This document shows positions 1 to 64,000 of a DNA stretch of 64,000 nucleotides, piece by piece. Below the pieces are notes generated by a model, which saw only the letters and a list, made by a program, of their open reading frames with translations, had not been told where the DNA came from and searched no databases. The translations under genes and the position numbers were made by a program. Positions within the stretch are counted from its first letter, which is position 1, and each line of letters opens with the position of its first letter. The DNA is from Podarcis erhardii (taxonomy: Eukaryota): NCBI GenBank assembly GCA_964252035.1, contig OZ176200.1. One strand, written 5' to 3'.

Positions 1-2385
1 GCCCTACCTCTAAGTATCACAATATACTGTGTCTTGCTTGCTCTAAGTCTCTGAAGCATTCTCCTTGCATGAACGAATGAACTTAACAAGAGTCCTGCAG
101 GATCAAACCAAAGGCCTATCCAGTCCAGCATCCTGTTCTCTATAGTGGCTAACCAGATGTCTCTGGGGAACCCAAAAGCAGGGCATATACTCAACAGCCC
201 TCTCCTGCTCTTGCTTCCATTGTTCTTGGCCTTCCATGTTTTCTTAAAAAAATAACAAGTTACACAGCGTATCAGGAATTTCTGCTGAGATTCTAATTTT
301 CATACACTTCAGATTAGTATCAAGGTGAAATCTTCTCTCCACACAGATTGTCAACTCAGTACTAATGTGCCTTTCGGAAACTGTCTGTTGCTCTGTGGGA
401 ATTGTCAGTAACCGTGTCATTATCCCTGTTTACATGACAGAACTATTTTTGCATGTCCCATTTAGCATTTGCTAAACTGCTGCCTCTGCTTGCTCCTCCC
501 TGCTAACAATGGACTTTGGGACTCATTTTTCTTCTGTGTAATTACAACTTTGTTTTTAAACTCTTGCACAGTGGAAGGCTTTTGCTTCAGTAACATTCAA
601 TTTGGCATTTTCCACAGTTCTGTGAGGTCACCTCTGTGAGAATGCCCCAAGAATGTGTGAGGCAATTCTGACCTTGAGATTCAAGGTTTGAGGCTCACCT
701 CACTCTAATTTTACACTCACAGACAACTCATTACCGCTCCCCCAGATTCTGTAAGCAATCTATGCTTTCCCACCATATGCATGCCTTAAGTGTTGTCCCC
801 AGAACTCTGCATAGAGATCCAACCAAAACAACACTCGTAACACATCCTTTATTTTAGTATGAAAGGTTTACGTGTGTGCTGTTCTTGTTCTCTGAAATTC
901 ATGAAACTTAAACAACAAAACTTGGGCAGCTGTAAAGACTAACAATTTTGTTGTGGCATAAATTTCCATGGGGCAGAGTCCATTTTATTAGGCGCTCAAA
1001 AGCAACTGACCCATAGAAGCTTGTGTCAGTCTTCATGGCGCCACATGAGTCTTTGTTGGTTTTGCTCCAACAGATTATCACACCTACTCCTCTGGAGTGT
1101 GAAATTTAAAGTGCTTAACTTTGGGCAGACCTTGCCCATTGGACTTACGCACGAGCCACTTAGCATCAAGAATGCTGAATAAATAATCAATAATAACAAG
1201 TATCTGTACTAGTTACTTGTTAATTCTTTCAACAGGTACCACCTTTTATATTATTAGAAAAACTAGTATTGTTTTTCAGTGCTTTTAAAATGTTTTAGTG
1301 CTACACTGCTTAAGTTAATGCCTGAAGTACAATTTTAAAATAATTGAACCAAACACTAAATAAAGCCAAAACACCTCTCTCTATCTGCAGGTGCTTATAT
1401 GTTTTTGCCTACTGAGATTATTATTTTTAATGCTGTATCTTTAATTGATAACTTGAAGGGAAAGAGAAAAGGAGAGGAAGTCAGAAGAAAAGAAGAAAGG
1501 AAAACCTCTCCCTGACTTCTGAGTCATAAATTTAACAGGTGTGACCTTTTGAAATAGTGGAAAATTCACCTTAACCTGCCTGACAAGTAAAAGGTGTTTT
1601 ACCCTATGATTTTGTTTTTTTCAGGAGGGCCTTGTTATTTTAATTTTTATGTGTCTCTGCTTTGATCAACATTGATCAAATGTTGTGCAATCCTATCCTG
1701 GGCCCAATGTGGGCAGATCCCCCACTGCTGCAGTAGTATCAGTGGTCTCTGCTGCAATTTGAGGATGGGCCCTCAGAGCAAGGCATTATGGTTGAAGGGG
1801 CCAGGACAGAGATGCCTTTGGCATGGCAGCTAAAAATTATGTTTAAAAATAAACTTTAAGCCAGCTTTAAACAGATTTTTCAAGCCATTTCGGTAAGGCA
1901 GTGGTGGCACAGGCACTCTCTAAGGCCACTTCACCCACAATAGGACCCCTTCTTCAGACTGAGGTATGGGAATTGGCACAGCAGAGCCCTACGGGTGACA
2001 CAACGAATCAGGGATGCAGGAAGTTGTGACGTCCTGATAGGAAGAGGGGAGGGAATCGTGCACGAGTCCAAGGCTCATGGCAGTTCCTTTCTGCTTATGC
2101 ACAGCTCGCCAAACCACACTCAGCCCAGTCTGTCTGCAGATTTCATGATTGCATCTCCTGGCCTCAACCTACTCCATACTGATAGGTCTACTCGGTAAAC
2201 GTAATTACCAAAATCAAATCAGGATACTCTGATTTGGGTTCTGAATAGGTGAGAGATAGCTTCTGAGAGGACTGATTGAAGTTACTATATCTCTCTGTGT
2301 CTTCTACCTACACAAACCAGAAGATTTTGAATTGCAGGGTCTGGTGAAGAAATCTGCTTATCAGAAGCATATTTACATAGTGAAA

Positions 2386-3020
2386 CATAGACTCATAGAA
2401 CTGTAGAGTTGGAAGGGACAAGAGGGTCATCTAGTCCAACCCCCTACAAGAAGAAGAAGAAGAAGAAGAAGAAGAAGAAGAAGAAGAAGAAGAAGAAGAA
2501 GAAGAAGAGTTTGAACTTGATATCCCGCCTTTCACTCCCCTTAAGGAGTCTCAAAGCGACTAACAATCTCCTTTCCCTTCCTCCCCCACAACAAACACTC
2601 TGTGAGGTGAGTGAGGCTGAAAGACATCAGGAAAGTGTGACTAGCCCAAGGTCACCCAGCAGCTTCATGTGGAGGAGCAGAGACACGAACTCAGTTCACC
2701 AGATTACGAGTCTACCACTCTTAACCACTACACCACACTGGCTCTCCTGCAGTGCAGGAATCTCAACTAAAGCATCCATGACAGATGACCATCCAACCTC
2801 TGCTTAAAAACCTCCAATGAAAAAGAGTACACCACCTCTTGTGGGAGTCAGTTTCACTGTGGAACAGCTCCTACTGTCAGAAATGTATTCCTGATGTTTA
2901 GTTGGAATCTCCTTTCTTGAAACTTGGAAGCCATTGGTTTGAGTCCTTCCCTCCAAAGCAGGAGAAAACAAGCTTGCTCCATCTTCCATGTGACAGCCCT
3001 TGAGATATTTGAAGATGGCT
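2386..3020 (-). mobile_element. CR1 LINE 3' fragment, interrupted by the SINE at 2448-2746
   Basis: catagaactgtagagttggaaggg...gtcatctagtccaacccc | ctgcagtgcagg...; colinear with the CR1 copy at 54542-55030. Confidence 0.8.
2448..2746 (-). mobile_element. Squam3-type (tRNA/MIR-derived) SINE with (CTT)20 tail, nested in a CR1 3' fragment
   Basis: Minus strand begins GAGAGCCAGTGTGGTGTAGTGGTTAAGAG (A-box-like); (AAG)20 at 2448-2507; homologous to 5999-6279. Confidence 0.85.
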
Positions 3021-3626
3021 GTAATACTTCATATGTGTGTTTTAAAGGCAAATATTTAACCACACAGAGTACCTGTGAAGCATTTAGGTTCTGCTGGGCT
3101 AAATATTACCTTTGATGTATAACCAATTACCAGAGCATTTCTCCTTGCATCAGAGCATTTTCCCACATGCACTACACATTCTGGAGTGGGGTGGGGAAGC
3201 ATTTTCAGCTTGAGGGCCACATTCCTCTATGGGTAAGCTTCCAGGGCCACATTCCAGGAGTTGATGGGACCAGAGGCCAATGTGTGTGGGGCAATGAAAG
3301 TGCTACTGTTTTACTGTTGTTCCAGTCCTACATGGATGGCAGACTTCAGAGGGTGGTGCTGGGGGGATGCCGTATGGCCCAATGGGCCCTCCAATGTGGG
3401 GTGCCACAGGAGTCAGTTTTATTGTTATTCTGTTGTTATTGTTGCTGCTGCTGCTGCTGCTGTTGACATCTGCCTGTCTCCAGAGACAATGGAGTGCGCC
3501 TCCAGGAGTGTCGTCAAACCGCTGCATTAGCAGCACTGAAGTCACCTCCCTGGAGCACAAGCCTGGGTTATTCAGTACCAACAACTTAATCTCACGTTTG
3601 CTAACATCTAGGTAGTCTGAATATCA

Positions 3627-3668
<42 letters not shown>

Positions 3669-3677
3669 ACAAACAAA
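3627..3677. repeat. (AAGC)n(AAAC)n microsatellite
   Basis: Direct inspection. Confidence 0.95.
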
Positions 3678-5699
3678 CCAAACAACTAAAACACAATATG
3701 TGGGTACAGGCCATGTGTTCACATTTGTTGTAGGTACATGCACACACATTTACATATATACACACACAGGTACAGCTCCCAAGATTTGTAGATTTGTATG
3801 GGTGTTGTAGGAAAATATGAGGAGGAATTTATTGGAGAGTTCCAGGATCCCATCCAACTTGGAAGATTATGCTTTGGGCAATAGCCCTGGCCAGGTCTTG
3901 CAAGTTTATCTCTTCATTGTTAAGTATAAGTGATATGTGGCCACAGGAACTTAATAACTGAAGGATTGCTCTCAATAGCTAGTCTTCTAAAAGGCCAGCA
4001 AACATAATGAAAGAGGATGCTTCCCCTCGTCCAACACACCCACTCCCTGCTGAGGATGCTATAACCCAATGCTTCTGTGTGAATAACAGACTGTAGTTTG
4101 AGACAGACTGCAGACAGAAGAAGAAAGGTGTGTGTTAGACTTTGAAGCATCTTACTGTTGAAGTATCTCCGATGCTCAAGCCGTATATATTTGTAAATAC
4201 AGTAACTGCAAATACTGCAATAACACCAATAAGCCTCCACTGTGACCTTCTTCCAATGAAAAACTATAGCTGAGTAAGTGCTGCACTCCACTCCTGGAAC
4301 TTCTCACTTGTTGGAGAAGTGGGGAACAGTATCTGTGTAGGTTACCTGCCTTGTCACTTTGCTGGATCCTCTAGTTTTATTTTCTCCAAAGAAGAGTGAA
4401 GCTAACTTTGGGAGAAAGTGAATGGCAGGAGCTTATTATACCAATGAGCAGAAGCTAATTCCTATTTCTCTCCCACAAGCACAAATGTGTTACCTGCTTG
4501 CTCCCTGGTGCAGACTTCCCAGAACCATCGCACAAAACTTTAAACAAATAAATAAGAAACGTGACTCGTACATTGTCTTAAGGAGACAGTAAGCTGTGTT
4601 ATGTTTCCACTGATCTGCAGAGGTTAAGGAACACATTCTGACAGATAAAGTGAGGACAGAGGGTCTTAGGTTAACCTGCAGAGAGGCTTGGGCTATGTGA
4701 ATCTTGAATATTAAGCCAAACTGGGCGAGTTCCCAGTGCTTCTGATGTGCTCCCACAAAACCCCAAATATTTCCCTTCTTAGCAAGTGTAGTAGAACAGA
4801 GGCAAGCTGTTGCATAGTTATTTCTCTCTCTGTCTGTGTCTGCCAAAGATCAAACAGTGTTTGAGTCTGATACTAGGCAGAACCAGAATCAACTGGTAGA
4901 AACATTGTGAAATAAAATCGCAGCCAAGGAAGGGGAAAGGCAGTAGTTGTGCTTAACATTCATGACTTCTTGCCCTGTCAGCGCTGCTTCAACTCCAAAG
5001 TTCAAAATCAGTTTGAACGACAGTGGCCTTTCCACTTGATCCATAGATCCTCAGACCAATGTGAATTCATGAACCCTCCTGGATGGAAGCTTACATTAAC
5101 CCTTGCAACCCAAACCCCTAGCTTTTCTTCACTCTAAATCTAACCTTGCTGTTAACTATATCCCCTGCAACATTTATGCACTTTTACACTGTTGCACCTC
5201 TAAATTTAATATATAATTCTAATAATCACTGTCCTTTTACACTAGATGTCATTCTGGGCAACACTGTAGCCCTGGTTCAGCCCAGTAGATTTTTCCCATG
5301 ACAGAAGACTTCCCCTTTAATTGGCATCTTGTTTAAACCAAAGGCAAAGGCAGAATGAAGTCATGTGGGAGCCACAGATGTGGTGGATAAATTGCTGTTC
5401 TTGGAGTTGCGAAAGCAATATTTAAATTTGTGTTCAGCCATGAAGTTACTGGATACCTTTGAGCAGATCCCCATAGTTATTCTCCCTCCCTGTGTTTCCC
5501 ATCACATGAGACGAAGAATGAGGCTGTGCTCATTCATGCCATGTGCCACATCATGTGCCCTGCCACCCTCAGCCCACCATGTGTTGGCGGTCTGAAGAGA
5601 GGAACCTGCTCTGTGCATGCAAGTCAGAACCCTGTGCAATCAGATAAAAGAAAGCACTTCCCCATGCTGCGCATAGCTAGGACAGCTCTTAAAGTAGAT

Positions 5700-6495
5700 C
5701 ATTCATTCATTCATTCATTCATTTTATATACTGCACTTTATGATAAGATCCCATGACGTTGTACAACATAAAAAACCCCCAGAACATCAATAATAAAAAC
5801 ATACTATTAGACAGCCTAATAGTAAATTAATCATCATAATAACAGACCACTTCTCCACACATTCACATGGCATAGATTATTCAATAGCCATAAGACTGGG
5901 TAAAGAGGAATGTTTTTGCCTGGTGCCTAAAGACATGTAGTGATGGCACCAGGCGAGCCTCTCTGGGGACAGCACTCCACAATCAGGGATCCACCACAGA
6001 AAAGCCTGTTGTGGTGTAGTGGTTAAGAGTGGTAGTCTCGTAATCTGGGGAACCGGGTTCGATTCCCCGCTCCTCCACGTGCAGCTGCTGGGTGACCTTG
6101 GCTAGTCACACTTCTCTGAAGTCTCTCAGCCTCACACATCTCACAGAGTGTTTGTTGTGGGGGAGGAAGGGAAAGGAGAATGTTAGCCGCTTTGGGTAGT
6201 GCTAAAGCGGGATATCAAATCCAAACTCCTCCTCCTCCTCCTCCTCCTCCTCCTCCTCCTTCTTCCTCTTCTTCTTCTTGCCACCCTCCAAACCTCTCTG
6301 GCATGGGGGGGGGGAGCATGGAGAAGGGCCTCAGATGACAAGCGCAGGGTCTGGGTTGGTTTGTATGGGGAGAGGCGATCCTTAAGGTGTTGAGGTCCTG
6401 AGCTGTGTAAGGCTTTAAAGGTCAACACCAGCACTTTGAACTGGGTCCGGAATCTAATTGGCAGCCAGTGAAGTTGTGGCAGGACTGGTATTGGA
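5700..6495 (-). mobile_element. L2-type LINE 3' fragment
   Basis: Minus frame LHWLPIRFRTQFKVLVLTFKALH...P.HL, typical of the L2 ORF2 C-terminus; (ATTC)n tail at 5700-5723. Confidence 0.7.
5999..6279 (+). mobile_element. Squam3-type SINE with (CTC/CTT)n tail, nested in an L2 fragment
   Basis: gtggtgtagtggttaagag (A-box-like) and gggttcgattcc (B-box-like); body matches 2508-2746. Confidence 0.85.
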
Positions 6496-6724
6496 GTAGA
6501 CAAATTTGTGGAGGAGAGAGCTATCAGTGGCTACCAGCCATGATGGCTATGTTCTGCCTTCATGGTTGGAGGCAGGAAAGCTTCTGAATGGTGGTTACTG
6601 GAAGCTGCAGGAGGAGAGAGGGCTCTTGGGCCTAGGCCCTGCTTAAGAGTTTCCCACAGGCACCGTGAGAACAGCAAGCTGGACTAATGGACCAGCTTGA
6701 CCCAGCAGAATCTTCTTATGTTCT
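6492..6724 (+). mobile_element. Old CR1-like 3' fragment of a second subfamily (related copies near 84-217, 45158-45666 and 56175-56424)
   Basis: Shared gtgagaacagNNNgctggactaNatgg...ccagcag...tcttatgttct terminus among the copies; family assignment from memory. Confidence 0.5.
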
Positions 6725-7975
6725 TCTCATCAGGGTTTTTAATATTGTGGGGAGTAAGCTCTGAACTTCAGATCTTCTCCAACACATGTCCCAATTGAGA
6801 AGGCGCTACTTGCACTAGAAGGAAAGCTACCATCACCACCATATGCGAGTTTTAAAGTTATATGGAAAAAAATCAGGCACTGCTAGAAAACTTGCAAAGC
6901 AATGCATTAAAAACAGTTGGTCCAATAAAAGTTATTTCATCATCAGTTTTATCACTTATTCTTCATGGCCAAATGGAGCAACTATCACCTACAGTACTAT
7001 TGTGCTGGGAAATTCGGTGTTTGTTAGATTAATCTACAGGCTTCTAGCTAGGTTAAGCAATTGCCATATTGTGTAGCACGGGTTGCTTTGATGCTAGAAG
7101 TTAATTATCCACACTTCAATTATCCCATGGTTTAGCAGTCCTTTACCCCTTCCTAAATGAACTCTGGCAGTTGTAGTGAAGGGATGGGCCACAGCATAGA
7201 ACAACAGCTAGGGATCCCAAGAGCAGAATTCACATCACACTCACCGTACTGCTATACCCAGGGTTTGGGGGGGGGGGCTTTATTAAAATTAAAATTGTTT
7301 TTTTAAAAAACCACAAAATATAAGGTTCTTATTTATTTTTATTTATTTATAAAAAAAATTGTATGCCTTTGTGTCATAAAAATATATCAAAGCAGCTTAC
7401 AGCAGTAAAAACATAAAATTATAAAATAAAAACCATTAAAAGGTTAAAAACAGACACCAATTAACCATTGTGGAAGGATGCTTTCTTAACTGCCTGCATA
7501 GGTCTGGTTTTCAGCAGGCGTTTATGTTTACGTTGTGCTACCAGTAGTCCTATTAAGATGCCTCAGGAATTTTTATTAATAGCCTTCTCCTTGTCCCACC
7601 CATATTAAGTGCATGGATTTCTTTACCCAACTTTCAAACTGCTGTTTAAACCAATGTGTTTAGAAAGCCATTTGGAATTTTGGCATGGGAAAAAGTCTCA
7701 TGCATTTCAACAAAAATTTCCACCCGAACTGGCAAATATACAGAAAACAATCTACACACAAACAGCAGCAGCAGGGAAAGGGGAGATGGAATGGAATGGA
7801 GCGTTCGGTACTGCAACATTTTGTTGCACGCATCACCTGTTTTATCCAATTCTTCAACTCTTCCTTCTCAGAGTTTTTCTATCTCCTTCTTTTCTTTGAT
7901 TAGAGCAGGCTTTACAGACTGTTCAGAAGCTGAAATTTATCCTGGAGCAACCGAATTTATTTCATTTACCACTCT

Positions 7976-8028
7976 CCTTCCTTCCTTCCTTCCTTCCTTC
8001 CTTCCTTCCTTCCTTCCTTCCTTCCTTC
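7976..8028. repeat. (CTTC)n microsatellite
   Basis: Direct inspection. Confidence 0.95.
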
Positions 8029-8470
8029 TTTCTCAGGCTGTTTTAAAATGCCCTCATGCAGCTGCAGTTATGCAATGACTGCAGGCTGTTTCACACGTAT
8101 GAAGAGTACTTTGCTCTCTCAGCTGTTCAGCAAGGGTAGGACATGCTTTTCCAGGAAAAGAAAGATTACCTAGAAGGTGTGGCGGCAAGTTATCATTAAA
8201 CAAGCATATCTTTCATTATAACCTCAGGAGACTGGTATCAGGTAGGAATTACAGCAGATGAGACTTGCATACCTGAACAATTTTGTCAAGCGTGCTTCTA
8301 CTTTACAAGAGGCAGGGGGGTGGGGTGGGGACGGGTGTTGTCCAGCATCCATGGGAGAATTTACAGTAAAACTGGGGGGGAAAGGGGCGGTTGCAAAATC
8401 ACTAATATGGAAAAGTGAGGGGCCACACAATGTAAAAATTGTTCCATGGGAAGTGCAAAGGAAGCGAGTA

Positions 8471-8712
8471 CAGTGGTACCTCGGGTTACATACGCTTCAG
8501 GTTACATACACTTTAGGTTACACACTCCGCTAACAGAGAAATAGTGCTTCAGGTTAAGAACTTTGCTTCAGGATGAGAACAGAAATCGTGCTCTGGTGGC
8601 GCAGCGACAGCGGGAGGCCCAATTAGCTAAAGTGGTGCTTCAGGTTAAGAATAGTTTCAGGTTAAGTACGGACCTCCAGAACGAATTAAGTACTTAACCT
8701 GAGGTACCACTG
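8471..8712 (+). mobile_element. Tc1/mariner (Tigger-like) MITE
   Basis: TIR CAGTGGTACCTC / GAGGTACCACTG, TA on both sides. Confidence 0.88.
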
Positions 8713-9311
8713 TATAGGAATGAGAGCTGCTTGGCAAAGGGGGCTGGTGAAACCGCCCCTCCCCCAGCGCGCAGGCCCATGTGTGTGTGCTGGAACTGAG
8801 TTCCGGCAAGTTCCAGCTGACAAAAAGCCCTGAGTGTGTGTGGCAAAGCAACACTACGAGTGTGGGGAGATAAAACACATGAGAAGCTTCCCGCCCTTTT
8901 CGCACTGTGGCACAAATGTGTGCAAATTTTTTTTTTTTGCTCTTCCTCCTCACCTTGCCCTCACTCTGAACACTTTGAGTACTTGGGTCGCATAAAATGT
9001 AGTAATTTCTAATGTGGCCATTACTGTAAAGTGATTTTTTTTTCAAAGGGGGGGGGATACAGCTCCTTGCCAAGGGCACAGGGTATCCTAGGTATGCCTC
9101 CGCATAGGGTCAGACATTTAGGGTTGGACCAGCCATTTGCACTGTGGTGGCCGACAAACTGTCATGTTCCTCTGTCACTATCAGATCAGTAGAGCCTGTG
9201 AGGGCATCTATGGAGGAAGGCACCCCACACGACACATGCAGCTTGCAGTCTCACATGCAGCAGCATGTGAAATGGTGCACTGCAGTTGTATTTGGTTTGG
9301 GAACTTATATA

Positions 9312-9539
9312 CAGTGGTATCTTGGGTTAAGAACTTAATTTGTTCTGGAGGTCTGTTATCTTAACCTGAAACTGTTCTTAACCTGAAGCACCACTTTAGC
9401 TAATGGGGCCTCCTGCTGCCACTGCGCCGCCGGAGCATGATTTCTGTTCTCATCCTGAAGCAAAGTTCTTAACCCAAGGTACTATTTCTGGGTTAGCAGA
9501 GTCTGTAACCTGAAGCGTATGTAACCTGAGGTACCACTG
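9312..9539 (-). mobile_element. Same MITE family, inverted relative to 8471-8712
   Basis: TIRs plus TA TSD; the internal sequence is the reverse complement of the 8471 copy. Confidence 0.88.
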
Positions 9540-10221
9540 TATGTGTGTCTTTATGCCAACTCATAAAATAAACCCACACCATTGTGGAAAGGCAATATAA
9601 ATTATGCTAATGCATAATAAGAGCATTACATAAGGGAGGGACCCGCTGTCTCCTCAAAAGCACACAAAGGATGTAGAAGGGCCTAGTATTGCTTTGATGA
9701 GTGATGATGAGATTAGATAAGATGAAGGAGCTTGATTAGGCAGGCAAAGCTGAGGATGGGAATGGCCAGCACCACTTTTTCCAAACATGCCTCAGACCTT
9801 CCATCATCCTCTGCCCTGCCAAGGAAGCTAGGAGCAGAAAGGTCTCTAAAAGGAAAAGGGAATGACACTGCATTAATGGTGGGGGACCCCAGTCACACAA
9901 AAACAAGAAGTGGAAAACACGTGGAGCAATGATTCCAGCGAGAGATGATTAATGCATAAAGGCAGGAAGCCGTGACTGAAGTATTTCAAAATAATGGTTT
10001 TTACGGCCATAGTCTTTGTTAATGGCCGCCAGAAATACAGGGAAATTCCAATTCCCTGTTGGCACCAGTGGGTGTTTTGAAGGGATGTGCACTGGCTGCA
10101 AAATTCAATACGTCTCTCTAGCTTTGGGAAACATCTAAATCTATTTCAGAGCCACTCCGTGTCTTTCCTATTCATTCTTCACGACCCACTTAGATCTATC
10201 TAAAAACAAATATAAACTCTG

Positions 10222-13200
10222 GTGTTTTTTTTATAATATTTATTAAAGTTTTTTAAACAATAAACAAAAAACATACATAATAACATAGTCTTTTCAAATT
10301 TCCACATTTCATTCTCCTCTTTGGACTTCCTCACATCTCTTGTTCCTGCATTCTGAACTCACAAATTTTGCTAGCAAATTATTTACTTGTTTCAATTCAT
10401 ATCATATAATTATCCAATATTAAATCTCAAATTTTAGAATTTAAATCACACTTTTGAGATCTTAGTTTTGAAATATTGTTTATCCAAAATTTGTCTTTTC
10501 TTTCAATTACGTTCAAATTTATATTCCTTATTACTAATTTGTTGGAGCCGTGTTATTACAAATCTTACATCTTTCTTAGCATTCATACAATTTACAATGT
10601 TTTTGTAGATAATCCTTAAATTTCTTCCAGTCCTCCTCCACCAGTTCCTCTCCCAGGTCTCGGATTCTGCCTGTCATCTCAGCCAGTTCCATATAATCCA
10701 TCAGTTGCATCTGCCATTCTTCCAGCGTGGGCAAATCTTGAGTTTTCCAGCATTTAGCAATGAGTATCCTTGCTGCTGTTGTGGCATACATAAAAAAAGT
10801 TCGATCCTTCTTTTGCACACTCTGGCCGACACTGCCTAAAAGAAAGGCCTCTGGTTTCTTAGGGAAGGTATACTTAAATACCTTTTTCAGCTCATTGTAT
10901 ATCATTTCCCAGAAAGCCTTCACTCTAGGGCAAGTCCACCAGAGGTGAAATAATGTTCCTTCAGCTTCTTTACACTTCCAACATTTATTGTCAGACAGAT
11001 GGTATATCTTTGCGAGCTTGACTGGAGTCATGTACCACCTATATATCATTTTCATAATGTTTTCTTTCAAGGCATTACATGCCGTGAACTTCATACCGGT
11101 GGTCCATAACTTTTCCCAGTCAGCAAACATTGTTGTACCCTATGTCCTGTGCCCATTTTATCATAGCTGATTTGACCGTTTCATCCTGTGTATTCCATTT
11201 TAGCAGCAAGTTATACATTCTCGAAAGTGTCTTAGAGCTGGGTTCTAACAATTCTGTTTCTAACTTTGATTTTTCCACCTGGAATCCTAATTTTTTATCT
11301 GACTTAAAGGCTTCTTTAATCTGAGCATAATGTAGCCAATCTCGCACTTTCCCCTTTAGTTTCTCCATACTCTGCAACCTCCAATTGTCTCCATCTTTTT
11401 CTATTATTTCCCAATATTTCGGCCATTTGGCCTCCATATTGAGTCTTTTTGGGGCCTTAGCCTCCATTGGTGATAACCACCTTGGGGTCTTGTTTTCCAA
11501 TAAGTCCTTGTATTTTGACCAGACATTGAACACTGCTTTTCTGACAACATGATTCTTAAAAGCCTTGTGTATTTTAACCTTGTCATACCACAGATATGCA
11601 TGCCAACCAAAAGCATTGTTAAATCCTTCCAAATCTAAAACATCAGTGTTTTCAAGAAGCAGCCAATCTTTCAACCAGCAGAAAGCTGCTGATTCATAGT
11701 AGAGCTTTAAGTCTGGCAGGGCAAAGCCCCCTCTTTCTTTAGCATCAGTTAGTATCTTAAACTTAATTCTGGGCTTTTTGCCCTGCCAGACAAATTTTGA
11801 GATATCTCTTTGCCACCTCCCAAAACACTCCATTTTATCCACAATCTGCAAGGTTTGAAACAAAAACAACATTTTTGGCAATACATTAATCTTAATAGCA
11901 GCAATGCGTCCTGACAAGGAAAGTTTCAGTCTTGACCAAACATCTAGATCCCTTTTAATTTCAGACCAACATTTTTCATAATTATCTTTAAATAAATTCA
12001 TGTTCTTCACTGTTATGTTTACCCCTAGGTATTTTACTTTTTTAACCACATTTAATTCTGTCTCTTTCTGAAACCTTTCTGATTCTGAAGAAGTCAATTT
12101 TTTTTCCAAAACCTTGGTTTTTTGCTTGTTAAGTTTGAATCCCGCCACCCGACCAAACTCATAAATCAGTTGCAATACCCTTTTAGTACTTGGCTCTGGC
12201 TCCTGTAAGGTCAATACTAGGTCATCTGCAAATGCTTTAAGTTTATACTGTTTCGCTCCGACCTGAATACCCTCCACCAACCGGTCTCCTCTAATCGTAT
12301 TTAGAAGCACTTCCAGGACCGATATAAATAACAAGGGGGAAATAGGACAGCCTTGTCGTGTTCCTTTTTCAATTTTAAACTCTTCCGTCACCACATTGTT
12401 CACTATCAATTTTGCCTTCTGCTCCGAATAGATTGCCTCTATCCCATTCTCAAACCCCCGCCCCACTCCCATTCCTTCCAAATTTTTCTTCATAAACTTC
12501 CAAGAAATATTGTCAAAGGCCTTCTCCGCATCTATGAATATCAACACTGCTTTTGTATTAATGTTTGTTTGCAAGAGTTCCAAAATATCAATAATATTCC
12601 TTGTATTTGCAAACAAATGTCTACCTGGGAGAAAGCCTGCTTGGTCCTTATGAATCACTTCATTTAACACTTTTTTAAATCTACTTGCCAAAATGTCTGC
12701 AAATATTTTGTAATCCACATTCAGGAGGGAGATGGGGCGGTAGTTCTTGAGTTGTGTCTTTTCGGTTTCTAGTTTAGGTATCAATGTGATGAAAGCCTCT
12801 TTCCACGACTCTGGTGCCTTCTTCCCTTCCATAATTTCATTACAAACCTCCATTAATGGATGTATCAAATAATCTTTCAATGTCTTATAATATTTGGAGG
12901 TGAGTCCATCTGGCCCTGGAGACTTGCCCAGTTGCATGTTCTGAATGGCTTCATCAATCTCTTGTTGTGTTATTTTGTAGTTCAGGATTGTTCTATTTCG
13001 CAGGGACAACCTTGGTAGACCATTCTTCTTTAAAAATTGTTCTATCTCCACTTCGTTTTGCGGCCCTTGTGTATATAATTGTTTGAAATATCTCTGGAAA
13101 CACTTTCTAATCTCCACTGGATTCTGGATGTTTCTTCCTTCAATTTCTAAATTTGTTACCGTGTTCAGTTTTTGTCTCTTTTTCAGCTGCCATGCTAGCA

Positions 13201-13536
13201 GCTTTCCACATTTATTTACTGATTCAAAGGATCTTTGTTTCATTAATTTAACTTTCCATTCCACCTCCTGATTTATCAATTTTGAATATTGTGCTTGATA
13301 AAGTTTAATTTCTCTTAGAATCTCCTTTGATTTCGGTCTCGATCTTAACTTCTTCTCACCTTCTTTAATTTTCTCCAAAATCTTATCTTTTTTCTCATTC
13401 TGTGCTTTTTTCTTTATAGTGTTCTGTTGTATCAGAAACCCCCTCATAACAGCCTTACTTGCGTCCCAGACAATTCTTTTTTCCACCGTGGTGTTCAGAT
13501 TTATCTCAAAGTAGTCCTTCAAAACTTTTTGGGCCT
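10222..13536 (-). mobile_element. 5'-truncated L1-clade LINE (ORF2 RT and C-terminal CCHC region plus 3' UTR), one frameshift
   Basis: 800-aa ORF with YRPISLLNVDYK, GTRQGCPISPLLF and FADD RT motifs; frameshift near 11130 into a 184-aa ORF with CX2CX8HX4C; AATAAA (10244-10239) and A tail; perfect 21-bp TSD TAAAAACAAATATAAACTCTG at 10201-10221 and 13537-13557. Confidence 0.95.
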
Positions 13537-13856
13537 TAAAAACAAATATAAACTCTGTTCCCCTTCCCCATTCACCATGATGGGGAATTTTTAAATGGCT
13601 ATAACATCTGCTCTATTTCATCTGGGGTGGGGTGAGTGTGTGGCCTGGGTTGTGTGTGGCCTAGACAAACCAAGGCCACAAAACTACTTAAAAGCTTATG
13701 AAGTTCCTCATCTGCCTTAAGGCATATTGCTACTAACCTGATCCAACTCAGAAACATAAGTTCACCTAGAAATTCAGGGTGTACACAGAGCTGATGCGCT
13801 CACCTAGCATTTCCTTCCACTGCAAATACTAGTTTGAGGGGAAGATTTTTCCTCAG

Positions 13857-14122
13857 TGTTAAGTTGTGGGTGAACATATCAGACGACACAGCGATTCTTC
13901 AAACAGCTCTTGTTTATTCACAGGCCAGAACAGAACTGAACTAAAGGGTTCAGCCAGCCTGCTTATATAGAGCTCAACTACAATGCAACAGTAACCACTT
14001 TCTATAACTATCCAATCACTGAACGTCACTTTCAATTCCTTATTTGCATATGTGGACCTGAGTGAAAACTATCTACACAGTATCCCCCTGCTGGCCCAGG
14101 GTGAGAACTTCAGTACATAACA
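13857..14122 (-). mobile_element. Solo LTR (266 bp)
   Basis: TGTTA...TAACA termini with 5-bp TSD CTCAG (13852-13856 / 14123-14127). On the minus strand: TATATAA (13969-13963) followed by AATAAA (13918-13913); CCAAT 14012-14016 and octamer ATTTGCAT 14042-14049 lie in the U3 part. Confidence 0.85.
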
Positions 14123-16981
14123 CTCAGGACTACAGTTTGACAGAGCAGAGTTAAATTCTCCCTCTATGCTCTGCTCAGATCCTGTCAATTTCCCAGTTGG
14201 TAAATTTTGCATTTTGATAAAAACCGCACACCTTTGCGGTAGTTTTGCCCTAAGTGATGTAGCGTTTTCTTGCACTAGCACAGTGTTTGGCATTAAACCA
14301 CATTTAACAGAGAAGACTTTTGTCCTAAAGAAAAAAGGAAGCCTTCAGTTTGGTACATGTTTGCAATGGCTAACAATTATATTTACTCGATTAGGTACAC
14401 TCCTTTTGGGGGTTGGGACAGGAATGGTAAACTAAAGTCTTTCTTCTATTATGGAGAAAGGAGATGACAAAGTGAGTTTCAAAACTGAATTTCTGTAGAT
14501 TTCTTAGTTTGCTTAGATATGTGTTGATTATTCTTAAAACAAAATGCCTGGTGTATAGATGGAAAAATTAGAAAACAAGAAGTAAAATGGTGGATGGAAG
14601 GCCTGAAGGAAAAGGCAAACAGAGCAGGAATTAAGAGGCAGTCTCTTTATCTAGCTTTTCTAATCACTTGTATTATAAAGAATTGTTTAAAAAAAATTCT
14701 GCTGTTTATCTAGCCATTAGTTGAGTAAACCCTGCAGCCCTAATATTTTGTTAAAATTACATTTATATCACATATTTCTTCCATCACGAAGCTAAAGGCA
14801 GTGTATATGTGGTTTGAAGGAGGTCTCCTAACCAGGAACTACCCAGACCAGTTCACTTCTGTAAGGCAGTGGCTTAATGTGCCTTCAGACCAGGTCACAT
14901 GTTGCTGTTGAAGCTAACAGGTGCAATCCTGTGCACACTTACCTACAAGAGGGTCTAATCCAACTCATATTTGCCTTCATAGTCCTGACCTATGGGTGAA
15001 ATTAACAAACATGTTTTCCCTTTGTAAGGTATAACTGAGTGAAAGGCAGAGAGTGTTGTGTGTTGGAAGGAAAGCAAAAGGCAGTAACTTTAGGTTTGTA
15101 GTTTTCTACAGAATCTGGAATTTGATAGATGACTCCCACGCCACTAATTTATGGCGTTCTATCGCCTCATTTCAATCTGCTGCTTTTATAATTCAAATAC
15201 TAATATTACAGGTGAAATAACAGACTTTGTTGACTCAATGTATCTCTCACAGAATGTGTAAATCCATCCGTTCTATTTCCGTCAGGCATGGCTGGGTGAA
15301 CAACCTCTATAAATAAGCAAAGAAGTGACATGAATAATTCCGCCTTGAATTAAGGGCCAATGCTATCCTCATGTGACTTGAGTGAAGACCTACAATAAAC
15401 CTGGTGCCATCAGCAGTGCCCCTGTGCAAGAACTGCATGCCAGAAGTCCCAGCTAATAATTAAAGGTTCACCATGTGTCAGAAGTCCCAGCTAATAATTA
15501 AGCTTATTTTCGATCTTACAACAATCACTGTATCCATGGTTCAGATTCAGTGCTGCAGTGAATTCTCTTTGGAGCCAAAGGAACTTATGTTTTGCTAATG
15601 AAGAACCAAGCCTGTGTTTTACAGCAAATATATTTATATATATTTTTAAAATATAGTTACTGATTCTTTCAGATCAACATCATTTCATAGATACGGCGTG
15701 TTTTCTTCTCTAGTTATATAAAAAATATAGCTTGATGCATGTATTTTTATATAGCTTGGCAACATTTTAATATATTGTACCTGATATGAAACACCATGAC
15801 TATGTACCTCTTAATGCAATAAACAAATAAATTATACAGATAGTATTTTGAATATTCAAAGTCCTAATTTGCAAGCAGAGAAGACAAAAACCAGACACTA
15901 ATTTTATACATCTGTGAATCCATTCTTTCATGTCAAAGAAGGCATATTTTATTCATGCCACAGTGATAAATTAATCATTTTTTTTTGTTAATAGGGATGT
16001 TTAGTTACATCTGAAATGTATGTAACATTTCGTTATATGAACACACATTTAATTCTTCTGCATCAAATTGTGTGGGATCAAGGGTGCTTAACTTTGACTG
16101 GATTATTTCTCGTAAGTTAAAATGAAATTCAGTCTAAGTCACTCCTCTGAGCAGACCTGAAATTATTATTTCCTGATGCAACCAGAAATGGACAGAAAAT
16201 ATGAAATACTGTAAAAGTTCAAAAGCGCTCAGAGTGTTTTTGCTTTGGTAGTTGATGGAATGGGGCATTGCTTCCATGATCAGAATGTAACCAAAAAAGG
16301 AAACGTTGGGATGAAGAAAGACTGTTCCTCTGGATCAGATTAATCACAGCCCAGCTCTCTTCCTGCCTTCTGGTGTATGCCGCACGAAAACAGGATGGCA
16401 TTTTGATGGATCCAGACAATTTTGTTCTTTTGGTAACTCTTTTAAAGGGTGCAGCAGTGGGAGGTAGGGTGGAAATGTGATCAGAAATGAGGAATGTCAA
16501 CAATGTTGCTCAGTACTCGGAGATTTGCTCTTGGAAAGGTTATTGCATTTCTATAGTAGTAAAAGTAGTGCGAAACTATAAATGGGAAAAGAAACTCAGT
16601 GCAAAGGATAGGAGCTTGCATGCTGAGGTGACTCCCTTAACCAGCACTGAGAACAACAACATATTAACATCTATGAATGTGCCTTGGAAAAAGAAGCAAA
16701 ACATGTACATTTTCCAGAGAAGGCCTGTTGGGTCCTCTGCTAAAGGTCAGCTCAGCTCCTCTGGGAAAGAGGCAGATGACATGTAAAAAAAGTTCATGGC
16801 GCAACTGCCTTGTGAGGTAGGCCTGTTGTGCATGTAGCATTTTCTATATAGCTGTCACCATTTCACTCTTTTAAACCTCTGGATCTAGTCAGCAGAGAAC
16901 CCCAAATAGTTGTTAGGTTAGGTAGCAGCCAACGTTCCTCTCCCATATCTTCACAGGGCAATGAGCTGCTTTATTTATTTA

Positions 16982-17212
16982 CAGTGGTACCTCAGGTTAC
17001 ATACGCTTCAGGTTACACACTCCGCTAACCCAGAAATAGTGCTTCAGGTTAAGAACTTTGCTTCAGGATGATAACAGAAATCGTGCTCCGGCGGCACAGC
17101 GGCAGCAGAAGGCCCCATTAGCTAAAGTGGTGCTTCAGGTTAAGAACAGTTTCAGGTTAAGTACGGACCTCCGGAACAAATTAAGTACAGTACTTAACCT
17201 GAGGTACCACTG
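16982..17212 (+). mobile_element. Tc1/mariner (Tigger-like) MITE
   Basis: TIRs, TA TSD, internal match to the 8471 copy. Confidence 0.88.
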
Positions 17213-18022
17213 TATTTGGAATTCCCCTTACACAGATAAATAGCATGAAGCCAACAGGTTCCAGTACATGGGAGAAATGGAGTCCCTCCAGCCTGACACG
17301 GAATGCGAATCACTGTGCGTTTCTTCATACATCTTAAGAGAATGCAGTCTTCCGTGAGCAATGTGGCAAGCTGCCCTCACTGCAGGCCCCTAGGGCAAAT
17401 GTGTATTTGCATTCTCAGACTGTTCTGAAAGTACAATAGAAGACGCTTTGATCTTTCGTGCAAGTTAGGACAGCTGCGGAATAGATGCAAACTCCTCTCG
17501 GTTTTCCCAGTTCTCCACCTCGCATCAAGGAAACTGGGAACGGCAGAGGTGAATGTTAAAATAAACCATGCCAAACGCATTCTAGGGCAGAACCTGTCAT
17601 CAAGAGCGTATTGCAAGGACTATTGTTCTCAAATGTTCGCTGAGAACAAGTCAAACAGGTCAGGTTATAGTCGTCAAGAACGATCGCAGGAGAAATATGT
17701 TCCACATTTTAACGCAGGTGATTAAGGTCTGAACTTCTTGACGAATGGGAGCAGTTCAGTTTAAGGAAAGGGGAATTTTAACTAAAGCCAAACAACTTCT
17801 ACATCCTGGTCTGGCTACCCAGACATAAAGGCCTGGCTGAGACATACAAAACCATGGATAGGGATATGCTCTGTGTTCATGTCCTCCTTCAGTCTCCTCT
17901 CCTCATGGATGCTACTTGAGTTAGCTACTTCCTTATATCAATCAAATCGCAGTGAGCTGTTACCAAGCCCCCAATCTACCTTTCATGCTCACCTGCCAAA
18001 CTAGGATTGCAAATTACTTTAG

Positions 18023-18025
<3 letters not shown>

Positions 18026-18056
<31 letters not shown>
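18026..18056. repeat. (GA)n microsatellite
   Basis: Direct inspection. Confidence 0.95.
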
Positions 18057-18057
<1 letters not shown>

Positions 18058-18430
18058 CCTGTTTGCTTTTTTCCAGCTTTCTAAGCTGTTGTTTGAGAAG
18101 CTGAGGAAGTATTTCAAATTAAATTAAATCAATTTTAATGAATACGCCATACCCGACAATATTTCTCTGATGAAAATAGGGACATCCTATTTAACAACAA
18201 CAACAACAATATTATTTATACCCCGTCAATCTGACTGGGTTGTCCTAGCCATTCTGGGCAGCTTCCAGCATATATAAAAACATAACATAACATTAAACAT
18301 TAAATAACTTCCCTATAGAGAGCTACCTTCAGATGTCTTCTAAAGGTTGTATAGTTATATTTCCTTGGCTGGGGGGTCACATAACTCTACACTCTCCAAT
18401 ATTTCTCTGATGAAAATCGGGAGGTTCTAC

Positions 18431-18568
18431 CATACCTTCCAACATTTATTCAATTAAAATAGGAACGTCTTAAGGAAAAATGGGACATTCCGGGATCAAA
18501 TCAGAAACTGGGACAGCTTCTGTAAATCCAGGACTTTCCCTGGAAAATAGGGACACTTGGAGGGCCTG
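18431..18568 (-). repeat. Unclassified interspersed repeat; an inverted homolog lies at 27210-27340
   Basis: gaaaatagggacacttggaggg (18542-18563) is the reverse complement of ccctccaagtgtccctattttc (27214-27235); internal segments are colinear. Confidence 0.7.
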
Positions 18569-19913
18569 ATACTTTAAAAAATGCAAAGTCCATCTAATTT
18601 AGACTAAGTCTTGTGACATATTCACCCGCTTCTGAGCACTGAAAAGTTCCAGGTGCATCATTACAGAACTTTGTTTCCTTTTAGATGAGGAAGCACTGAA
18701 GATGTGGGGTGACTGTAATATTTATTTGCAAATACATAAGCAGAGCATATGCAGAAAAATATTCTCCTGTGAGCAAACAGCATAGTCATTAATCCTGCAG
18801 CACGCTTTCAAAGGGAGCAGCTGCATCCCGCCAGTGAGAAAGGCACTTCTCAAGTGCTTCAGCTCCAGGAAAGCCACAGCTTTAAATTTCTAATTGAAAA
18901 CTTGCTATTTTTCACACATGCGCGCGCGCGCGCACACACACACACACACACAGGAAAGGTACACACTTCCCCAATGTGCTTAGATGCCTGCTTTAGGAAT
19001 TATGTGATCATATTTGGAGCAGAAGTTGCCTTTTTGCAGCATCAGCTGCAAACCTGAACAGCACACTGGTTTCTCTAACTTTATTTATGAATATTTATGA
19101 ATTTATTACATTTATTTATGAAGAAATGTAAAAGCATGGGGCAGGGGGCTCACTTATTAGATCGCTCCACTGTGAGAGTTGTCCATTTATTCCTAACTCC
19201 TGCTTCCTGCCCTTTAACAAGTTATTGATCCATAGGAGGACCTATAATCTTATCCCGTGATTGCTGAGTTTACTCCGGAGCCTTTTTGAGGGACTTGGTT
19301 GAGGAAGCTTTCTTCATTTTATAGAAGACAGAGTATAAAGAAATAGAAACTGGTCCTTATTGTAACTTGTCAACAAGAAGTTATCAAGGTCAAGTTTTGT
19401 CTCTTGATAACTTGCATACTGTAAAACTGCAGCTATGAACTGCACATTTTAAATATTATTTGAGCTAAATTAGTTGTCATTTGAATCAGGCTTATTTCTA
19501 ACTCAGTAATATCCCAAGGGAGGCCCCTCTCTTGGTCCTGCCACCTTCCCTGGCACACTTGGTGAGGACACAATAAAGGGTCTTCTCAGTGGCTGCTCCC
19601 TGACTCTGAAATTCCCTCCCTAGAGAAGCTCAACTGACTCCCTCCTTGTTGTCCTTCCACCAACAGGTGAAGCCTTTCTTGTTCCAACAGGCTTTTGAGA
19701 ACTGACTGCTTTTAATTAAAGGGCTGGTGACATGCTGCTTTTATTGTAATTATTTGTATTTTAAAAAACAAGTTCTATATATGTATACAGTTTTAATTCT
19801 ATCAGTGTTTAATTGTTTTTTTAATGATTGCTTTTTCTATTTATTTTTTTTTTAATTAAATCTGTAAGCTGCCTTGGCTCCTGCCAGGAGAAAAGGTGAA
19901 GTATAAATAAATA

Positions 19914-20142
19914 CAGTGGTATCTTGGTTTATGAACTTAATCTGTTCCGGAAGCCCGTTCTTAAACCAAAACCGTTCTTAAACCGAGGCGCGCTTTTCCC
20001 ACCTCGTGAGGACTCCCACTGCCGGGTGCCTTCCACCATTCGGATTCCGTTCTTAGACCGAGGTAAAGTTCTCAAACCAAGACACTATTTCGTGTTTTGC
20101 GAAGTTTGTAAACCATTTTTTTCTTAAACCGAGGTACCACTG
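19914..20142. mobile_element. Tc1/mariner (Tigger-like) MITE, related subfamily
   Basis: CAGTGGTATCTTGG...CCGAGGTACCACTG with TA TSD. Confidence 0.82.
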
Positions 20143-22252
20143 TATATAATAATTCTAACATCACTAAGGGATCAATCCTATGCACAAGAAGTTGGCATAA
20201 AGCAAGATGGTGTAAATTAAGCCTGAAGAAAGTAATACCAGATTCAAACCCCATTTAGCATCAGACCTGCCGCTGCTCTGCCTGAGCCTGACAGAGGAAA
20301 AACAAACATTTAAAACAGTATTTTATGCTAGGTTGCCTGGCCACATGGCAAGCTGAACAGGGTTATCTCGCCTAATTCCCCCCTCTGTGGCCATGCCTCC
20401 CTTGGCCCCAGAATGTGCCTTTTGGGGGATTTACACCAGCATTGGCTCAGCCAGCGAAGCTGGTATGAGCAAGTTATGCTGATGTGTCTTTGGCTGAGTT
20501 GGGGACTTAACGCTGGCTGAGCCGGAGATCTCTTGCATCCTAAGCTGCTCATTTTAGCGAATCTTGCCATAGGATTGCCACCTAAATAAAAGATAATGAT
20601 ATCAAATCTACTGTATATTTTGGTAAGTTGTTTGCTCATTTGGGGTTTATTTATTGTAGCTAAATTTTGCATGATGTTTCTCAAGATCAAGTTGCAGGTT
20701 TTCAGCTATGTTTGAATACAACTGGACACCATTTTGAATCAAGAAGACAGACGGATCCTTTCAAAACGGTCCTGATCTCAACCAAATTTTGCATGATAGT
20801 TCTTGAGATCAAAGAGTGGGTTTTCATCTTAAGTGCAGATACAGCCAGATGCCAATATGAATCAATAATATTCGAACTTTTCAAAACTGCACTTTTTAAA
20901 TTATTTTTTAGAATTCCCAAGCAATGTTGGGTATGAGGCTGCTAGTATTATAAAATATCCCTTTATAAAAAAAGAAAATTAAGTTAGTGCTTACTTGAAT
21001 AAAGGCATAATCAAGTAAATTAGCATAAACTTTCATTTTCCTATAATATGTTTCCTCTTGATATTACTGCTAATTACTTAATGCCATTGTTCTAGAACCT
21101 ACCGCCCCTTCAAAGGCTCATTTTCAAACTTCTCCATTGATCCTAAAGTTGTCCCAATTCTTCGTCTGTAGAAGATTCCACTTCCAAGTTTCCTTTATGT
21201 TCTTGAAGAATGCAATAAAGAAAGAATTTCAACACTTACCAAAAAATCATGTTGACGGTGACAAATTAAATAAGGAATTAAGTATGTATGGTAATTTCAA
21301 TAATCCACATTACTAGGAGTGGATTTTTCTGTTGGAACTGCTTTCGAGAGTGGCTCACATAAACCATGGAATTTATTTGAGAGAAGCCAGATTGTGAGTA
21401 GCATTGATGGGTGTGCGTGTATATAGATAAATAGATATTTGCAGATATTGCAGCCTACATGCTGAAGGTGACATCATTTGGAAAGTCAGCAGCCTGTGAA
21501 CCAAGTCAGAGACTCTTATGCTGTTTCCAAACTGTTTAAACATTAGGATAAGAACTTTGAGGTTTCTTGCTTTGTGAAAGAGTAATATTTGCCCAGCGTG
21601 AGTTGAAAGCTGTCTAAGCATGATAGCTACCATGAGTGCTTGCTGCTAACTTTTTACTTATGGTAATTTCCTAATAACCAATTGATTTCTGTTGCTAATG
21701 TGGCAATTTGTTAAAGCTCTCAAGACAAGAAAAGATTAAAAGAAGAGGAGTGAGCCCATGTGGCTATCCGAAGATCACATTTATGAACAGTGGGGTGGCC
21801 AGCAGAAGAATTTTCTGAAGTGCAGAAATGACGCCTCGCTTTCAAGCCAAGGATTGTGGACATGCCACAGAGTACTAACAACTGTCTGAGGGCATCAGGG
21901 CTTTTCATTAAGCAGAATTGATGCAGCTTAATTTTTAAACCAGCACTTCTGTCATTCATGCACAGTGAGCTCCATTTACACCGTACGAGATTATTAAGGG
22001 CAGCTACTCATACTTAGCATCCATAAATTGGCATCCATTTTCAACACACGATTAAAACAAACAAACAACTAATGGCCTGATGCTAAGAAGAGTTGTCTGA
22101 GGCCTGGTCTACACACACCAGAATGAGGTGATTGCACGCTGTGGTGCTAGAAGGGACTGCTTCCCTCACTGAGGGTGAGTGGGGAGAGGGTGAAGTAAAA
22201 TAAATCCCTAGCAAATAAAAAATTAGCAGGCAAAGGACCAGAATAGAGGCAA

Positions 22253-22457
22253 GTAGATAAATAGGTACTGCTCTAGCGGGAAGGTAAATGGCGTTTCCGT
22301 GCGCTGCTCTGGTTCACCAGAAGCAGTTTAGTCATGCTGGCCACATGACCCGGAAGCTGTCTGCGGACAAACGCCGGCCTATAGAGTGAGATGAGCGCAC
22401 AACCTCAGAGTGGTCCGCGACTGGACCTAACGGCCAGGGGTCCCTTTACCTTTACCT
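22253..22457 (+). mobile_element. Sauria SINE (5'-truncated)
   Basis: tagataaataggtac...tgctggccacatgacccggaagctg...ggggtccctttacctttacc, the characteristic (ACCTTT) tail. Confidence 0.85.
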
Positions 22458-25400
22458 ATATAGTTGTCTATTTGTATAGAAGATGCATTCATTTATTAAC
22501 ATTAGGGGCATTCAAAAGCGGTATTCCTGCATTGCAATATGATGTGGTACAGTCCTTTCCAGTGCTATTTTTTGACAAAAGAAGTGCTGCAACTCACCCT
22601 GAATGCCTCCCTTGTTCTCTTATAATGGCAATGGCGCCCATCTGAGAGGTGTCAGAACTGAGTTCCGGCAAGTTCTGGTTGAAGAAAAGCCCTAGTCCTT
22701 TCTATCTTGTCAGCATTCTACCTCTACCACTTTCATTTGCTGCCTGAAGCAGTGGCTCCGAGATAGTCAGTGAGGCAATTGAGGAATTTGTTGGACCCAC
22801 ATTCTTGGCAGAGTTTGAGTTCCAATAGATATCAAATCCCCACTCAGCCATTATGCTCACTGGCTGATCTTGGGCTAGTCAATACTTCACAGGGCAGTTG
22901 TTGAGATAAAATAGGGTGGGGAAGAACTACATAGACCAGTCTGAACTTATTGAAAGAATGACATGTAATAAGTAAGTAAGCCATTGCTTTCCCCAGTGCC
23001 TCTTCAGCCCACCCACAGGCTGTTTATACTACCAGGCTCTTACAAAAGGCAGTAACATAATCCATCCAACCACTGTGATAGTGTTGTGATAACAACCCAT
23101 ATCAGTTTCACTCTGCGGTTTTAGAGGATCTGCAACCAGCCAAAAAGAAAAGAAGAAACTCCTGTTGCCATAATGACCTCTTTCCTTTCAGTTCAGACTC
23201 CATTCTCTAAAGGGTTGAAGAAACCACAGTACTTCTTTCTTTCTTTTAGTACACTGAAGGAAGTATTTATGACACAACCTTTTTTTTCTTTTTTTCCTTT
23301 TCAGAACTCTGTGTGTGCAGAGGAGCACGTATTTGGGTGGCTGCACTGTGTCTTTAATTACTGTGATTAGACATGGTAACAGATCAATTGTGCATGCTGT
23401 GATTACGAGGCCAAACAGATCCCAACGTGCACAGAACCACTACGGAATGAAAAAGAGTGTGGCCCTAAAGCAAGTCACTAGGATGCAATATAAAAAGTAG
23501 AGCAAAGTCATAGCATTACTTTGACACTGAGTGCTGAAACGCACAGTTATCAATCCAGCAGCTCACCCTCTCCTTCCCAAACTTTCTTTCTGGACTTTAG
23601 TAAGCTATTCTCCTTTACTTGCTTGCTTGCCCTTGTCTACCCCTGGTTCTCATAAGGAGATCATAGACAGAAGGACCTCAGAAGTCATGTAGCCTAGCTC
23701 ATTGCAGGGTTGCATGATGAAGGCCTCTGTGCAGGCAGGCAGGCAGGCAGGCAGGCCAGACCAGACTCTTCTTACTAGTCTGTTATTTTGTGGGTAACAC
23801 ACCTGTATTATTACAGCCTGACCCGTGTTTTCCAAATTAACAGAGTTGCTCATTATGCTGGGAGATCGGTGATTGATTGCCTGGCCTTTTCCTGACCTTT
23901 CCCAACAAACAAGCACACTCGGGACCAGACACAACATGCCATCACTAAGTAGGGCAATGCCTCTCGCTTAGGAGGCAGATCAGATTTGCCAACAAATCTC
24001 AATAGGGACTCAGTTGGAAGTGTGGGGAGCATTTTCATCAGTAACCCACCCGAACCATGGCTAAAGGGCATGGATGGAGCAGGCTGGTGGCCTGGTGAGA
24101 GGCTCCCTAGAGGGCACAGTGAATTCAAGGAGGGGTGGCAAACTGTTGTGGGCATGTACTGTATGCTCTTTATCTCCAGCTCCAAAAGAAGCTCCTTTCA
24201 GAAGTTATCATGGCTGAGGGGGTGCTGCTGGTGCTGGTAATCTGATCAAGGGAGTGGCAGGGATGTCTACGAAGCTGATCAGACGCTATCGCTTGTCCTT
24301 TACAAGCGTGGGGTTTTTTTTGCAGGAAGGGCGCTTGCACAAGACTGAGGGGGATGTCATTTGTGTGGAATCAGCAGCAGCCTCCCCGTAGCAGGCATTC
24401 TGAGGGCAAAGGCAGAGAGATGTCCTACGTGGGGAGGAAGTGGTTTCGACACACGTTCTCTGTCCTGAAAACAAATGCCTCGGAATGTGGCGAGCTTGTG
24501 TTGAAACCACGTCCGCCACATTTCAGAATATATGCTTGTGTCGTTCAACTGAGTGCCCTAGGAGCAGATTCAGCCATACCCAGATAGTAAAAAAAAAAAA
24601 AAAAGTTTGAAAGGGCAGGCAGCTGTGTCCTATTTGCCAGTCTCAGTCAGGATGCAGCTTGAGCCGTCGTGTGCATGCTGCTGTTCACACTCTTGAAGCT
24701 GAAGTGCAAGCTGCTAGAGGAGGCCGAGACCGTGGGGGATCTCGTTATGAGAAAGCTGGAGAATGTCTGTAATTCAAAGTAAATTAACACATGATGAAAA
24801 GTAGTCATCATTTAGGCTTGCTTTTAAGATGGGTTTGTAAAAGCACTGTTCAAAAATCAGCAGGCAATTAATATAAAACAGACGGGATGCATGAACGTGC
24901 ATGCAAAGACTCAAATAGTCCTATTTAGGCTTGGGTCTTTGGAGTTAAATAGACATGCAAAGGGGGTACTAGCTTTGCCTCTCCATCACTGCCACTACTG
25001 CCCGTGGATTGGAAGGCAACAGTCTGCAGCAGAGAACCTGCAGTACTTATGTAGCTCCCCCGAATGCAATGCACAGCTCTGAGTTTCCACCGAGATAACA
25101 TGTTGCAGGTATGGTTCTACACTGTCAGTTCTTGGTCTCATTTTTAAGAGTTCCAAAGTTTGAAAAGGCACCTATCTTTTAACAATGATACCTCAAAATT
25201 ACAACAATCTGGCTTTAGCACCTGAAGTGGTCTTCGACTCCCATCACACCATCCGTGACACTTATAAATAGAGGCTTTTATTGGTGAAATATGTATGTAT
25301 CTCACAGCAGAGTGGCTGCATGGCATGCCGTATATCTATCAGTAGGATTTAGTGTTCAGTTTCTGAAACACTAGAGCACAATACGGAAGGAGGTGGGGGG

Positions 25401-26149
25401 TGTTGAAGAAAAGCATATTTAAAAATAAACCTAGATCTTAACACAATCAAATGTGATTTATAGCAAGTCTCTGTTTCTCTCTTTTCAAATTTAAGCACCG
25501 GCGCTGGAAGCTGTTCTTTAAGTTGCCACTATAAATCAAGGAGGACAGGCAAAACCCTTCCAAGACAAGGGAATACACTTATTGAATTTCACTTGCTCAG
25601 ATTTCAAATTGACACTATTTACATACAAGACGTGATTTATTCGTTGCAGATTTCCCCCATTTAATGTGTTGTTACTTTTCAAGCCTGGAACATATCACTG
25701 TAAATAAGAGCACTTGTACACTCAGGTGTTAGGAGATAGGCCGGCTGCACGCAACACTCGGGATAACAGAGCCCTGAAATGTGAGCAGGCCATAGAAGAT
25801 ACAGAATGTACTTGAGAGGAGTAACAGTGTCAAAGGAAATCATCCCTCCAAATACTCAAGTCATATGAGCAAGATCATACACTAAGAACTGTGGAGAAAG
25901 CAAATTCTACTGCTGCACCACAGCGGAAACTGTGAAGTTAGAGGCCAGTCTAGGTATGCCCCGAGGCCTCCACCTTACTAAAACTAAGCAGGTCTGGGTC
26001 TGGTCATTGCCTGAATGGGGCCCACCCCCCCCCTTGGAACCACATGTGTACCACCTTGTGTTTCAGGGTGGTAAAAAAAGGAGGGATATAAATGTAATGA
26101 AATAAAATATATGATCCTCCAATGTTCCATGCTCTGCAGTTAACAACTA

Positions 26150-26377
26150 CAGTGGTACCTTTGGTTACGAACTTAATTCGTTCCGGAGGTCCGTTCTTAA
26201 GCTGAAACAGTTCTTATCCTGAGGTTCTTATCCTTTTGCTAATGGGGCATCTGGCGCGCGATTTCCCTGTGCCTCCTGGGGCAAAGTTTGCAACCAGAAG
26301 CAGCTACTTCCAGGTTAGCAGAGCTCGTAACCTGAAGTGTTCGTAGCCAGAAGTGTTCGTAACCAGAGGTACCACTG
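26150..26377. mobile_element. Tc1/mariner (Tigger-like) MITE
   Basis: CAGTGGTACCT...AGGTACCACTG with TA TSD. Confidence 0.82.
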
Positions 26378-27599
26378 TACAAACACAGGTGTGAAATTTG
26401 TTCCACAGTAGCTACTAGTTTGCTCCAAAGGAAAGCAGTAATATATGCTGCTTTATTTTTAAGGGTTGGTAAAAACTGGCGAGTTCTTGGCAGTCTTTTT
26501 ATTTTGTTCGTTTCACTTTGGACTTGTACAGTGACTGGCATTCCATAGAATGGGATTAACCGCACTGTACTAGACACAGTTGAATTCAAGGCTTGTATCA
26601 GAGGCAGATTTAGGGCAGGGAGAGTGGCTCCCTGCCCCCCGCCCCGGGCTCTGAACCGAGGCATGTGCTGCTGTGCATTGCAACTATGATGTAGTGCACG
26701 TGCAGAAAGGAAAGCACACTGAATTTTGGCCTCACACAAGGTGCTGCTGAAATTTGAAAGACCCAAGTCTGCCTGTGCTTTTATCCTAACACTATGGGGT
26801 TTGCTTGTTTGTTTGCTCTTGTACTGGGAGGTGTCAGGTTTGTTTCCAGTGAAACAGAATTGCTGTCAAGAGCAATTGTTGCTGCTAGTCTAAGCTTGAA
26901 AGCATAGCAGCGAACTCCTAGGGGCTGAGGTCCCTTTGTCCTCCTCCCTCATAAAATATTGGAGGCAGCTGCTCCCTCCCCCAAGTTGATGGGCATTGCC
27001 ATTCAAATGATGTGTGTGCTGCATCTTGTGATTGTGAAGAGCGGGGCTTACCTGAGCCCCCTCAATATTTATTCAATTTGGCACTCCTGCTGGAAAGCCA
27101 AGAAAAGTCCAGGAATCTAATCAGGAGTACAGCTGATGCTATAAGGAAGAGAGTGCCTGTGCAGAATGCAGTTCCATCTACTAGACTAGGGACACGATCA
27201 AGGTGAGCTCAGACCCTCCAAGTGTCCCTATTTTCCAGGGACAGTCCCGGATTTACAGAAGGTGTCCTGGTTTGATCCTGGAATGCCCTGCATTTCCTTA
27301 GGACGCCCCTATTTTCACCGGGGAAATGTTGGTGGGCATGTCTTAGCCTGATAACAGTCGCGCACCTTTCTTTTGAGAACCAGTGAGCCAGCCACCTATT
27401 TCCACTTAAGCAAAGTCACAGAGAAGAACCTAACAACCACCAAGCACTTCGTCCTTCGTAAGTCCTGCGTTTAAAGTGCACTTTCTGTCCTAACAAACAC
27501 ACGGGGAACGATTCGTTGCAGCAGCAGCAGCGGTGACCCCATTATCTTGATTTCCAGAACGGGACAGGCCAGGACTGGAAAAGCGGAAAAAGTCAGCAC

Positions 27600-28086
27600 C
27601 AAGCCCAGGTGAATGAATGGAGCCAGCAGCCGCGGCCCGCGCTTGCGAGCTTCCTTTGTGGCTCCCGCCCCTCGTTCCAAGCCGGAGAGAGGGCACGTAA
27701 CAATCCCAGATCCCAGTCTCTCCCTGCACGTCCGGCACTGCCCGGGAGCTTTTTCGTGCGCTGCGTTGGATCCCGCGTGTTCCCAGCGCGTGTCCTCGAG
27801 GGACGGCTGGATGAGGCGGCGGAGGCGGCGGCGAGAGAGAGAGAGGAAGCCAGGAGGGCGGGAAGGAGGGAGGCGCTGGGCGGGGGCGGAGGCGCCGCTC
27901 GCTCCCCGTGGTACGTGTGCACGCTCCCGAGCGGCATGTCCTCGCTTCTCGTATCCGGCGGCGTGTGGCGCGAGCATGGCATTTCCCGCGTGGAGCTCGG
28001 GCCCGGCCAGAAGCGGCATGCCGCCGCCGTGGTGAGGCGATGCCGCCCCGCCGGCCGGGAGCGGGACCTGGTCTTGCGCGCAAACC
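27600..28086 (+). promoter_or_regulatory. CpG-island promoter/5' UTR of exon 1a with GC boxes and HIF-core motifs
   Basis: Very high CpG density; GGGGCGG at about 27883-27889; CACGTA 27694-27699, CACGT 27727-27731, TACGTG-tg-CACGC 27912-27924. TSS position unknown. Confidence 0.65.
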
Positions 28087-28695
28087 ATGGCCTCCTCCGG
28101 CGGGGAAGCGGCCCAGCAGCAGCCCCCGGCGGCCGCCCAGCTCCGCGGAGACTCAGTAGAAAGCATGAGGAGAATTTTCATCCGCCACCCGCCCGGGAGC
28201 CGCCCGGAGGGGGGCGGAGAGGGGCAGCCTGCCGGGCCGGCCCCAGGCCCCCTCGGAGGCCTCCTGGGCCCCGCTGCGAGCCCGGCGGAGGCCCCGGGCG
28301 TCGAGGGCGCTTCGCCCTCCGCCGGCTCTCCGCCTGGCAGCAAAGCTCCTCTCCGGGAGCCCCGCAGAGATGCGCAGAGGCTAGTCTTGCGCTACGTGGT
28401 GCCCTGCATGAACGCCTATGGCTTGTGCATAGTCGACCACTTCCTGGGGCACAGGATGGCCGAGAAAATCTTCCAAGAGGTCCTGGCTTTGCACCTGAGT
28501 GACAAATTCCAGGACGGCGCCCTGGCGAGCCAGAAGGCGGGCGGCGGCCGAGCCATTCGCGGGGACAAGATTTTGTGGGTTGAGGGCAGTGAGCCGGGCT
28601 GTGAAAATATAGGCTACCTCCTGAAAAGAATGGATAAGCTCATCATGTACGCAGATGGCAAGCTGGGGCGCTACAAAATTAGAGGAAGACACAAG
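28087..28695 (+). CDS. EGLN3: Putative alternative first coding exon (exon 1a) of EGLN3: about 95-aa Pro/Gly/Ala-rich N-terminus plus an EGLN1/EGLN2-like N-terminal half of the HIF prolyl hydroxylase domain
   Basis: ATG in strong Kozak context (aaccATGG) with an in-frame stop upstream (28033-28035). 203 open codons including YVVPCMNAYGLCIVDHFLG...IRGDKILWVEGSEPGCENIG...GKLGRYKIRGRHK, ending in AAG|GTTAGT, phase 0. This is the same junction as exon 1b and is frame-compatible with exon 2. Splicing to exon 2 is inferred, not observed. Confidence 0.8.
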
Positions 28696-29589
28696 GTTAG
28701 TAGTTTGCAAGCCCCGACCGAAGTTCACTCCGGGCTCCTCCGGAGTTTCTGATCTCCCTCTCTGCCATTTCATGTACTCTTCCGAGTCTTAACCACGCAA
28801 TTCCTGGCCGCTCTGCTACCAGCTGCAAACTCGGGCTTGGCATTTGGTCCATCCGCTCAGATCCTAACCCTAGTTCGATCGCTTTGTGAAACAACTTTAA
28901 ACCGTGTAGCGTTCACAGTCTGGCAGCCCACGTGGGATTTCCTATATCCACGAACTGGAGAGGTAGTAGCGGGTGATTGTGTATGGCGGGGGGTAACCTC
29001 ACTACGCTTAAAGACACAGTTTCCTTTTTTTTTTTTTTGCTTTTCCCGCCTTCATCAAAAGTTCCCTAGAGTTATTAACCAGGATTTGTGAGCTAGAGTT
29101 TCAAGGAGAACAAATTTTCTGAAACACTCGTGCGTGTATATACATATATATATAACCCCGAACATCTTACTTTAACGGCTTTCTCTAACGTTTATACAGT
29201 ACTGGTAATTTCTGAAACGATAGTTATCTTGGCAGGTTAGGAGAGTGGCATATTTTCCTAGCTTTTAGGAGAAGAGGAATGAATTTAGAATCCAGGTGGT
29301 GACAAGTCAGTGAGTGCTTTTTAAACACATCATCTGTAACGAGAGGCTTTTGAAAGCCGGGAACTGGTATTCCGCACGCATGATCTTGTTTTCAAAGCGA
29401 ATTCCAGCTCTGCAATATGTTTTGTCAGCAGATGATCAGGTGTGAAAAGGGTGGAGGATGTCTTGTAGTGGGAGAGGGAGAGAAAGAAAAGAGGGAGATA
29501 AGCACTTGTAACCTCGCTCCCCATCCCTATAGCATTAAGTTGCCAAGAGAAACTCAACTGGCACTTAACGCCCTTATCCCCCCCCCCCC

Positions 29590-30529
29590 GTTTGTTTACA
29601 TTGGCTTGTAGTATGTGACCGTAGTAGAAGCGTACATGCTGGGGGAGAATTCCTCAATGGCGGAGACCACACCCACTCCGAGTTGTAGGCGGCGCATGAC
29701 GAACCATAAGCCGCGCCTCCTCCGGACACGCGGCTTTTCCTCTCCGCCCTCTCCCCCACGCCTTGATTCCAGCCGTGAACCCTACGCGGGTTGGACGCTT
29801 CCGGCGAAGCCCCGCCCCGCCTCCCTCTTGATTGGCTGCCCTCACGTTCCACAGGGCTGCGGGTAGGCGCGGGGAGAGATTGTCCCCGGGACGGGGCTCC
29901 ACCCACGTGGCGCTCGCCGCAGAAGTAGGAACACATTCTGCACGTAGCAGACGTATTAATCAGAGAGGGGCCATCTGCTGCCTCGGTGAAATAAATTGAA
30001 AGGAGTTTGCAGGACTCGGCACCAAAAAAAAAAAAAATTAGGGGGAGTGATCACATCAGCAATTGCGGGGTGTTCACACACTGGTCACCCGGCCTTAAAA
30101 CTGGTAGAAAAGAGCTGCTTCAGCTTCCTTTTCCAGAAACTGCCTCTCTGCCAAGGCGCTGATCCCCCCCCCCCCCCGGTATTGGGTGGAGGTCAGTCCG
30201 CGGAAGGCGTGCAGCCACCGTTCACTTCATTAGCCAGCCTTGTGTCGCCCAGGGGCTGGGAGAACCCGAGAAGGTGGCTGCTGACTGCGCTGAAGACAAA
30301 AGTACGAGTTTAGCCAAACTTTTGGGCACGCCGGTTTCTCTGACTAGCCGGACACTGATTTGCTCTGCTCGCTTCTCCCAAGAGTTAGGCATCGCTGCTG
30401 GCGCGTGTGGCGGATTCAGTGTGTTTAGAATCGCTGATAGAAACCAGGTCTCCTGGCGCGCGCTCCGCCGCTTGGCTTGCGGCTCTTGACTTTCTGCTAC
30501 AAGGGGCGAAATCAGTCGGGTTCATTAAA
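29590..30529 (+). promoter_or_regulatory. CpG-rich promoter/5' UTR of canonical EGLN3 exon 1b
   Basis: TGTTTAC 29593-29599, ATTGG 29600-29604 and 29831-29835, GC box CCCCGCCCC 29810-29818, CACGTG 29904-29909, CACGTA 29941-29946; no ATG from 29699 to 30529. Confidence 0.7.
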
Positions 30530-30886
30530 ATGCCACTGGGACATATCATGAGATTAGACCTAGAGAGAATTGCCTTGGACTACATAGTGCCTTGTTTGCA
30601 TGACATTGGTTTTTGCTACCTGGACAATTTTTTGGGCGACTTGGTAGGAGACTGTGTCCTGGAACGTGTGAAGCAGATGCATTATAACGGGGAGCTGCAG
30701 GATGGCCAGCTAGCCGGCAAGCGCAAAGGCATCTCCAAAAGACACTTGAGGGGCGACCAGATAAAGTGGATCGCAGGCACTGAAGAGGGATGCGAGGCCA
30801 TCAACTTTCTCTTGTCACTGATAGACAGACTGGTTATGTACTGTGGAAGTAGACTTGGCAAATACTATGTGAAAGAGAGGTCCAAG
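30530..30886 (+). CDS. EGLN3: EGLN3/PHD3 canonical coding exon 1 (exon 1b), 119 codons
   Basis: Translates MPLGHIMRLDLERIALDYIVPCLHDIGFCYLDNFLG...RHLRGDQIKWI...GKYYVKERSK, the recognisable EGLN3 N-terminus; donor AAG|GTAAGA, phase 0. Confidence 0.97.
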
Positions 30887-33289
30887 GTAAGAAATTAAAA
30901 TGGGGGGAAATAGCTACTAACACTTCTGATGTAATGGGGACTTTTAATTTAGGAGCCATTCTTGAATGTTTGGATTGTAAGGGGGGTTAATATCCTTATT
31001 TGCTTTCATACTGATGCTGGGCTTAATCTTTCCACCATAAACTGCAAAACACAGGTAAGCAATACCAGGGATAAGTTTTTATGATCCTCCACCCCAAGTT
31101 AAAATCCTAAAAAAGTTTATTGTGAATATGCTCCTTTGGAATCAACTGGATTTACTTACTGGTTTAAGAATTTTTCACTTTTTCAGTGCAGCATGTAAAT
31201 GGCTATAATTCACACTGGGGGAGCTGATTTGGTTTAAGTGAGATTATAACAGTGTAACTGGCCATCTTGTCTCCTCCTAGAAGTGGAAATGCAGGGTGTT
31301 GCATTTGTGAGGAATTTGTTTTTTAAAAAATATTACTAATAAGAATTGCACTATAGCATTGATTATACACCTTTAGAAGTTTCCTAGAACTACATTGGCA
31401 ATTCAAAATGATTTTGAATGGTGCCAAAAGTTTGTATAAGTCCATTGCCTAATTAGATTATCCTTGCTTTCCTGTCACTTTCCACTAAGCTCCAGGTTGG
31501 GTTCTTGTGGTGGTCATATGCTGAGTGCTTGTCAGGCTCCTGAGCAGCTTAGCTTGTCTTTAGAAAGGTAATAAAGTTAATCCCTAATTTATGCACATAT
31601 GTACCAGCAGAGGACACTGCACAGCTGAGTAAATAAACAAAATCCACAGCAATTAATAAATTAATTTATGCTGAAAAGTGACCGAAGTGTGGGCCCATGC
31701 ATAAACTCATTTTGGTTTGCATTGATCAAACTGATTGCACAGCTTCAACCTTCTGTTAGCAATCAGTTTCATACAATTTAAGCCTTTGCATGTCAGAAGT
31801 AAATCCTATTGAGCTCAGTGGAATTTCAACTTACTCCCTGGTTAGTGGAGTTAGGATTGCAGCTGTGGAATGCGAAACATATCTGGAAGTGACAACAAAA
31901 ATCCTGATTAATGGCCATGAGAGGACGTTCTGTAACAGTAGTTAGATTGGTTTCCTTCTTCCTTAGTTTCAGACTTCATTGAAATCACCAGATAAATTAT
32001 TTCATTGCTTTTCCTTCCTTCCCTACCACTCAAGAGGTAAAGAAGTAAAATAATGTCATGCATATGTTCAGTTGAACAAAAGCAGTTTTGACAAAAGCCA
32101 GCACATTAGCTAGTTTTTGAAAAGTTGTTCGGGACTTTCTTCCTCACTTCTGTGTTGCTTATTATTCCAGCATCCTTCATGCTAATGAATGAATAGTTTT
32201 ACTAGAACTCAACTTTAGGTAGTGACTAAGCCTACAGAAGTATATCTGTAACTCTGCTATAGGCTTAATTATTTACGGTGCAATCCTATGCCTGTCAGAA
32301 GTAAGTCTCATTGATTCAAATGAGGCGTACTTCCAGGTAAGTGGGTATGGGATTAAAGTCTTTGGATTGTGTGCAACTAACTTTGAATTAGAGTAGACCC
32401 AGTGATCCATTGCTTTTAACATCAATGGGTCTACTCTGAGTCAAAGTTGACTACAACCCCATGAATCACAAATAGGACTTGCAACAAAATATTGCAGTGT
32501 GGACTGGGTGTATTCAGAGTTCCAGACAACAATGGCCTTTTGCAAGACACTTCATTTGCCCTGGTTTTGTCTTCCCAGTCAGCCAGTGTACTATGGCTAC
32601 CAAGCATGCTCAGTGAGCTAGTTGGTGGCTTCCCCTCCTCTTACTTTTTTGGGGTGATATTTTACATTTTTGTGTTTCAGCAAACCTTGGGACTCTTCTG
32701 AACCTCTTATGTATTGATGCATTTTGGGTACAGTCTAATGAGTTTGCTGTTAGCATATAGAATTCTTAGATTTGCTTATGTTTATCACAGAAGTAGAAGT
32801 TAAACTGAGTTAAAAGTGATCAACCATCACTCTGACTGCTAGTAAGCATAGCCACAATCTGTGTACAGTTTTAGCTATCTACGTAAAGCTGTCTTAAGGT
32901 GGTGATTGTAAGCATGCTTACTAGGGAATAAATCCCGGCTGAATTAAATAGGACTTGTAAGCAAAGATGCTTAGAACCGTGGAGCACAGGAGATGGAACA
33001 TCATGGGGGAATGAATATGGAAGAGAAATCATAACACACATTGCACACATTGGGAAGTTACAGACTATATTCATGTTAGAAGCTGATTTAAGCCCCAGTC
33101 TTGAAAATAATCTATGGCCACAATGATTCACACACTTACCTGGAGCCAAGTCCCATTGAACTCAGTTGGACCACTTCTGAGAAGATGTGCATAGGATGTC
33201 ACTGTAAGTTTATTTACTTAATTACTTCTCCAAGGAGCTCATGTTGACACACATGGTCCAAACTCTCCTCGTCTAATCCTTGCCAGATC

Positions 33290-33424
33290 CATGTGAGGTG
33301 GGTTAGGCTGAGAGGCAGTGACTGGCCAAGGTCACCCAGTGAGCTTCATGGCCAAGTGGGAATTTGAACCCTGGACTCTCGGGTCTTAGCCTGACACTTT
33401 AACCACTATAACACACAGGCTCTC
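33290..33424 (-). mobile_element. MIR/Squam3A-like SINE fragment (similar relics near 22830-22980, 46620-46800 and 52985-53170)
   Basis: gtgaggtgggttaggctgagag...ccaaggtcacccagtgagcttcatgg...tttgaaccc...ttaaccactat motif set. Confidence 0.6.
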
Positions 33425-33550
33425 AGTTTAAGATTGTTGCTTTAGGCTGTAAGCTGATAACATACTTGGTGTAAGTCCCATTGAACTCAAATGAGGAAGG
33501 GCTATAGCTGTACCTAGGGGTTGATGAAACCCCTGCAGGGTCACAGACCC

Positions 33551-33605
<55 letters not shown>
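33551..33605. repeat. (GT)14(AT)n compound microsatellite
   Basis: Direct inspection. Confidence 0.95.
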
Positions 33606-33609
<4 letters not shown>

Positions 33610-33656
33610 CAATATTCAACTGTCTGGTGTTTGAGTCCTACCACACTACCTGGAGT

Positions 33657-33919
33657 GGGATGCGGGTGGTGCTGTGGATTAAACCACAGAGCCTAGGACT
33701 TGCTGATCAGAAGGATGGCGGTTCAAATCCCCACGACGGGGTGAGTTTCTGTTGCTCGGTCCCTGCTCCTGCCAACCTAGCAGTTCGAAAGCATGTCAAA
33801 TGCTGGCCACATGACCTGGAAGCTGTACGCCGCCTCCCTCAGCCAATAAAGCAAGATGAGCACCGCAACCCCAGAGTCAGCCATGACTGGACTTAATGGT
33901 CAGGGGTCCCTTTACCTTT
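33657..33919 (+). mobile_element. Sauria SINE (internal deletion)
   Basis: GGGAtgcgggtgg head, ggttcaaatcc B-box-like motif, ctttacctttac tail; 14-bp TSD with one mismatch (33643-33656 / 33920-33933). Confidence 0.88.
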
Positions 33920-34647
33920 ACACCACCTGGAGTGCCCCTGCCCAGCTCAGCACCTCTTTTTCCTGCAGAAGAAATCTGCCAGGATCTCCAGCATAAAAAG
34001 CTGCTGCTGCAGAAGGGACAGAATAATGCTAGAATAAGGCTCTTTGTTGCCTTTCTGAATTTTTCTCACGTCAACTTGGTTTATAAAGTCTGGACTGACT
34101 GCTTCTGTATAGGGAGCAGTGCAAGCCTAGTCTGAAGTATGTCCTGCTTGGAATATAGGAAGTGGCCTTATACCTCGGCCCATCTAGCTCACTATTATTT
34201 GACTAACAACAGCTCTCAAAGATTTCAAGCAGGAGTCTCCCCCAGCACTACCTGAAGATGCAGACGTATGCATTAGTTTTCAGTAAGGTTGATGTCAACT
34301 TTCCCAGTTGCATTATGCGTCCGCGTTTTGCATGTCACACAGAGTCTTAGTAGTAGTAGAAGTGAAGAGGAAATCCCAGTCCGGTTGAAGGAAGTCCTCT
34401 TGGCTGCTTGAAATCATGACAAATCAAAGTGAGGTATTTATATAAAACTAGGACTAGCAACTAATCCTTATGGTAAATGTCTGCTACTCCCAAGTGTTCA
34501 GGCCAAAGAAATATTTACATGCCGGCATCATTTCAGTCAGCAATTACATATGAAAGGCAGACAGTTTGAAACATTGTGCTGCTAAAAGTAAACACTACTG
34601 TAGTTCAGGGCTGCAGCCTAAAATGCGCAGTACCTCACAAGGTGGTA

Positions 34648-34954
34648 CAGTGGTGCCTCACAAGACGAAAAGAATCCGTTCCGCGATTCTCTTCGTCTAG
34701 CGGTTTTTTCGTCTTGCGAAGCAAGCCCATTGACAGCTTAGCGGATTAGCGCTATTAGCGGCTTAGCGGATAAGCAGATAAGCAGCTTAGCGGCTTAGAA
34801 AAAGGGGGGGAGGGGGGAAAAATTCGCAAGACATTTTCGTCTTGCGAAGCAAGCCCATAGGAAATTTGTTTTGTGAAGCACCTCCAAAACGGAAAACCCT
34901 TTCATCTAGCGGGTTTTTCGTCTTGCGAGGCATTCGTCTTGCGGGGCACCACTG
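34648..34954. mobile_element. Tc1/mariner MITE with internal short tandem repeats
   Basis: CAGTGGTGCC...GGCACCACTG TIR, TA TSD, internal (GCGGNTTA)-like array. Confidence 0.82.
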
Positions 34955-35344
34955 TAATTTCCACAAGCAGACTATCTAAAGTAGAATTTAACATGAGTGT
35001 GAATGTTTAATCTCCTGTTCTCACCAGTGACACAGTGGTCCTGCCTTCCAATGTGTGCTCCATGCTATCTATATCACAGTTAGGTTTACCTTCCCACCCC
35101 CTCCCCGGCACTACCATGCAATTTGTCATTGTTACTTTGAACTTTCAGAAACTCTGGACAATAATCCAAACCAGCCTTGGGTACTCCTCCCTGTCTCTCC
35201 CCTTTCCTTCTCATGCTCTCATTCTCTATTTATTTATTTATTTATTTATTTATTTATTTTCTATGCCACTCTTCATCCAGGTAACACTGGGCAGTTTACA
35301 ATATAAAAACACAAAAATACATAGCATAGTAACAAAAAACAGTA

Positions 35345-35386
<42 letters not shown>

Positions 35387-35409
35387 AAAGGGTCATAGAT
35401 GGTTTAATT

Positions 35410-35546
35410 CAGGCATAGGCAAACGGGGCCCTCCAGATATTTTTGGGACTACAATTCCCATCATCCCAAGCTAACAGGACCAGTCATCAGGGATGATGGG
35501 AATTGTAGTCTCAAAACATCTGGAGGGCTGAGTTTGCCTATGCCTG
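35410..35546. mobile_element. hAT MITE (137 bp)
   Basis: TIR CAGGCATAGGCAAAC / GTTTGCCTATGCCTG; perfect 8-bp TSD GTTTAATT. Confidence 0.9.
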
Positions 35547-38206
35547 GTTTAATTTAATATGAAGAAGGGCTTCAGATGATAATTGCAGGTTCTGGGTCAG
35601 TTCATATCGGTTACTCTAACCATAGTTTGCCATGATATTCATATTGGAGAAATGATGGTTTATGTATTGTTTTATTTATCTATGACATTTAGAGTCTAAT
35701 CTTTGCCAAATGGCCGCAGGGTGAAAATATATAACATCATTAAAACACAATACAACAATAAAAAATCCACAGCTACTGCAAAAGTCTTTGGTTGTTATCA
35801 GAGTATCAGTAGTATTGGTGTTGATGCTAAGCACCAAACTATGATTTGAAGTCATGGTTTGAAGCAGGTTTGCAAACCATGGTTTGTTGGTTGATGCCAT
35901 AGCTAAACATACTCGCCATAGTTCATTGGTGGAGCATCTGCTATGCATGCAGAAGGTCCCAGGTTATGTCTCTGGTTAAAGGTTTTCAGGTTGCAGGGCT
36001 GGGGAAGATCCCAAAGAGCTGCTGCTACGCAAAGTAAACAATATTGAGCTCGATGAGCCAGTGCTCTGAATCAGTACATGTCGCTTTTATGTGTTATGTG
36101 TCCATTATCCCATCATTACCATCAATTTCCGTGGAGCTGCTTTGGAAAACTTATTGGTTGATTCATAGTGGTTTATGTTCATGTCCACAAGTGTGTCTAA
36201 GGCTTGACCTGATAAGAAAACAATCTTATTCAAGACTGTATCATTGTTGAGTATTGGGAGCTTAGCTTGGTGAGCTATATATGTGCCTTTTCTAATTCCC
36301 AAGGCTTACTAACCCATTTTATAAACCTTTGCATTGCTCTTTTGGCATATTACAGCAGGAAAAACCTCATTGCACCTGTGATACTGCAACGGTCTTTGAC
36401 ACTGTTACAGAGTCGTCGTCAACAGGCTCATCACAGCTATCTGCCAAACACCCATTCCCACCACCCTTCTGAGTAATACCCCTCCCCACCTTCTCACTAT
36501 ATAGAAGGGTCTGGTGACTTCTGTTTCAGTGTATCTGAAGAAGTGTGCATGCACACGAAAGCTCATACCAAGAACTAACTTAGTTGGTCTTTAAGGTGAT
36601 ACTGGAAGGAATTTTTTTATTTTGTTTGGTCTTTGACACTGTACTGTGCAGCTGTTGCAGTACCCCAGCACATGTGTGTGTAGGTGCAGAGGTTGTCTCC
36701 AGTGATGTTTCTCCATTGACAGAAGGCACTTTGATCCAGCAGAGGCTTCCCTCAGCTGCAGGAGGAGGCTGGTGATTTTCTCAAATTCCCCTAATCGCTG
36801 CCTGTGTTCCAAAAACATGGGATGCTTCAGAACAGCATGGAAGGTGGTGCTAGGGATTGTAGGGGAGCAGGGAATCGGCAAAAGTCATCTCCTTCTCTGT
36901 TCCACAGACGGAAGTCTTCACTGGTGTGAGGGGCAACCTTGGAAATAGGCACTTAAGCACTTGTTTATTGCAAGTTTTTTTTGTACTGCCTTTCACTATA
37001 AACATCCAAAGCATAGCAAGTCCTAGAGCTAAATGATCAGTGCATATTTCTGTGGACATAAATATATTTTGTCCAAAATCCGAGGTCAAAGCTTTCTGTA
37101 AATGGAAAGCACTTCCACCAAAATGAGATAATGATATAAAAAGGTAGAAAGTTTCCACCCCAGAGAATATTGAGCAGCAGTTTGTCTTAGTGCAAAAAAG
37201 CCACAGATTTTTACTCAAAAACAGAGTGAGTTTGTTGGCACAGAGTGTGTAAGAAAAAAAGGGGGGGCTGGCATGACTAAAAAGCAGGGTGTAAACTGTT
37301 ACATTGATTTAATCACTTTGTATGTATTGTGCTCATTTTTAATCTAGGTATTTTTTCCTTAGGTCAGAATTGTTAAGTTGTTGTTCATGTGACTTTACAA
37401 TTTTTGTATACATTTTTAATCTGTTTATTTCTATCATTTCATTCCCTGCTTGGGGATTGAACATATCCATTGAAGAGCAGGCTATGAATGCTGTCCAGTA
37501 AATAAATAAAGGTGATTGTCTCAAACAAGCAATCCTTCAATGCATATCTGATGGGGTACTGGCTGCTTCAGATGCCCTGCCGAACATTTGAATGAATTCT
37601 CAAGCGACATCTGTGTTACAAAGGCCTGCTTTGTTGGCAGTGCAGATGGACTTGAGGTGAGCATGATGCACACATTCTTGTTCAGATCTGTATCGGCATG
37701 TACCTGAAATGACTCTGGCATGTGAGAAACAACTAATGCAGCATTAAGTCCTGAAAGATCCCATAGCCTCTTTGTGGTAGTCTACTTCTAGTACTCCTCT
37801 TAATATTGTCTTGAAATGGTTCCTCTGCTGTCAGGGTACAGGAAAAGTAATGAATATGCACAGGGCTGGATCTGAGAAACCTGGCTACCTAGCATGGCGT
37901 GATGAAGCAGCACAGCCTCTGCACAGCTAAGGTGGAAGATTGGAGGGGAGGCAAAACCTTGCTCCATACTATACTGCAGTAATTTTGTCTGCCTGCACTT
38001 TCAGCTGGTAGAGTAGGAAGGTCCACAGTGGAGAAGTGATGCTGGCCTCAAACCATGGAGGTGATTTAATTTAGTCAGAGGAGGATCTGCCCCATCACAT
38101 TGTGGGTTTAGACTGCTGTTAGTTGCACTTGGGTCCCATTGAAATCAGTGAGACTTCACTTGCACATGACTAACTTTTCACGTTTGATGGTATCTAAGTG
38201 CAACTA

Positions 38207-38673
38207 AAGTGCATCTAAAGCTATGGTTTTCCCAGTAGTGATGTATGGAAGTGATGTATGGAAGAGAGCTGGACCATAAAGAGGGCTGATCGCCAAAGAA
38301 TTGATGCTTTTGAATTATGGTGCTGGGGGAGACTCTTGAGAGTCCCATGGATTGCAAGAAAATCAAACCTATCCATTCTTAAGGAAATCAGCCCTGAGTG
38401 CTCACTGGAAGGACAGATCCTGAAGCTGAAGCTCCAATACTTTGGCCACCTCATGAGAAGAGAAGACTCTCTGGAAAAGACCCTGATGTTGGGAAAGATT
38501 GAGGGCACAAGGAGAAGGGGACGACAGAAAACGAGATGGTTGGACAGTGTTCTCGAAGCTACCAGCATGAGTTTGACCAAACTGCGGGAGGCAGTGGAAG
38601 ACAGGAGTGCCTGGCGTTCTCTGGTCCATGGGGTCACGAAGAGTCGGACACGACTAAATGACTAAACAACAAC
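38207..38673 (+). mobile_element. RTE-BovB LINE 3' fragment
   Basis: ORF 38258-38665 ...RIDAFELWCWGRLLRVPW...LKLQYFGHLMRREDSLEKTLMLGKIEG...; 3' end cacgaagagtcggacacgact plus (CAA)n-type tail; near-TSD AAGTGCAACTA/AAGTGCGACTA. Confidence 0.92.
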
Positions 38674-39907
38674 AAGTGCGACTAGCTTAGCCTGGTTCCA
38701 ATACATAATGACTCTGTCTCACTGTTGCAGCTGTATTTATCTCAGTTAAGGAAGTCAGGAACGACTATTACTATACATGAAGTCACATAAAAAACATGAG
38801 TTCCAGAAGTGCAAACTTATTCCTGTTCTGGGCCTGAAGCATAAGAAGCAGCATGATTTATTACTGGGTTGTTGAAGAGCACCGCCTTTGGAACTATAAT
38901 TGTTTATTATAGGTTACAAAGGATTTTGATGATACTTGCATAGCAGCATGCTTTGCAATTAGTTTACAATGGAACATCTGATGAAGACTGCCATCCTGGA
39001 GAAATATGCATAATTTGTCTTTCTTTTTTTCTAATGAAATGCACATGTTTTGGCATAATGGCCGGGCTCAAATCTGTTCTCCTGGCTAACTGTCAGCATG
39101 CCCAGTGTTCATCAGACTGAGTCGAGAGCCACTGGAATTGTAAATACAACAGACAAGTCATTTTATGATATCGGACAGAGGAATTGAGCTTTGGCAGAGA
39201 TCCTGGAGCAGTTGCCATAGCTGTGTCTCAGAGCTGGTCTTTAGATCTATGTTTATCAAGCAAGATTAGTTAGCCTGGTTGATTATATACAGGAATAGGG
39301 TTTTTGTCGTCTTCTTCTCCTTCTCCTTCTTCTTCTCCAAATATTTGAGGCATTAAAACTCTCTAAAATTTGACACACCTTTATTTTTCCTCACTCCAAC
39401 TGCATTCTCAGTTCTTTTATGCAACAGCACTCCTTTTATATGACTATATTCCACATACAGCTTTCCAAAGTAGGTCTTGGGTTTCTATAAGGTGATTTAG
39501 AAGGCAGGGCTGGCCTTCTCAGGGGCAGATGCTGAGGAGAGGTGCTGGAGGACTGGGTTGTGTGTGCCACAGGAACTGCCTTTCCCCCTAAGCTAGCCTG
39601 TTGCCTTCAGGTGTGGTGGAGGATGCTGTCCCATTGCCAATGTTGGAATAAGATTCTGCTGGTCCCATTGGTTTCTATATGTAGAATGTGGGAGGAAGGC
39701 GCCTTTGGGAAGCAAAATGCCATTAGCCAGTTTTGAAAGACTGTTTGATTTGGATACAGGAGACATATATTCAAAATTTTGAACTGCTATGAAGCTGTGT
39801 TCAGCACAATGCCAGTATGCATGGTATTTAATGTACATTGCATAAGCAGGTTTCCTGCTCCATAGGCTGCACAGATTAAAAGAAAATGGGAAGAGAAGGC
39901 AGGACAG

Positions 39908-40028
39908 TGAGAATAGCTCAGTTGGTAGAGCATAGACTCTTAATCTCAGGGCTGTGGGTCCTTCATTGCAGGGGGTTGGGCTAGATGACCCTCATGGTCC
40001 CTTCGAATTCTACAATTCTATGATTCTA
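39908..40028 (+). mobile_element. tRNA-Lys(CTT)-derived SINE with CR1 3' tail
   Basis: tagctcagttggtagagcatagactcttaatctcaggg resembles tRNA-Lys and is fused directly to the CR1 terminus ttgcagggggttgggctagatgacc...attctatgattcta. Confidence 0.75.
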
Positions 40029-40169
40029 AGGGTAGCAGGAAAATACGTGCAAATCCACTTCGATGTACCCAGACTTGATTTCTGTAGGAGGCAAGGACTA
40101 AAAGGACTAAGCCACAGGTGTCACAGAAAAGACAAGTTTTGAAGAGAAAGAGTGAGGTTGATTCTAAAC

Positions 40170-40305
40170 CAGGCTTCCTCAACCTCGGCCCTCCAGATGT
40201 TTTGAGACTACAATTCCCATCATCTCTGACCACTTGTCCTGCTAGCTAGGGATCATGGGAGTTGTAGGCCAAAAACATCTGGAGGGCCAAGGTTGAGGAA
40301 GCCTG
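40170..40305. mobile_element. hAT MITE (136 bp)
   Basis: TIR CAGGCTTCCTCAACCT / AGGTTGAGGAAGCCTG; 8-bp TSD TTCTAAAC/TTCTATAT. Confidence 0.87.
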
Positions 40306-40814
40306 TTCTATATTCATGACCTAGGAGTGAATTTCCATCATAAGAATGAGTCTTGGATAAATGTGCTCCTCTCAGCTTGGCCTTTCTCACAGGTTATTGT
40401 GGAAGATGTATTCAGTTATAATTGTACAAGGATCTGTACATTTGCAATAGAAACGATGAATGGATATAATCCACATACGTTGTCTGTATACTAATTTTAA
40501 GGATAATTTGTTCTCTTTAGATTTTGTTCCATGGGCACAGAACTACTTGGAGGGCACACAGTGAAGTTGTTGTTGTTTATTGAATTTAGTTAGTATCTGA
40601 ACAATCAGATTTGGTTAATGAAGAATGTCGTTCCAGAAACATTTGTGTGAACCATGATAGTACATGAGCCTGTCACCCACTTAATGTGAATGAATGAGGG
40701 CAGTGGTGTAGAAGAATCCATTTGCCCAAATATAACCATCTAATTTCGGGGTGTGGTGTCCCCAACTTGCTCCATGCCCACCAGAATGTTCCTTGAGGAT
40801 AACTAAGTCACCAA

Positions 40815-40853
40815 GAGTCAGACACGACTAAACAACTAAACAACAAGAACAAC
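40815..40853 (+). mobile_element. 39-bp BovB-type 3'-terminal micro-insertion
   Basis: gagtcagacacgactaaacaactaaacaac matches the 3' end of the 38207-38673 copy; perfect 10-bp TSD AAGTCACCAA at 40805-40814 and 40854-40863. Confidence 0.8.
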
Positions 40854-41589
40854 AAGTCACCAATTGTCCCAGCATTCTTGGTACCTACTCCCACCAAACC
40901 ATGCTTGGACCTTTTATTACCATTCCATCTTATTCTACTCAAAAACATATGGCTCTCCTTCCACTCTGATCTAGGATATGGAGCAGTTTAAACATACTCA
41001 CTGCTCTTTCTTTCTGTTCCTATTGGGTCCAAGCTATAGGTTGCCTAAGTTGCTTCAGCTGAAGCATGAAGTCACTGGACTATTTCTATCTGCTTCACTG
41101 CTTTGTTTTAAAATCAGGTTGCTAATCAGGTCCCCTAATCAGTCACATTGTCATTGACGTTGCCAATTCTTCTTTTCTGCTTCCTGTAGAAAGGTATTGT
41201 GTAAATTGCTTAAACTGTATGTGACCTTTTCCTGTGAACTAAACAGAGAATATGCCTTTTGCTCCTAGTCATCATAGACTCCTGAATACTTGCAGGAACT
41301 GAATTTTCATATGTCCAGGAGAACTTCATTATGAAAATATAATGACAGTATGTTTCAAAATCCACAAGGAAATACAAATGCAAGGGGGTAGATTTGCAGG
41401 GCAGAATTTTCAGGGTGAGTGCATCTGCATTTCTTCCTTCACTCCCTTTCCCCAAGCCATTGCCTTAGCCACGGTCTTGGTAGTCTTGTTTCTAGTTTTG
41501 GAGCTCAGCTGGTGGGGGGCTAGTTCTTCCAAGATCTGTGTTTGATACACCGCACAGCCCTTCCCAACAGTCATTGGCGGAAGGAGGTT

Positions 41590-41727
41590 GAGGACTCTCA
41601 TTCACTGGAGGTTTTTAAGCAGAGGTTGGATGGCCAACTGTCTTGGATGCTTTAGTTGAGATTCCTGCATTGCAGGGGGTTGGACTAGATGATGGTTTGG
41701 GTCCCTTCCAACTCTACAATTCTATGA
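41590..41727 (+). mobile_element. CR1 3' fragment
   Basis: gagattcctgcattgcagggggttggactagatga...ccttccaactctacaattctatga terminus. Confidence 0.8.
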
Positions 41728-41741
41728 AGGGCTATCAAGTA

Positions 41742-42270
41742 CCGTATTTTTCGCCCTAAAGGATGCACTTTTCCCCCTCCAAAAATGAAGGGGAAATGTG
41801 GGTGTGTCCTATGGGGCGAATACAGGCTTTCGCTGAAGCCTGGAGAGCGAGAGGCTCTCGCTCTCCAGGATTCAGGAAGCTCTGCGCAACCCTCTGGAGC
41901 CCAGCGCGAAGCAGCGCAAGCCTCCGGAGGGTCATGGAGAGCTGCCTGCCCTCCCGGGGTCTGCGCAGCTCTGCGCGACCCTCTGGAGCCCGGCGCCAAG
42001 CTGCGCCGGGCTCCGGAGGGTTGCACAGAGCTGCCTGCATTAGGAAGCCTCAGCACGCCCGGGCTTTGCACAGCTGTCCGCAATCCTGGGGAGACCAGCG
42101 TGGCTCCCTAGGCTTGCGGATAGCAGGCTCTGCTGGGGTCGGGGGAAGCTCGGGCTTCCCCCGCGCCAGCCCCGTGCCTGGGGGGGAAATAATTTTTTTT
42201 CTTTATTTCCCCCCCCAAAAAACTAGGTGCGTCCTATAGGGCAGTGCGTCCTATAGGGTGAAAAATACGG
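41742..42270. mobile_element. Tc1/mariner (Tc2-like) non-autonomous element, CpG-rich
   Basis: TIR CCGTATTTTTCGCCCTA / TAGGGTGAAAAATACGG, TA TSD; internal repeated palindromic units. Confidence 0.82.
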
Positions 42271-43397
42271 TATTTATTTTCATGCAAACTGTCCCAGGTA
42301 TTCAGCCTTGGCAACTCCAGACAGACCTGGGAGAAGTTCATTGTCTGAAACCTTGGACAGTTTCCGAGTGTACAGAGTAGCACAACTTACATGTTAGTAG
42401 AATATGATTGTCATGCACTTTTACCCTCAACCATGACATTGCTCCTATCTGTGTCACGCACTGTGTCTGTAAAGAAACCCTGATGTGTGTGAGCTGCTTC
42501 TTCACAACCAGGTGCTCTGATCATGTGGAGCCCCCTACTCCTAGGGAGCTCATATTTTGGTTTTTGGTTGTTGCAGGAAGCAGGGCTGATGTCAGGGGTG
42601 TGGCTAAAATGTGGCTCTGCTCCAAGTCAACATGCCATTGAAATCCACACAAGCAATGATTGGATAGGTCTAATATTGCTCTAGGTGGACTAGTGGCCTG
42701 ATTTGGTATAAGGCAACTCCCTATCCCTGTGTTCCAAAACCAGTATAATTTGCTTATGTGTTTTAATTCAATTATTTTCACCCCCAGAAATGTGTGGTTT
42801 TTTAAAAAAATGAATAATGCATTAAAAATGTCCCTAATGAATGGAAAGGCACGGATGTTCATTACACTGATTGATGCAGGCAAGTGCGTTTGCTGAAAGG
42901 CAAACCTGTTTGTTTGCAGAAGGAATTCCAGGTGTCTAATTGAGTTAACAATTTACTTTGGTATCTTTATTTCCTTCTAGAATCAGCTGCTTCAGTAAAT
43001 GTCATTCTTCAAAAGCTCATGGGCAAGAGGGAATGAAAACGCCGGTCTTGCTAGGGGCTCCAGTTTATGCATAGATCTTCCATCTTGGGTCAGACAGAAA
43101 ATTAATCGTATGTTAGCAGGAAGTTAAATTAATGAATAGTTCTGCTATTATAGGTTCTGATTTTGCAGTCTGTGTTAAAAGTATGGATGCTGTTGGCAGC
43201 TTGAATGGAAAGCTGTGCCAACCCTGCTTTCATTGCTTTGCATTGGTGTTCCTGTGCCTATTGCCTGTATTTTGCTTCCTAAGCTCTCTGTCCCTGATCA
43301 GCAACCCACAGCCACTTCTTGTCCTGGAACCCCTGCAGAGAACACCCACTCCCTGTCTGAGACCCTGGAGAGCTACTGCCAGTCAGTGTCAGCAGTA

Positions 43398-43885
43398 CAG
43401 TGGTACCTTGGTTCTCAAACTTAAACCGTTCCGGAATTCCTTTGCAAAACCAAAATGTTCCAAAACCAAGGCGCGCTTTCCCATAGAAAGTAATGCAAAA
43501 TGGATTAATCCGTTCCAGACTTTTAAAAACAACCCCTAAAACAGTAATTCAACATGAAATCTTCTATCTAACAAGACCATTGATCCATAAAATGAAAGCA
43601 ATAATTAATGTACTGCAGTCACACAATAATCAATCAGTCAGTCATTGCCTGAACTGGGTTCCACACAGTCACAAAAACAAAAGAGACACAAAAACGCAAA
43701 ATAAATAGCAAAACCAGACAGACCTCATCGTAACAATCAAAATGGAAGTTTGGAACTCAAAACGGAAGCGTAGCACTCAAAATGGAACACATTCGGCTTC
43801 TGCAAAAAGTTCGCAAACCGGAACACTTACTTCCGGGTTCCAAGTTGTTTGAGTACCAAGGTGCTTGAGAACCAAGGTACCACTG
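43398..43885. mobile_element. Tc1/mariner (Tigger-like) non-autonomous element, 488 bp
   Basis: TIR CAGTGGTACCTTGGTTCTCAA / TTGAGAACCAAGGTACCACTG, TA TSD. Confidence 0.88.
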
Positions 43886-44139
43886 TACTGAACTAAATGG
43901 ACTAATGGCCTGACTTAGCTTCCTATGACACCCTTTTTTTTGGCAACAAAAATAATTCTTTAGTTTCGTTAATTAAAATTAGATATTATACAAACTAGTA
44001 GTGAACATGCATGCATTGTAGTTTGCATAAGTGGATGTAGGCACACCCTTAGCTCACTGACTTTGATCCAGAGAAATGCTCTATTTGGTTCCCCATTACT
44101 TTTGCCTTTGTTTTTCAAACAGTGATATCTTATGGGCAG

Positions 44140-44174
<35 letters not shown>
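44140..44174. repeat. (TGC)n microsatellite
   Basis: Direct inspection. Confidence 0.95.
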
Positions 44175-44176
<2 letters not shown>

Positions 44177-46068
44177 TGGAAAACAAAATCTGCACCCCCT
44201 TCCCATTTGGGCCAACTCTTCTTCTTGCTCTCACGGACGTGCTGGAACACAAGCGTTATTTCGTAACAGGTTTCGTTGAAACTGCTGCGACTTCCTCCCA
44301 TGTAAATGGGACTTAATTCCACTTAATACGTGCTGGATCAAGGTCTGGTGCAAGCACTCATTTGTAGCAACGAAAGCAATTTTTTGGCTATAAAAACCGA
44401 TTACTGCCAGCTAATATTTTCATCAAAATAATCGCTTCGCTGATTGCAGTGTTTAGTTATGACTGTGTGCTTGGCGGCATTCGACTTAAGACTAGAGTCT
44501 GCTTTATTGCCTGAGATACATATAGGTAATGCTGCTAATTGTATTTACAATAGCGCCCGGGATGTAGTATAGATGAGGGATAGCATTGTACGAAGCACTT
44601 CACAAAGAGATTGGGAGATAGATAGGCAAGCCGGCATGCTTTGTGCTCACGGTCTGATTCTGTGAGCATTTAAACAATTGTCAGACACTTAAGTATGAAG
44701 CAAGGCCTTGATGTGATAAGCTCTACCTCGCCTGGGGGGGAACTTCTGCTTGTTGAGACCTTGGCTGATAGCATAGCTTCTTGAAAGTTCCCCTAGGCCT
44801 TCAGGGGACTCTCCTGTGAAGTGTGGGCTTACGTGGCCCATGGAAACAAAAGGTGAATGTCGTAAGTAGGAGCTTCATTCCTTCTTACCCACATAGTGTA
44901 GTCTAGTCCATTTTGAAGGTTCAGTTTGCTTGGGAGGATGAGGCATATTAGTCCTTTTGGTGCCATCGTGAAAACCCACCCCCAGTTTACAGGCCAAGAA
45001 GCAATGGTTCAGAAGAAGCATCAGTGAGCACAGAGTGTGCTGTTCTAAAGCAGACTTAGTGCAGGCTCCAGAGTTCAGTGAGCTATAATAACTGCTGGCA
45101 GTTTCTACCGTGCTTCTTGTACCAGCACCCAACCAGCACTATTTCAGAGCAATTGGCTTCTTTAAAAGAGGATTAGACAAAAGGATAAGGCTATTAATGG
45201 CTGCTAGACACAATGTTCAGCTTCCATTGTCAGAAGCAGGATGCTTCTTCTGAATGGTAGTTCCTGGGAATCACAAGTGCGGAGAGCACTGTTGCAGGCA
45301 GCGTTCAAAATTCACCAGGTGCCAGGCACATTTTGCACTTGGCTGCTGGCCACTTGTGACCAAGTGAAGATGCCCAGACACCAAGGATGATGCCATATGG
45401 AGGTGCGTGCCTGGGGATCCTTGGATCTTGACTGTTTTCACACACTAGCAACACCTCCTGTATAATTATATCTGCACAATCAGAATGAATTTCAGGAGCC
45501 CCAAAGTCTTATTGAAGAATGCATACAACTTTCAAGCCACCAGGCTCAAGAATGGCAACTAGGCATTCCGTTTTGGCAATTGTAACCCTGGTTGGCTGTT
45601 GCGAGAACAGGATACTGGAGTTAATGGGCCATTGGCCTGATTCAGCAGGCTCTTATGGTGTTTCTTCAGACTTATCCCCCTTTGCATCCCATATCACGGG
45701 TCAGTCAAGCTGGCCTTGGGCACTCATTTAAATTGCCACAGTTCCATTTTCTTCCGAACTCAAAGGGGAGAATGGGAGCCTTTTCCACTGGAGTCACCTT
45801 GTAATATTAGGAATGTGTGGGAGAGATGTTCTCTCCACCCAAAAGAAGAGCTGCTGGATAAGGCCACTGGCCCCTCTGGTCTAGCATTCTGTGGGGAGTC
45901 TTGTGGATGCTTTGCTTGACTGCTGCTTGTTCTAATGTGGTATCTCTCTTTTTAACCTGAGGTATGGCCTGTTCTCAAGTGCACATGTAACGTGAGCACA
46001 TAAAACATAGTCGTCTTTGCTGTCAGATGGTGGCAGCATCTCTCCAGGGTCACTGTCCAAAGGACAAA

Positions 46069-46069
<1 letters not shown>

Positions 46070-46114
<45 letters not shown>
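46070..46114. repeat. (TG)n microsatellite
   Basis: Direct inspection. Confidence 0.95.
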
Positions 46115-46116
<2 letters not shown>

Positions 46117-49100
46117 ATTGGCAGGGGGAAACTATGTTCCTTCTTGGGTTGAGAGATTAATCCTCTTGCTTTCTTCGTGTAGCAGTTTCCGACATGATCG
46201 ATGAACTAGGAAATAATCAGGATTCCTCCATGGTAGGTTATACATCTTAAGACATTTATTTCCCATTGATTACACAGGTAACACCAATGTGCCATTGATA
46301 TAAATCTCATTGCATTAGCAACAGACTTGACCCCCTATCTAGTCTAGAGCTGGATTTTATAGCATGGCTCGAACGCAATCACTTTTCAAGTGAGGTAGGA
46401 GAGGTTTATTATTAACAACAAGCAATATGCCCGTCATTATGACGTGTAAAAAGGTCTTGTTTAGTTCACAGAGGTGACTTTCACCCATTTGCATTGTTTT
46501 CCCCCTTTATAGGGGAGAAAGTAAAGGGGTGCCCTTGAGAATGATCCCAAGCCTGCTTCTAACTGCATGGCCACAAACATACCTTTATCCTAGGTTCTGT
46601 TTTGTGGTCACACTAGACTCTATAATAAGCCTCATAATCAGAGACCAGTATCACACTCTAGAGACTAGACAGTAATGCTTGGGCTCTTGATAGTCCTCTG
46701 TTAACCTAACCTACCTCACAGGGTTGGTGTAAGATAAAATGGATTGGGGGGGGGACCATGTATTCCTCCTTAATTTCCTTGAAGGTGGGATATAAATGTA
46801 ATTGATGATGATGATAGGTGGCTGGTAGATCATTTTTGTTCTTTCTAACATTCATGGAGCTGCAGAAATGTGCAGTGTGTGTCATACAGAGATCAGATGT
46901 TATTTGGGTCCTTCCCATGTAAAGATATAACTGGTAAAGTAAATCCCATTGAAATCAGTATGATGTATTTTCAAAAGAGGCTGATGGGTTGGACCTTAAG
47001 AACATGGATGGAAAAAAGGCAAATAATGATGTCGGGGCTGGAATATGAGGGCTGTGGAACCTGTGGTCTTTCAGGTAATTTTAGACACACCCCAACTGTC
47101 ATCAGCTCCAGCAAGGGATGGTGGGAGGCAGTCCAACAATGCCTGGAAGGCTGCAGGTTCCCTATTTTTGACTGTTTGGAAGACTAGCAAGAATGACGAT
47201 GTGGTGGCAGAAAGTACTAGTGGACCAATATACGACTCTCAAAAACCAGATGGGTTTTTGTGGAAGAAACTGAATTTTAAGGAAAAAAAACTTTTAAGGA
47301 AAGTGAGTTAGAGTTGATTAATGTTTGTTTATGTAAACTCATGTACTTTTCATACCTAAGCTTAGAAAGAAAAAAAGCACACATCACCTCAATTGTGCCC
47401 ATTGCCTGTACAATGAAACAGTTCGATTACTTTACGCAGAGAAGGGAGGCCCAATCCTTTCCCAGCAGCTTCTTCTGTGGTTAATTATAAGTGTGGCCAT
47501 TCTCAATTGCACAGGTACATACGTTTTGCCATTTAAAGCTCAGAAACTTGGATCCACCTTTAAAAATAAAATACAAATTAACTGTTAGCCATGTGCATCA
47601 TGCAATTGTTGGATGGAGCATTTTCCTAGAATAATTGCGGAGGCTGTGCAAATATGAACTTCTGTAGTTTCTTGTGTGCACTTTACTATGTGCAGAATTT
47701 GGTGTCGGATTTTGGTATGTTCAGTAATCTTGGCCTATGGCTAATGTACTGTTTCAGGTATCATCCAATCTTGATTTGCTTTTGAACTCTTGCCACTAGC
47801 TTGTTGAAAAATCGCTTACTTTCCCTGGGTTTTCACCTCTGAAGTGATTAATGATAATCAATCACAAGAAGCCCTTGGGAATTACTTTGTACTTATTTTG
47901 CTTCCTGAATCTGAATATTTCAAAGTCGAGCAATTGGATTGTCATTTTGTTCTTGCGGGTTTGTTTTTTCCCTTTGCATTTTTGTATTTTTCCCCTCCGA
48001 GTTTCTGCTTTGCTGAATTAAGACTCTGTGCATGTTCCATGATCCTACACATCTGGAGAGTGATTGGCATGGGGTCAACAGAGACCTCCTTTCTTCTCTC
48101 TCTTCCTCACCTGGCTGTTAACTCTGTGCCCTGAGCCTTCTAGTGATTCACTTCCATGGCATCCACAGGTGAATCAGGCATGACTTCATTTCTTAAAACA
48201 AAACATAAGAAATCTTTGATAATTTGTATTAACTGGGGAATATTCAGTAACAAAAAAATTGCCATCATTTAGGCACTTTCAGACCAATTGTTTCCACCCA
48301 CCCCATATATTAATCTGTACTGTTACCTGCGAGCATCTGTCTCATGGAGAACTACCTGGTGGAGTTCTCCTATGGAAAATGACCTAATGGAAGATACTCT
48401 AGTGATGTTTCAATGACATCAGGACATGGGGCCCCTTCCAGGCCTGCAGTTCTACTCAGAAGCAGATTGAAGCATGGAAATCTGCTTGCAATGGCTATCC
48501 CCTTCCTCCTAAGTAGAAATGCTGCCAGGGAATGGACCAGACATCACAAAGCATCTTCTTCCTCCTCCTTCTCCTGGGTGCATCTGCTGGTGGGAATGGA
48601 CCCAGCTACAGTCCGCCAGTGGAGCTATACCTCTGACCTACCAGCAGATCCACCTGCAAGGAAGCACTGTTGCTATAGTATCCCCAGGTAGGGCTGGGAG
48701 ACAGTCCTGTCTGGCTATAGCAGCAGCTCTCCAGGATTCCAGCATAGGCTACACTGATGAGCTATTGATCTGACACAGTATAAGGCAGATTCTTAGGTTC
48801 CTGTGACTGGAGCTGCAAATGAAATAATTGGCTGGGACCCTCCCCAGGGTAGCACTTAAACGCAAACAATTCCTGTGCTGGTTTTTGTTTGTTTGTTTGT
48901 TTCGCATTTGTGGATTGCATACATTCAAAGAGTTGCAGGAAAGCTTATAGGATCAAAGGGAGACAGGGCATACTTACCCTTTTTAAAACCAGACTGAAAA
49001 TCTCTGATGCTTTAGTTTCAATTTGGTGATATTGCTGATAAAACACACTTTTCGTACTTCTTACGGACATATAGCACCATCTTCTATGTGCCTTACACTT

Positions 49101-49774
49101 TACAAAAAACAGGCAGGACAGGTCCTTGTCAAGTGGGACTTTTATCAATTAATTACTGTATTAATGTTACTAGAACCAGATCAGGGCCAGTGGTTTTTAA
49201 ACATAGAACCTCACGTTGCCATCTCTAGGTATGCATATTTACTTTAAATGGCACCTCAGAAGGCATTAATTAATTGATACATCAGCTGTGCCAGTATTCT
49301 GTTGGGTGATTAATAAAACAGAATTATAAAGTTCTAAATGCTTGCAGGGACTGCTGAAAAATTCAGCAACCACACATTTCCCTGCTGCTGTATAGATATA
49401 ACTTACACATATATAGATATACTTAAAATAACCTGAAGCAGATTCCTTTTAAGGTTATGACTCTATTCCGTGTTGAAACAGGGAGAAGATCACATACCTT
49501 TTAAGCATTCTTATACCACCTTAACAGCCACGGCTTCCCTCAAAGAATTCTGGGCAGCATAATTTTGTAAGGGTGCTGAGAGTTGTTAAGAGATGCCCTC
49601 ACAGAGCTACTGTTCCCAGCACCCTTAAACTACAGCTCCCAGGAAGCCATGACTGTGGGTGATATAAGAATGCCTTTTAGATGTTTGGTGAGGATATGAC
49701 TCTTGGAAGTGAGGAATTGGCAAACAGTCCTTAGAGAAACACCAACCCCCACTTAAATAGACTGCTTCCTGGTA

Positions 49775-49984
49775 CAGTGGTACCTCAGGTTACAGACACT
49801 TCAGGTTACAGACTCTGCTAACCCAGAAGTAGTACCTCGGGTTAAGAACTTTGCTTCGGGATGAGAACAGAAATTGCGCCGTGGCGGTGCGGCGGCCGCA
49901 GGAGACCCCCATTAGCTAAAGTGGCACTTCAGGTTAAGAATGGACCTCCGGAATGAATTAAGTTCTTAACCCAAGGTACAACCG
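49775..49984 (+). mobile_element. Tc1/mariner (Tigger-like) MITE
   Basis: CAGTGGTACCTC 5' TIR, degenerate 3' TIR, TA TSD, internal match to the 8471 copy. Confidence 0.82.
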
Positions 49985-51147
49985 TATTAGGGAAGGCCCG
50001 ACACAAGTTTTCCTTATACAGTGAATATTCTTTCCAAACCCATAAAGCACTGCAAACAAGGCATAATGCACTAAGGTGTCTTCAGAGCAGATGACTCAGG
50101 CAAGTGAATGCACTGCAACTCAGAAGGCCATCATTCTGGGGTCGCTAGTTGATCTTGTTGGCTCAGGGGCAGAATAGAAGCACTATTCATGCAAGACACC
50201 ATTCTCTCAACCTCAACCACCCACCTGTGACGTTAGGAAAACGACACTGGCCAATAGCACAAGGTTGTTGTAAGCACTGCTGAGGTTAAGGGGTTCCACA
50301 GAGGATGCTCTGAGGGCAGTCCAAATCCAATTGCTGGATTTATCTTTTAAACCAGGACTGAGGAAACTGTGGCATTTCAGTTCGTACTGGACTCTTATCC
50401 ACCCCAGTTAACATGGCCACTGTTCAGAATTCTGCCCACTCTCTGGGCCACTCTTCCATGTGCTGTTCATGATGTAGAATGAATGGAAAGCTTTAAACAC
50501 CTCCTGAAGACCCACCCATCTCTTTATGCAGGTGTTTTCTGGCTCATAAGATTCTTCACACTGTTCTGTTTTATTATTTATTGAAATTGAACTGAATGTT
50601 TTCTTGATGGCTTTTCTGGATTCATTGATTGATTGAATTTATATACCGCCTTATACCTGGGGGTCTCAGGGCTGTTCACAGAATAAAATCAAGATATAAA
50701 ACCACAAAATACATAATAAAAATAAAAATAACAAAACACATTTTAAAAGGGCATAGGATGTTTTTACCAATGCATTTCTTTGTACTTTGAGTTTTAAGTG
50801 TTGTATCCATTTTTCTTTTCTGCTTAATTGTCTTACTTTGTTGTATGTTAACCGCTTTGGGATTTTGCATATTAAGTGGTATATAAATTAATAATAATTT
50901 AAAAAAACCTATATCAACTCACTGTATATATCTCCTTGTATTCAGCTCTGGAAGAATGTGAGAGGCAAGGGAATGAAAGGGTTTTTTGTGTGTATGTTCT
51001 TGTCTGGGGATAGAAGGGTGGGGAGAGGGGAGCTTTCAGCAAGAATCAGAACTGAGAAGCGCTGTATGTTTTCTATGTGCTTTCCCTTCCCTCGACCGCT
51101 TCTCTGTGAAGTGTACTCTAGAGAAGTTTGTGTTTGATTGCTGATAG

Positions 51148-51168
51148 CCTCACGCTCTGCACGTAGCA
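51148..51168 (-). promoter_or_regulatory. Candidate tandem hypoxia-response element in EGLN3 intron 1
   Basis: Minus strand reads TGCTACGTGCAGAGCGTGAGG, two RCGTG cores 4 nt apart, in CpG-poor non-repeat sequence. An intron-1 HRE is known in mammalian EGLN3; orthology not checked. Confidence 0.5.
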
Positions 51169-52257
51169 CTGTCATTAAGCCATCATCTAGCTGGCAAGGA
51201 GCCAGATCACACACACAGCAGTTTGAGGAAGTCTCCCTGAACCGAAAGAGCTTCCACTGAAACATGTGTGTGTATATAGACATACATATATATTATATAT
51301 CTATATACACTGATGCACCCGGACTGTTTGCTCTTGCTAATTGGAGGCTGGCTCCTGACTCCCTTCCCTCTCGCACCCTGCGCAGGAAAATAATTAGTTT
51401 TCAACAGCCTCTTGCATTGTCGGCTTGTGATGGCATGGCTGCTTTCTGTGTCCAGTTGATCAGTTCTTAAATGGGCACTTCGGGGGGGGGGCAGAAAATG
51501 GGAACAACTGCTGCATGCGATTTAAAAAGGGAAAACAAGAAGTTTGAATGTTCAGGAACCTAGGAAGGAGCCTAATGAGAGGACAGGAGGAGTTAGGAGG
51601 CTTGCAGATAAATATCCATCACAATATAAGTTGAAGGGTGGAGGGGCAGGAAGGGGCTAAAGAGTAAGACAACACCCTTCTCACAAAAGAAAGATTAATT
51701 GTTTTGATAATTAGAGCAGACTGTGAGCAAAAATCACAATTCTGTGGCCTGAGCATTTCTCTCAGCCTTTATCTCCCCCCCCCCCAAAAAAAAGCCTTCA
51801 GACTTTTGCTCTGTGATGAAAATGCAAAGTGAGAATACACAGCCACGTTGAGGGGGCAAACTTTTAATTTTTTTATCCATTTATTTTATCCATTTCTAAC
51901 CCCTGAAATTACATCCCACCCACCCCCAAGCTCGGGACAGGATCCTGCCACCAAGTTAAGAGATGGAGAAGATCTCTGCCCCCCTATCCCACCCCTGCCC
52001 TTAAATTCACCTGGAAATGAACCAACGTTTCTCAAGAAAGCCAGTGAGAAAACAGGTCATTTCTCCAGTCAATCCTGAGGCCTAAAAAATGGGGGGGGGC
52101 ATTCTTTCAGTTTAAACAAAAGCAACAGGGGAAAGTGGAGAAAGTACTTTGGGTTGTTTTTGGGCAGGACAGGGTCTTTCTCAGACACAGATGAGCTTAC
52201 ATTGTTCCATTAACTTTTGTGGTGTTCCATCAGCCTCGAAATGTGTCTTCTGAGGAA

Positions 52258-52556
52258 CGGACGCTCTAGGAAAGTGGTGGACTCTCCTTCATTGGAGGTT
52301 TTATAACACAGGTTGGATGGCCCTTTTGTCATGGATACATGAGATTCCTGCATTGCAGGGGGTTGGACTAGATCAAGCATCCCCAACCTGCGGCCCTCCA
52401 GATGTTTTGGCCTACAACTCCTATGATCCCTAGCTAACAGGACCAGTGGTCAGGGATGATGGGAACTGTAGTCCAAAACATCTGGAGGGCCGAAGGTTGG
52501 GGATGCCTGGACTAGTTGACCCTCTGGGTTCCTTCCAACTATACAATTCTATGATT
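52258..52556 (+). mobile_element. CR1 3' fragment interrupted by a hAT MITE
   Basis: The CR1 terminus is split at gactagat by the element at 52374-52509. Confidence 0.8.
52374..52509. mobile_element. hAT MITE (136 bp) inserted in a CR1 tail
   Basis: TIR CAAGCATCCCCAACCT / AGGTTGGGGATGCCTG; 8-bp TSD GACTAGAT/GACTAGTT. Confidence 0.88.
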
Positions 52557-54215
52557 GTTTAAGCCTTCATCTAGGGGTTGGTGGAAAGTATATAATGTTT
52601 CAGCCCTTCTCCACTCACATTATGCTGCCTGAGCTGTCACTTTTTAACATAAGGATTTTTGGGGGTGCGTTATTCTAATCATTTATTCATATACATTTAT
52701 ATATTTAAATATATAGCCTACCTCTTGGTTTTGGATCAGAAAATAGTTATAGTTTCCCATTAAAGTCCCATTGCAAATTCAACAGGAAGTTGTTTTTTTA
52801 AAACCCAGTGTAATAGGTGCAAAACCCTACCCCTTAATGACATAAATCCAAAGCCATTTGGAATAGTGTCTTGCAACATTTTTCTAGCTGTGCTGATACA
52901 GTTGATTGATAACTCCTAGTAAAAACAGGAAATGTGTGCTTCCCTCTTAAAATCTCAGGGTAGGATGCGTGCCTCCTCCAATTTTATTCCTGCAACAACC
53001 CTGTGAGGTAAATTAAACTGAAGAGATAGTGATTGGACCAAAGTTACCCACTAAGCTTCATAAACTTCACAAATATATTTATGGCATAAGCTTTTGAACG
53101 CTAGAGTTTGTGTCTGTGGCTTAGTAGTTTTGAACCTGTGTCTCTCAAGGTCCTCTCTAACCACTACACCACCTTGACTCTATGAGGTTTCCAGCTGCTC
53201 ATCATTAACTGGGCTGCATGTATTATTATTATTATTATTAAGAACCTGATCTCTTGAGAGCAAACAACATGCAAACCATGTTCCAGTAAGGCTAATCCAT
53301 GCCTCTCAACAGACTCTGACGCATGTATTCCCTTCCTGATTGGCTCCTACACAGGGTTAAAAATGGTTCACGCACTTTACGATGATCCTTGCAGATTTGG
53401 ATCTCAGTGTGCAATCGCCACACCAGCTGGTTCACTTTGAATGCACCTGTCATCTGTTCGGGGGAACTGAACTTGAGGCCCTCCTCCAACGTGTAATCAG
53501 CGCAGCCAAGGTTTAGAGTGCCAAACATCTGTTCAGCTAGCAACCTATGCAGAAACATGTGAACTGGATTTATTATAAACCTATAATTGCTGGTGATTTT
53601 ATCTTGCTTTTGATTAAAAGCAACATACTGTCTGTTCCATGTTGCAAAACGGCTAGTGTTTCTGTTTTTATGTATATGTGTCTAGAACAAATAAAGCAAG
53701 GCATCCACTACCAATTAATTGCCAGTATCTTTTTTATCATTATTTTGCTTTGCTCTCTGTGTTGCAAGCATTCTTCGATGAATTTCGACCAGAATTGGAG
53801 AGAGAGGCTTGTGTAACTAAACCACCAATTGAGTTTTTATGTGGCGGTGGGGACGAAAAGAAGGGTGGAAGAGTAGTTTTGCCTGCTGTTTCCTTTCTTG
53901 TATTCTAAATCCGAGGGTTTAGAATATGAATCCAATAATATCTCTCTGGGCAGGATTGTATGAAGTATTGTTGAATGGACATGGCACTATGCCAAGATAG
54001 TTTCCTTTGTATAGCCAGTGAGCTGTATGCTGCCCTATATTGGCCCAAGATATCCAATGGTGCATATATCAATTTATTCATATTTTCACCAATCAGTACA
54101 AGCAGATGAAAACCACTGGGTAAGACAGCCTTTAATATTTGATGTATTACTGTATTTTAATATTTTGTTGGAAGTCGCCCAGAGTGGCTGGGGAAACCTA
54201 GCCATATGGGCGGGA

Positions 54216-54217
54216 TT

Positions 54218-54264
<47 letters not shown>
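54216..54264. repeat. (TTTA)n microsatellite
   Basis: Direct inspection. Confidence 0.9.
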
Positions 54265-54541
54265 TGTTTTTAACCTGTTACCAAACTACTGACAATCAAG
54301 TCCTCCAATCTACAAATCTATATTATCTAGTGAGAGAACATTTGGGGTAATGGTTTAGATGGAAATATTATGTGTTTGAAGAAGATAGAGAATACATAAC
54401 AAGTTGCCTTATGCCAGGTCAGGTTAATTGTATACTAGCTCAGTTTTATCTATGCTGACTGGCAGTGGCTCTTTAGAGGCTCAGGCAAAGGTCTTTCACA
54501 TCACCTGCCACCTCCGTCTTTTAACTGCAGATGCAAGGCAT

Positions 54542-55030
54542 ATCATAGAATCGTAGAGTTTGAAAGTGTACCAAGGGTCATCTAGTCCAATCCCCTGCAA
54601 TGCAGGAATCTCAGCTAAAGCATCCATGACATATGGCCATCCAACCTCTGCTTGAAAACCTCCAAGGAAGGAGAGTCCACTGCCTCTCCACTGTCGAACA
54701 GCTCTTACTGTCAGAAAGCTCTTCCTGATGTTTAGTCCGAATCTTCATTCTTATAACTTGAAGCCATTAGTTCAAGTCCTACACTCTGTAGCAGGAGAAA
54801 ACAAGCTTGCTCAAGCTCTTAAGATATTTGAAGATGCCTATCCTGTCTCCCCTCAGTTCCCATTTCCATCAACCGTTCCTCATATGGCTAGGTTTCCAGA
54901 CCCTTGATCATCTTGGTTGCCCTCCTCTGCACACATTCCAGCTAGTCAATATCCTTCTTAAATGGAGGCACCCTGAATTGGACACTGTATTCCAGGTGTG
55001 GTCTGACTGACGCAGAATAGAGCAGAACTA
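54542..55030 (-). mobile_element. CR1 3' fragment
   Basis: atcatagaatcgtagag...gtcatctagtccaatcccctgcaatgcagg, continuing into CR1 ORF2-end sequence. Confidence 0.82.
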
Positions 55031-57418
55031 TAGAACCTGGGAGCACCTTCATGCAGTGCATGCACTCTTCCACTGAGCTATGGTTACTCCCATTGCATCT
55101 TACTTCAAAGCTTCCTCACCAGGTTGTGGCACCACCTGCCTCCGACCCAGTGGCTTCCAGGTGAGCAGTGGTGCCCATTCCCCCACAGAGAGGTGAGGTG
55201 AGAATTTCCCCTTGTAACTATGGACACCTGCCTCTCCAGATTAGGAGACACTTGGCCTCCAGCAAGTGGTGGTAATTAAGATAATCAGGAATGACAGCCT
55301 CCGGCCTCCGATATTGTTCCAGTTGTAAAAGCAGACTGAATGAGTACGTGCCGTGAGGAACCTCCTTTTCCTGCCCACCTGGAACGCAACATGCATTCTC
55401 CCTTGTTGTCTTCAGTTGCGCTTTATGGTGGGTGTTTCAACTTTGTTGGTCTGGTAAACTAAGCAAAATGAGGACTAACAGTGTATTAAAAATATTCAGA
55501 ACAAGAAGTGTAATACAGTATGTTTTGGCCAGTTCTGCAGCTCAGCCTCAGACAGCAGACACATAGACCATGTCAGCGCAGTCTGATAGATTTGGAAAGC
55601 TCAGCAAAAGAGCCAAGAGCAACCTCAGGCTGTGGAGTTTTGCTCCCTTCAAGGCGTTTAGATATAAAGCATCCTGAAAAAAGGATACTGTATCACTTGA
55701 GCACTTTAAAAGAAAATGAGAGTATATGAGAGAACAGTATGTGATTAAGGTACCTGTAATAAGTGGCTGTGGGGAAGCATTTAGAAACGCTTCTTCGGAT
55801 AAGGGACATATGCCAAACCTGGGGGCAGATAATGAAAATGGAGATAATCTTTAGAGCATCACCATTACAGCCTGTTTCCTCACAAGAAAACATGGCCTGT
55901 TGTTATCCACACCTGGCCAACTCTCAGTCCTGTACTCTGAAACCACAAGCTGAAAGTTCTCAGCTTGAAAGTTCTCCTTGGAAAGTCCCCGTAAAATGAA
56001 AGTGAACTATGCAAGTGCTTCTGCACACCTGCCATTCATTTCAGTGGGATTTGTTCAGGAGAACTTCCTAGTGGATTGTGTCGTTTGAAAATCACTTGAA
56101 TAACTTAGGGCTGAGAACTTGACATTAACACAGAAATATATATACTAAACCCTCTAGTTTCTGTTATCCCCAGTAAAAGCAGCTTTGGAGTAATTTTTGG
56201 AGGATAGAGCTATTGGCAGTTACTAGCCTTGAGGGTTGCATTCTACCTCTACTTTGGAGGCAACCTGCCTCTGAATTGCTGGGAATTTCAAGTGGGGAGA
56301 GTACTGTTGGACATGAGTACTGCTTTTGGGCTTCCCATAGGCATCTAGTTAGCCACTGTGAGAACAGGAAGCTGGACCAGATTGGTCCTTGGCCTGGTCC
56401 AGCAGGACTCTTTATTATGTTCTAATGTGAGTAAGAAAAACTGTATGCATGATAGGCTTCTGCTTCACATTGCCCCTTCATGCCACTTTCCTCCTCTTGC
56501 TCTCCTTTAAATGCATCACAATTTTGGCGGTGATGGAAAGGTAGTTGCCGCTGTCAGTACAAGCATTTTCATGGTATGTCTAGTTTGGCCCCTAGAACCC
56601 TAGCACTGTAGCACCAGAATGGACTAGAAAGTGACCATACACCAACAACCTGTGCTCACATGGTGCTTGCTCGAATTTTGGGTGGGGTGGGTGTACATGT
56701 GCAACATTGGGGCAACCATTCCTACACTAATTCTGCAGAATTTTTAAAATGTATTTTTAAGGTCTCTGCCGGCACTTGATTGACTATTCCTCAGTTTCAC
56801 CTGCTTCTAATCTCCAGCTTAAAATTATTAACAAATCAGTTGAAATGAGAATGAGTTTCACATTCTTCATCCAGGAGCATTGCTTCTTAAGAGCATTGAT
56901 TTTACAGGAGAATGGGGTGTGTGCGAATAATCTTGTTAGCACCTACAGAAATCAGTCTGTGATCAGTGGGTGAAAAGCTTGGCATTGTTGTTTGGGTCAT
57001 GGCAAAAAAGAGTAAATAGAAAGTTTAAGAAAAAAGCGGAAACATTATTTGGGGGGGTTGTTTATTCATTTTTTAATTTAAAAAATCTGCACTTAATTCT
57101 ATTGGTATCTGCAAATATTTTATCCATTTCTCTTCTACATTATCCCCTTATTGCCATTTTATCTCGTTCATATTGGTTTTCTCATCTCAGTTTTCTCATC
57201 CTTTTCATTTCAGTTTGTGTTACGCGCTTTGCTTGCTTCTGTGTCAATTATCATTGATTCCCAGGGTGGGGTATATGTTCCTCTCAACAGTTTTATGGTG
57301 AGCCCTCTATTGATGTTTGCTGTTTATGCATTTTAAGTATTTTCTTCAAAAAAAACAATAAAACATCCATGAAGAAAAATCTAACCAATGTTCATTCTCT
57401 TTGCATTTCATCGCTTAG

Positions 57419-57550
<132 letters not shown>

Positions 57551-60307
57551 TGATATTTTGAGAGGCACTCAAAGTTTGCCTTCTGCATTGTACTGCTTTC
57601 TTACTCTTTAACACTGTATTGAACTGTGTAGAATGTCTTCAGCCAGGAGTAGCAGGTGAGATGGACAGTGCTGTGGACAGCATTTTTGTTGCCAGGTGGA
57701 TTCTGTGGTGTAACTTAAGTGCTCTGACATCGCTGACGCACTGCTCCACCCCACCCCAGAATGTGGCAGTGCCACCATTGCCATGAGGTGATGCCAGCTG
57801 TGATGCTTCCCCTGCCATCCGCTCCTGGCTTAAGCCAGACTTCCCCAATTTAGCACATCGAGATGTTTCAGATGACAACTTCTCTCAGCCTCATCTGGCA
57901 CACCTAATGGGAGTTGTAGTCATAAACACCAGGAGGGCTCTAGGTTGGGAAGCAACTGAACCATAACACCATTTTGTTACTGGATACATAACCACTGTTT
58001 ACAGTGAGCACAGGGAAAACGTGAAGCTAAAATTCATTTCCTTGTTGCATTATTTTTATTTCCATTTGACACACAATTTTTGGAAGGCAAGTAGTTATTT
58101 GGAGGTTCTGGGCTGAGGGTTTATAGAGATGGATAATGAAGGTTTTAGCCTGATGAAAACAAAACAACACCACAAAGAAACAAATGTGCTTTTGGCAGCT
58201 GAAGCAGATTACATAAAGAATCACAGGATAGTTTGTAGTCCTCTCATCCTTTGAACTATCCCTCCCTCCCATGAAACAACCTTTAAAGAATGCTAAAGGA
58301 ACAATTGTGCTTATGAGGGATTTTTTTTTTGTCTTGCGCTATGCAGAAGGAGGTTGTGCAAACTTGTATTTTTTCATTATCGGGTAAACCTCGCCCTCCC
58401 GTGCCTTAGCCTAAACCTCATAAATAGCAGTGTATTTGCTAACATACCTGTTCAGGGCTTGGAAGCAGTTTGCCATGATGTACCTGAAGAGAAATGAGTT
58501 GGCATTGTGCCCTTAGGATCTGTCAAAAACATCAATTTTCAAAGCCCTGAATCTGGGAAAAAAATGTCTTCTACAGTCAATAGCAGTGCCCAGCCCTCGT
58601 GACTGACAAGGAAATATTGACAGAATGGCCCAGCTTGCACATCGTGGTAAAACATTGCTGACTTCTATTCTCTTGTCCTGGGAAGAAGCAAAGCACAATC
58701 CCTGGCTTAGTTTTGCAGCTGAACTGGGGATTGTGGTTTGTTTGCTGCAAAACTCCAGCTCAGTAATCCAAGAACAAACTCAGCTACTGATTGTGGTTTC
58801 TTGGGAACAAAACAAGCCATGATCCCTGATTCGGACATAACACATAGCCAGGCATTCGTGGCTTCAAGGAGTGAAATAGATCATAAAGGTGTGATCGTGG
58901 TAAACCATTGATGTGCAAACCAAGCCAGTAAGATCCCAAACCCTCTGAGCAGGGAATAGAAGAACCCGGACTACATTTTCTTAGAACTCTTTTCTGCTTA
59001 GAGTTTTGTTTAAATATAAGTAGTATATAAATTGCCCGAGCGAGTGAAATGAGTTGCTACCTCCTGGGGGACTCATTATAACTTGCAAGCTGCCATATTA
59101 TTAGGACCAATTCCCTAAAATGTTTTTTTTTTAAGTATACACAAAAGCGTCTACAAGTGGCAAACACAAGTATCGCATATGTAGCTTATCAGGAGCTATA
59201 ATTGGCTGCAATCCCCTATTGAAATGTGTCAACCTGGACTTATTCTGGGAGCTCAGAGGCGACTGGAAAATGCTTCCAAACTCCACTATGGTTTTAAAAG
59301 GCCTTAAGGCAGCACAGGTTGGCTGGCAGATTGTGGGACCAGAGACGGCTTTGATGTCTGCGTGGTTAGACTCTTCATCCAAGTGTTGGCATTTCCCAGG
59401 AGGAAAATGTACCTGCCGTTTCCATTGATGCTTCCCACACTCCTTGTGAAATAAAACTCTCAACCAAAGTGACAGTCCTGTGGGTGTGCCCCATGGCTTA
59501 CAGTTGGGCTGCTGTGTAAGTGCCAGTAACAAGCCTGAGAGCAATAAATAAACAGAGGGGAGTGGGGTAAATAAAGTCCCCAGGTTTGGCGTACCAGAGA
59601 CAAACCAGTGAGGAAACTCTTGCCCCATCTGTGCTATGCATTTAAAGCCGTGTCACATCACTTCGAACAGCCATGGCTCCCCCCGGAGAAAACTGGGAAC
59701 TGTACTTTGTTAAGGTGCTGAGAGTTGTTAGGAGATGTTGCTTCGCCTCAGAGAGCTACAGTTATCAGAGTGGTTTTGCAACCAATCTCTCTTCTCAGGG
59801 AACTCTGTGAATTGTTGCTCTGTGAGGGTCATAGGAGCCTCCTTGGCACTTTTAACAAACTAGATTTTACTTTTACAACAGTGTCCCACGCGGAAGTTTA
59901 TGGGGATGGGCGGAATCCGAAGAGAAACAACCGTATATGCAAGTGTACACTTTGAAATATTCTCAAGAATCACACCTCGCTTGCAAGCTCCAGCGAACCC
60001 GCCAGGAAGCAGCAACCTTTTTTAAGAAAAGAAAAGAAAACCAAACAACACCACAAATGATAAGACAAGCATTCTACAAAAAGAAAGAATAAATAAAGCT
60101 GTTTCTTTTCTATCATGTGCCTAAACAGAGGTATACAGTACTTCTGTATTTATCCTGTTGACAGTCAGTCATCATTCCTAAGCCCATTAACAGTGCTTCT
60201 CCTCCCAGTAATATTTTTCCTTTTACTTTGCATTGAATCTCCCCCTCTGTTTCTCAAACACTTATGATTCACAACCATACCTTAAATTTTCTTAAGTTTA
60301 AAAATGA

Positions 60308-60472
<165 letters not shown>

Positions 60473-62766
60473 TAAAGAAGATGTGAGTTAAAAAACAAAA
60501 ACAAAACCATTAGATGATACCCAGTTGTGGCATCTGTGAGTGGAATGGACTTCAATTCTGGCACTCAGGCTACCCCTGCCTCTCCCTGTTTCATGTGTGC
60601 TCCCCAAATCTGCCCTGGAGGATTGAGGACCCTCCAGAGCAGATTTGGACACAATGTGGAAGAGGAGGAATAGGAAGAGAACATTTGCTCATGTGACAGT
60701 GGATTTCATCCATGGATATTTTGCATTTTTATGTCCTTGCTCCCAAGATAGACAGCAGTTGATTGGTTTTAGTTGTTGGATGGGTGCTCTGTTGATGGTG
60801 AATGGGTGATGGGTGATGGGTGCTCTGTTGATGGTGAATAAAATCAACTGCGTTGATTTTATGACTGAATTGTGGTTCAGTGGGCTTTATTGGTTTTGTT
60901 TATTTTGAATATTGTTTTAATTGTGTATTCTTTTGCACATCACCTAGAGAAATGTTGTTATTCAAGTAATAAATAGTAAATGGGTTCATCTGAGTCATTA
61001 GAGGAAGCCCTGATAAGGACTTCCTCTTGCACAACAGGGCTTCCCCCCTTCTCTCCCCCCCTCCACCTGCAGATGGGCTCAGGCGAGGAGGAGAAGAGGA
61101 ATCATTCCATCTGGCAAGCCAAAATGCTTGCCCTAACACAACAATGCCTTAGTGCAACACTGAGATGTTAGAAGACATCTGAAGGCAGCCCTGTTTAGGG
61201 AAGCTTTTAATGTTTAATAGACTATTGTATTTTAATATTCTGTTGAAAGTTGCCCAGGCTTAGCCATTAAAGCTGAATTTTGCTGAAGAAATTAGCAGGG
61301 ACAAAAATCTGTATCGTTTGTTTGCTTGTTTATTACTAAGAGCATTTGTATGTCACTCTACAATTCCAATTCTCTGGGTGGCATACAGTAAATAAGTGTA
61401 TAAACAACTTAAATACAACATAAAACATAAGACCATCAAATCAAAAGCAACATAAATTTTAAAAAAGAACAAAATTCACCAGAATCCCAAAATCAAAATA
61501 GATTAAAATGGGATTATACTATGAATTATTTAAAAACCATCAAGAAACTGCCTATGAACCATCATAAACACAGTTTTGATTCATTATCTTTATTTTTCAC
61601 CATAGCTTCTTCTAATGCCATATTTTATGATTGTGAGGAAATGACTTAATGATTTTTCACATTTAGAGTAAATAAAAGCCCTGAATGACGGTGATTTGCA
61701 TATGCACGGTTTTGTTTAAAGCACTATGCAAATTAATGTTGACCTCTTGGCTCAACATATGATTCCTATTGTGCTTCTGGATGCTGAACATGTTGTCCAA
61801 CCCTGTTCAAAAAAGAACCTCCAGCTGGCAGATTTTTCTAACCCACCTAGCAAGCACTTCTTTCAAAACAGCCCCATAAAGGTTGAGGTATATAGCAAAT
61901 GCTTTGTTGACAGTGGCTTTCCATGTAAATCCTGGCTTGGAGGATTGAGACCTAAGTTTAATGAGCCAAAATAAGCACAAACTTAAGGCACCTGCATACA
62001 CCTGTTTTGTTCCCCACTTTGCGCAAGCAAGCAAGCAAACCAACCAACCAACCAACCAACCAAGAGCCACAATTTGCTGTAGTTTCTGGTTCTGCCCAAA
62101 CCAGGAAACTCTGGTTAATAGTTTTCATACAAGCCAGGATTTGGAAGCCAACTTTAGACCATATGACTTCATATTCTAGCTTGTTTGGAAGCTATCAACC
62201 ATAGTTTCCTGATTCTGACGTAAAAGGAAACTATGGCTAGCTGTGGTCCCTGGCTCATTTCATCACTTGTGCAAAAGGAGGGGTGAAGTGGCTGCAGTTA
62301 GTTGTCTGAAGCTCCTGTTGACTTGAACCTTTGCCTGCCACCATCCCTTTGCCACTGTTTATGCTGCTGCTGCCATGATTGCTCTCATTGATCTGGGCAT
62401 GTGTAAAATATTTTTGCTCATGTGGTTCTTTCTGATGGCATTTTTATGTTAGTGACACCTGATGATCTTTGCTTTAGACAGTGTACTAGGTAGCTATAGT
62501 CCATTATTTTCATATTTCATAATATTGCCATAAAGAACTTCGAGACAACTTAGGTTACCTGTTGTATGCTGTGTTACTCTCTAGATGTGTCTATAACCAG
62601 ATGGAGATGAAGGCATAAAAAACAGCTGTATTTGTCTGCCTATTTATATCTGTGTGCCTTGCATGCAAATGAACAGAGTTGTGATGTGCATGCCTAGACT
62701 GTCACCTACTGACCAATTTGGCTGCTTATTAATATATTTCTAACACTGACGTGAATCACTGTTTCT

Positions 62767-62767
<1 letters not shown>

Positions 62768-62810
<43 letters not shown>

Positions 62811-62811
62811 T
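62768..62811. repeat. (TAT)n microsatellite upstream of the exon 4 acceptor
   Basis: Direct inspection. Confidence 0.95.
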
Positions 62812-62888
62812 ATATGAGAGAAAAGTGCAGTTTTCTCTTCTCTCAGGGTAGCATTTAGAGACTTACATCGATTTCCTCTCCTTTACAG

Positions 62889-62962
62889 GTATGCCATGAC
62901 TGTGTGGTATTTTGATGCTGAAGAAAGAGCAGAAGCCAAAAAGAAATTCAGGAATTTAGTTG
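62889..62962 (+). CDS. EGLN3: EGLN3 exon 4; the final coding exon is not seen in the window
   Basis: ctttacag|G TAT GCC...GTT G|gtatgt; 74 bp, (R)YAMTVWYFDAEERAEAKKKFRNLV. Confidence 0.96.
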
Positions 62963-63694
62963 GTATGTTCATTTATTTACGACATCATCAAATCTGCCAC
63001 CCATCATATTGTGATATTACAAGCTCCCTAGAATTAATTACATGGAACTCACCTTAGGCCTGATCCAGGAATTCAATTCATATGTGAAAATAGGTTTCTG
63101 CCAGAAGATGTACTGTATAGTATGCAGCAGCCTGTCTGCATCCCACAATTTGGGCAATGCAGTCAGAGTATTTATCCCCCATGCAGAAGCGCCTCTGAAA
63201 CTGTTGCATCTTCAGAATGAGCAGTTTGCTCACAATCTTCGACCGTGCCTGCCTTTCCCTTGATTGACCACTGGACTTTAAATCAGATAATATAAGTTGT
63301 TTATAAGTGAGCTTCAAAAGATGCAATGGCCCAGTTCACACGTCACACCAGTCCATAGTTAGAACAAACTATGGTTTAGTGTGAGCAAGCAGCATCTGGC
63401 TCATGCCTTATTCCTGCTGCCACAGCTAGACCACACAGAGTTTGGCTTCTCATGTTGCCTGAACTGGGGGTTGTTGGTTTGTTTCCTCCAAACAAACCAT
63501 GAGTGGAAAGCCAAGAAACCTTGGTTACCACTTGTGGTTTGTTTGGATGAAACAACCCACGAGTCAAGTTCAGATGACACCAACCAAACTCTGGTTTGTT
63601 TCCTCTCTAGCAAGGCAGAAGCAGGAGTATGGGAAGGAATGACTCTGGTATGTTTGAGCAAGGTGCACCAGGATGCCACTCCTTCACTTTAAAC

Positions 63695-64000
63695 CATAGG
63701 TAGGCAAACTAAGGCCCAGGGGCCGGATCTGGCCCAATTGCCTTCTACATCTGGTCCATGGACAGTCCAGGAATCAGCATGTTTTTACATGAGTAGAATG
63801 TACCCTTTTATTTTAAATGCATCTCTGGGTTATTTGTGGGGCTGCCTGTTGTTTTTACATGAGTAGAAGGTGTGCTTTTATTTAAAATGCATCTCTGGGT
63901 TATTTGTGGGGCATAGGAATTCGTTCGTCCCCCCTCCAAAGAAATATAGTCCAGCCCCCCACAAGATCTGAGGGACAGTGGACTGGCCCGCTGCTGAAAA
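63695..64000. mobile_element. hAT-type non-autonomous element running off the window end, with an internal duplication of about 70 bp
   Basis: Starts catagg-taggcaaac (like the 35410 TIR); the unit gtttttacatgagtagaa...gcatctctgggttatttgtgggg is repeated at about 63781 and 63851. Confidence 0.6.

What the first reader, a model, noticed from the sequence alone, without database searches (positions are those of the whole stretch)
28087..30886. Two alternative first exons, each encoding half of the PHD catalytic domain: one locus, two oxygen-sensor enzymes
Seen in sequence: 1.8 kb upstream of canonical EGLN3 exon 1 is a second, intact CpG-island exon (28087-28695, 203 codons). Its last 108 aa are a PHD N-terminal half-domain, and it ends RGRHK|GTTAGT at the same phase-0 position as exon 1b (KERSK|GTAAGA). 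I found only one exon 2 (AMVACYPG, 57419), and none between 1a and 1b. Established: the Fe triad (HxD...H) and the 2OG-binding Arg lie in exons 2-4, and mammalian EGLN3 is normally described with a single coding first exon. Inference: promoter choice splices either half-domain onto the shared core. That gives the ordinary PHD3 (229 codons within the window) or a longer chimeric PHD2/1-like-N plus PHD3-C enzyme (313 codons within the window), effectively a fourth HIF prolyl hydroxylase hidden inside EGLN3. I cannot tell whether automated annotation already lists it.
Basis: partly seen in the sequence, partly recalled or inferred. Interest (0 to 1): 0.93.

Follow-up and report, generated by a model that had tools for sequence, protein, structure and literature searches.

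The report
Ancient alternative first exon of EGLN3
This lizard's oxygen-sensor gene EGLN3 (PHD3) has two promoters and two first coding exons, each supplying a different front half of the catalytic domain to the same back half; the arrangement is older than the shark–bony vertebrate split, is transcribed, already sits in automatic annotation as "isoform X1", but seems never to have been studied.

Summary
Exon 1a (28087-28695, 203 codons) and exon 1b (30530-30886, 119 codons) each end in phase 0 at the same position of the PHD domain. The window holds only one exon 2 (57419).

RNA contigs from four runs of two closely related organisms end at the 1a donor and continue with the first 30 bases of exon 2. 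One run shows the same for 1b. NCBI already annotates the 1a product as "EGLN3 isoform X1" in squamates, turtles, caecilians, lungfish, ray-finned fishes, sharks and rays.

The 1a half-domain is under purifying selection (dN/dS 0.07-0.29). The 1a-1b spacing of 1.6-1.8 kb is kept in five reptiles. I found no 1a within 7-10 kb upstream of 1b in a swallow, an alligator, a frog or a bat.

The tree favours 1a and 1b as sister exons of the EGLN3 lineage, with 1b the fast-evolving copy, so "chimeric" describes resemblance, not origin. An AU test cannot exclude the alternatives.

1a carries PHD2-type residues at 6 of the 8 published NODD/CODD selectivity positions; 1b is PHD3-type. A change in substrate selectivity is therefore a concrete but untested prediction. 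I found no paper describing this isoform.

The parts
27686..28086 (+). Upstream promoter and 5' UTR of the exon 1a transcript, inside a CpG island
   Evidence: RNA contigs reach back to 27968 and 28032. The block 27686-28706 is about 75% conserved with snake and gecko. CpG observed/expected is about 0.8. The transcription start is inferred from contig ends only.
28087..28371 (+). Exon 1a, first 95 codons: a Pro/Gly/Ala-rich N-terminal extension predicted to be disordered, with a short conserved helix motif (SVESMRRIF)
   Evidence: pLDDT is about 40 for residues 1-90, with a helix at 22-28. dN/dS is 0.58 against Podarcis. No MYND or other Pfam domain is present.
28372..28695 (+). Exon 1a, last 108 codons: the N-terminal half of the PHD catalytic domain (equivalent to PHD2 residues ~190-297), including the family-invariant RGD and Trp
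   Evidence: Gapless match to human PHD2, E 5e-37. dN/dS is 0.07-0.29 among six reptiles. Invariant residues R158, G159, D160, W164, D183 and R201 are kept. pLDDT is above 90.
28519..28557 (+). Coding sequence of the beta2-beta3 loop of the 1a form (ALASQKAGGGRAI, 11 residues between L240 and R252 as in PHD1/2)
   Evidence: Loop length and residues were compared across 89 1a, 16 1b, 12 EGLN1 and 11 EGLN2 sequences. Selectivity positions are from PMC5007464.
28696..28703 (+). Splice donor of exon 1a (gttagtag), conserved in six reptiles
   Evidence: RNA contigs leave the genome exactly here and continue with exon 2.
29534..30529 (+). Internal promoter and 5' UTR of the exon 1b transcript, lying in the intron of the 1a transcript
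   Evidence: RNA contigs of the 1b transcript start between 29850 and 30036. The block 29534-30116 is conserved in snake, gecko and turtle, and sub-blocks are conserved in swallow and frog.
30530..30886 (+). Exon 1b coding part, 119 codons: the canonical PHD3 N-terminal half-domain
   Evidence: 84-98% identical to the first exon of EGLN3 in bird, bat, alligator, turtle and other squamates, and 65% to that of the frog Spea. dN/dS is 0.04-0.13. An RNA contig continues into exon 2 from 30887.
57419..57538 (+). Shared exon 2 ([10 protein letters not shown]...; holds the HxD of the iron triad)
   Evidence: Its first 30 bases are the loose end of the 1a and 1b contigs.
60335..60471 (+). Shared exon 3 (holds the distal His, ...RRNPHEV...)
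62889..62962 (+). Shared exon 4 (its first base completes the Arg codon split between exons 3 and 4, the 2OG-binding Arg in ...YATRYA...); the last coding exon lies beyond the window
   Evidence: P0001 continues for 12 more residues.

Best explanation
The window holds the 5' two-thirds of a lacertid EGLN3 (PHD3) gene with two alternative promoters and two mutually exclusive coding first exons.

Transcripts that start in the upstream CpG island carry exon 1a: a 95-residue disordered extension followed by a 108-residue N-terminal half of the PHD domain. Transcripts that start about 1.2-1.4 kb downstream of the 1a donor, inside the 1a intron, carry exon 1b, the canonical PHD3 half-domain. Both exons end in phase 0 at the same domain position and splice to the same exon 2. 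Exons 2-4 (and the last exon, outside the window) carry the HxD...H iron triad and the 2OG-binding Arg. The locus therefore encodes the ordinary ~240-residue PHD3 and a ~325-residue long form with a complete catalytic domain.

Shown here: the exon structure, both splice junctions in RNA, purifying selection, conserved synteny, and the presence of both forms from cartilaginous fishes to squamates.

Inferred:
- 1a and 1b arose by tandem duplication of the first exon in the EGLN3 lineage before the gnathostome radiation.
- 1a stayed close to the ancestral PHD2-like sequence, while 1b diverged fast.
- 1a was lost independently in mammals, archosaurs and frogs.
- All eight published NODD/CODD selectivity residues lie in the swapped half, and 1a has the PHD2 state at six of them. 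The long form is therefore predicted to be less CODD-restricted than canonical PHD3, so promoter choice would switch substrate selectivity as well as regulation.
For: Structure and frames:
- Exon boundaries, phases and open frames.

RNA:
- In Logan contigs of four RNA runs (organisms A and C, 95-99% identical to the window), coverage stops at 28696 and the loose end reads CAATGGTAGCCTGCTACCCTGGAAATGGAA. This is exon 2 from 57420.
- The same loose end follows 30887 in run X1.
- No contig from any of the four runs covers 28774-28907 or the bases beyond 30918, and no 1a-1b joint was seen.

Annotation:
- P0001 (Podarcis muralis EGLN3 isoform X1, 325 aa, 96% identical) and P0002 read RGRHK|[10 protein letters not shown].
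- The same architecture is annotated in snakes, geckos, turtles, caecilians, lungfish, bichir, paddlefish, many teleosts and rays. In gar, bowfin (Amia), a shark and the chimaera Callorhinchus only the 1a exon itself was found, in partial or read-through models.
- The 1b form is annotated in the same ray species.

Selection and synteny:
- dN/dS is 0.07-0.29 for the 1a half-domain.
- The donor is conserved and the spacing of 1623-1834 bases is kept in six reptiles.

Fold:
- The AlphaFold model has pLDDT above 90 over 93-314, with TM 0.89-0.93 and 70% identity to human PHD2 structures.
- PF13640 is hit, and the family-invariant N-half residues are kept.

Origin:
- In the tree, the 1a clade scores 98/92, the 1b clade 100/99 and 1a+1b 98/85. 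The stem lengths are 0.17 for 1a and 0.57 for 1b.
- Both exons share Ala at PHD2 position 241, where EGLN1, EGLN2, lamprey and most invertebrate sequences have Val.

Selectivity residues:
- PHD2 has V S K I I R I G and PHD3 has A G R L V L V E (PMC5007464).
- The window's 1a has A S K I I M I G and its 1b has A G R L V M V E.
- That paper also reports that R65K and L73I raise NODD activity of PHD3; these are the states 1a has.

Loss:
- No protein or nucleotide match to 1a lies upstream of 1b in swallow, alligator or Spea (10 kb, no gaps) or in a bat (7.4 kb).
Against: - No protein-level or enzymatic evidence exists for the long form.
- The RNA comes from close relatives, not demonstrably from the window's own species. 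The runs were chosen because they hold 1a words, so the relative depths (1a equal to or above 1b) cannot be read as expression levels.
- Transcription starts are inferred from contig ends, not from CAGE or 5'RACE.
- The 1a+1b sister grouping rests on 108 columns. AU tests do not reject 1a with EGLN1 (p 0.165) or 1b outside all paralogues (p 0.253).
- The loss claims rest on one species per group and a 7-10 kb search span.
- In many teleost 1a sequences position 244 is Thr and position 242 is Cys, so the PHD2-like pattern is not uniform.
- Position 241 in 1a is the PHD3 state.
Confidence: 0.88

Rival explanations
1. Exon 1a was captured from, or is the last remnant of, a neighbouring EGLN1/EGLN2-like paralogue. 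It would not be a duplicate of EGLN3's own first exon, and the long form would be a true evolutionary chimera.
For: 1a is 55-57% identical to EGLN1 and 50-51% to EGLN2, but only 40% to 1b. Its beta2-beta3 loop has the EGLN1/2 length. AU tests do not reject 1a+EGLN1+lamprey as one clade (p 0.165).
Against: The ML tree groups 1a with 1b (98/85), even though 1b's long branch would be expected to pull it towards the outgroups rather than to 1a. 1a and 1b share the derived Ala at position 241. No other EGLN-like exon lies in the window.
Confidence: 0.12
2. Exon 1a transcripts are made and spliced but are not translated into a working enzyme. The upstream promoter would serve regulation of the 1b promoter by transcriptional interference, or produce a non-catalytic protein.
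For: There are no protein data. The first 95 codons evolve almost neutrally (dN/dS 0.58). The 1b promoter lies inside the 1a transcription unit.
Against: The half-domain is under purifying selection (dN/dS 0.07-0.29). The frame, phase and donor have been kept since before the shark-bony vertebrate split. All family-invariant N-half residues are kept. The model packs the 1a half against the shared half with pLDDT above 90.
Confidence: 0.05
3. Exon 1a belongs to a separate upstream gene or is an assembly or annotation artefact.
For: Some database entries end after 1a by reading into the intron (P0003, P0008, P0012), and others fuse 1a and 1b in one model (P0064, P0065, P0066).
Against: Spliced RNA joins 1a to exon 2. 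The same layout is found in six independent reptile assemblies. There is no second exon 2.
Confidence: 0.01

Closest known systems
Canonical PHD3 / EGLN3 (human, mouse; ~239 aa)
   Same: It is the same gene, with exons 2-5 shared to the residue and the same catalytic triad. Exon 1b of the window is the orthologue of the mammalian first exon (85% identical to the bat's).
   Different: The long form replaces the whole exon-1-encoded half of the domain with a 40%-identical paralogous half and adds a 95-residue disordered N-terminus. No upstream 1a exon was found in the mammal, bird, alligator and frog examined. The PHD3 review PMC3963164 lists only the delta-1 and delta-4 splice forms.
PHD2 / EGLN1 catalytic domain (PDB 5L9B, 2G19 and others)
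   Same: The long isoform's domain is 70% identical to human PHD2 over 214 residues, with TM 0.89-0.93. The beta2-beta3 loop has the same length, and the residue is the same at 6 of 8 ODD-selectivity positions.
   Different: There is no MYND zinc finger. The C-terminal half is EGLN3's. Position 241 is Ala and position 281 is Met. The tree places 1a with 1b, not with EGLN1.
Human PHD3 splice variants PHD3-delta-1 and PHD3-delta-4 (Cervera et al. 2006, as cited in PMC3963164)
   Same: They are alternative mRNAs of EGLN3 that change the protein.
   Different: Those delete part of exon 1 or all of exon 4. According to the review, delta-1 lacks hydroxylase activity. The 1a form substitutes a complete homologous half-domain from its own promoter.
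Genes with duplicated, mutually exclusive coding first exons driven by separate promoters (general mechanism; my own knowledge, not tested here)
   Same: There are two promoters, each with a homologous first coding exon, joined to common downstream exons.
   Different: Here the swapped exon encodes half of a single catalytic fold, including its substrate-selectivity elements, rather than a signal peptide or a separate domain.

Membership tests
HIF prolyl 4-hydroxylase (EGLN/PHD) family of 2OG/Fe(II) oxygenases | HxD...H iron-binding triad and 2OG-binding Arg in the double-stranded beta-helix core | tested here: met
   RHVDNP, NPHEV and YATRYA lie in shared exons 2-4. PF13640 scores 79 bits on P0001.
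HIF prolyl 4-hydroxylase (EGLN/PHD) family of 2OG/Fe(II) oxygenases | Complete PHD fold, with the N-terminal helices, the beta2-beta3 finger and the RGD...W motif packed on the core | tested here: met
   The AlphaFold model has pLDDT above 90 over 93-314 and TM 0.89-0.93 to PHD2 structures. Invariant R158, G159, D160 and W164 are kept.
HIF prolyl 4-hydroxylase (EGLN/PHD) family of 2OG/Fe(II) oxygenases | Oxygen-dependent hydroxylation of HIF-alpha LXXLAP prolines | not testable with these tools
   This needs a recombinant enzyme assay.
EGLN3 orthologue | Exons 2-5 and first exon 1b orthologous to vertebrate EGLN3 | tested here: met
   1b falls in the EGLN3 clade with bird and mammal sequences (100/99). 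Exons 2-4 are 97-100% identical to Podarcis EGLN3.
Alternative-promoter, mutually exclusive first exons | Each first exon is spliced to the same downstream acceptor, and the two never occur together in one mRNA | tested here: met
   The loose ends at 28696 (four runs) and 30887 (one run) are the same exon 2 sequence. No joints were found within 27300-31300.
Alternative-promoter, mutually exclusive first exons | Two separate transcription start regions | tested here: inconclusive
   Contig 5' ends lie at 27968/28032 for 1a and 29850-30036 for 1b. Contig ends are not mapped start sites, and there are no CAGE data.
Tandem exon duplication within EGLN3 | The two exons are each other's closest relatives, with the same phase and boundary | tested here: inconclusive
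   The phase and boundary are the same. The ML tree gives 98/85 for 1a+1b and both share Ala241. AU tests do not reject the alternatives (p 0.165 and 0.253).

The most novel reading that the evidence does not exclude
Most jawed vertebrates other than mammals, archosaurs and frogs would have a functionally distinct fourth HIF prolyl hydroxylase activity, a long EGLN3 form made from its own CpG-island promoter. Its swapped half-domain would give it PHD2-like (NODD-competent) substrate selectivity, while its C-terminal half is PHD3's. Oxygen sensing in fishes and non-avian reptiles would then be wired differently from the three-enzyme mammalian model. Exon-1-targeted phd3 mutants in fish would not be nulls.
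Probability: 0.4. Interest if true: 0.8.

Novelty: new variant of a known kind. Interest (0 to 1): 0.62.

Why it matters
The HIF hydroxylase system is described everywhere as three enzymes, with PHD3 as the short, CODD-selective, hypoxia-induced one. This locus shows that in a large part of the vertebrate tree EGLN3 also makes a second enzyme. Its substrate-facing half is a different, slowly evolving, PHD2-like paralogue more than 450 million years old.

Three consequences follow.

- It provides a natural domain-swap experiment for the residues that set NODD/CODD selectivity.
- It raises the question of why mammals, archosaurs and frogs each appear to have lost 1a.
- It has a practical side. 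Comparative studies that take "the longest isoform" of EGLN3 may mix non-orthologous first exons. The published zebrafish phd3-null allele is an 8-bp deletion in exon 1 of the 243-aa form (PMC10724695). It would leave a long form intact if zebrafish has 1a, as carp and Danionella do. Zebrafish itself was not checked here.

The sequence itself is not new: RefSeq and UniProt already hold it as predicted isoform X1.

Tried and rejected
- **Second exon 2.** I looked for a second exon-2-like sequence or any other EGLN exon anywhere in the window and found none.
- **MYND finger.** I looked for a MYND finger or other domain in the 1a N-terminal extension, including the 335-residue extension of rays, and found none. 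1a is therefore not simply an EGLN1-type first exon.
- **Logan protein hits.** I hoped these (P0012, P0018 and others) were spliced transcripts. They are genomic read-throughs into the intron.
- **Phylogenetic alternatives.** AU tests of the two alternative placements of 1a and 1b were inconclusive.
- **Literature.** Nine full-text searches found no paper on this isoform. The terms covered EGLN3/PHD3 with alternative first exon, alternative promoter, exon 1a/1b, isoform X1, long isoform, fish isoforms and PHD evolution. The Megalobrama PHD3 splice paper (BBRC 2016) is known to me only through a citation, and I could not read it.
- **Genome look-ups.** Look-ups for Xenopus tropicalis and Latimeria returned no DNA.
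- **Promoter and HRE scans.** The bacterial-type promoter scan is irrelevant to this genome. A plain RCGTG count is too unspecific in a CpG island to assign hypoxia response to either promoter.
- **Unplaced 29-base end.** A 29-base loose end upstream of 27968 in one contig is not found in the window.
Full report
**What is in the sequence**

The + strand carries an ORF from ATG 28087. Its first 203 codons end at CACAAG|gttagtag at 28695/28696. A second ATG lies 1834 bases further on, at 30530. It opens 119 codons that end at TCCAAG|gtaagaaa at 30886. Both exons end after a complete codon and at the same alignment position, the Lys that corresponds to K297 of human PHD2.

The region 27001-30000 is a CpG island, with GC 0.57-0.63 and CpG observed/expected about 0.8. 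The rest of the window shows 0.1-0.4. There are no N runs.

A tblastn of a full-length relative against all 64 kb finds one exon 2 (57419-57538), one exon 3 (60335-60471) and one exon 4 (62889-62962), and no further EGLN-like piece. Joining either first exon to exons 2-4 gives an open frame of 313 or 229 codons within the window.

**Is the upstream exon used?**

Four RNA runs hold about half of the 31-mers of exon 1a. Their contigs were laid on 27300-31300.

- In all four runs (X1, X5, X9 of organism A; X14 of organism C; 95-99% identical to the window), a contig covers exon 1a and leaves the genome at 28696. It then continues with CAATGGTAGCCTGCTACCCTGGAAATGGAA, which is exon 2 from 57420.
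- In X9 the contig is 1776 bases long, with about 1 kb beyond the junction.
- In X1 the exon 1b contig ends at 30887 with the same continuation.
- No contig from any of the four runs covers 28774-28907 or the bases beyond 30918, and no joint links 1a to 1b.
- Contigs of the 1a transcript begin at 27968 and 28032. Those of the 1b transcript begin between 29850 and 30036.

Three caveats apply. The RNA is from close relatives, not demonstrably the same species. The runs were selected for holding 1a, so the depths (1a equal to or above 1b in all four) say nothing reliable about abundance. Contig ends are not mapped start sites.

**Is it already annotated?**

Yes. The best protein match is "prolyl hydroxylase EGLN3 isoform X1 [Podarcis muralis]" (P0001, 325 aa, 96% identical over exon 1a). 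It reads ...RGRHK|[10 protein letters not shown]....

Equivalent isoform X1 models exist for Zootoca, snakes, geckos, Anolis, turtles, caecilians, lungfish, bichir, paddlefish and many teleosts. For gar (Atractosteus), Amia, a shark (Mustelus) and the chimaera Callorhinchus only partial or read-through models holding exon 1a were found. The rays Hemitrygon, Hypanus and Mobula have a 570-aa form. The short 1b form is annotated in the same ray and shark species.

Several database entries mishandle the locus. Some read from 1a into the intron (P0003, P0008, P0012). Others fuse 1a and 1b in series (P0064, P0065, P0007, P0066).

Nine full-text literature searches found no paper on this isoform. A dedicated PHD3 review lists only the delta-1 and delta-4 splice forms and says no alternative transcripts were published from intron 1 (PMC3963164).

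**Constraint and synteny**

In Zootoca, Podarcis, Crotalus, Paroedura and the turtle Malaclemys the order is 1a, then 1623-1818 bases, then 1b, with the donor gttagt kept.

| Region | Pairwise dN/dS (Nei-Gojobori) |
|---|---|
| 108-codon half-domain of 1a | 0.07-0.29 |
| Exon 1b | 0.04-0.13 |
| Exons 2+3 | about 0.01 |
| First 95 codons of 1a (window vs Podarcis) | 0.58 |

The first 95 codons are much freer than the half-domain and are predicted to be disordered. The frame, phase and boundary of 1a are the same in cartilaginous fishes. The exon is therefore a coding exon maintained for more than the age of crown gnathostomes.

**Where it is missing**

No protein or nucleotide match to 1a is found upstream of exon 1b in these four species:

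- swallow: 10 kb upstream, no gaps;
- alligator: 10 kb upstream, no gaps;
- the frog Spea: 10 kb upstream, no gaps;
- a bat: 7.4 kb of ungapped sequence upstream.

In all four the 1b exon is found easily. In swallow and Spea, parts of the 1b promoter are found as well. None of the named proteins in the 92-member 1a clade is from a mammal, bird, crocodilian or frog.

This fits independent losses in mammals, archosaurs and frogs. It rests on one genome each and a limited span. Salamanders, coelacanth and cyclostomes were not resolved.

**Origin**

The 1a half-domain resembles EGLN1 most: 55-57% identical, E 5e-37 to human PHD2. It is 50-51% identical to EGLN2 and only 40% to its neighbour 1b. 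Exon 1b is 41-48% identical to all of these.

A maximum-likelihood tree of 79 half-domains (108 columns) nevertheless recovers these groups:

| Group | Support | Stem length |
|---|---|---|
| 1a | 98/92 | 0.17 |
| 1b | 100/99 | 0.57 |
| EGLN1 | 98/91 | |
| EGLN2 | 100/92 | |
| 1a + 1b | 98/85 | |

Both exons also have Ala at PHD2 position 241. EGLN1, EGLN2, the two lamprey sequences and most of the invertebrate sequences used as outgroup have Val there.

The favoured reading is a tandem duplication of the first exon within the EGLN3 lineage before the shark-bony vertebrate split. After it, 1b diverged quickly while 1a stayed near the ancestral state. AU tests do not reject 1a with EGLN1 (p 0.165) or 1b outside all vertebrate paralogues (p 0.253). 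This is the best-supported reading, not a proven one. "Chimeric" describes resemblance rather than history.

**What the swap changes**

The AlphaFold model of the long form (alignment A1) is confident over residues 93-314. It matches human PHD2 crystal structures with TM 0.89-0.93 and 70% identity. Residues 1-90 and the tip of the beta2-beta3 loop are of low confidence. The residues invariant across all aligned PHDs in the first-exon half (RGD, Trp, Asp183, Arg201 in P0001 numbering) are kept.

Chowdhury et al. 2016 (PMC5007464) identified eight residues that set NODD/CODD selectivity. All eight lie in the exon-1-encoded half.

| Sequence | 241 | 242 | 244 | 251 | 280 | 281 | 292 | 294 |
|---|---|---|---|---|---|---|---|---|
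| PHD2 | V | S | K | I | I | R | I | G |
| PHD3 | A | G | R | L | V | L | V | E |
| Window 1a | A | S | K | I | I | M | I | G |
| Window 1b | A | G | R | L | V | M | V | E |

Exon 1a has the PHD2 state at six positions, including K244 and I251. The paper reports that introducing these two states into PHD3 (R65K, L73I) raised NODD hydroxylation.

Across the 1a clade, I251 (87 of 89), I280 (83 of 92), I292 (91 of 92) and G294 (88 of 92) are nearly fixed, while positions 242 and 244 vary in teleosts. The 1a loop has the EGLN1/2 length (11 residues), and 1b has one residue more.

The prediction is that the long form is less CODD-restricted than PHD3. This follows from established structure-function work but is untested.

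**Verdict**

The finding is real and its mechanism is supported at the transcript and selection level. The object is already present in automatic annotation. What appears to be new is recognising it as an ancient, constrained swap of half a catalytic domain, with a specific biochemical prediction and a patchy pattern of loss.

The scan's two other notes on this window concern the loop swap and the claim that 1a is not a recent copy. They agree with what I found. The exception is the suggested "pre-duplication relic", which the tree does not favour.

Noticed in passing
Related protein P0003 (Podarcis muralis, 'EGLN3-like', 221 aa, on a 63.5-Mb contig different from the 137-Mb contig of P0001): This looks like a second, diverged copy of exon 1a (92% identical to the window's), annotated as its own gene and read through the donor into the intron. 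It may be a segmental duplicate on another chromosome or come from another assembly.
   Followed up: no
Proteins P0064, P0065, P0007, P0066 (Sphaerodactylus, Lerista, Phrynosoma, Cyprinus carpio): These database gene models place the 1a and 1b half-domains in series in one protein (two matched stretches each). The spliced RNA seen here argues against such a protein, so they are probably annotation errors.
   Followed up: partly
window 29624-29680 and 29931-29982: These short blocks just upstream of the 1b transcript start are conserved as far as swallow (both blocks) and frog (the first). Three ACGTG cores lie at 29843-29945, and the last (29941-29945) lies inside the second block. This could be the hypoxia-responsive promoter, but the motif is too common in CpG islands to say.
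   Followed up: partly
Proteins P0084, P0094, P0082 (rays, shark, chimaera): Cartilaginous-fish 1a exons carry a very long N-terminal extension: about 335 residues in the rays and the shark, about 140 in the chimaera model. They also carry an insertion of 8-11 residues in the beta2-beta3 loop. No Pfam domain is found in the two extensions scanned (ray P0084 and shark P0094).
   Followed up: partly
window 30164-30179: A poly-C tract in the 1b 5' UTR differs in length from the relatives' RNA contigs (7 bases left out) and breaks one contig alignment at 30171.
   Followed up: no
window 27968 (run X9 contig): The 1a contig of run X9 has 29 further bases at its 5' end that match nothing in the window, even with up to 3 mismatches. 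They may be an upstream non-coding exon outside the window, divergent sequence or an assembly chimera.
   Followed up: partly
window 62770-62812: An (ATT)n microsatellite lies in the intron just upstream of exon 4.
   Followed up: no
Literature: PMC10724695: The published zebrafish phd3-null allele is an 8-bp deletion in exon 1 of the 243-aa (1b-type) form. If zebrafish has exon 1a, as carp and Danionella do, that allele would not touch the long isoform. Whether zebrafish has 1a was not checked here.
   Followed up: no

Follow-up and report, generated by a model that had tools for sequence, protein, structure and literature searches.

The HIF prolyl 4-hydroxylases (EGLN/PHD enzymes) carry a His-x-Asp...His iron triad and a 2-oxoglutarate-binding arginine in a double-stranded beta-helix, and their beta2-beta3 'finger' loop closes over the LXXLAP motif of HIF-alpha. 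The picture of animal oxygen sensing by three such enzymes, PHD1, PHD2 and PHD3, derives from mammals. Earlier loop-swap studies of the PHD enzymes were reportedly carried out by Villar in 2007 and by Flashman in 2008. Chowdhury et al. (2016; PMC5007464) found PHD3 to be much more CODD-selective than PHD1 and PHD2, with loop residues contributing to the difference. In PHD2, the variable 'XX' of LXXLAP is contacted by the loop residues Val241, Ser242, Lys244 and Ile251, and exchanging these residues for the Ala, Gly, Arg and Leu of PHD3 raised CODD selectivity, I251L alone giving an enzyme with about 5-fold CODD selectivity (PMC5007464). Conversely, R65K and L73I raised the NODD activity of PHD3 (PMC5007464). 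Four further determinants lie in helix alpha3 and the alpha3-betaI loop, namely I280, R281, I292 and G294 in PHD2 versus V102, L103, V114 and E116 in PHD3, and NODD hydroxylation is the more hypoxia-sensitive of the two sites (PMC5007464).

Here we analysed a 64-kb stretch of DNA from a lacertid lizard, referred to as the window, which holds one EGLN3 (PHD3) gene on the + strand. This one gene makes two enzymes through two mutually exclusive first exons, 1a and 1b. Our preferred reading, which we hold to be reasonably probable, is that the 1a enzyme is more NODD-accepting than the CODD-selective 1b enzyme.

Two first exons of one EGLN3 gene

The window, in which no N stretches were found, contains a single downstream EGLN exon set on the + strand, consisting of exon 2 (57419..57538), which begins with AMVACYPG and carries the HVD iron ligands, exon 3 (60335..60471), which carries the second His ligand, and exon 4 (62889..62962); the final coding exon lies outside the window. 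The translations of exons 2-4 encode RHVDNP, NPHEV and ...ATRYA, and thus have the iron triad and 2-oxoglutarate-binding arginine of HIF prolyl hydroxylases. They are contained in the Podarcis EGLN3 protein P0001, as is expected of an EGLN3 orthologue. Upstream lie two coding first exons on the same strand, both recognized as open reading frames and both ending in phase 0 with a GT donor. Exon 1a has 203 codons (28087..28695), with its ATG at 28087 and a GTTAGT donor after 28695, and is located 1.8 kb 5' of exon 1b, the canonical PHD3 first exon of 119 codons (30530..30886), which has its ATG at 30530 and a GTAAGA donor after 30886. Since each first exon has its own start codon and is spliced in phase 0 to the same exon 2, one gene gives two prolyl hydroxylases.

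Exon 1a encodes an N-terminal extension of 95 residues (28087-28371, +), and then 108 residues (28372-28695, +) making up the N-terminal half of the catalytic domain. The extension is variable except for the motif DSVESMRRIFI at 28150-28182, which includes SVESMRRIF and can be recognised in squamates, turtles, caecilians and paddlefish. Exon 1a is 96% identical to the 'EGLN3 isoform X1' of Podarcis muralis (P0001), and exon 1b is 93% identical to turtle 1b and 87% identical to snake 1b; the identity between the exon 1a core and exon 1b is 40%. We considered exon 1a as belonging to an EGLN1 (PHD2) orthologue, and this was ruled out: no Pfam domain was found in exon 1a, which accordingly has no MYND zinc finger, and the exon splices to EGLN3 exons. 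The MYND domain PF01753 was present in the true EGLN1 proteins found, and the full 1a isoform P0001 carries PF13640 and PF13661.

Four small public runs from close relatives (lizards) were aligned to positions 27001-32900. These runs are stored as contigs that are not labelled RNA, and their RNA-like nature is inferred from the contigs stopping at exon ends with near-empty introns, as spliced RNA does; their depths are not rankable and give no relative abundance of 1a versus 1b. The contigs cover exons 1a and 1b, leave the introns almost empty and end exactly at 28696 and 30887, which are the exon ends plus the G common to the donor and exon 2. Past 28696, a contig from run X5 reads CAATGGTAGCCTGCTACCCTGG…, the start of exon 2 (AMVACYPG), and contigs of 1450 and 1776 nt reach well past exon 1a. 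Both first exons were present in three of the four runs, and no AG acceptor was found just 5' of the 1b ATG in the lizard window. Exons 1a and 1b are real, expressed, mutually exclusive first exons. Two short-contig proteins from Logan ('lgn' entries P0071 and P0070) continue past the donor into intron sequence (…RGRHKVSS…); they are therefore regarded as genomic and were rejected as mRNA evidence. Several gene models string 1a and 1b together in one protein, namely P0066 (carp), P0064 (gecko), P0007 (Phrynosoma) and P0065 (Lerista); these fusions are probably annotation artefacts.

The contigs of exon 1a start at 27968 (X9) and 28032 (X1), and those of exon 1b start at 29850 (X5) and 30036 (X1) and run to 30887. 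A separate start of RNA-like contigs 5' of each first exon points to two promoters, and each first exon appears to have its own. A CpG-rich patch precedes each of them, at about 27400-28600 and 29600-30000. For the 5'UTR and CpG-rich promoter region of exon 1a (27400..28086, +), 200-base bins over 27400-28199 have a GC of 0.49-0.73 and a CpG o/e of 0.76-1.14. The second patch, with the presumed promoter and long 5'UTR of exon 1b (29600..30529, +), has a CpG o/e of 0.87-1.01 at 29600-29999 and contains a CCAAT box (minus strand) near 29831, CACGTG at 29904 and GCACGTA at 29941.

The main ATG of exon 1a is in good context, with A at -3 and G at +4. Its leader contains two upstream open reading frames, one of 20 codons with its ATG at 27977 and a second with its ATG at 28041, which overlaps the main ATG out of frame and stops at 28159. 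In geckos the counterpart of this second leader ATG is in frame, and the gene models P0015 and P0016 begin there. Just 5' of the exon 1a CpG island, an interspersed repeat of ~60 bases (27208-27273) occurs in very many transcripts and contigs of all four runs, with a summed depth of 400-2400 and many loose ends on both sides.

The exchanged half of the catalytic domain

The beta2-beta3 loop of exon 1a (28513..28566, +) translates to DGALASQKAGGGRAIRGD, 18 aa, and aligns gap-free to DGQLVSQKSDSSKDIRGD of human PHD2, residues 237-254 (phmmer versus PDB, E 5e-37, 131 bits). That of exon 1b (30701..30757, +) translates to DGQLAGKRKGISKRHLRGD, 19 aa, and its alignments with PHD2 and PHD1 place a gap of one residue in the human loops (phmmer versus PDB, E 5e-28). 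Both translations, the equation of the exon 1a stretch with the PHD2 beta2-beta3 loop, and its SQK…IRGD pattern are as given in a preliminary description of this DNA. The PDB alignments thus confirm, far beyond chance, that the loops differ in length by 18 versus 19 residues and that the 1a loop is as long as that of PHD2 and PHD1.

These lengths are characteristic of the two exon types. The loop has 18 residues in ~74 of the 80 1a-type sequences, the exceptions being a few iguanians and skinks (19-20), one fish (17) and the chondrichthyans (26-29, with an insertion at the tip). It has 19 residues in all ten 1b exons, seven of which come from the window and the fetched loci and three from merged gene models, in the frame DGQLAG…SKRH[L/I]RGD. 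The 1a family has a fixed frame, DG-x-L-[A/V]…IRGD, around six central residues that are free to vary. IRGD is invariant in the 25 aligned 1a sequences, in keeping with the conserved Arg-Gly-Asp end (PHD2 R252, D254) of the finger loop. The counterpart of the variable centre in PHD2 is 243-250, a mobile tip whose position is not the same in the NODD- and CODD-bound structures (PMC5007464).

The Gly-rich centre and the Ala at the usual Gln of DGQL, to which the preliminary description had drawn attention, are present in the 1a loop, but both are lineage-specific and lie outside the known determinant positions. The Gly-rich centre occurs only in lacertids. The Ala of DGAL is found in all squamates and only in squamates, with Glu at this position in turtles, caecilians and paddlefish and Gln or Lys in several fishes. 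The structural papers make no mention of Gln239 as a contact or determinant, and we therefore give the Ala at this position no weight.

Further variation was seen at the extremes of the family. The chondrichthyan 1a loops (L008:2925-3266; P0082, P0097, P0103, P0108) have 8-11 extra residues at the tip, giving 26-29 aa, and their N-terminal extensions span several hundred residues; the skate 1b loop is of normal length, 19 aa, and ends in SKRHLRGD. P0068 (Anolis carolinensis) and P0079 (a Logan contig) have Val at the otherwise invariant Ile251 and are strongly enriched in Ala, Gly, Arg and Pro, which suggests that in some iguanians exon 1a has evolved faster and with a GC bias.

All eight published NODD/CODD determinants are encoded by exon 1. 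Those in helix alpha3 and the alpha3-betaI loop are 280 Ile, 281 Met, 292 Ile and 294 Gly in exon 1a (28642..28686, +), where they were placed by counting backwards along the gap-free alignment from the end of the exon (= PHD2 K297), and Val102, Met103, Val114 and Glu116 in exon 1b (30833..30877, +). The loop determinants of exon 1a are Ala241 (28525-27), Ser242 (28528-30), Lys244 (28534-36) and Ile251 (28555-57), and those of exon 1b, Ala62, Gly63, Arg65 and Leu73, are the human PHD3 residues named in PMC5007464. Read in the order 241/242/244/251/280/281/292/294, human PHD2 has V S K I I R I G, exon 1a A S K I I M I G, exon 1b A G R L V M V E, and human PHD3 A G R L V L V E. Exon 1a has the PHD2 residue at six of the eight positions and exon 1b the PHD3 residue at seven of the eight. 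The set of exon 1a is nevertheless mixed, with the PHD3-type Ala at position 241, and Met at position 281 is found in both exons. Across the 1a family, Ile251, Ile292 and Gly294 hardly vary. Lys244 has been lost in several teleost 1a exons, with Thr in its place in catfishes and characins, and teleost 1b exons have Ile at the 251-equivalent, so that the contrast between 1a and 1b is sharpest in tetrapods.

The selectivity role that the preliminary description had given to the loop, and its distinction between a CODD-selective PHD3 and PHD1/2, hold in the light of the mutant study (PMC5007464). It had further proposed that promoter choice would act as a natural loop swap. The natural exchange is borne out by the mutually exclusive first exons that are expressed and have separate contig starts, and the idea gains from the placement of the published determinants. 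'Loop swap' is too narrow a term, because the exchange takes in a 95-residue extension and all of the N-terminal half of the catalytic domain, with its four determinants in alpha3 and the alpha3-betaI loop.

The 1a catalytic domain was modelled with AlphaFold from a 46-sequence alignment (Podarcis protein, residues 96-325). The model has a pLDDT of 72.8 and compares with PHD2 crystal structures at a TM of 0.83-0.88 and 70% identity. The tip of the 1a loop has a pLDDT < 50, as expected of a mobile loop.

Distribution, age and constraint

Dozens of species have a long form with the 1a N-terminus under the name 'EGLN3 isoform X1' in their annotation, and cyprinids are among the fishes that have both first exons. 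The 1a form occurs in lizards, snakes, turtles and caecilians among the tetrapods, caecilians being the only amphibians with a match, and among the fishes in lungfish, reedfish, gars, paddlefish, bowfin, many teleosts, sharks, skates, rays and a chimaera. No 1a form was found in any mammal, bird, crocodilian, frog or salamander, an absence that is provisional because it comes from word-based searches of annotated and predicted proteins. The sole bird match, P0083 (Ficedula albicollis 'EGLN1, partial'), was rejected as a 1a form, as it is a genuine EGLN1 in which the first-exon region appears twice and identically, most likely through a duplication in assembly or annotation.

The loci of seven species were fetched for the arrangement of 1a and 1b. 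The distance from exon 1a to the downstream exon 1b is 1.0-1.8 kb in turtle, tarpon, snake, caecilian and catfish, and 20 kb in the little skate. As the pair is found in bony lineages and in the little skate, the dual-first-exon architecture predates the split between cartilaginous and bony vertebrates. The 1a core has pairwise dN/dS values of 0.06-0.16, similar to those of the 1b core, which are 0.04-0.135. Judged from these comparisons, the two-first-exon arrangement is conserved under purifying selection and has been so for > 400 million years. Change over deep time is smaller in 1a, with a dN between lizard and catfish of 0.26 for 1a versus 0.42 for 1b, and the mean identity to EGLN1 is 55.5% for 1a and 43.7% for 1b. 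A maximum-likelihood tree confined to the 1a, 1b and EGLN1 cores separated these as three clades, 1b on a long stem (0.47) and 1a on a short one (0.20); a tree of these three groups alone does not give their branching order.

A broader scenario is possible, and we put it forward tentatively and as a whole. EGLN3 may have been born with both first exons, 1a being the conservative, ancestral-type one and 1b a fast-evolving internal duplicate that became the sole first exon in mammals. Most jawed vertebrates might then possess a fourth NODD-competent HIF hydroxylase that was lost in mammals and birds, and the short CODD-selective PHD3 of the textbooks would be a mammalian reduction.

Two stray or decayed copies were encountered. 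In Polyodon spathula, an EGLN3-like copy has lost the start of exon 1b and carries stops and a frameshift there (L003:4970-5330), with exon 1a of the same copy intact (L003:3274-3597); this looks like a partitioning of the first exons between duplicate genes after the paddlefish genome duplication. In Podarcis muralis, a 1.33-kb copy of window positions 27843-29174 is located on another chromosome inside an ELMO intron (L007:5757-7081). It comprises exon 1a with 244 bp of upstream sequence and 480 bp of intron at 95.8% identity, and is annotated as 'EGLN3-like', 221 aa, reading through the donor. Because intron sequence is included, this copy is a DNA-level stray duplicate and not a retrocopy.

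Functional readings and known systems

The two isoforms differ in the N-terminal half of the catalytic domain, with helices alpha1-alpha3, strands beta1-beta3 and the beta2-beta3 loop, and have in common the Fe(II)/2-oxoglutarate core and the C-terminal helix encoded by exons 2-5. The short isoform (1b) is an ordinary PHD3, with a 19-residue loop and the selectivity residues published for PHD3. The long isoform (1a) possesses the 95-residue extension, a PHD2-type 18-residue loop with Ser242, Lys244 and Ile251, and the PHD2-type residues Ile280, Ile292 and Gly294. By analogy with the human PHD2 and PHD3 mutants, it would be expected to accept the NODD of HIF-alpha better than 1b. Choosing a promoter would then amount to choosing a substrate-site preference together with an expression level. 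We lean towards a long isoform that is the more NODD-permissive, PHD2-like one, and a short isoform that is CODD-selective. The 1a chimera need not behave like PHD2, because it shares with 1b a PHD3-type C-terminal helix and further CODD contacts of PHD3 type.

Most of what distinguishes the isoforms biologically could come from the 95-residue extension and the separate promoter. In the main rival reading, which we regard as doubtful, though it deserves serious attention, both isoforms are active HIF hydroxylases for which the loop difference is immaterial to site preference. The 1a isoform would differ through the localisation, partners or stability conferred by its extension and through a constitutive CpG-island promoter with upstream open reading frames, and the 1b promoter would be hypoxia-inducible. 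The SVESMRRIF motif, conserved from lizards to paddlefish, speaks for a role of the extension, as do, for the promoters, the two CpG-rich patches, the HRE-like CACGTG and GCACGTA of the 1b patch, and the upstream frames in the 1a leader; the HRE cores, however, are 5-base motifs that occur in both patches by chance. The C-terminal parts of the enzyme that bind CODD are common to both isoforms, and Ala241 is found in both exons, which agrees with an immaterial loop. On the other hand, six of the eight determinants differ between 1a and 1b in the direction of PHD2 versus PHD3, positions 251, 292 and 294 have been nearly invariant in the 1a family for > 400 million years, and single substitutions at such sites shifted the selectivity of the human enzymes severalfold (PMC5007464).

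It is improbable, in our assessment, that 1a has moved to another job, acting on a non-HIF substrate or as a hydroxylase-independent scaffold, with its PHD2-like residues as ancestral leftovers. Such a shift would fit the 8-11 extra tip residues of the chondrichthyan 1a loops and the long, very variable N-terminal extensions, but conservation extends to the IRGD that ends the loop and to every core residue in contact with the substrate proline, and the catalytic exons are common with PHD3. PMC6739866 also argues against it, since recombinant PHDs are described there as having no activity on the reported non-HIF substrates that were tested. Least probable is that exon 1a is a transcribed relic without a useful protein: its apparent loss in mammals and birds, where no such form was among the matches, and the stray copy in the ELMO intron of Podarcis muralis would suit a relic, but selection (1a core dN/dS 0.06-0.16) and splicing to exon 2 contradict it, the open reading frame, ATG and donor are intact in every lineage examined, and 1a was retained in the paddlefish copy with a decayed 1b.

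The preferred reading, a more NODD-accepting 1a beside a CODD-selective 1b, has consequences for how oxygen sensing is viewed outside mammals. One gene encodes two catalytic domains that differ at residues tied by human mutagenesis to the choice of HIF-alpha site. If 1a is NODD-competent, fishes, caecilians, turtles and squamates, among which are animals tolerant of deep hypoxia, could use promoter choice to adjust the oxygen level at which HIF degradation is set. The 1a/1b pair also provides ready-made natural chimeras for the question of how the loop and helix alpha3 set selectivity.

The 1a isoform is present in automatic annotation and apparently not discussed in the literature: a full-text literature search found no paper describing or discussing it. 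The NCBI models 'prolyl hydroxylase EGLN3 isoform X1' consist of exactly exon 1a and exons 2-5, for example P0001 of Podarcis muralis; they are uncommented predictions, several of which are mis-named EGLN1-like or EGLN2 or have 1a and 1b fused. In a 2024 analysis of how EGLN genes evolved in fish, the longest CDS was used and isoforms were left unmentioned (PMC11370800), and studies of EGLN3 evolution that use the longest CDS in this way mix two first exons that are not homologous in position.

Among characterized enzymes, human PHD2 (EGLN1; PDB 5L9B with CODD, 5L9V with NODD) resembles 1a in having an 18-residue loop that ends in IRGD, and has Ser242, Lys244, Ile251, Ile280, Ile292 and Gly294 in common with it; its identity to the exon 1a part is 56% (61/108, by hand count from the alignment). 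Unlike human PHD2, 1a has no MYND zinc finger and possesses Ala241, Met281 and a different loop centre. The double-stranded beta-helix core and C-terminal helix of 1a are PHD3-type, because exons 2-5 are common to both isoforms. Human PHD3 (EGLN3) belongs to the same gene, exon 1b with exons 2-5 giving the canonical protein, and shares A62, G63, R65, L73, V102, V114 and E116 with 1b. The lizard gene has, in addition, an upstream first exon, which replaces the first 119 residues by 203 others and had no counterpart among the mammalian and bird matches. The engineered PHD2/PHD3 point variants (PMC5007464) exchange the same residues and address the same question of NODD versus CODD; unlike these variants, the lizard exchange is natural, acts through the choice of promoter and first exon, covers the whole N-terminal half of the domain, and is > 400 million years old.

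Follow-up and report, generated by a model that had tools for sequence, protein, structure and literature searches.

The EGLN3 (PHD3) gene of the lizard Podarcis erhardii carries two homologous first coding exons in tandem, here called exon 1a and exon 1b. The pair probably originated through a duplication inside the EGLN3 lineage that preceded the crown group of jawed vertebrates and that provided the gene with two alternative first exons, of which exon 1a was later lost repeatedly. The exon structure, the antiquity of both exons, their tandem layout in a chimaera and a tree topology with moderate support are the well-grounded parts of this picture.

The EGLN3 Locus of Podarcis erhardii Contains Two First Coding Exons

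The DNA studied here, referred to as the window, is a stretch of 64,000 nucleotides from contig OZ176200.1 of the P. erhardii assembly GCA_964252035.1. The EGLN3 locus within it comprises the following features:

28087..28695, + strand: EGLN3 alternative first coding exon 1a; 203 codons, an open reading frame (ORF) with ATG
30530..30886, + strand: EGLN3 canonical first coding exon 1b; 119 codons, MPLGHIMRLDLERIAL..., an ORF
57419..57541, + strand: EGLN3 shared exon 2 with the HxD residues of the Fe(II) triad; placed by tblastn of P0001, acceptor TTAG/GCAATGG
60332..60471, + strand: EGLN3 shared exon 3 with the distal Fe(II) histidine; ends in a split Arg codon; placed by tblastn of P0001
62889..62962, + strand: EGLN3 shared exon 4, (R)YAMTVWYFDAEERAEAKKKFRNLV, with the 2-oxoglutarate-binding Arg region; placed by tblastn of P0001
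27500..30500, no strand: CpG-rich stretch that spans the region upstream of exon 1a, exon 1a itself and the region upstream of exon 1b

The protein P0001, the EGLN3 isoform X1 of Podarcis muralis (325 aa), is 96-100% identical to the window protein and served as its stand-in in the searches, in the comparison with PDB structures and in the exon 2-4 tree. The final small coding exon of EGLN3, which accounts for 12 residues in P0001, falls past the end of the window.

Exon 1a resides in an ORF that spans 28087..28752, starts with an ATG and is preceded by an in-frame stop 17 codons upstream of this ATG; a consensus splice donor (AAG/GTTAGT, phase 0) lies within this ORF at 28695/28696. The first 95 residues form a G/P/A-rich N-terminal extension devoid of cysteines, and residues 96-203 (28372-28695) represent the N-terminal half of the PHD catalytic domain, the beta2-beta3 loop included. 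Exon 1a as a whole is 96% identical to P0001, and its 108-aa domain is 100% identical to that of Podarcis muralis and 99% identical to that of Zootoca. Exon 1a is thus an intact coding first exon of EGLN3.

Exon 1b follows 1.8 kb downstream in the same orientation. The two exons terminate at 28695 and 30886, respectively, both with ...K/GT in phase 0 and at the homologous residue; the donor of exon 1b reads AAG/GTAAGA. Exon 1b is 86-94% identical to EGLN3 of birds, mammals, turtles and other squamates, and it is to our knowledge the sole first exon of EGLN3 in mammals and birds. The shared exons 2-4 match EGLN3 of other amniotes at 95-100% identity and encode the motifs RHVDNP, NPHEV and (R)YAMTVWYF, in which the iron-binding HxD...H triad and the Arg that binds 2-oxoglutarate are found. 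It follows from the position at which exon 2 begins that the iron ligands and this Arg all reside in the shared exons. Pfam places its 2OG-FeII_Oxy_3 domain on residues 205-296 of P0001 (E = 4e-22).

The ratio of observed to expected CpG is 0.7-1.0 in the CpG-rich stretch (27500..30500) vs 0.0-0.35 in its flanks. Two GC peaks stand out in this stretch, one at 27.5-28.7 kb (0.66-0.74) and the other at 29.5-30.25 kb (0.59), from which we infer two putative promoters.

Other elements of the locus are found in intron 1 of EGLN3. An ORF of 135 aa on the + strand (38258-38665), ending ...GRQKTRWLDSVLEATSMSLTKLREAVEDRSAWRSLVHGVTKSRTRLND, presumably resembles the C-terminal tail of ORF2 of BovB/RTE-type LINEs, elements that are common in squamates. 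TA/CA dinucleotide microsatellites at 33423-33650 and 35300-35390 are visible as repetitive ORF translations.

Exon 1a Resembles EGLN1 but Lacks a MYND Finger

BLASTP aligned the exon 1a domain with exon 1b at 43/108 identities (40%) with one gap (E = 2e-32). On the PDB chains of human EGLN1, the same domain aligned without a gap at 61/108 identities (56%; HMMER alignment, identities counted by hand); the E-value of the exon 1a ORF against PHD2 chains in the PDB was 5e-37. An initial inspection of the letters of this DNA, hereafter the sequence-only reading, had estimated these values at about 39% and 56%, and our measurements agree with both. The HMMER scores of exon 1a reach about 131 bits for EGLN1, about 110 for EGLN2 and about 72 for the PHD of Trichoplax; exon 1b scores merely about 96-101 bits against EGLN1. 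That no MYND zinc finger precedes the exon 1a domain, as had also been noticed, is borne out by the cysteine-free residues 1-95 and by Pfam, which detects zf-MYND in none of four 1a-type proteins (P0001, P0084, P0025, and P0031), whereas it does detect this domain in turtle EGLN1 (P0236).

Distribution, Antiquity and Losses of Exon 1a

Word-index searches retrieved 1a-type proteins that bear the name 'EGLN3 isoform X1' or one close to it. Their sources are lacertids, snakes, geckos, varanids, iguanians, amphisbaenians, turtles, caecilians, Protopterus, Erpetoichthys, Polyodon, Atractosteus, Amia and many teleosts. Cluster look-ups added four batoid rays (570-aa isoforms) and Betta. Canonical 1b-type EGLN3 is found in mammals, birds, alligator, turtles, squamates, the three amphibian orders, coelacanth, teleosts and chimaera. 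Cyprinids possess both types (P0066, P0072, and P0332), and so does the chimaera Callorhinchus, for which a 1a-type model (P0082) exists alongside canonical 1b-type EGLN3 (P0331). At the Callorhinchus locus (L001), exon 1a (4393-4749), exon 1b (10016-10339) and exons 2-4 (19.7-21 kb) follow each other in the same tandem order as in the lizard. This tandem arrangement in the chimaera and the wide distribution of exon 1a imply that both exons are older than the crown group of jawed vertebrates. The sequence-only reading had reptile EGLN3 keeping both first exons; reptiles did keep them, but a restriction to reptiles is too narrow since most jawed-vertebrate lineages kept both. Rather than being absent from all EGLN3 loci outside the squamates, exon 1a is carried by lineages from turtles to chimaera.

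The search for losses combined tblastn with a profile HMM of exon 1a and covered the 10 kb upstream of exon 1b in one species per group. In these 10 kb, no exon 1a was detected in alligator (L002), swallow (L003), deer mouse (L004) or spadefoot toad (L006); the best E-values of the profile in these four loci exceeded 8, vs 3e-59 and 2e-51 in the window and chimaera controls. Over the 10 kb searched, the deer mouse locus likewise failed to yield the decayed copy of exon 1a that had been suggested as a trace to look for upstream of mammalian EGLN3. Exon 1a is hence gone, or too decayed to be recognized, at least from mammals, archosaurs and anurans, with one species standing for each loss.

Between lizard and chimaera, exon 1a is 63% and exon 1b 55% identical, which indicates that both exons have been under constraint for the whole period. 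Within each species tested, the two exons are 39-45% identical, and there is accordingly no sign of gene conversion in any of them. Within amniotes exon 1a has evolved faster than exon 1b, as lizard and turtle share 78% identity in 1a vs 92% in 1b, and lizard and Anolis 65% vs 93%. This faster evolution fits with a relaxed constraint preceding the loss of exon 1a in other tetrapods.

These rates, together with the losses in several tetrapod lineages, would also fit with the lizard retaining exon 1a only as a relic without use, whose ORF is intact but which is either untranscribed or not spliced to exon 2. We consider such a status very improbable. The ORF, the ATG and the consensus donor are all intact, exon 1a lies inside a CpG island, its domain is conserved to 99-100% among the lacertids named above, and spliced 1a isoform models are present in many squamates. 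The use of exon 1a in P. erhardii is suggested by this conservation and by the RefSeq/Ensembl models of other species.

Several observations on individual 1a-type sequences deserve to be recorded. The 1a domain of iguanians (Anolis P0068, Sceloporus P0017, and Phrynosoma P0007) is 65-78% identical to that of the lacertid vs 93% for 1b, and the terminal branch of Anolis 1a has a length of 0.48; this divergence suggests relaxed or altered selection on exon 1a in iguanians. The N-terminal extension of the batoid 1a isoforms (cluster of P0084: Hemitrygon, Hypanus, and Mobula) comprises about 336 residues without any Pfam domain; elsewhere it measures about 95 residues in tetrapods and 60-110 in fishes. 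Podarcis muralis has a second copy of the 1a ORF (P0003, 'EGLN3-like', 221 aa) on a contig of 63.5 Mb, with P0001 being encoded on a contig of 137 Mb. Over 203 residues P0003 matches P0001 at 92% identity; its reading frame continues across the donor, and conserved positions are altered (WVEG to WVKG, GCEN to GCGN). This copy might represent a pseudogene or a duplicate dispersed recently. Models that fuse 1a and 1b in one protein (P0007 of Phrynosoma, P0064 of Sphaerodactylus, P0065 of Lerista, and P0066 of Cyprinus carpio; non-RefSeq) would duplicate half of the catalytic domain and are probably annotation artefacts of the layout with two first exons.

Exons 1a and 1b Group Together in Phylogenetic Trees

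An exhaustive HMMER search provided representatives of EGLN1, EGLN2, hagfish and invertebrate proteins, whose identities were checked by cluster names. In a quick maximum likelihood (ML) tree of 204 exon-1 segments, the 1b clade (99) and the 1a clade (88) were joined with an SH-aLRT value of 92 inside a vertebrate clade (99). A careful ML tree was calculated from 73 rows and 109 columns under LG+C20 PMSF. It recovered clades for 1a (99/94), 1b (100/100), EGLN2 (97/99) and EGLN1 (92/79), and it placed 1a and 1b as sisters at 93/89, a node that, with about 109 columns, falls short of strong support. Exon 1a formed a separate clade outside that of EGLN1. Cartilaginous fishes branched first within both the 1a and the 1b clade, and the branching order inside the 1a clade, which runs from chimaera and rays up to lizards, tracked the species tree. 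The view that 1a is not a recent copy of 1b, as put forward in the sequence-only reading, is thereby upheld.

The stems of the 1a, 1b and EGLN1 clades in the careful tree have lengths of 0.21, 0.52 and 0.03, respectively, and these lengths account for the shorter distance of 1a to EGLN1 than to 1b, its sister. In approximately unbiased (AU) tests, neither the topology that unites 1a with EGLN1 and EGLN2 against 1b and the outgroup (delta lnL 12.5, p = 0.162) nor that which unites 1a with EGLN1 (delta lnL 9.4, p = 0.20) was rejected.

Four-cluster likelihood mapping relied on 20,000 quartets, an independent L-INS-i alignment and the site-homogeneous model LG+F+G4, and apportioned the quartets as follows, with 44% of them unresolved:

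(1a,1b): 68.4% of all quartets, 7231 fully resolved
(1a,EGLN1/2): 16.5% of all quartets, 744 fully resolved
(1a,outgroup): 15.1% of all quartets, 756 fully resolved

The share of the (1a,EGLN1/2) grouping is no better than that of the noise grouping, 16.5 vs 15.1%. Long-branch attraction under a site-homogeneous model would be expected to draw 1b to the outgroup, against the (1a,1b) result that we observed.

A census of the alignment columns found none with a derived state common to 1a, EGLN1 and EGLN2 against 1b and the outgroups. Where 1a, EGLN1 and EGLN2 agree and 1b differs, the outgroup matches 1a. Candidate derived states that unite 1a and 1b are A in place of V in column 52, G in column 57, L in column 84 and, in column 104, a basic residue instead of N. 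The EGLN1-type signatures that had drawn attention to exon 1a are indeed present in it; they are, however, not specific to EGLN1, as invertebrate PHDs have them in common, and they therefore represent ancestral states. In pairwise comparisons EGLN1 is 58% identical to EGLN2, 53% to the hemichordate PHD and 55-60% to 1a. Since EGLN1 is about as close to the hemichordate PHD and to EGLN2 as it is to 1a, the likeness between 1a and EGLN1 reflects slow evolution, and by these comparisons it is retained ancestral sequence.

A tree of exons 2-4 recovered EGLN1, EGLN2 and EGLN3 each as a clade, with the near-identical Podarcis protein inside the EGLN3 clade (90/85). Separate trees for the first exon and for exons 2-4 had been called for at the outset. 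The exon-1 tree yields the pairing of 1a and 1b, but in it, and in the exon 2-4 tree alike, the branching order of EGLN1, EGLN2, hagfish and EGLN3 is not resolved; the exon 2-4 tree for this reason cannot date the exon duplication.

Three Other PHD Loci Show a Single First Exon

The scan for a second exon-1 domain covered the 10 kb upstream and intron 1 of turtle EGLN1 (L007, with an intron 1 of 30 kb), sawfish EGLN2 (L005, adjoining TMEM160) and the hemichordate PHD (L008). No second exon-1 domain was found in these regions of the three loci, and hence also no PHD3-type exon near EGLN1 or EGLN2, the counterpart that the sequence-only reading would have led one to seek there. The missing second exon in the EGLN1 and EGLN2 loci is weak evidence, as an exon lost in ancient times would have decayed. 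The single first exon of the hemichordate is consistent with a duplication within the vertebrates. Outside EGLN3, a single candidate for another first exon came up, a weak tblastn match between sawfish (Pristis) EGLN2 intron 1 (L005:22299-22409) and the exon-1 domain of its own gene; at 29% identity over 59 aa and E = 0.14, it is at chance level and was discarded.

The exon boundaries are identical in all three loci. In the hemichordate Glandiceps talaboti, exon 1 of the PHD gene ends at the same residue as in vertebrate EGLN genes and is followed by exons of about 41, 46 and 22 aa; the intron-exon plan of PHD genes consequently predates the vertebrates.

Origin of the Two First Exons

The sequence-only reading had proposed an origin before the vertebrate genome duplications, with reciprocal exon loss afterwards. 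The PHD locus of that time would have possessed one first exon of the PHD2 type and another of the PHD3 type; EGLN1 and EGLN2 would later have lost the 1b type, and EGLN3 would have kept both, followed by losses of 1a in some lineages. The ancestral vertebrate PHD gene would then have made two enzymes, EGLN1 and EGLN2 would have arisen by exon loss, and 1b would be an older, separate lineage. We regard this scenario as unlikely. In its favor one can cite the higher raw identity of 1a to EGLN1 (55-60%) than to 1b (39-45%), the AU test that did not reject the corresponding topology (p = 0.162) and an age of both exons that reaches back at least to the crown jawed vertebrates; a loss that dates back more than 450 million years would leave no remnant, so that the lack of such an exon at the EGLN1 and EGLN2 loci carries little weight. 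Yet 1b joins 1a in the ML trees (93/89 in the careful one), and the likelihood mapping gives the 1a-EGLN1/2 grouping a share that is close to noise, vs 68.4% for the pairing of the two exons. The states common to 1a and EGLN1/2 also occur in invertebrate outgroups and are hence ancestral, no derived column unites the three, and EGLN1 is as close to the hemichordate PHD (53%) and EGLN2 (58%) as to 1a, which speaks for slow evolution. The hemichordate locus has a single first exon, as do the turtle EGLN1 and sawfish EGLN2 loci, and at least one or two additional exon losses would be required.

An ancient capture, in which a first exon of the EGLN1/EGLN2 lineage was copied upstream of 1b before the crown jawed vertebrates and 1a would be sister to EGLN1/EGLN2, appears to us still less probable. 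The best identity of 1a outside its own group is with EGLN1, and the AU test did not reject their union (delta lnL 9.4, p = 0.20), but 1a falls neither in nor beside EGLN1/EGLN2 in any tree, lacks the MYND finger that exon 1 of EGLN1 possesses, and pairs with EGLN1/2 in 16.5% of the quartets vs 68.4% with 1b. Moreover, such an event would need an exon to be copied between chromosomes in the correct orientation and phase. We attach practically no probability to a recent event, be it a squamate-specific tandem copy of 1b or a capture from squamate EGLN1/2. Its sole point of support is the adjacency of 1a and 1b at 1.8 kb. The two exons share merely 40% identity, and an ancient 1a clade outside EGLN1 and EGLN2, with orthologues in turtles, caecilians, lungfish, ray-finned fishes, rays and chimaera that branch according to the species tree, refutes a recent squamate copy or capture. 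A duplication inside the EGLN3 lineage remains the explanation that we prefer.

A Model for Two EGLN3 Enzymes From One Locus

Under the preferred duplication model, exons 1a and 1b would be mutually exclusive first coding exons of EGLN3, each with its own ATG, and either of them would supply the N-terminal half of the catalytic domain and be spliced to the shared exons 2-5 with the Fe(II) and 2-oxoglutarate ligands. One EGLN3 locus would thereby yield two enzymes, a long form of about 325 aa from exon 1a, whose N-terminal extension would be disordered and whose beta2-beta3 loop would be PHD2-like, and a short form of about 240 aa from exon 1b that corresponds to canonical PHD3. Separate X1 and X2 models of EGLN3 exist in many species, and both ATGs are present in the window. 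The beta2-beta3 loop sets substrate preference in PHD2. We infer a mutually exclusive use of the two exons, their expression from two promoters and a different substrate preference of the two products. P0001 aligns with the PHD2 catalytic domain without a gap over residues 96-310 (E = 1.6e-109); the 1a isoform should for this reason fold as a complete hydroxylase, with an N-terminal half that is PHD2-like in loop length.

The pair of exons may stem from a tandem duplication of the first exon, or from a duplication of the whole gene followed by loss of the later exons of the upstream copy. This event would have taken place after EGLN3 split from EGLN1 and EGLN2 and before the split between chondrichthyans and osteichthyans. 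Exon 1a would then have stayed near the ancestral PHD sequence and exon 1b would have changed fast on its own stem, which would explain why 1a looks EGLN1-like. Independent losses of 1a would have occurred in mammals, archosaurs and anurans. Squamates, turtles, caecilians, lungfish and both ray-finned and cartilaginous fishes have retained it.

The 1a form and canonical PHD3 (about 239 aa in mammals and birds) are products of the same gene, as exons 2-4 fall in the EGLN3 clade and 1b is the canonical first exon. They differ in that the 1a form has another sequence throughout the N-terminal half of its catalytic domain (40% identity) and is longer by about 95 N-terminal residues, and in that no 1a lies in the 10 kb upstream of 1b in the loci examined of mammal, bird, alligator and frog. 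With PHD2/EGLN1, exon 1a shares a gapless alignment at 56% identity, a beta2-beta3 loop of equal length and many ancestral motifs; in contrast to EGLN1, it has no MYND domain, falls outside the EGLN1 clade, sits at the EGLN3 locus and is, according to the gene models, spliced to EGLN3 exons.

Known variants of EGLN3 with changed N-termini or exon use are rat SM-20 with its N-terminal extension and the human PHD3 delta-1 and delta-4 splice forms (PMC3963164). None of them has a second homologous first exon, unlike the EGLN3 gene of the lizard. The rodent long form, also represented among our matches (P0284 and P0285), owes its extension to a start codon that lies further upstream, in frame, on exon 1b itself (in P0284 the extension precedes the 1b domain), and the human forms have parts of known exons deleted. 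A review portrays PHD3 as a short enzyme with little variation among vertebrates (PMC3963164), and a study of EGLN evolution in fish reports three paralogues and no fourth (PMC11370800). Two PHD3 transcripts of Megalobrama, described in a 2016 report that is cited in PMC8772553, may correspond to the same isoform pair, given that cyprinids carry 1a and 1b. Our literature search found no description of exon 1a, the Megalobrama report being known through that citation only. Exon 1a is already contained in the automated annotation of many genomes; how old it is, that it is sister to 1b and that it was lost repeatedly appear not to have been reported.

If our model is correct, most jawed vertebrates beyond mammals, birds, crocodilians and frogs would make a second, long EGLN3 enzyme. 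With an N-terminal half, loop included, as far from PHD3 as that of PHD2, the long form is predicted to be in effect a fourth HIF hydroxylase. There are practical consequences as well. The published zebrafish phd3-null allele (PMC10724695) carries an 8-bp deletion that shifts the reading frame in exon 1 of the 243-aa form. Should zebrafish possess exon 1a, like carp and other cyprinids, phd3 alleles of this kind may spare the long isoform. The data also suggest a view on the origin of the short PHD3 enzyme, in which the conservative exon 1a appears to be the original first exon and exon 1b a fast-evolving duplicate that later stood alone in mammals.
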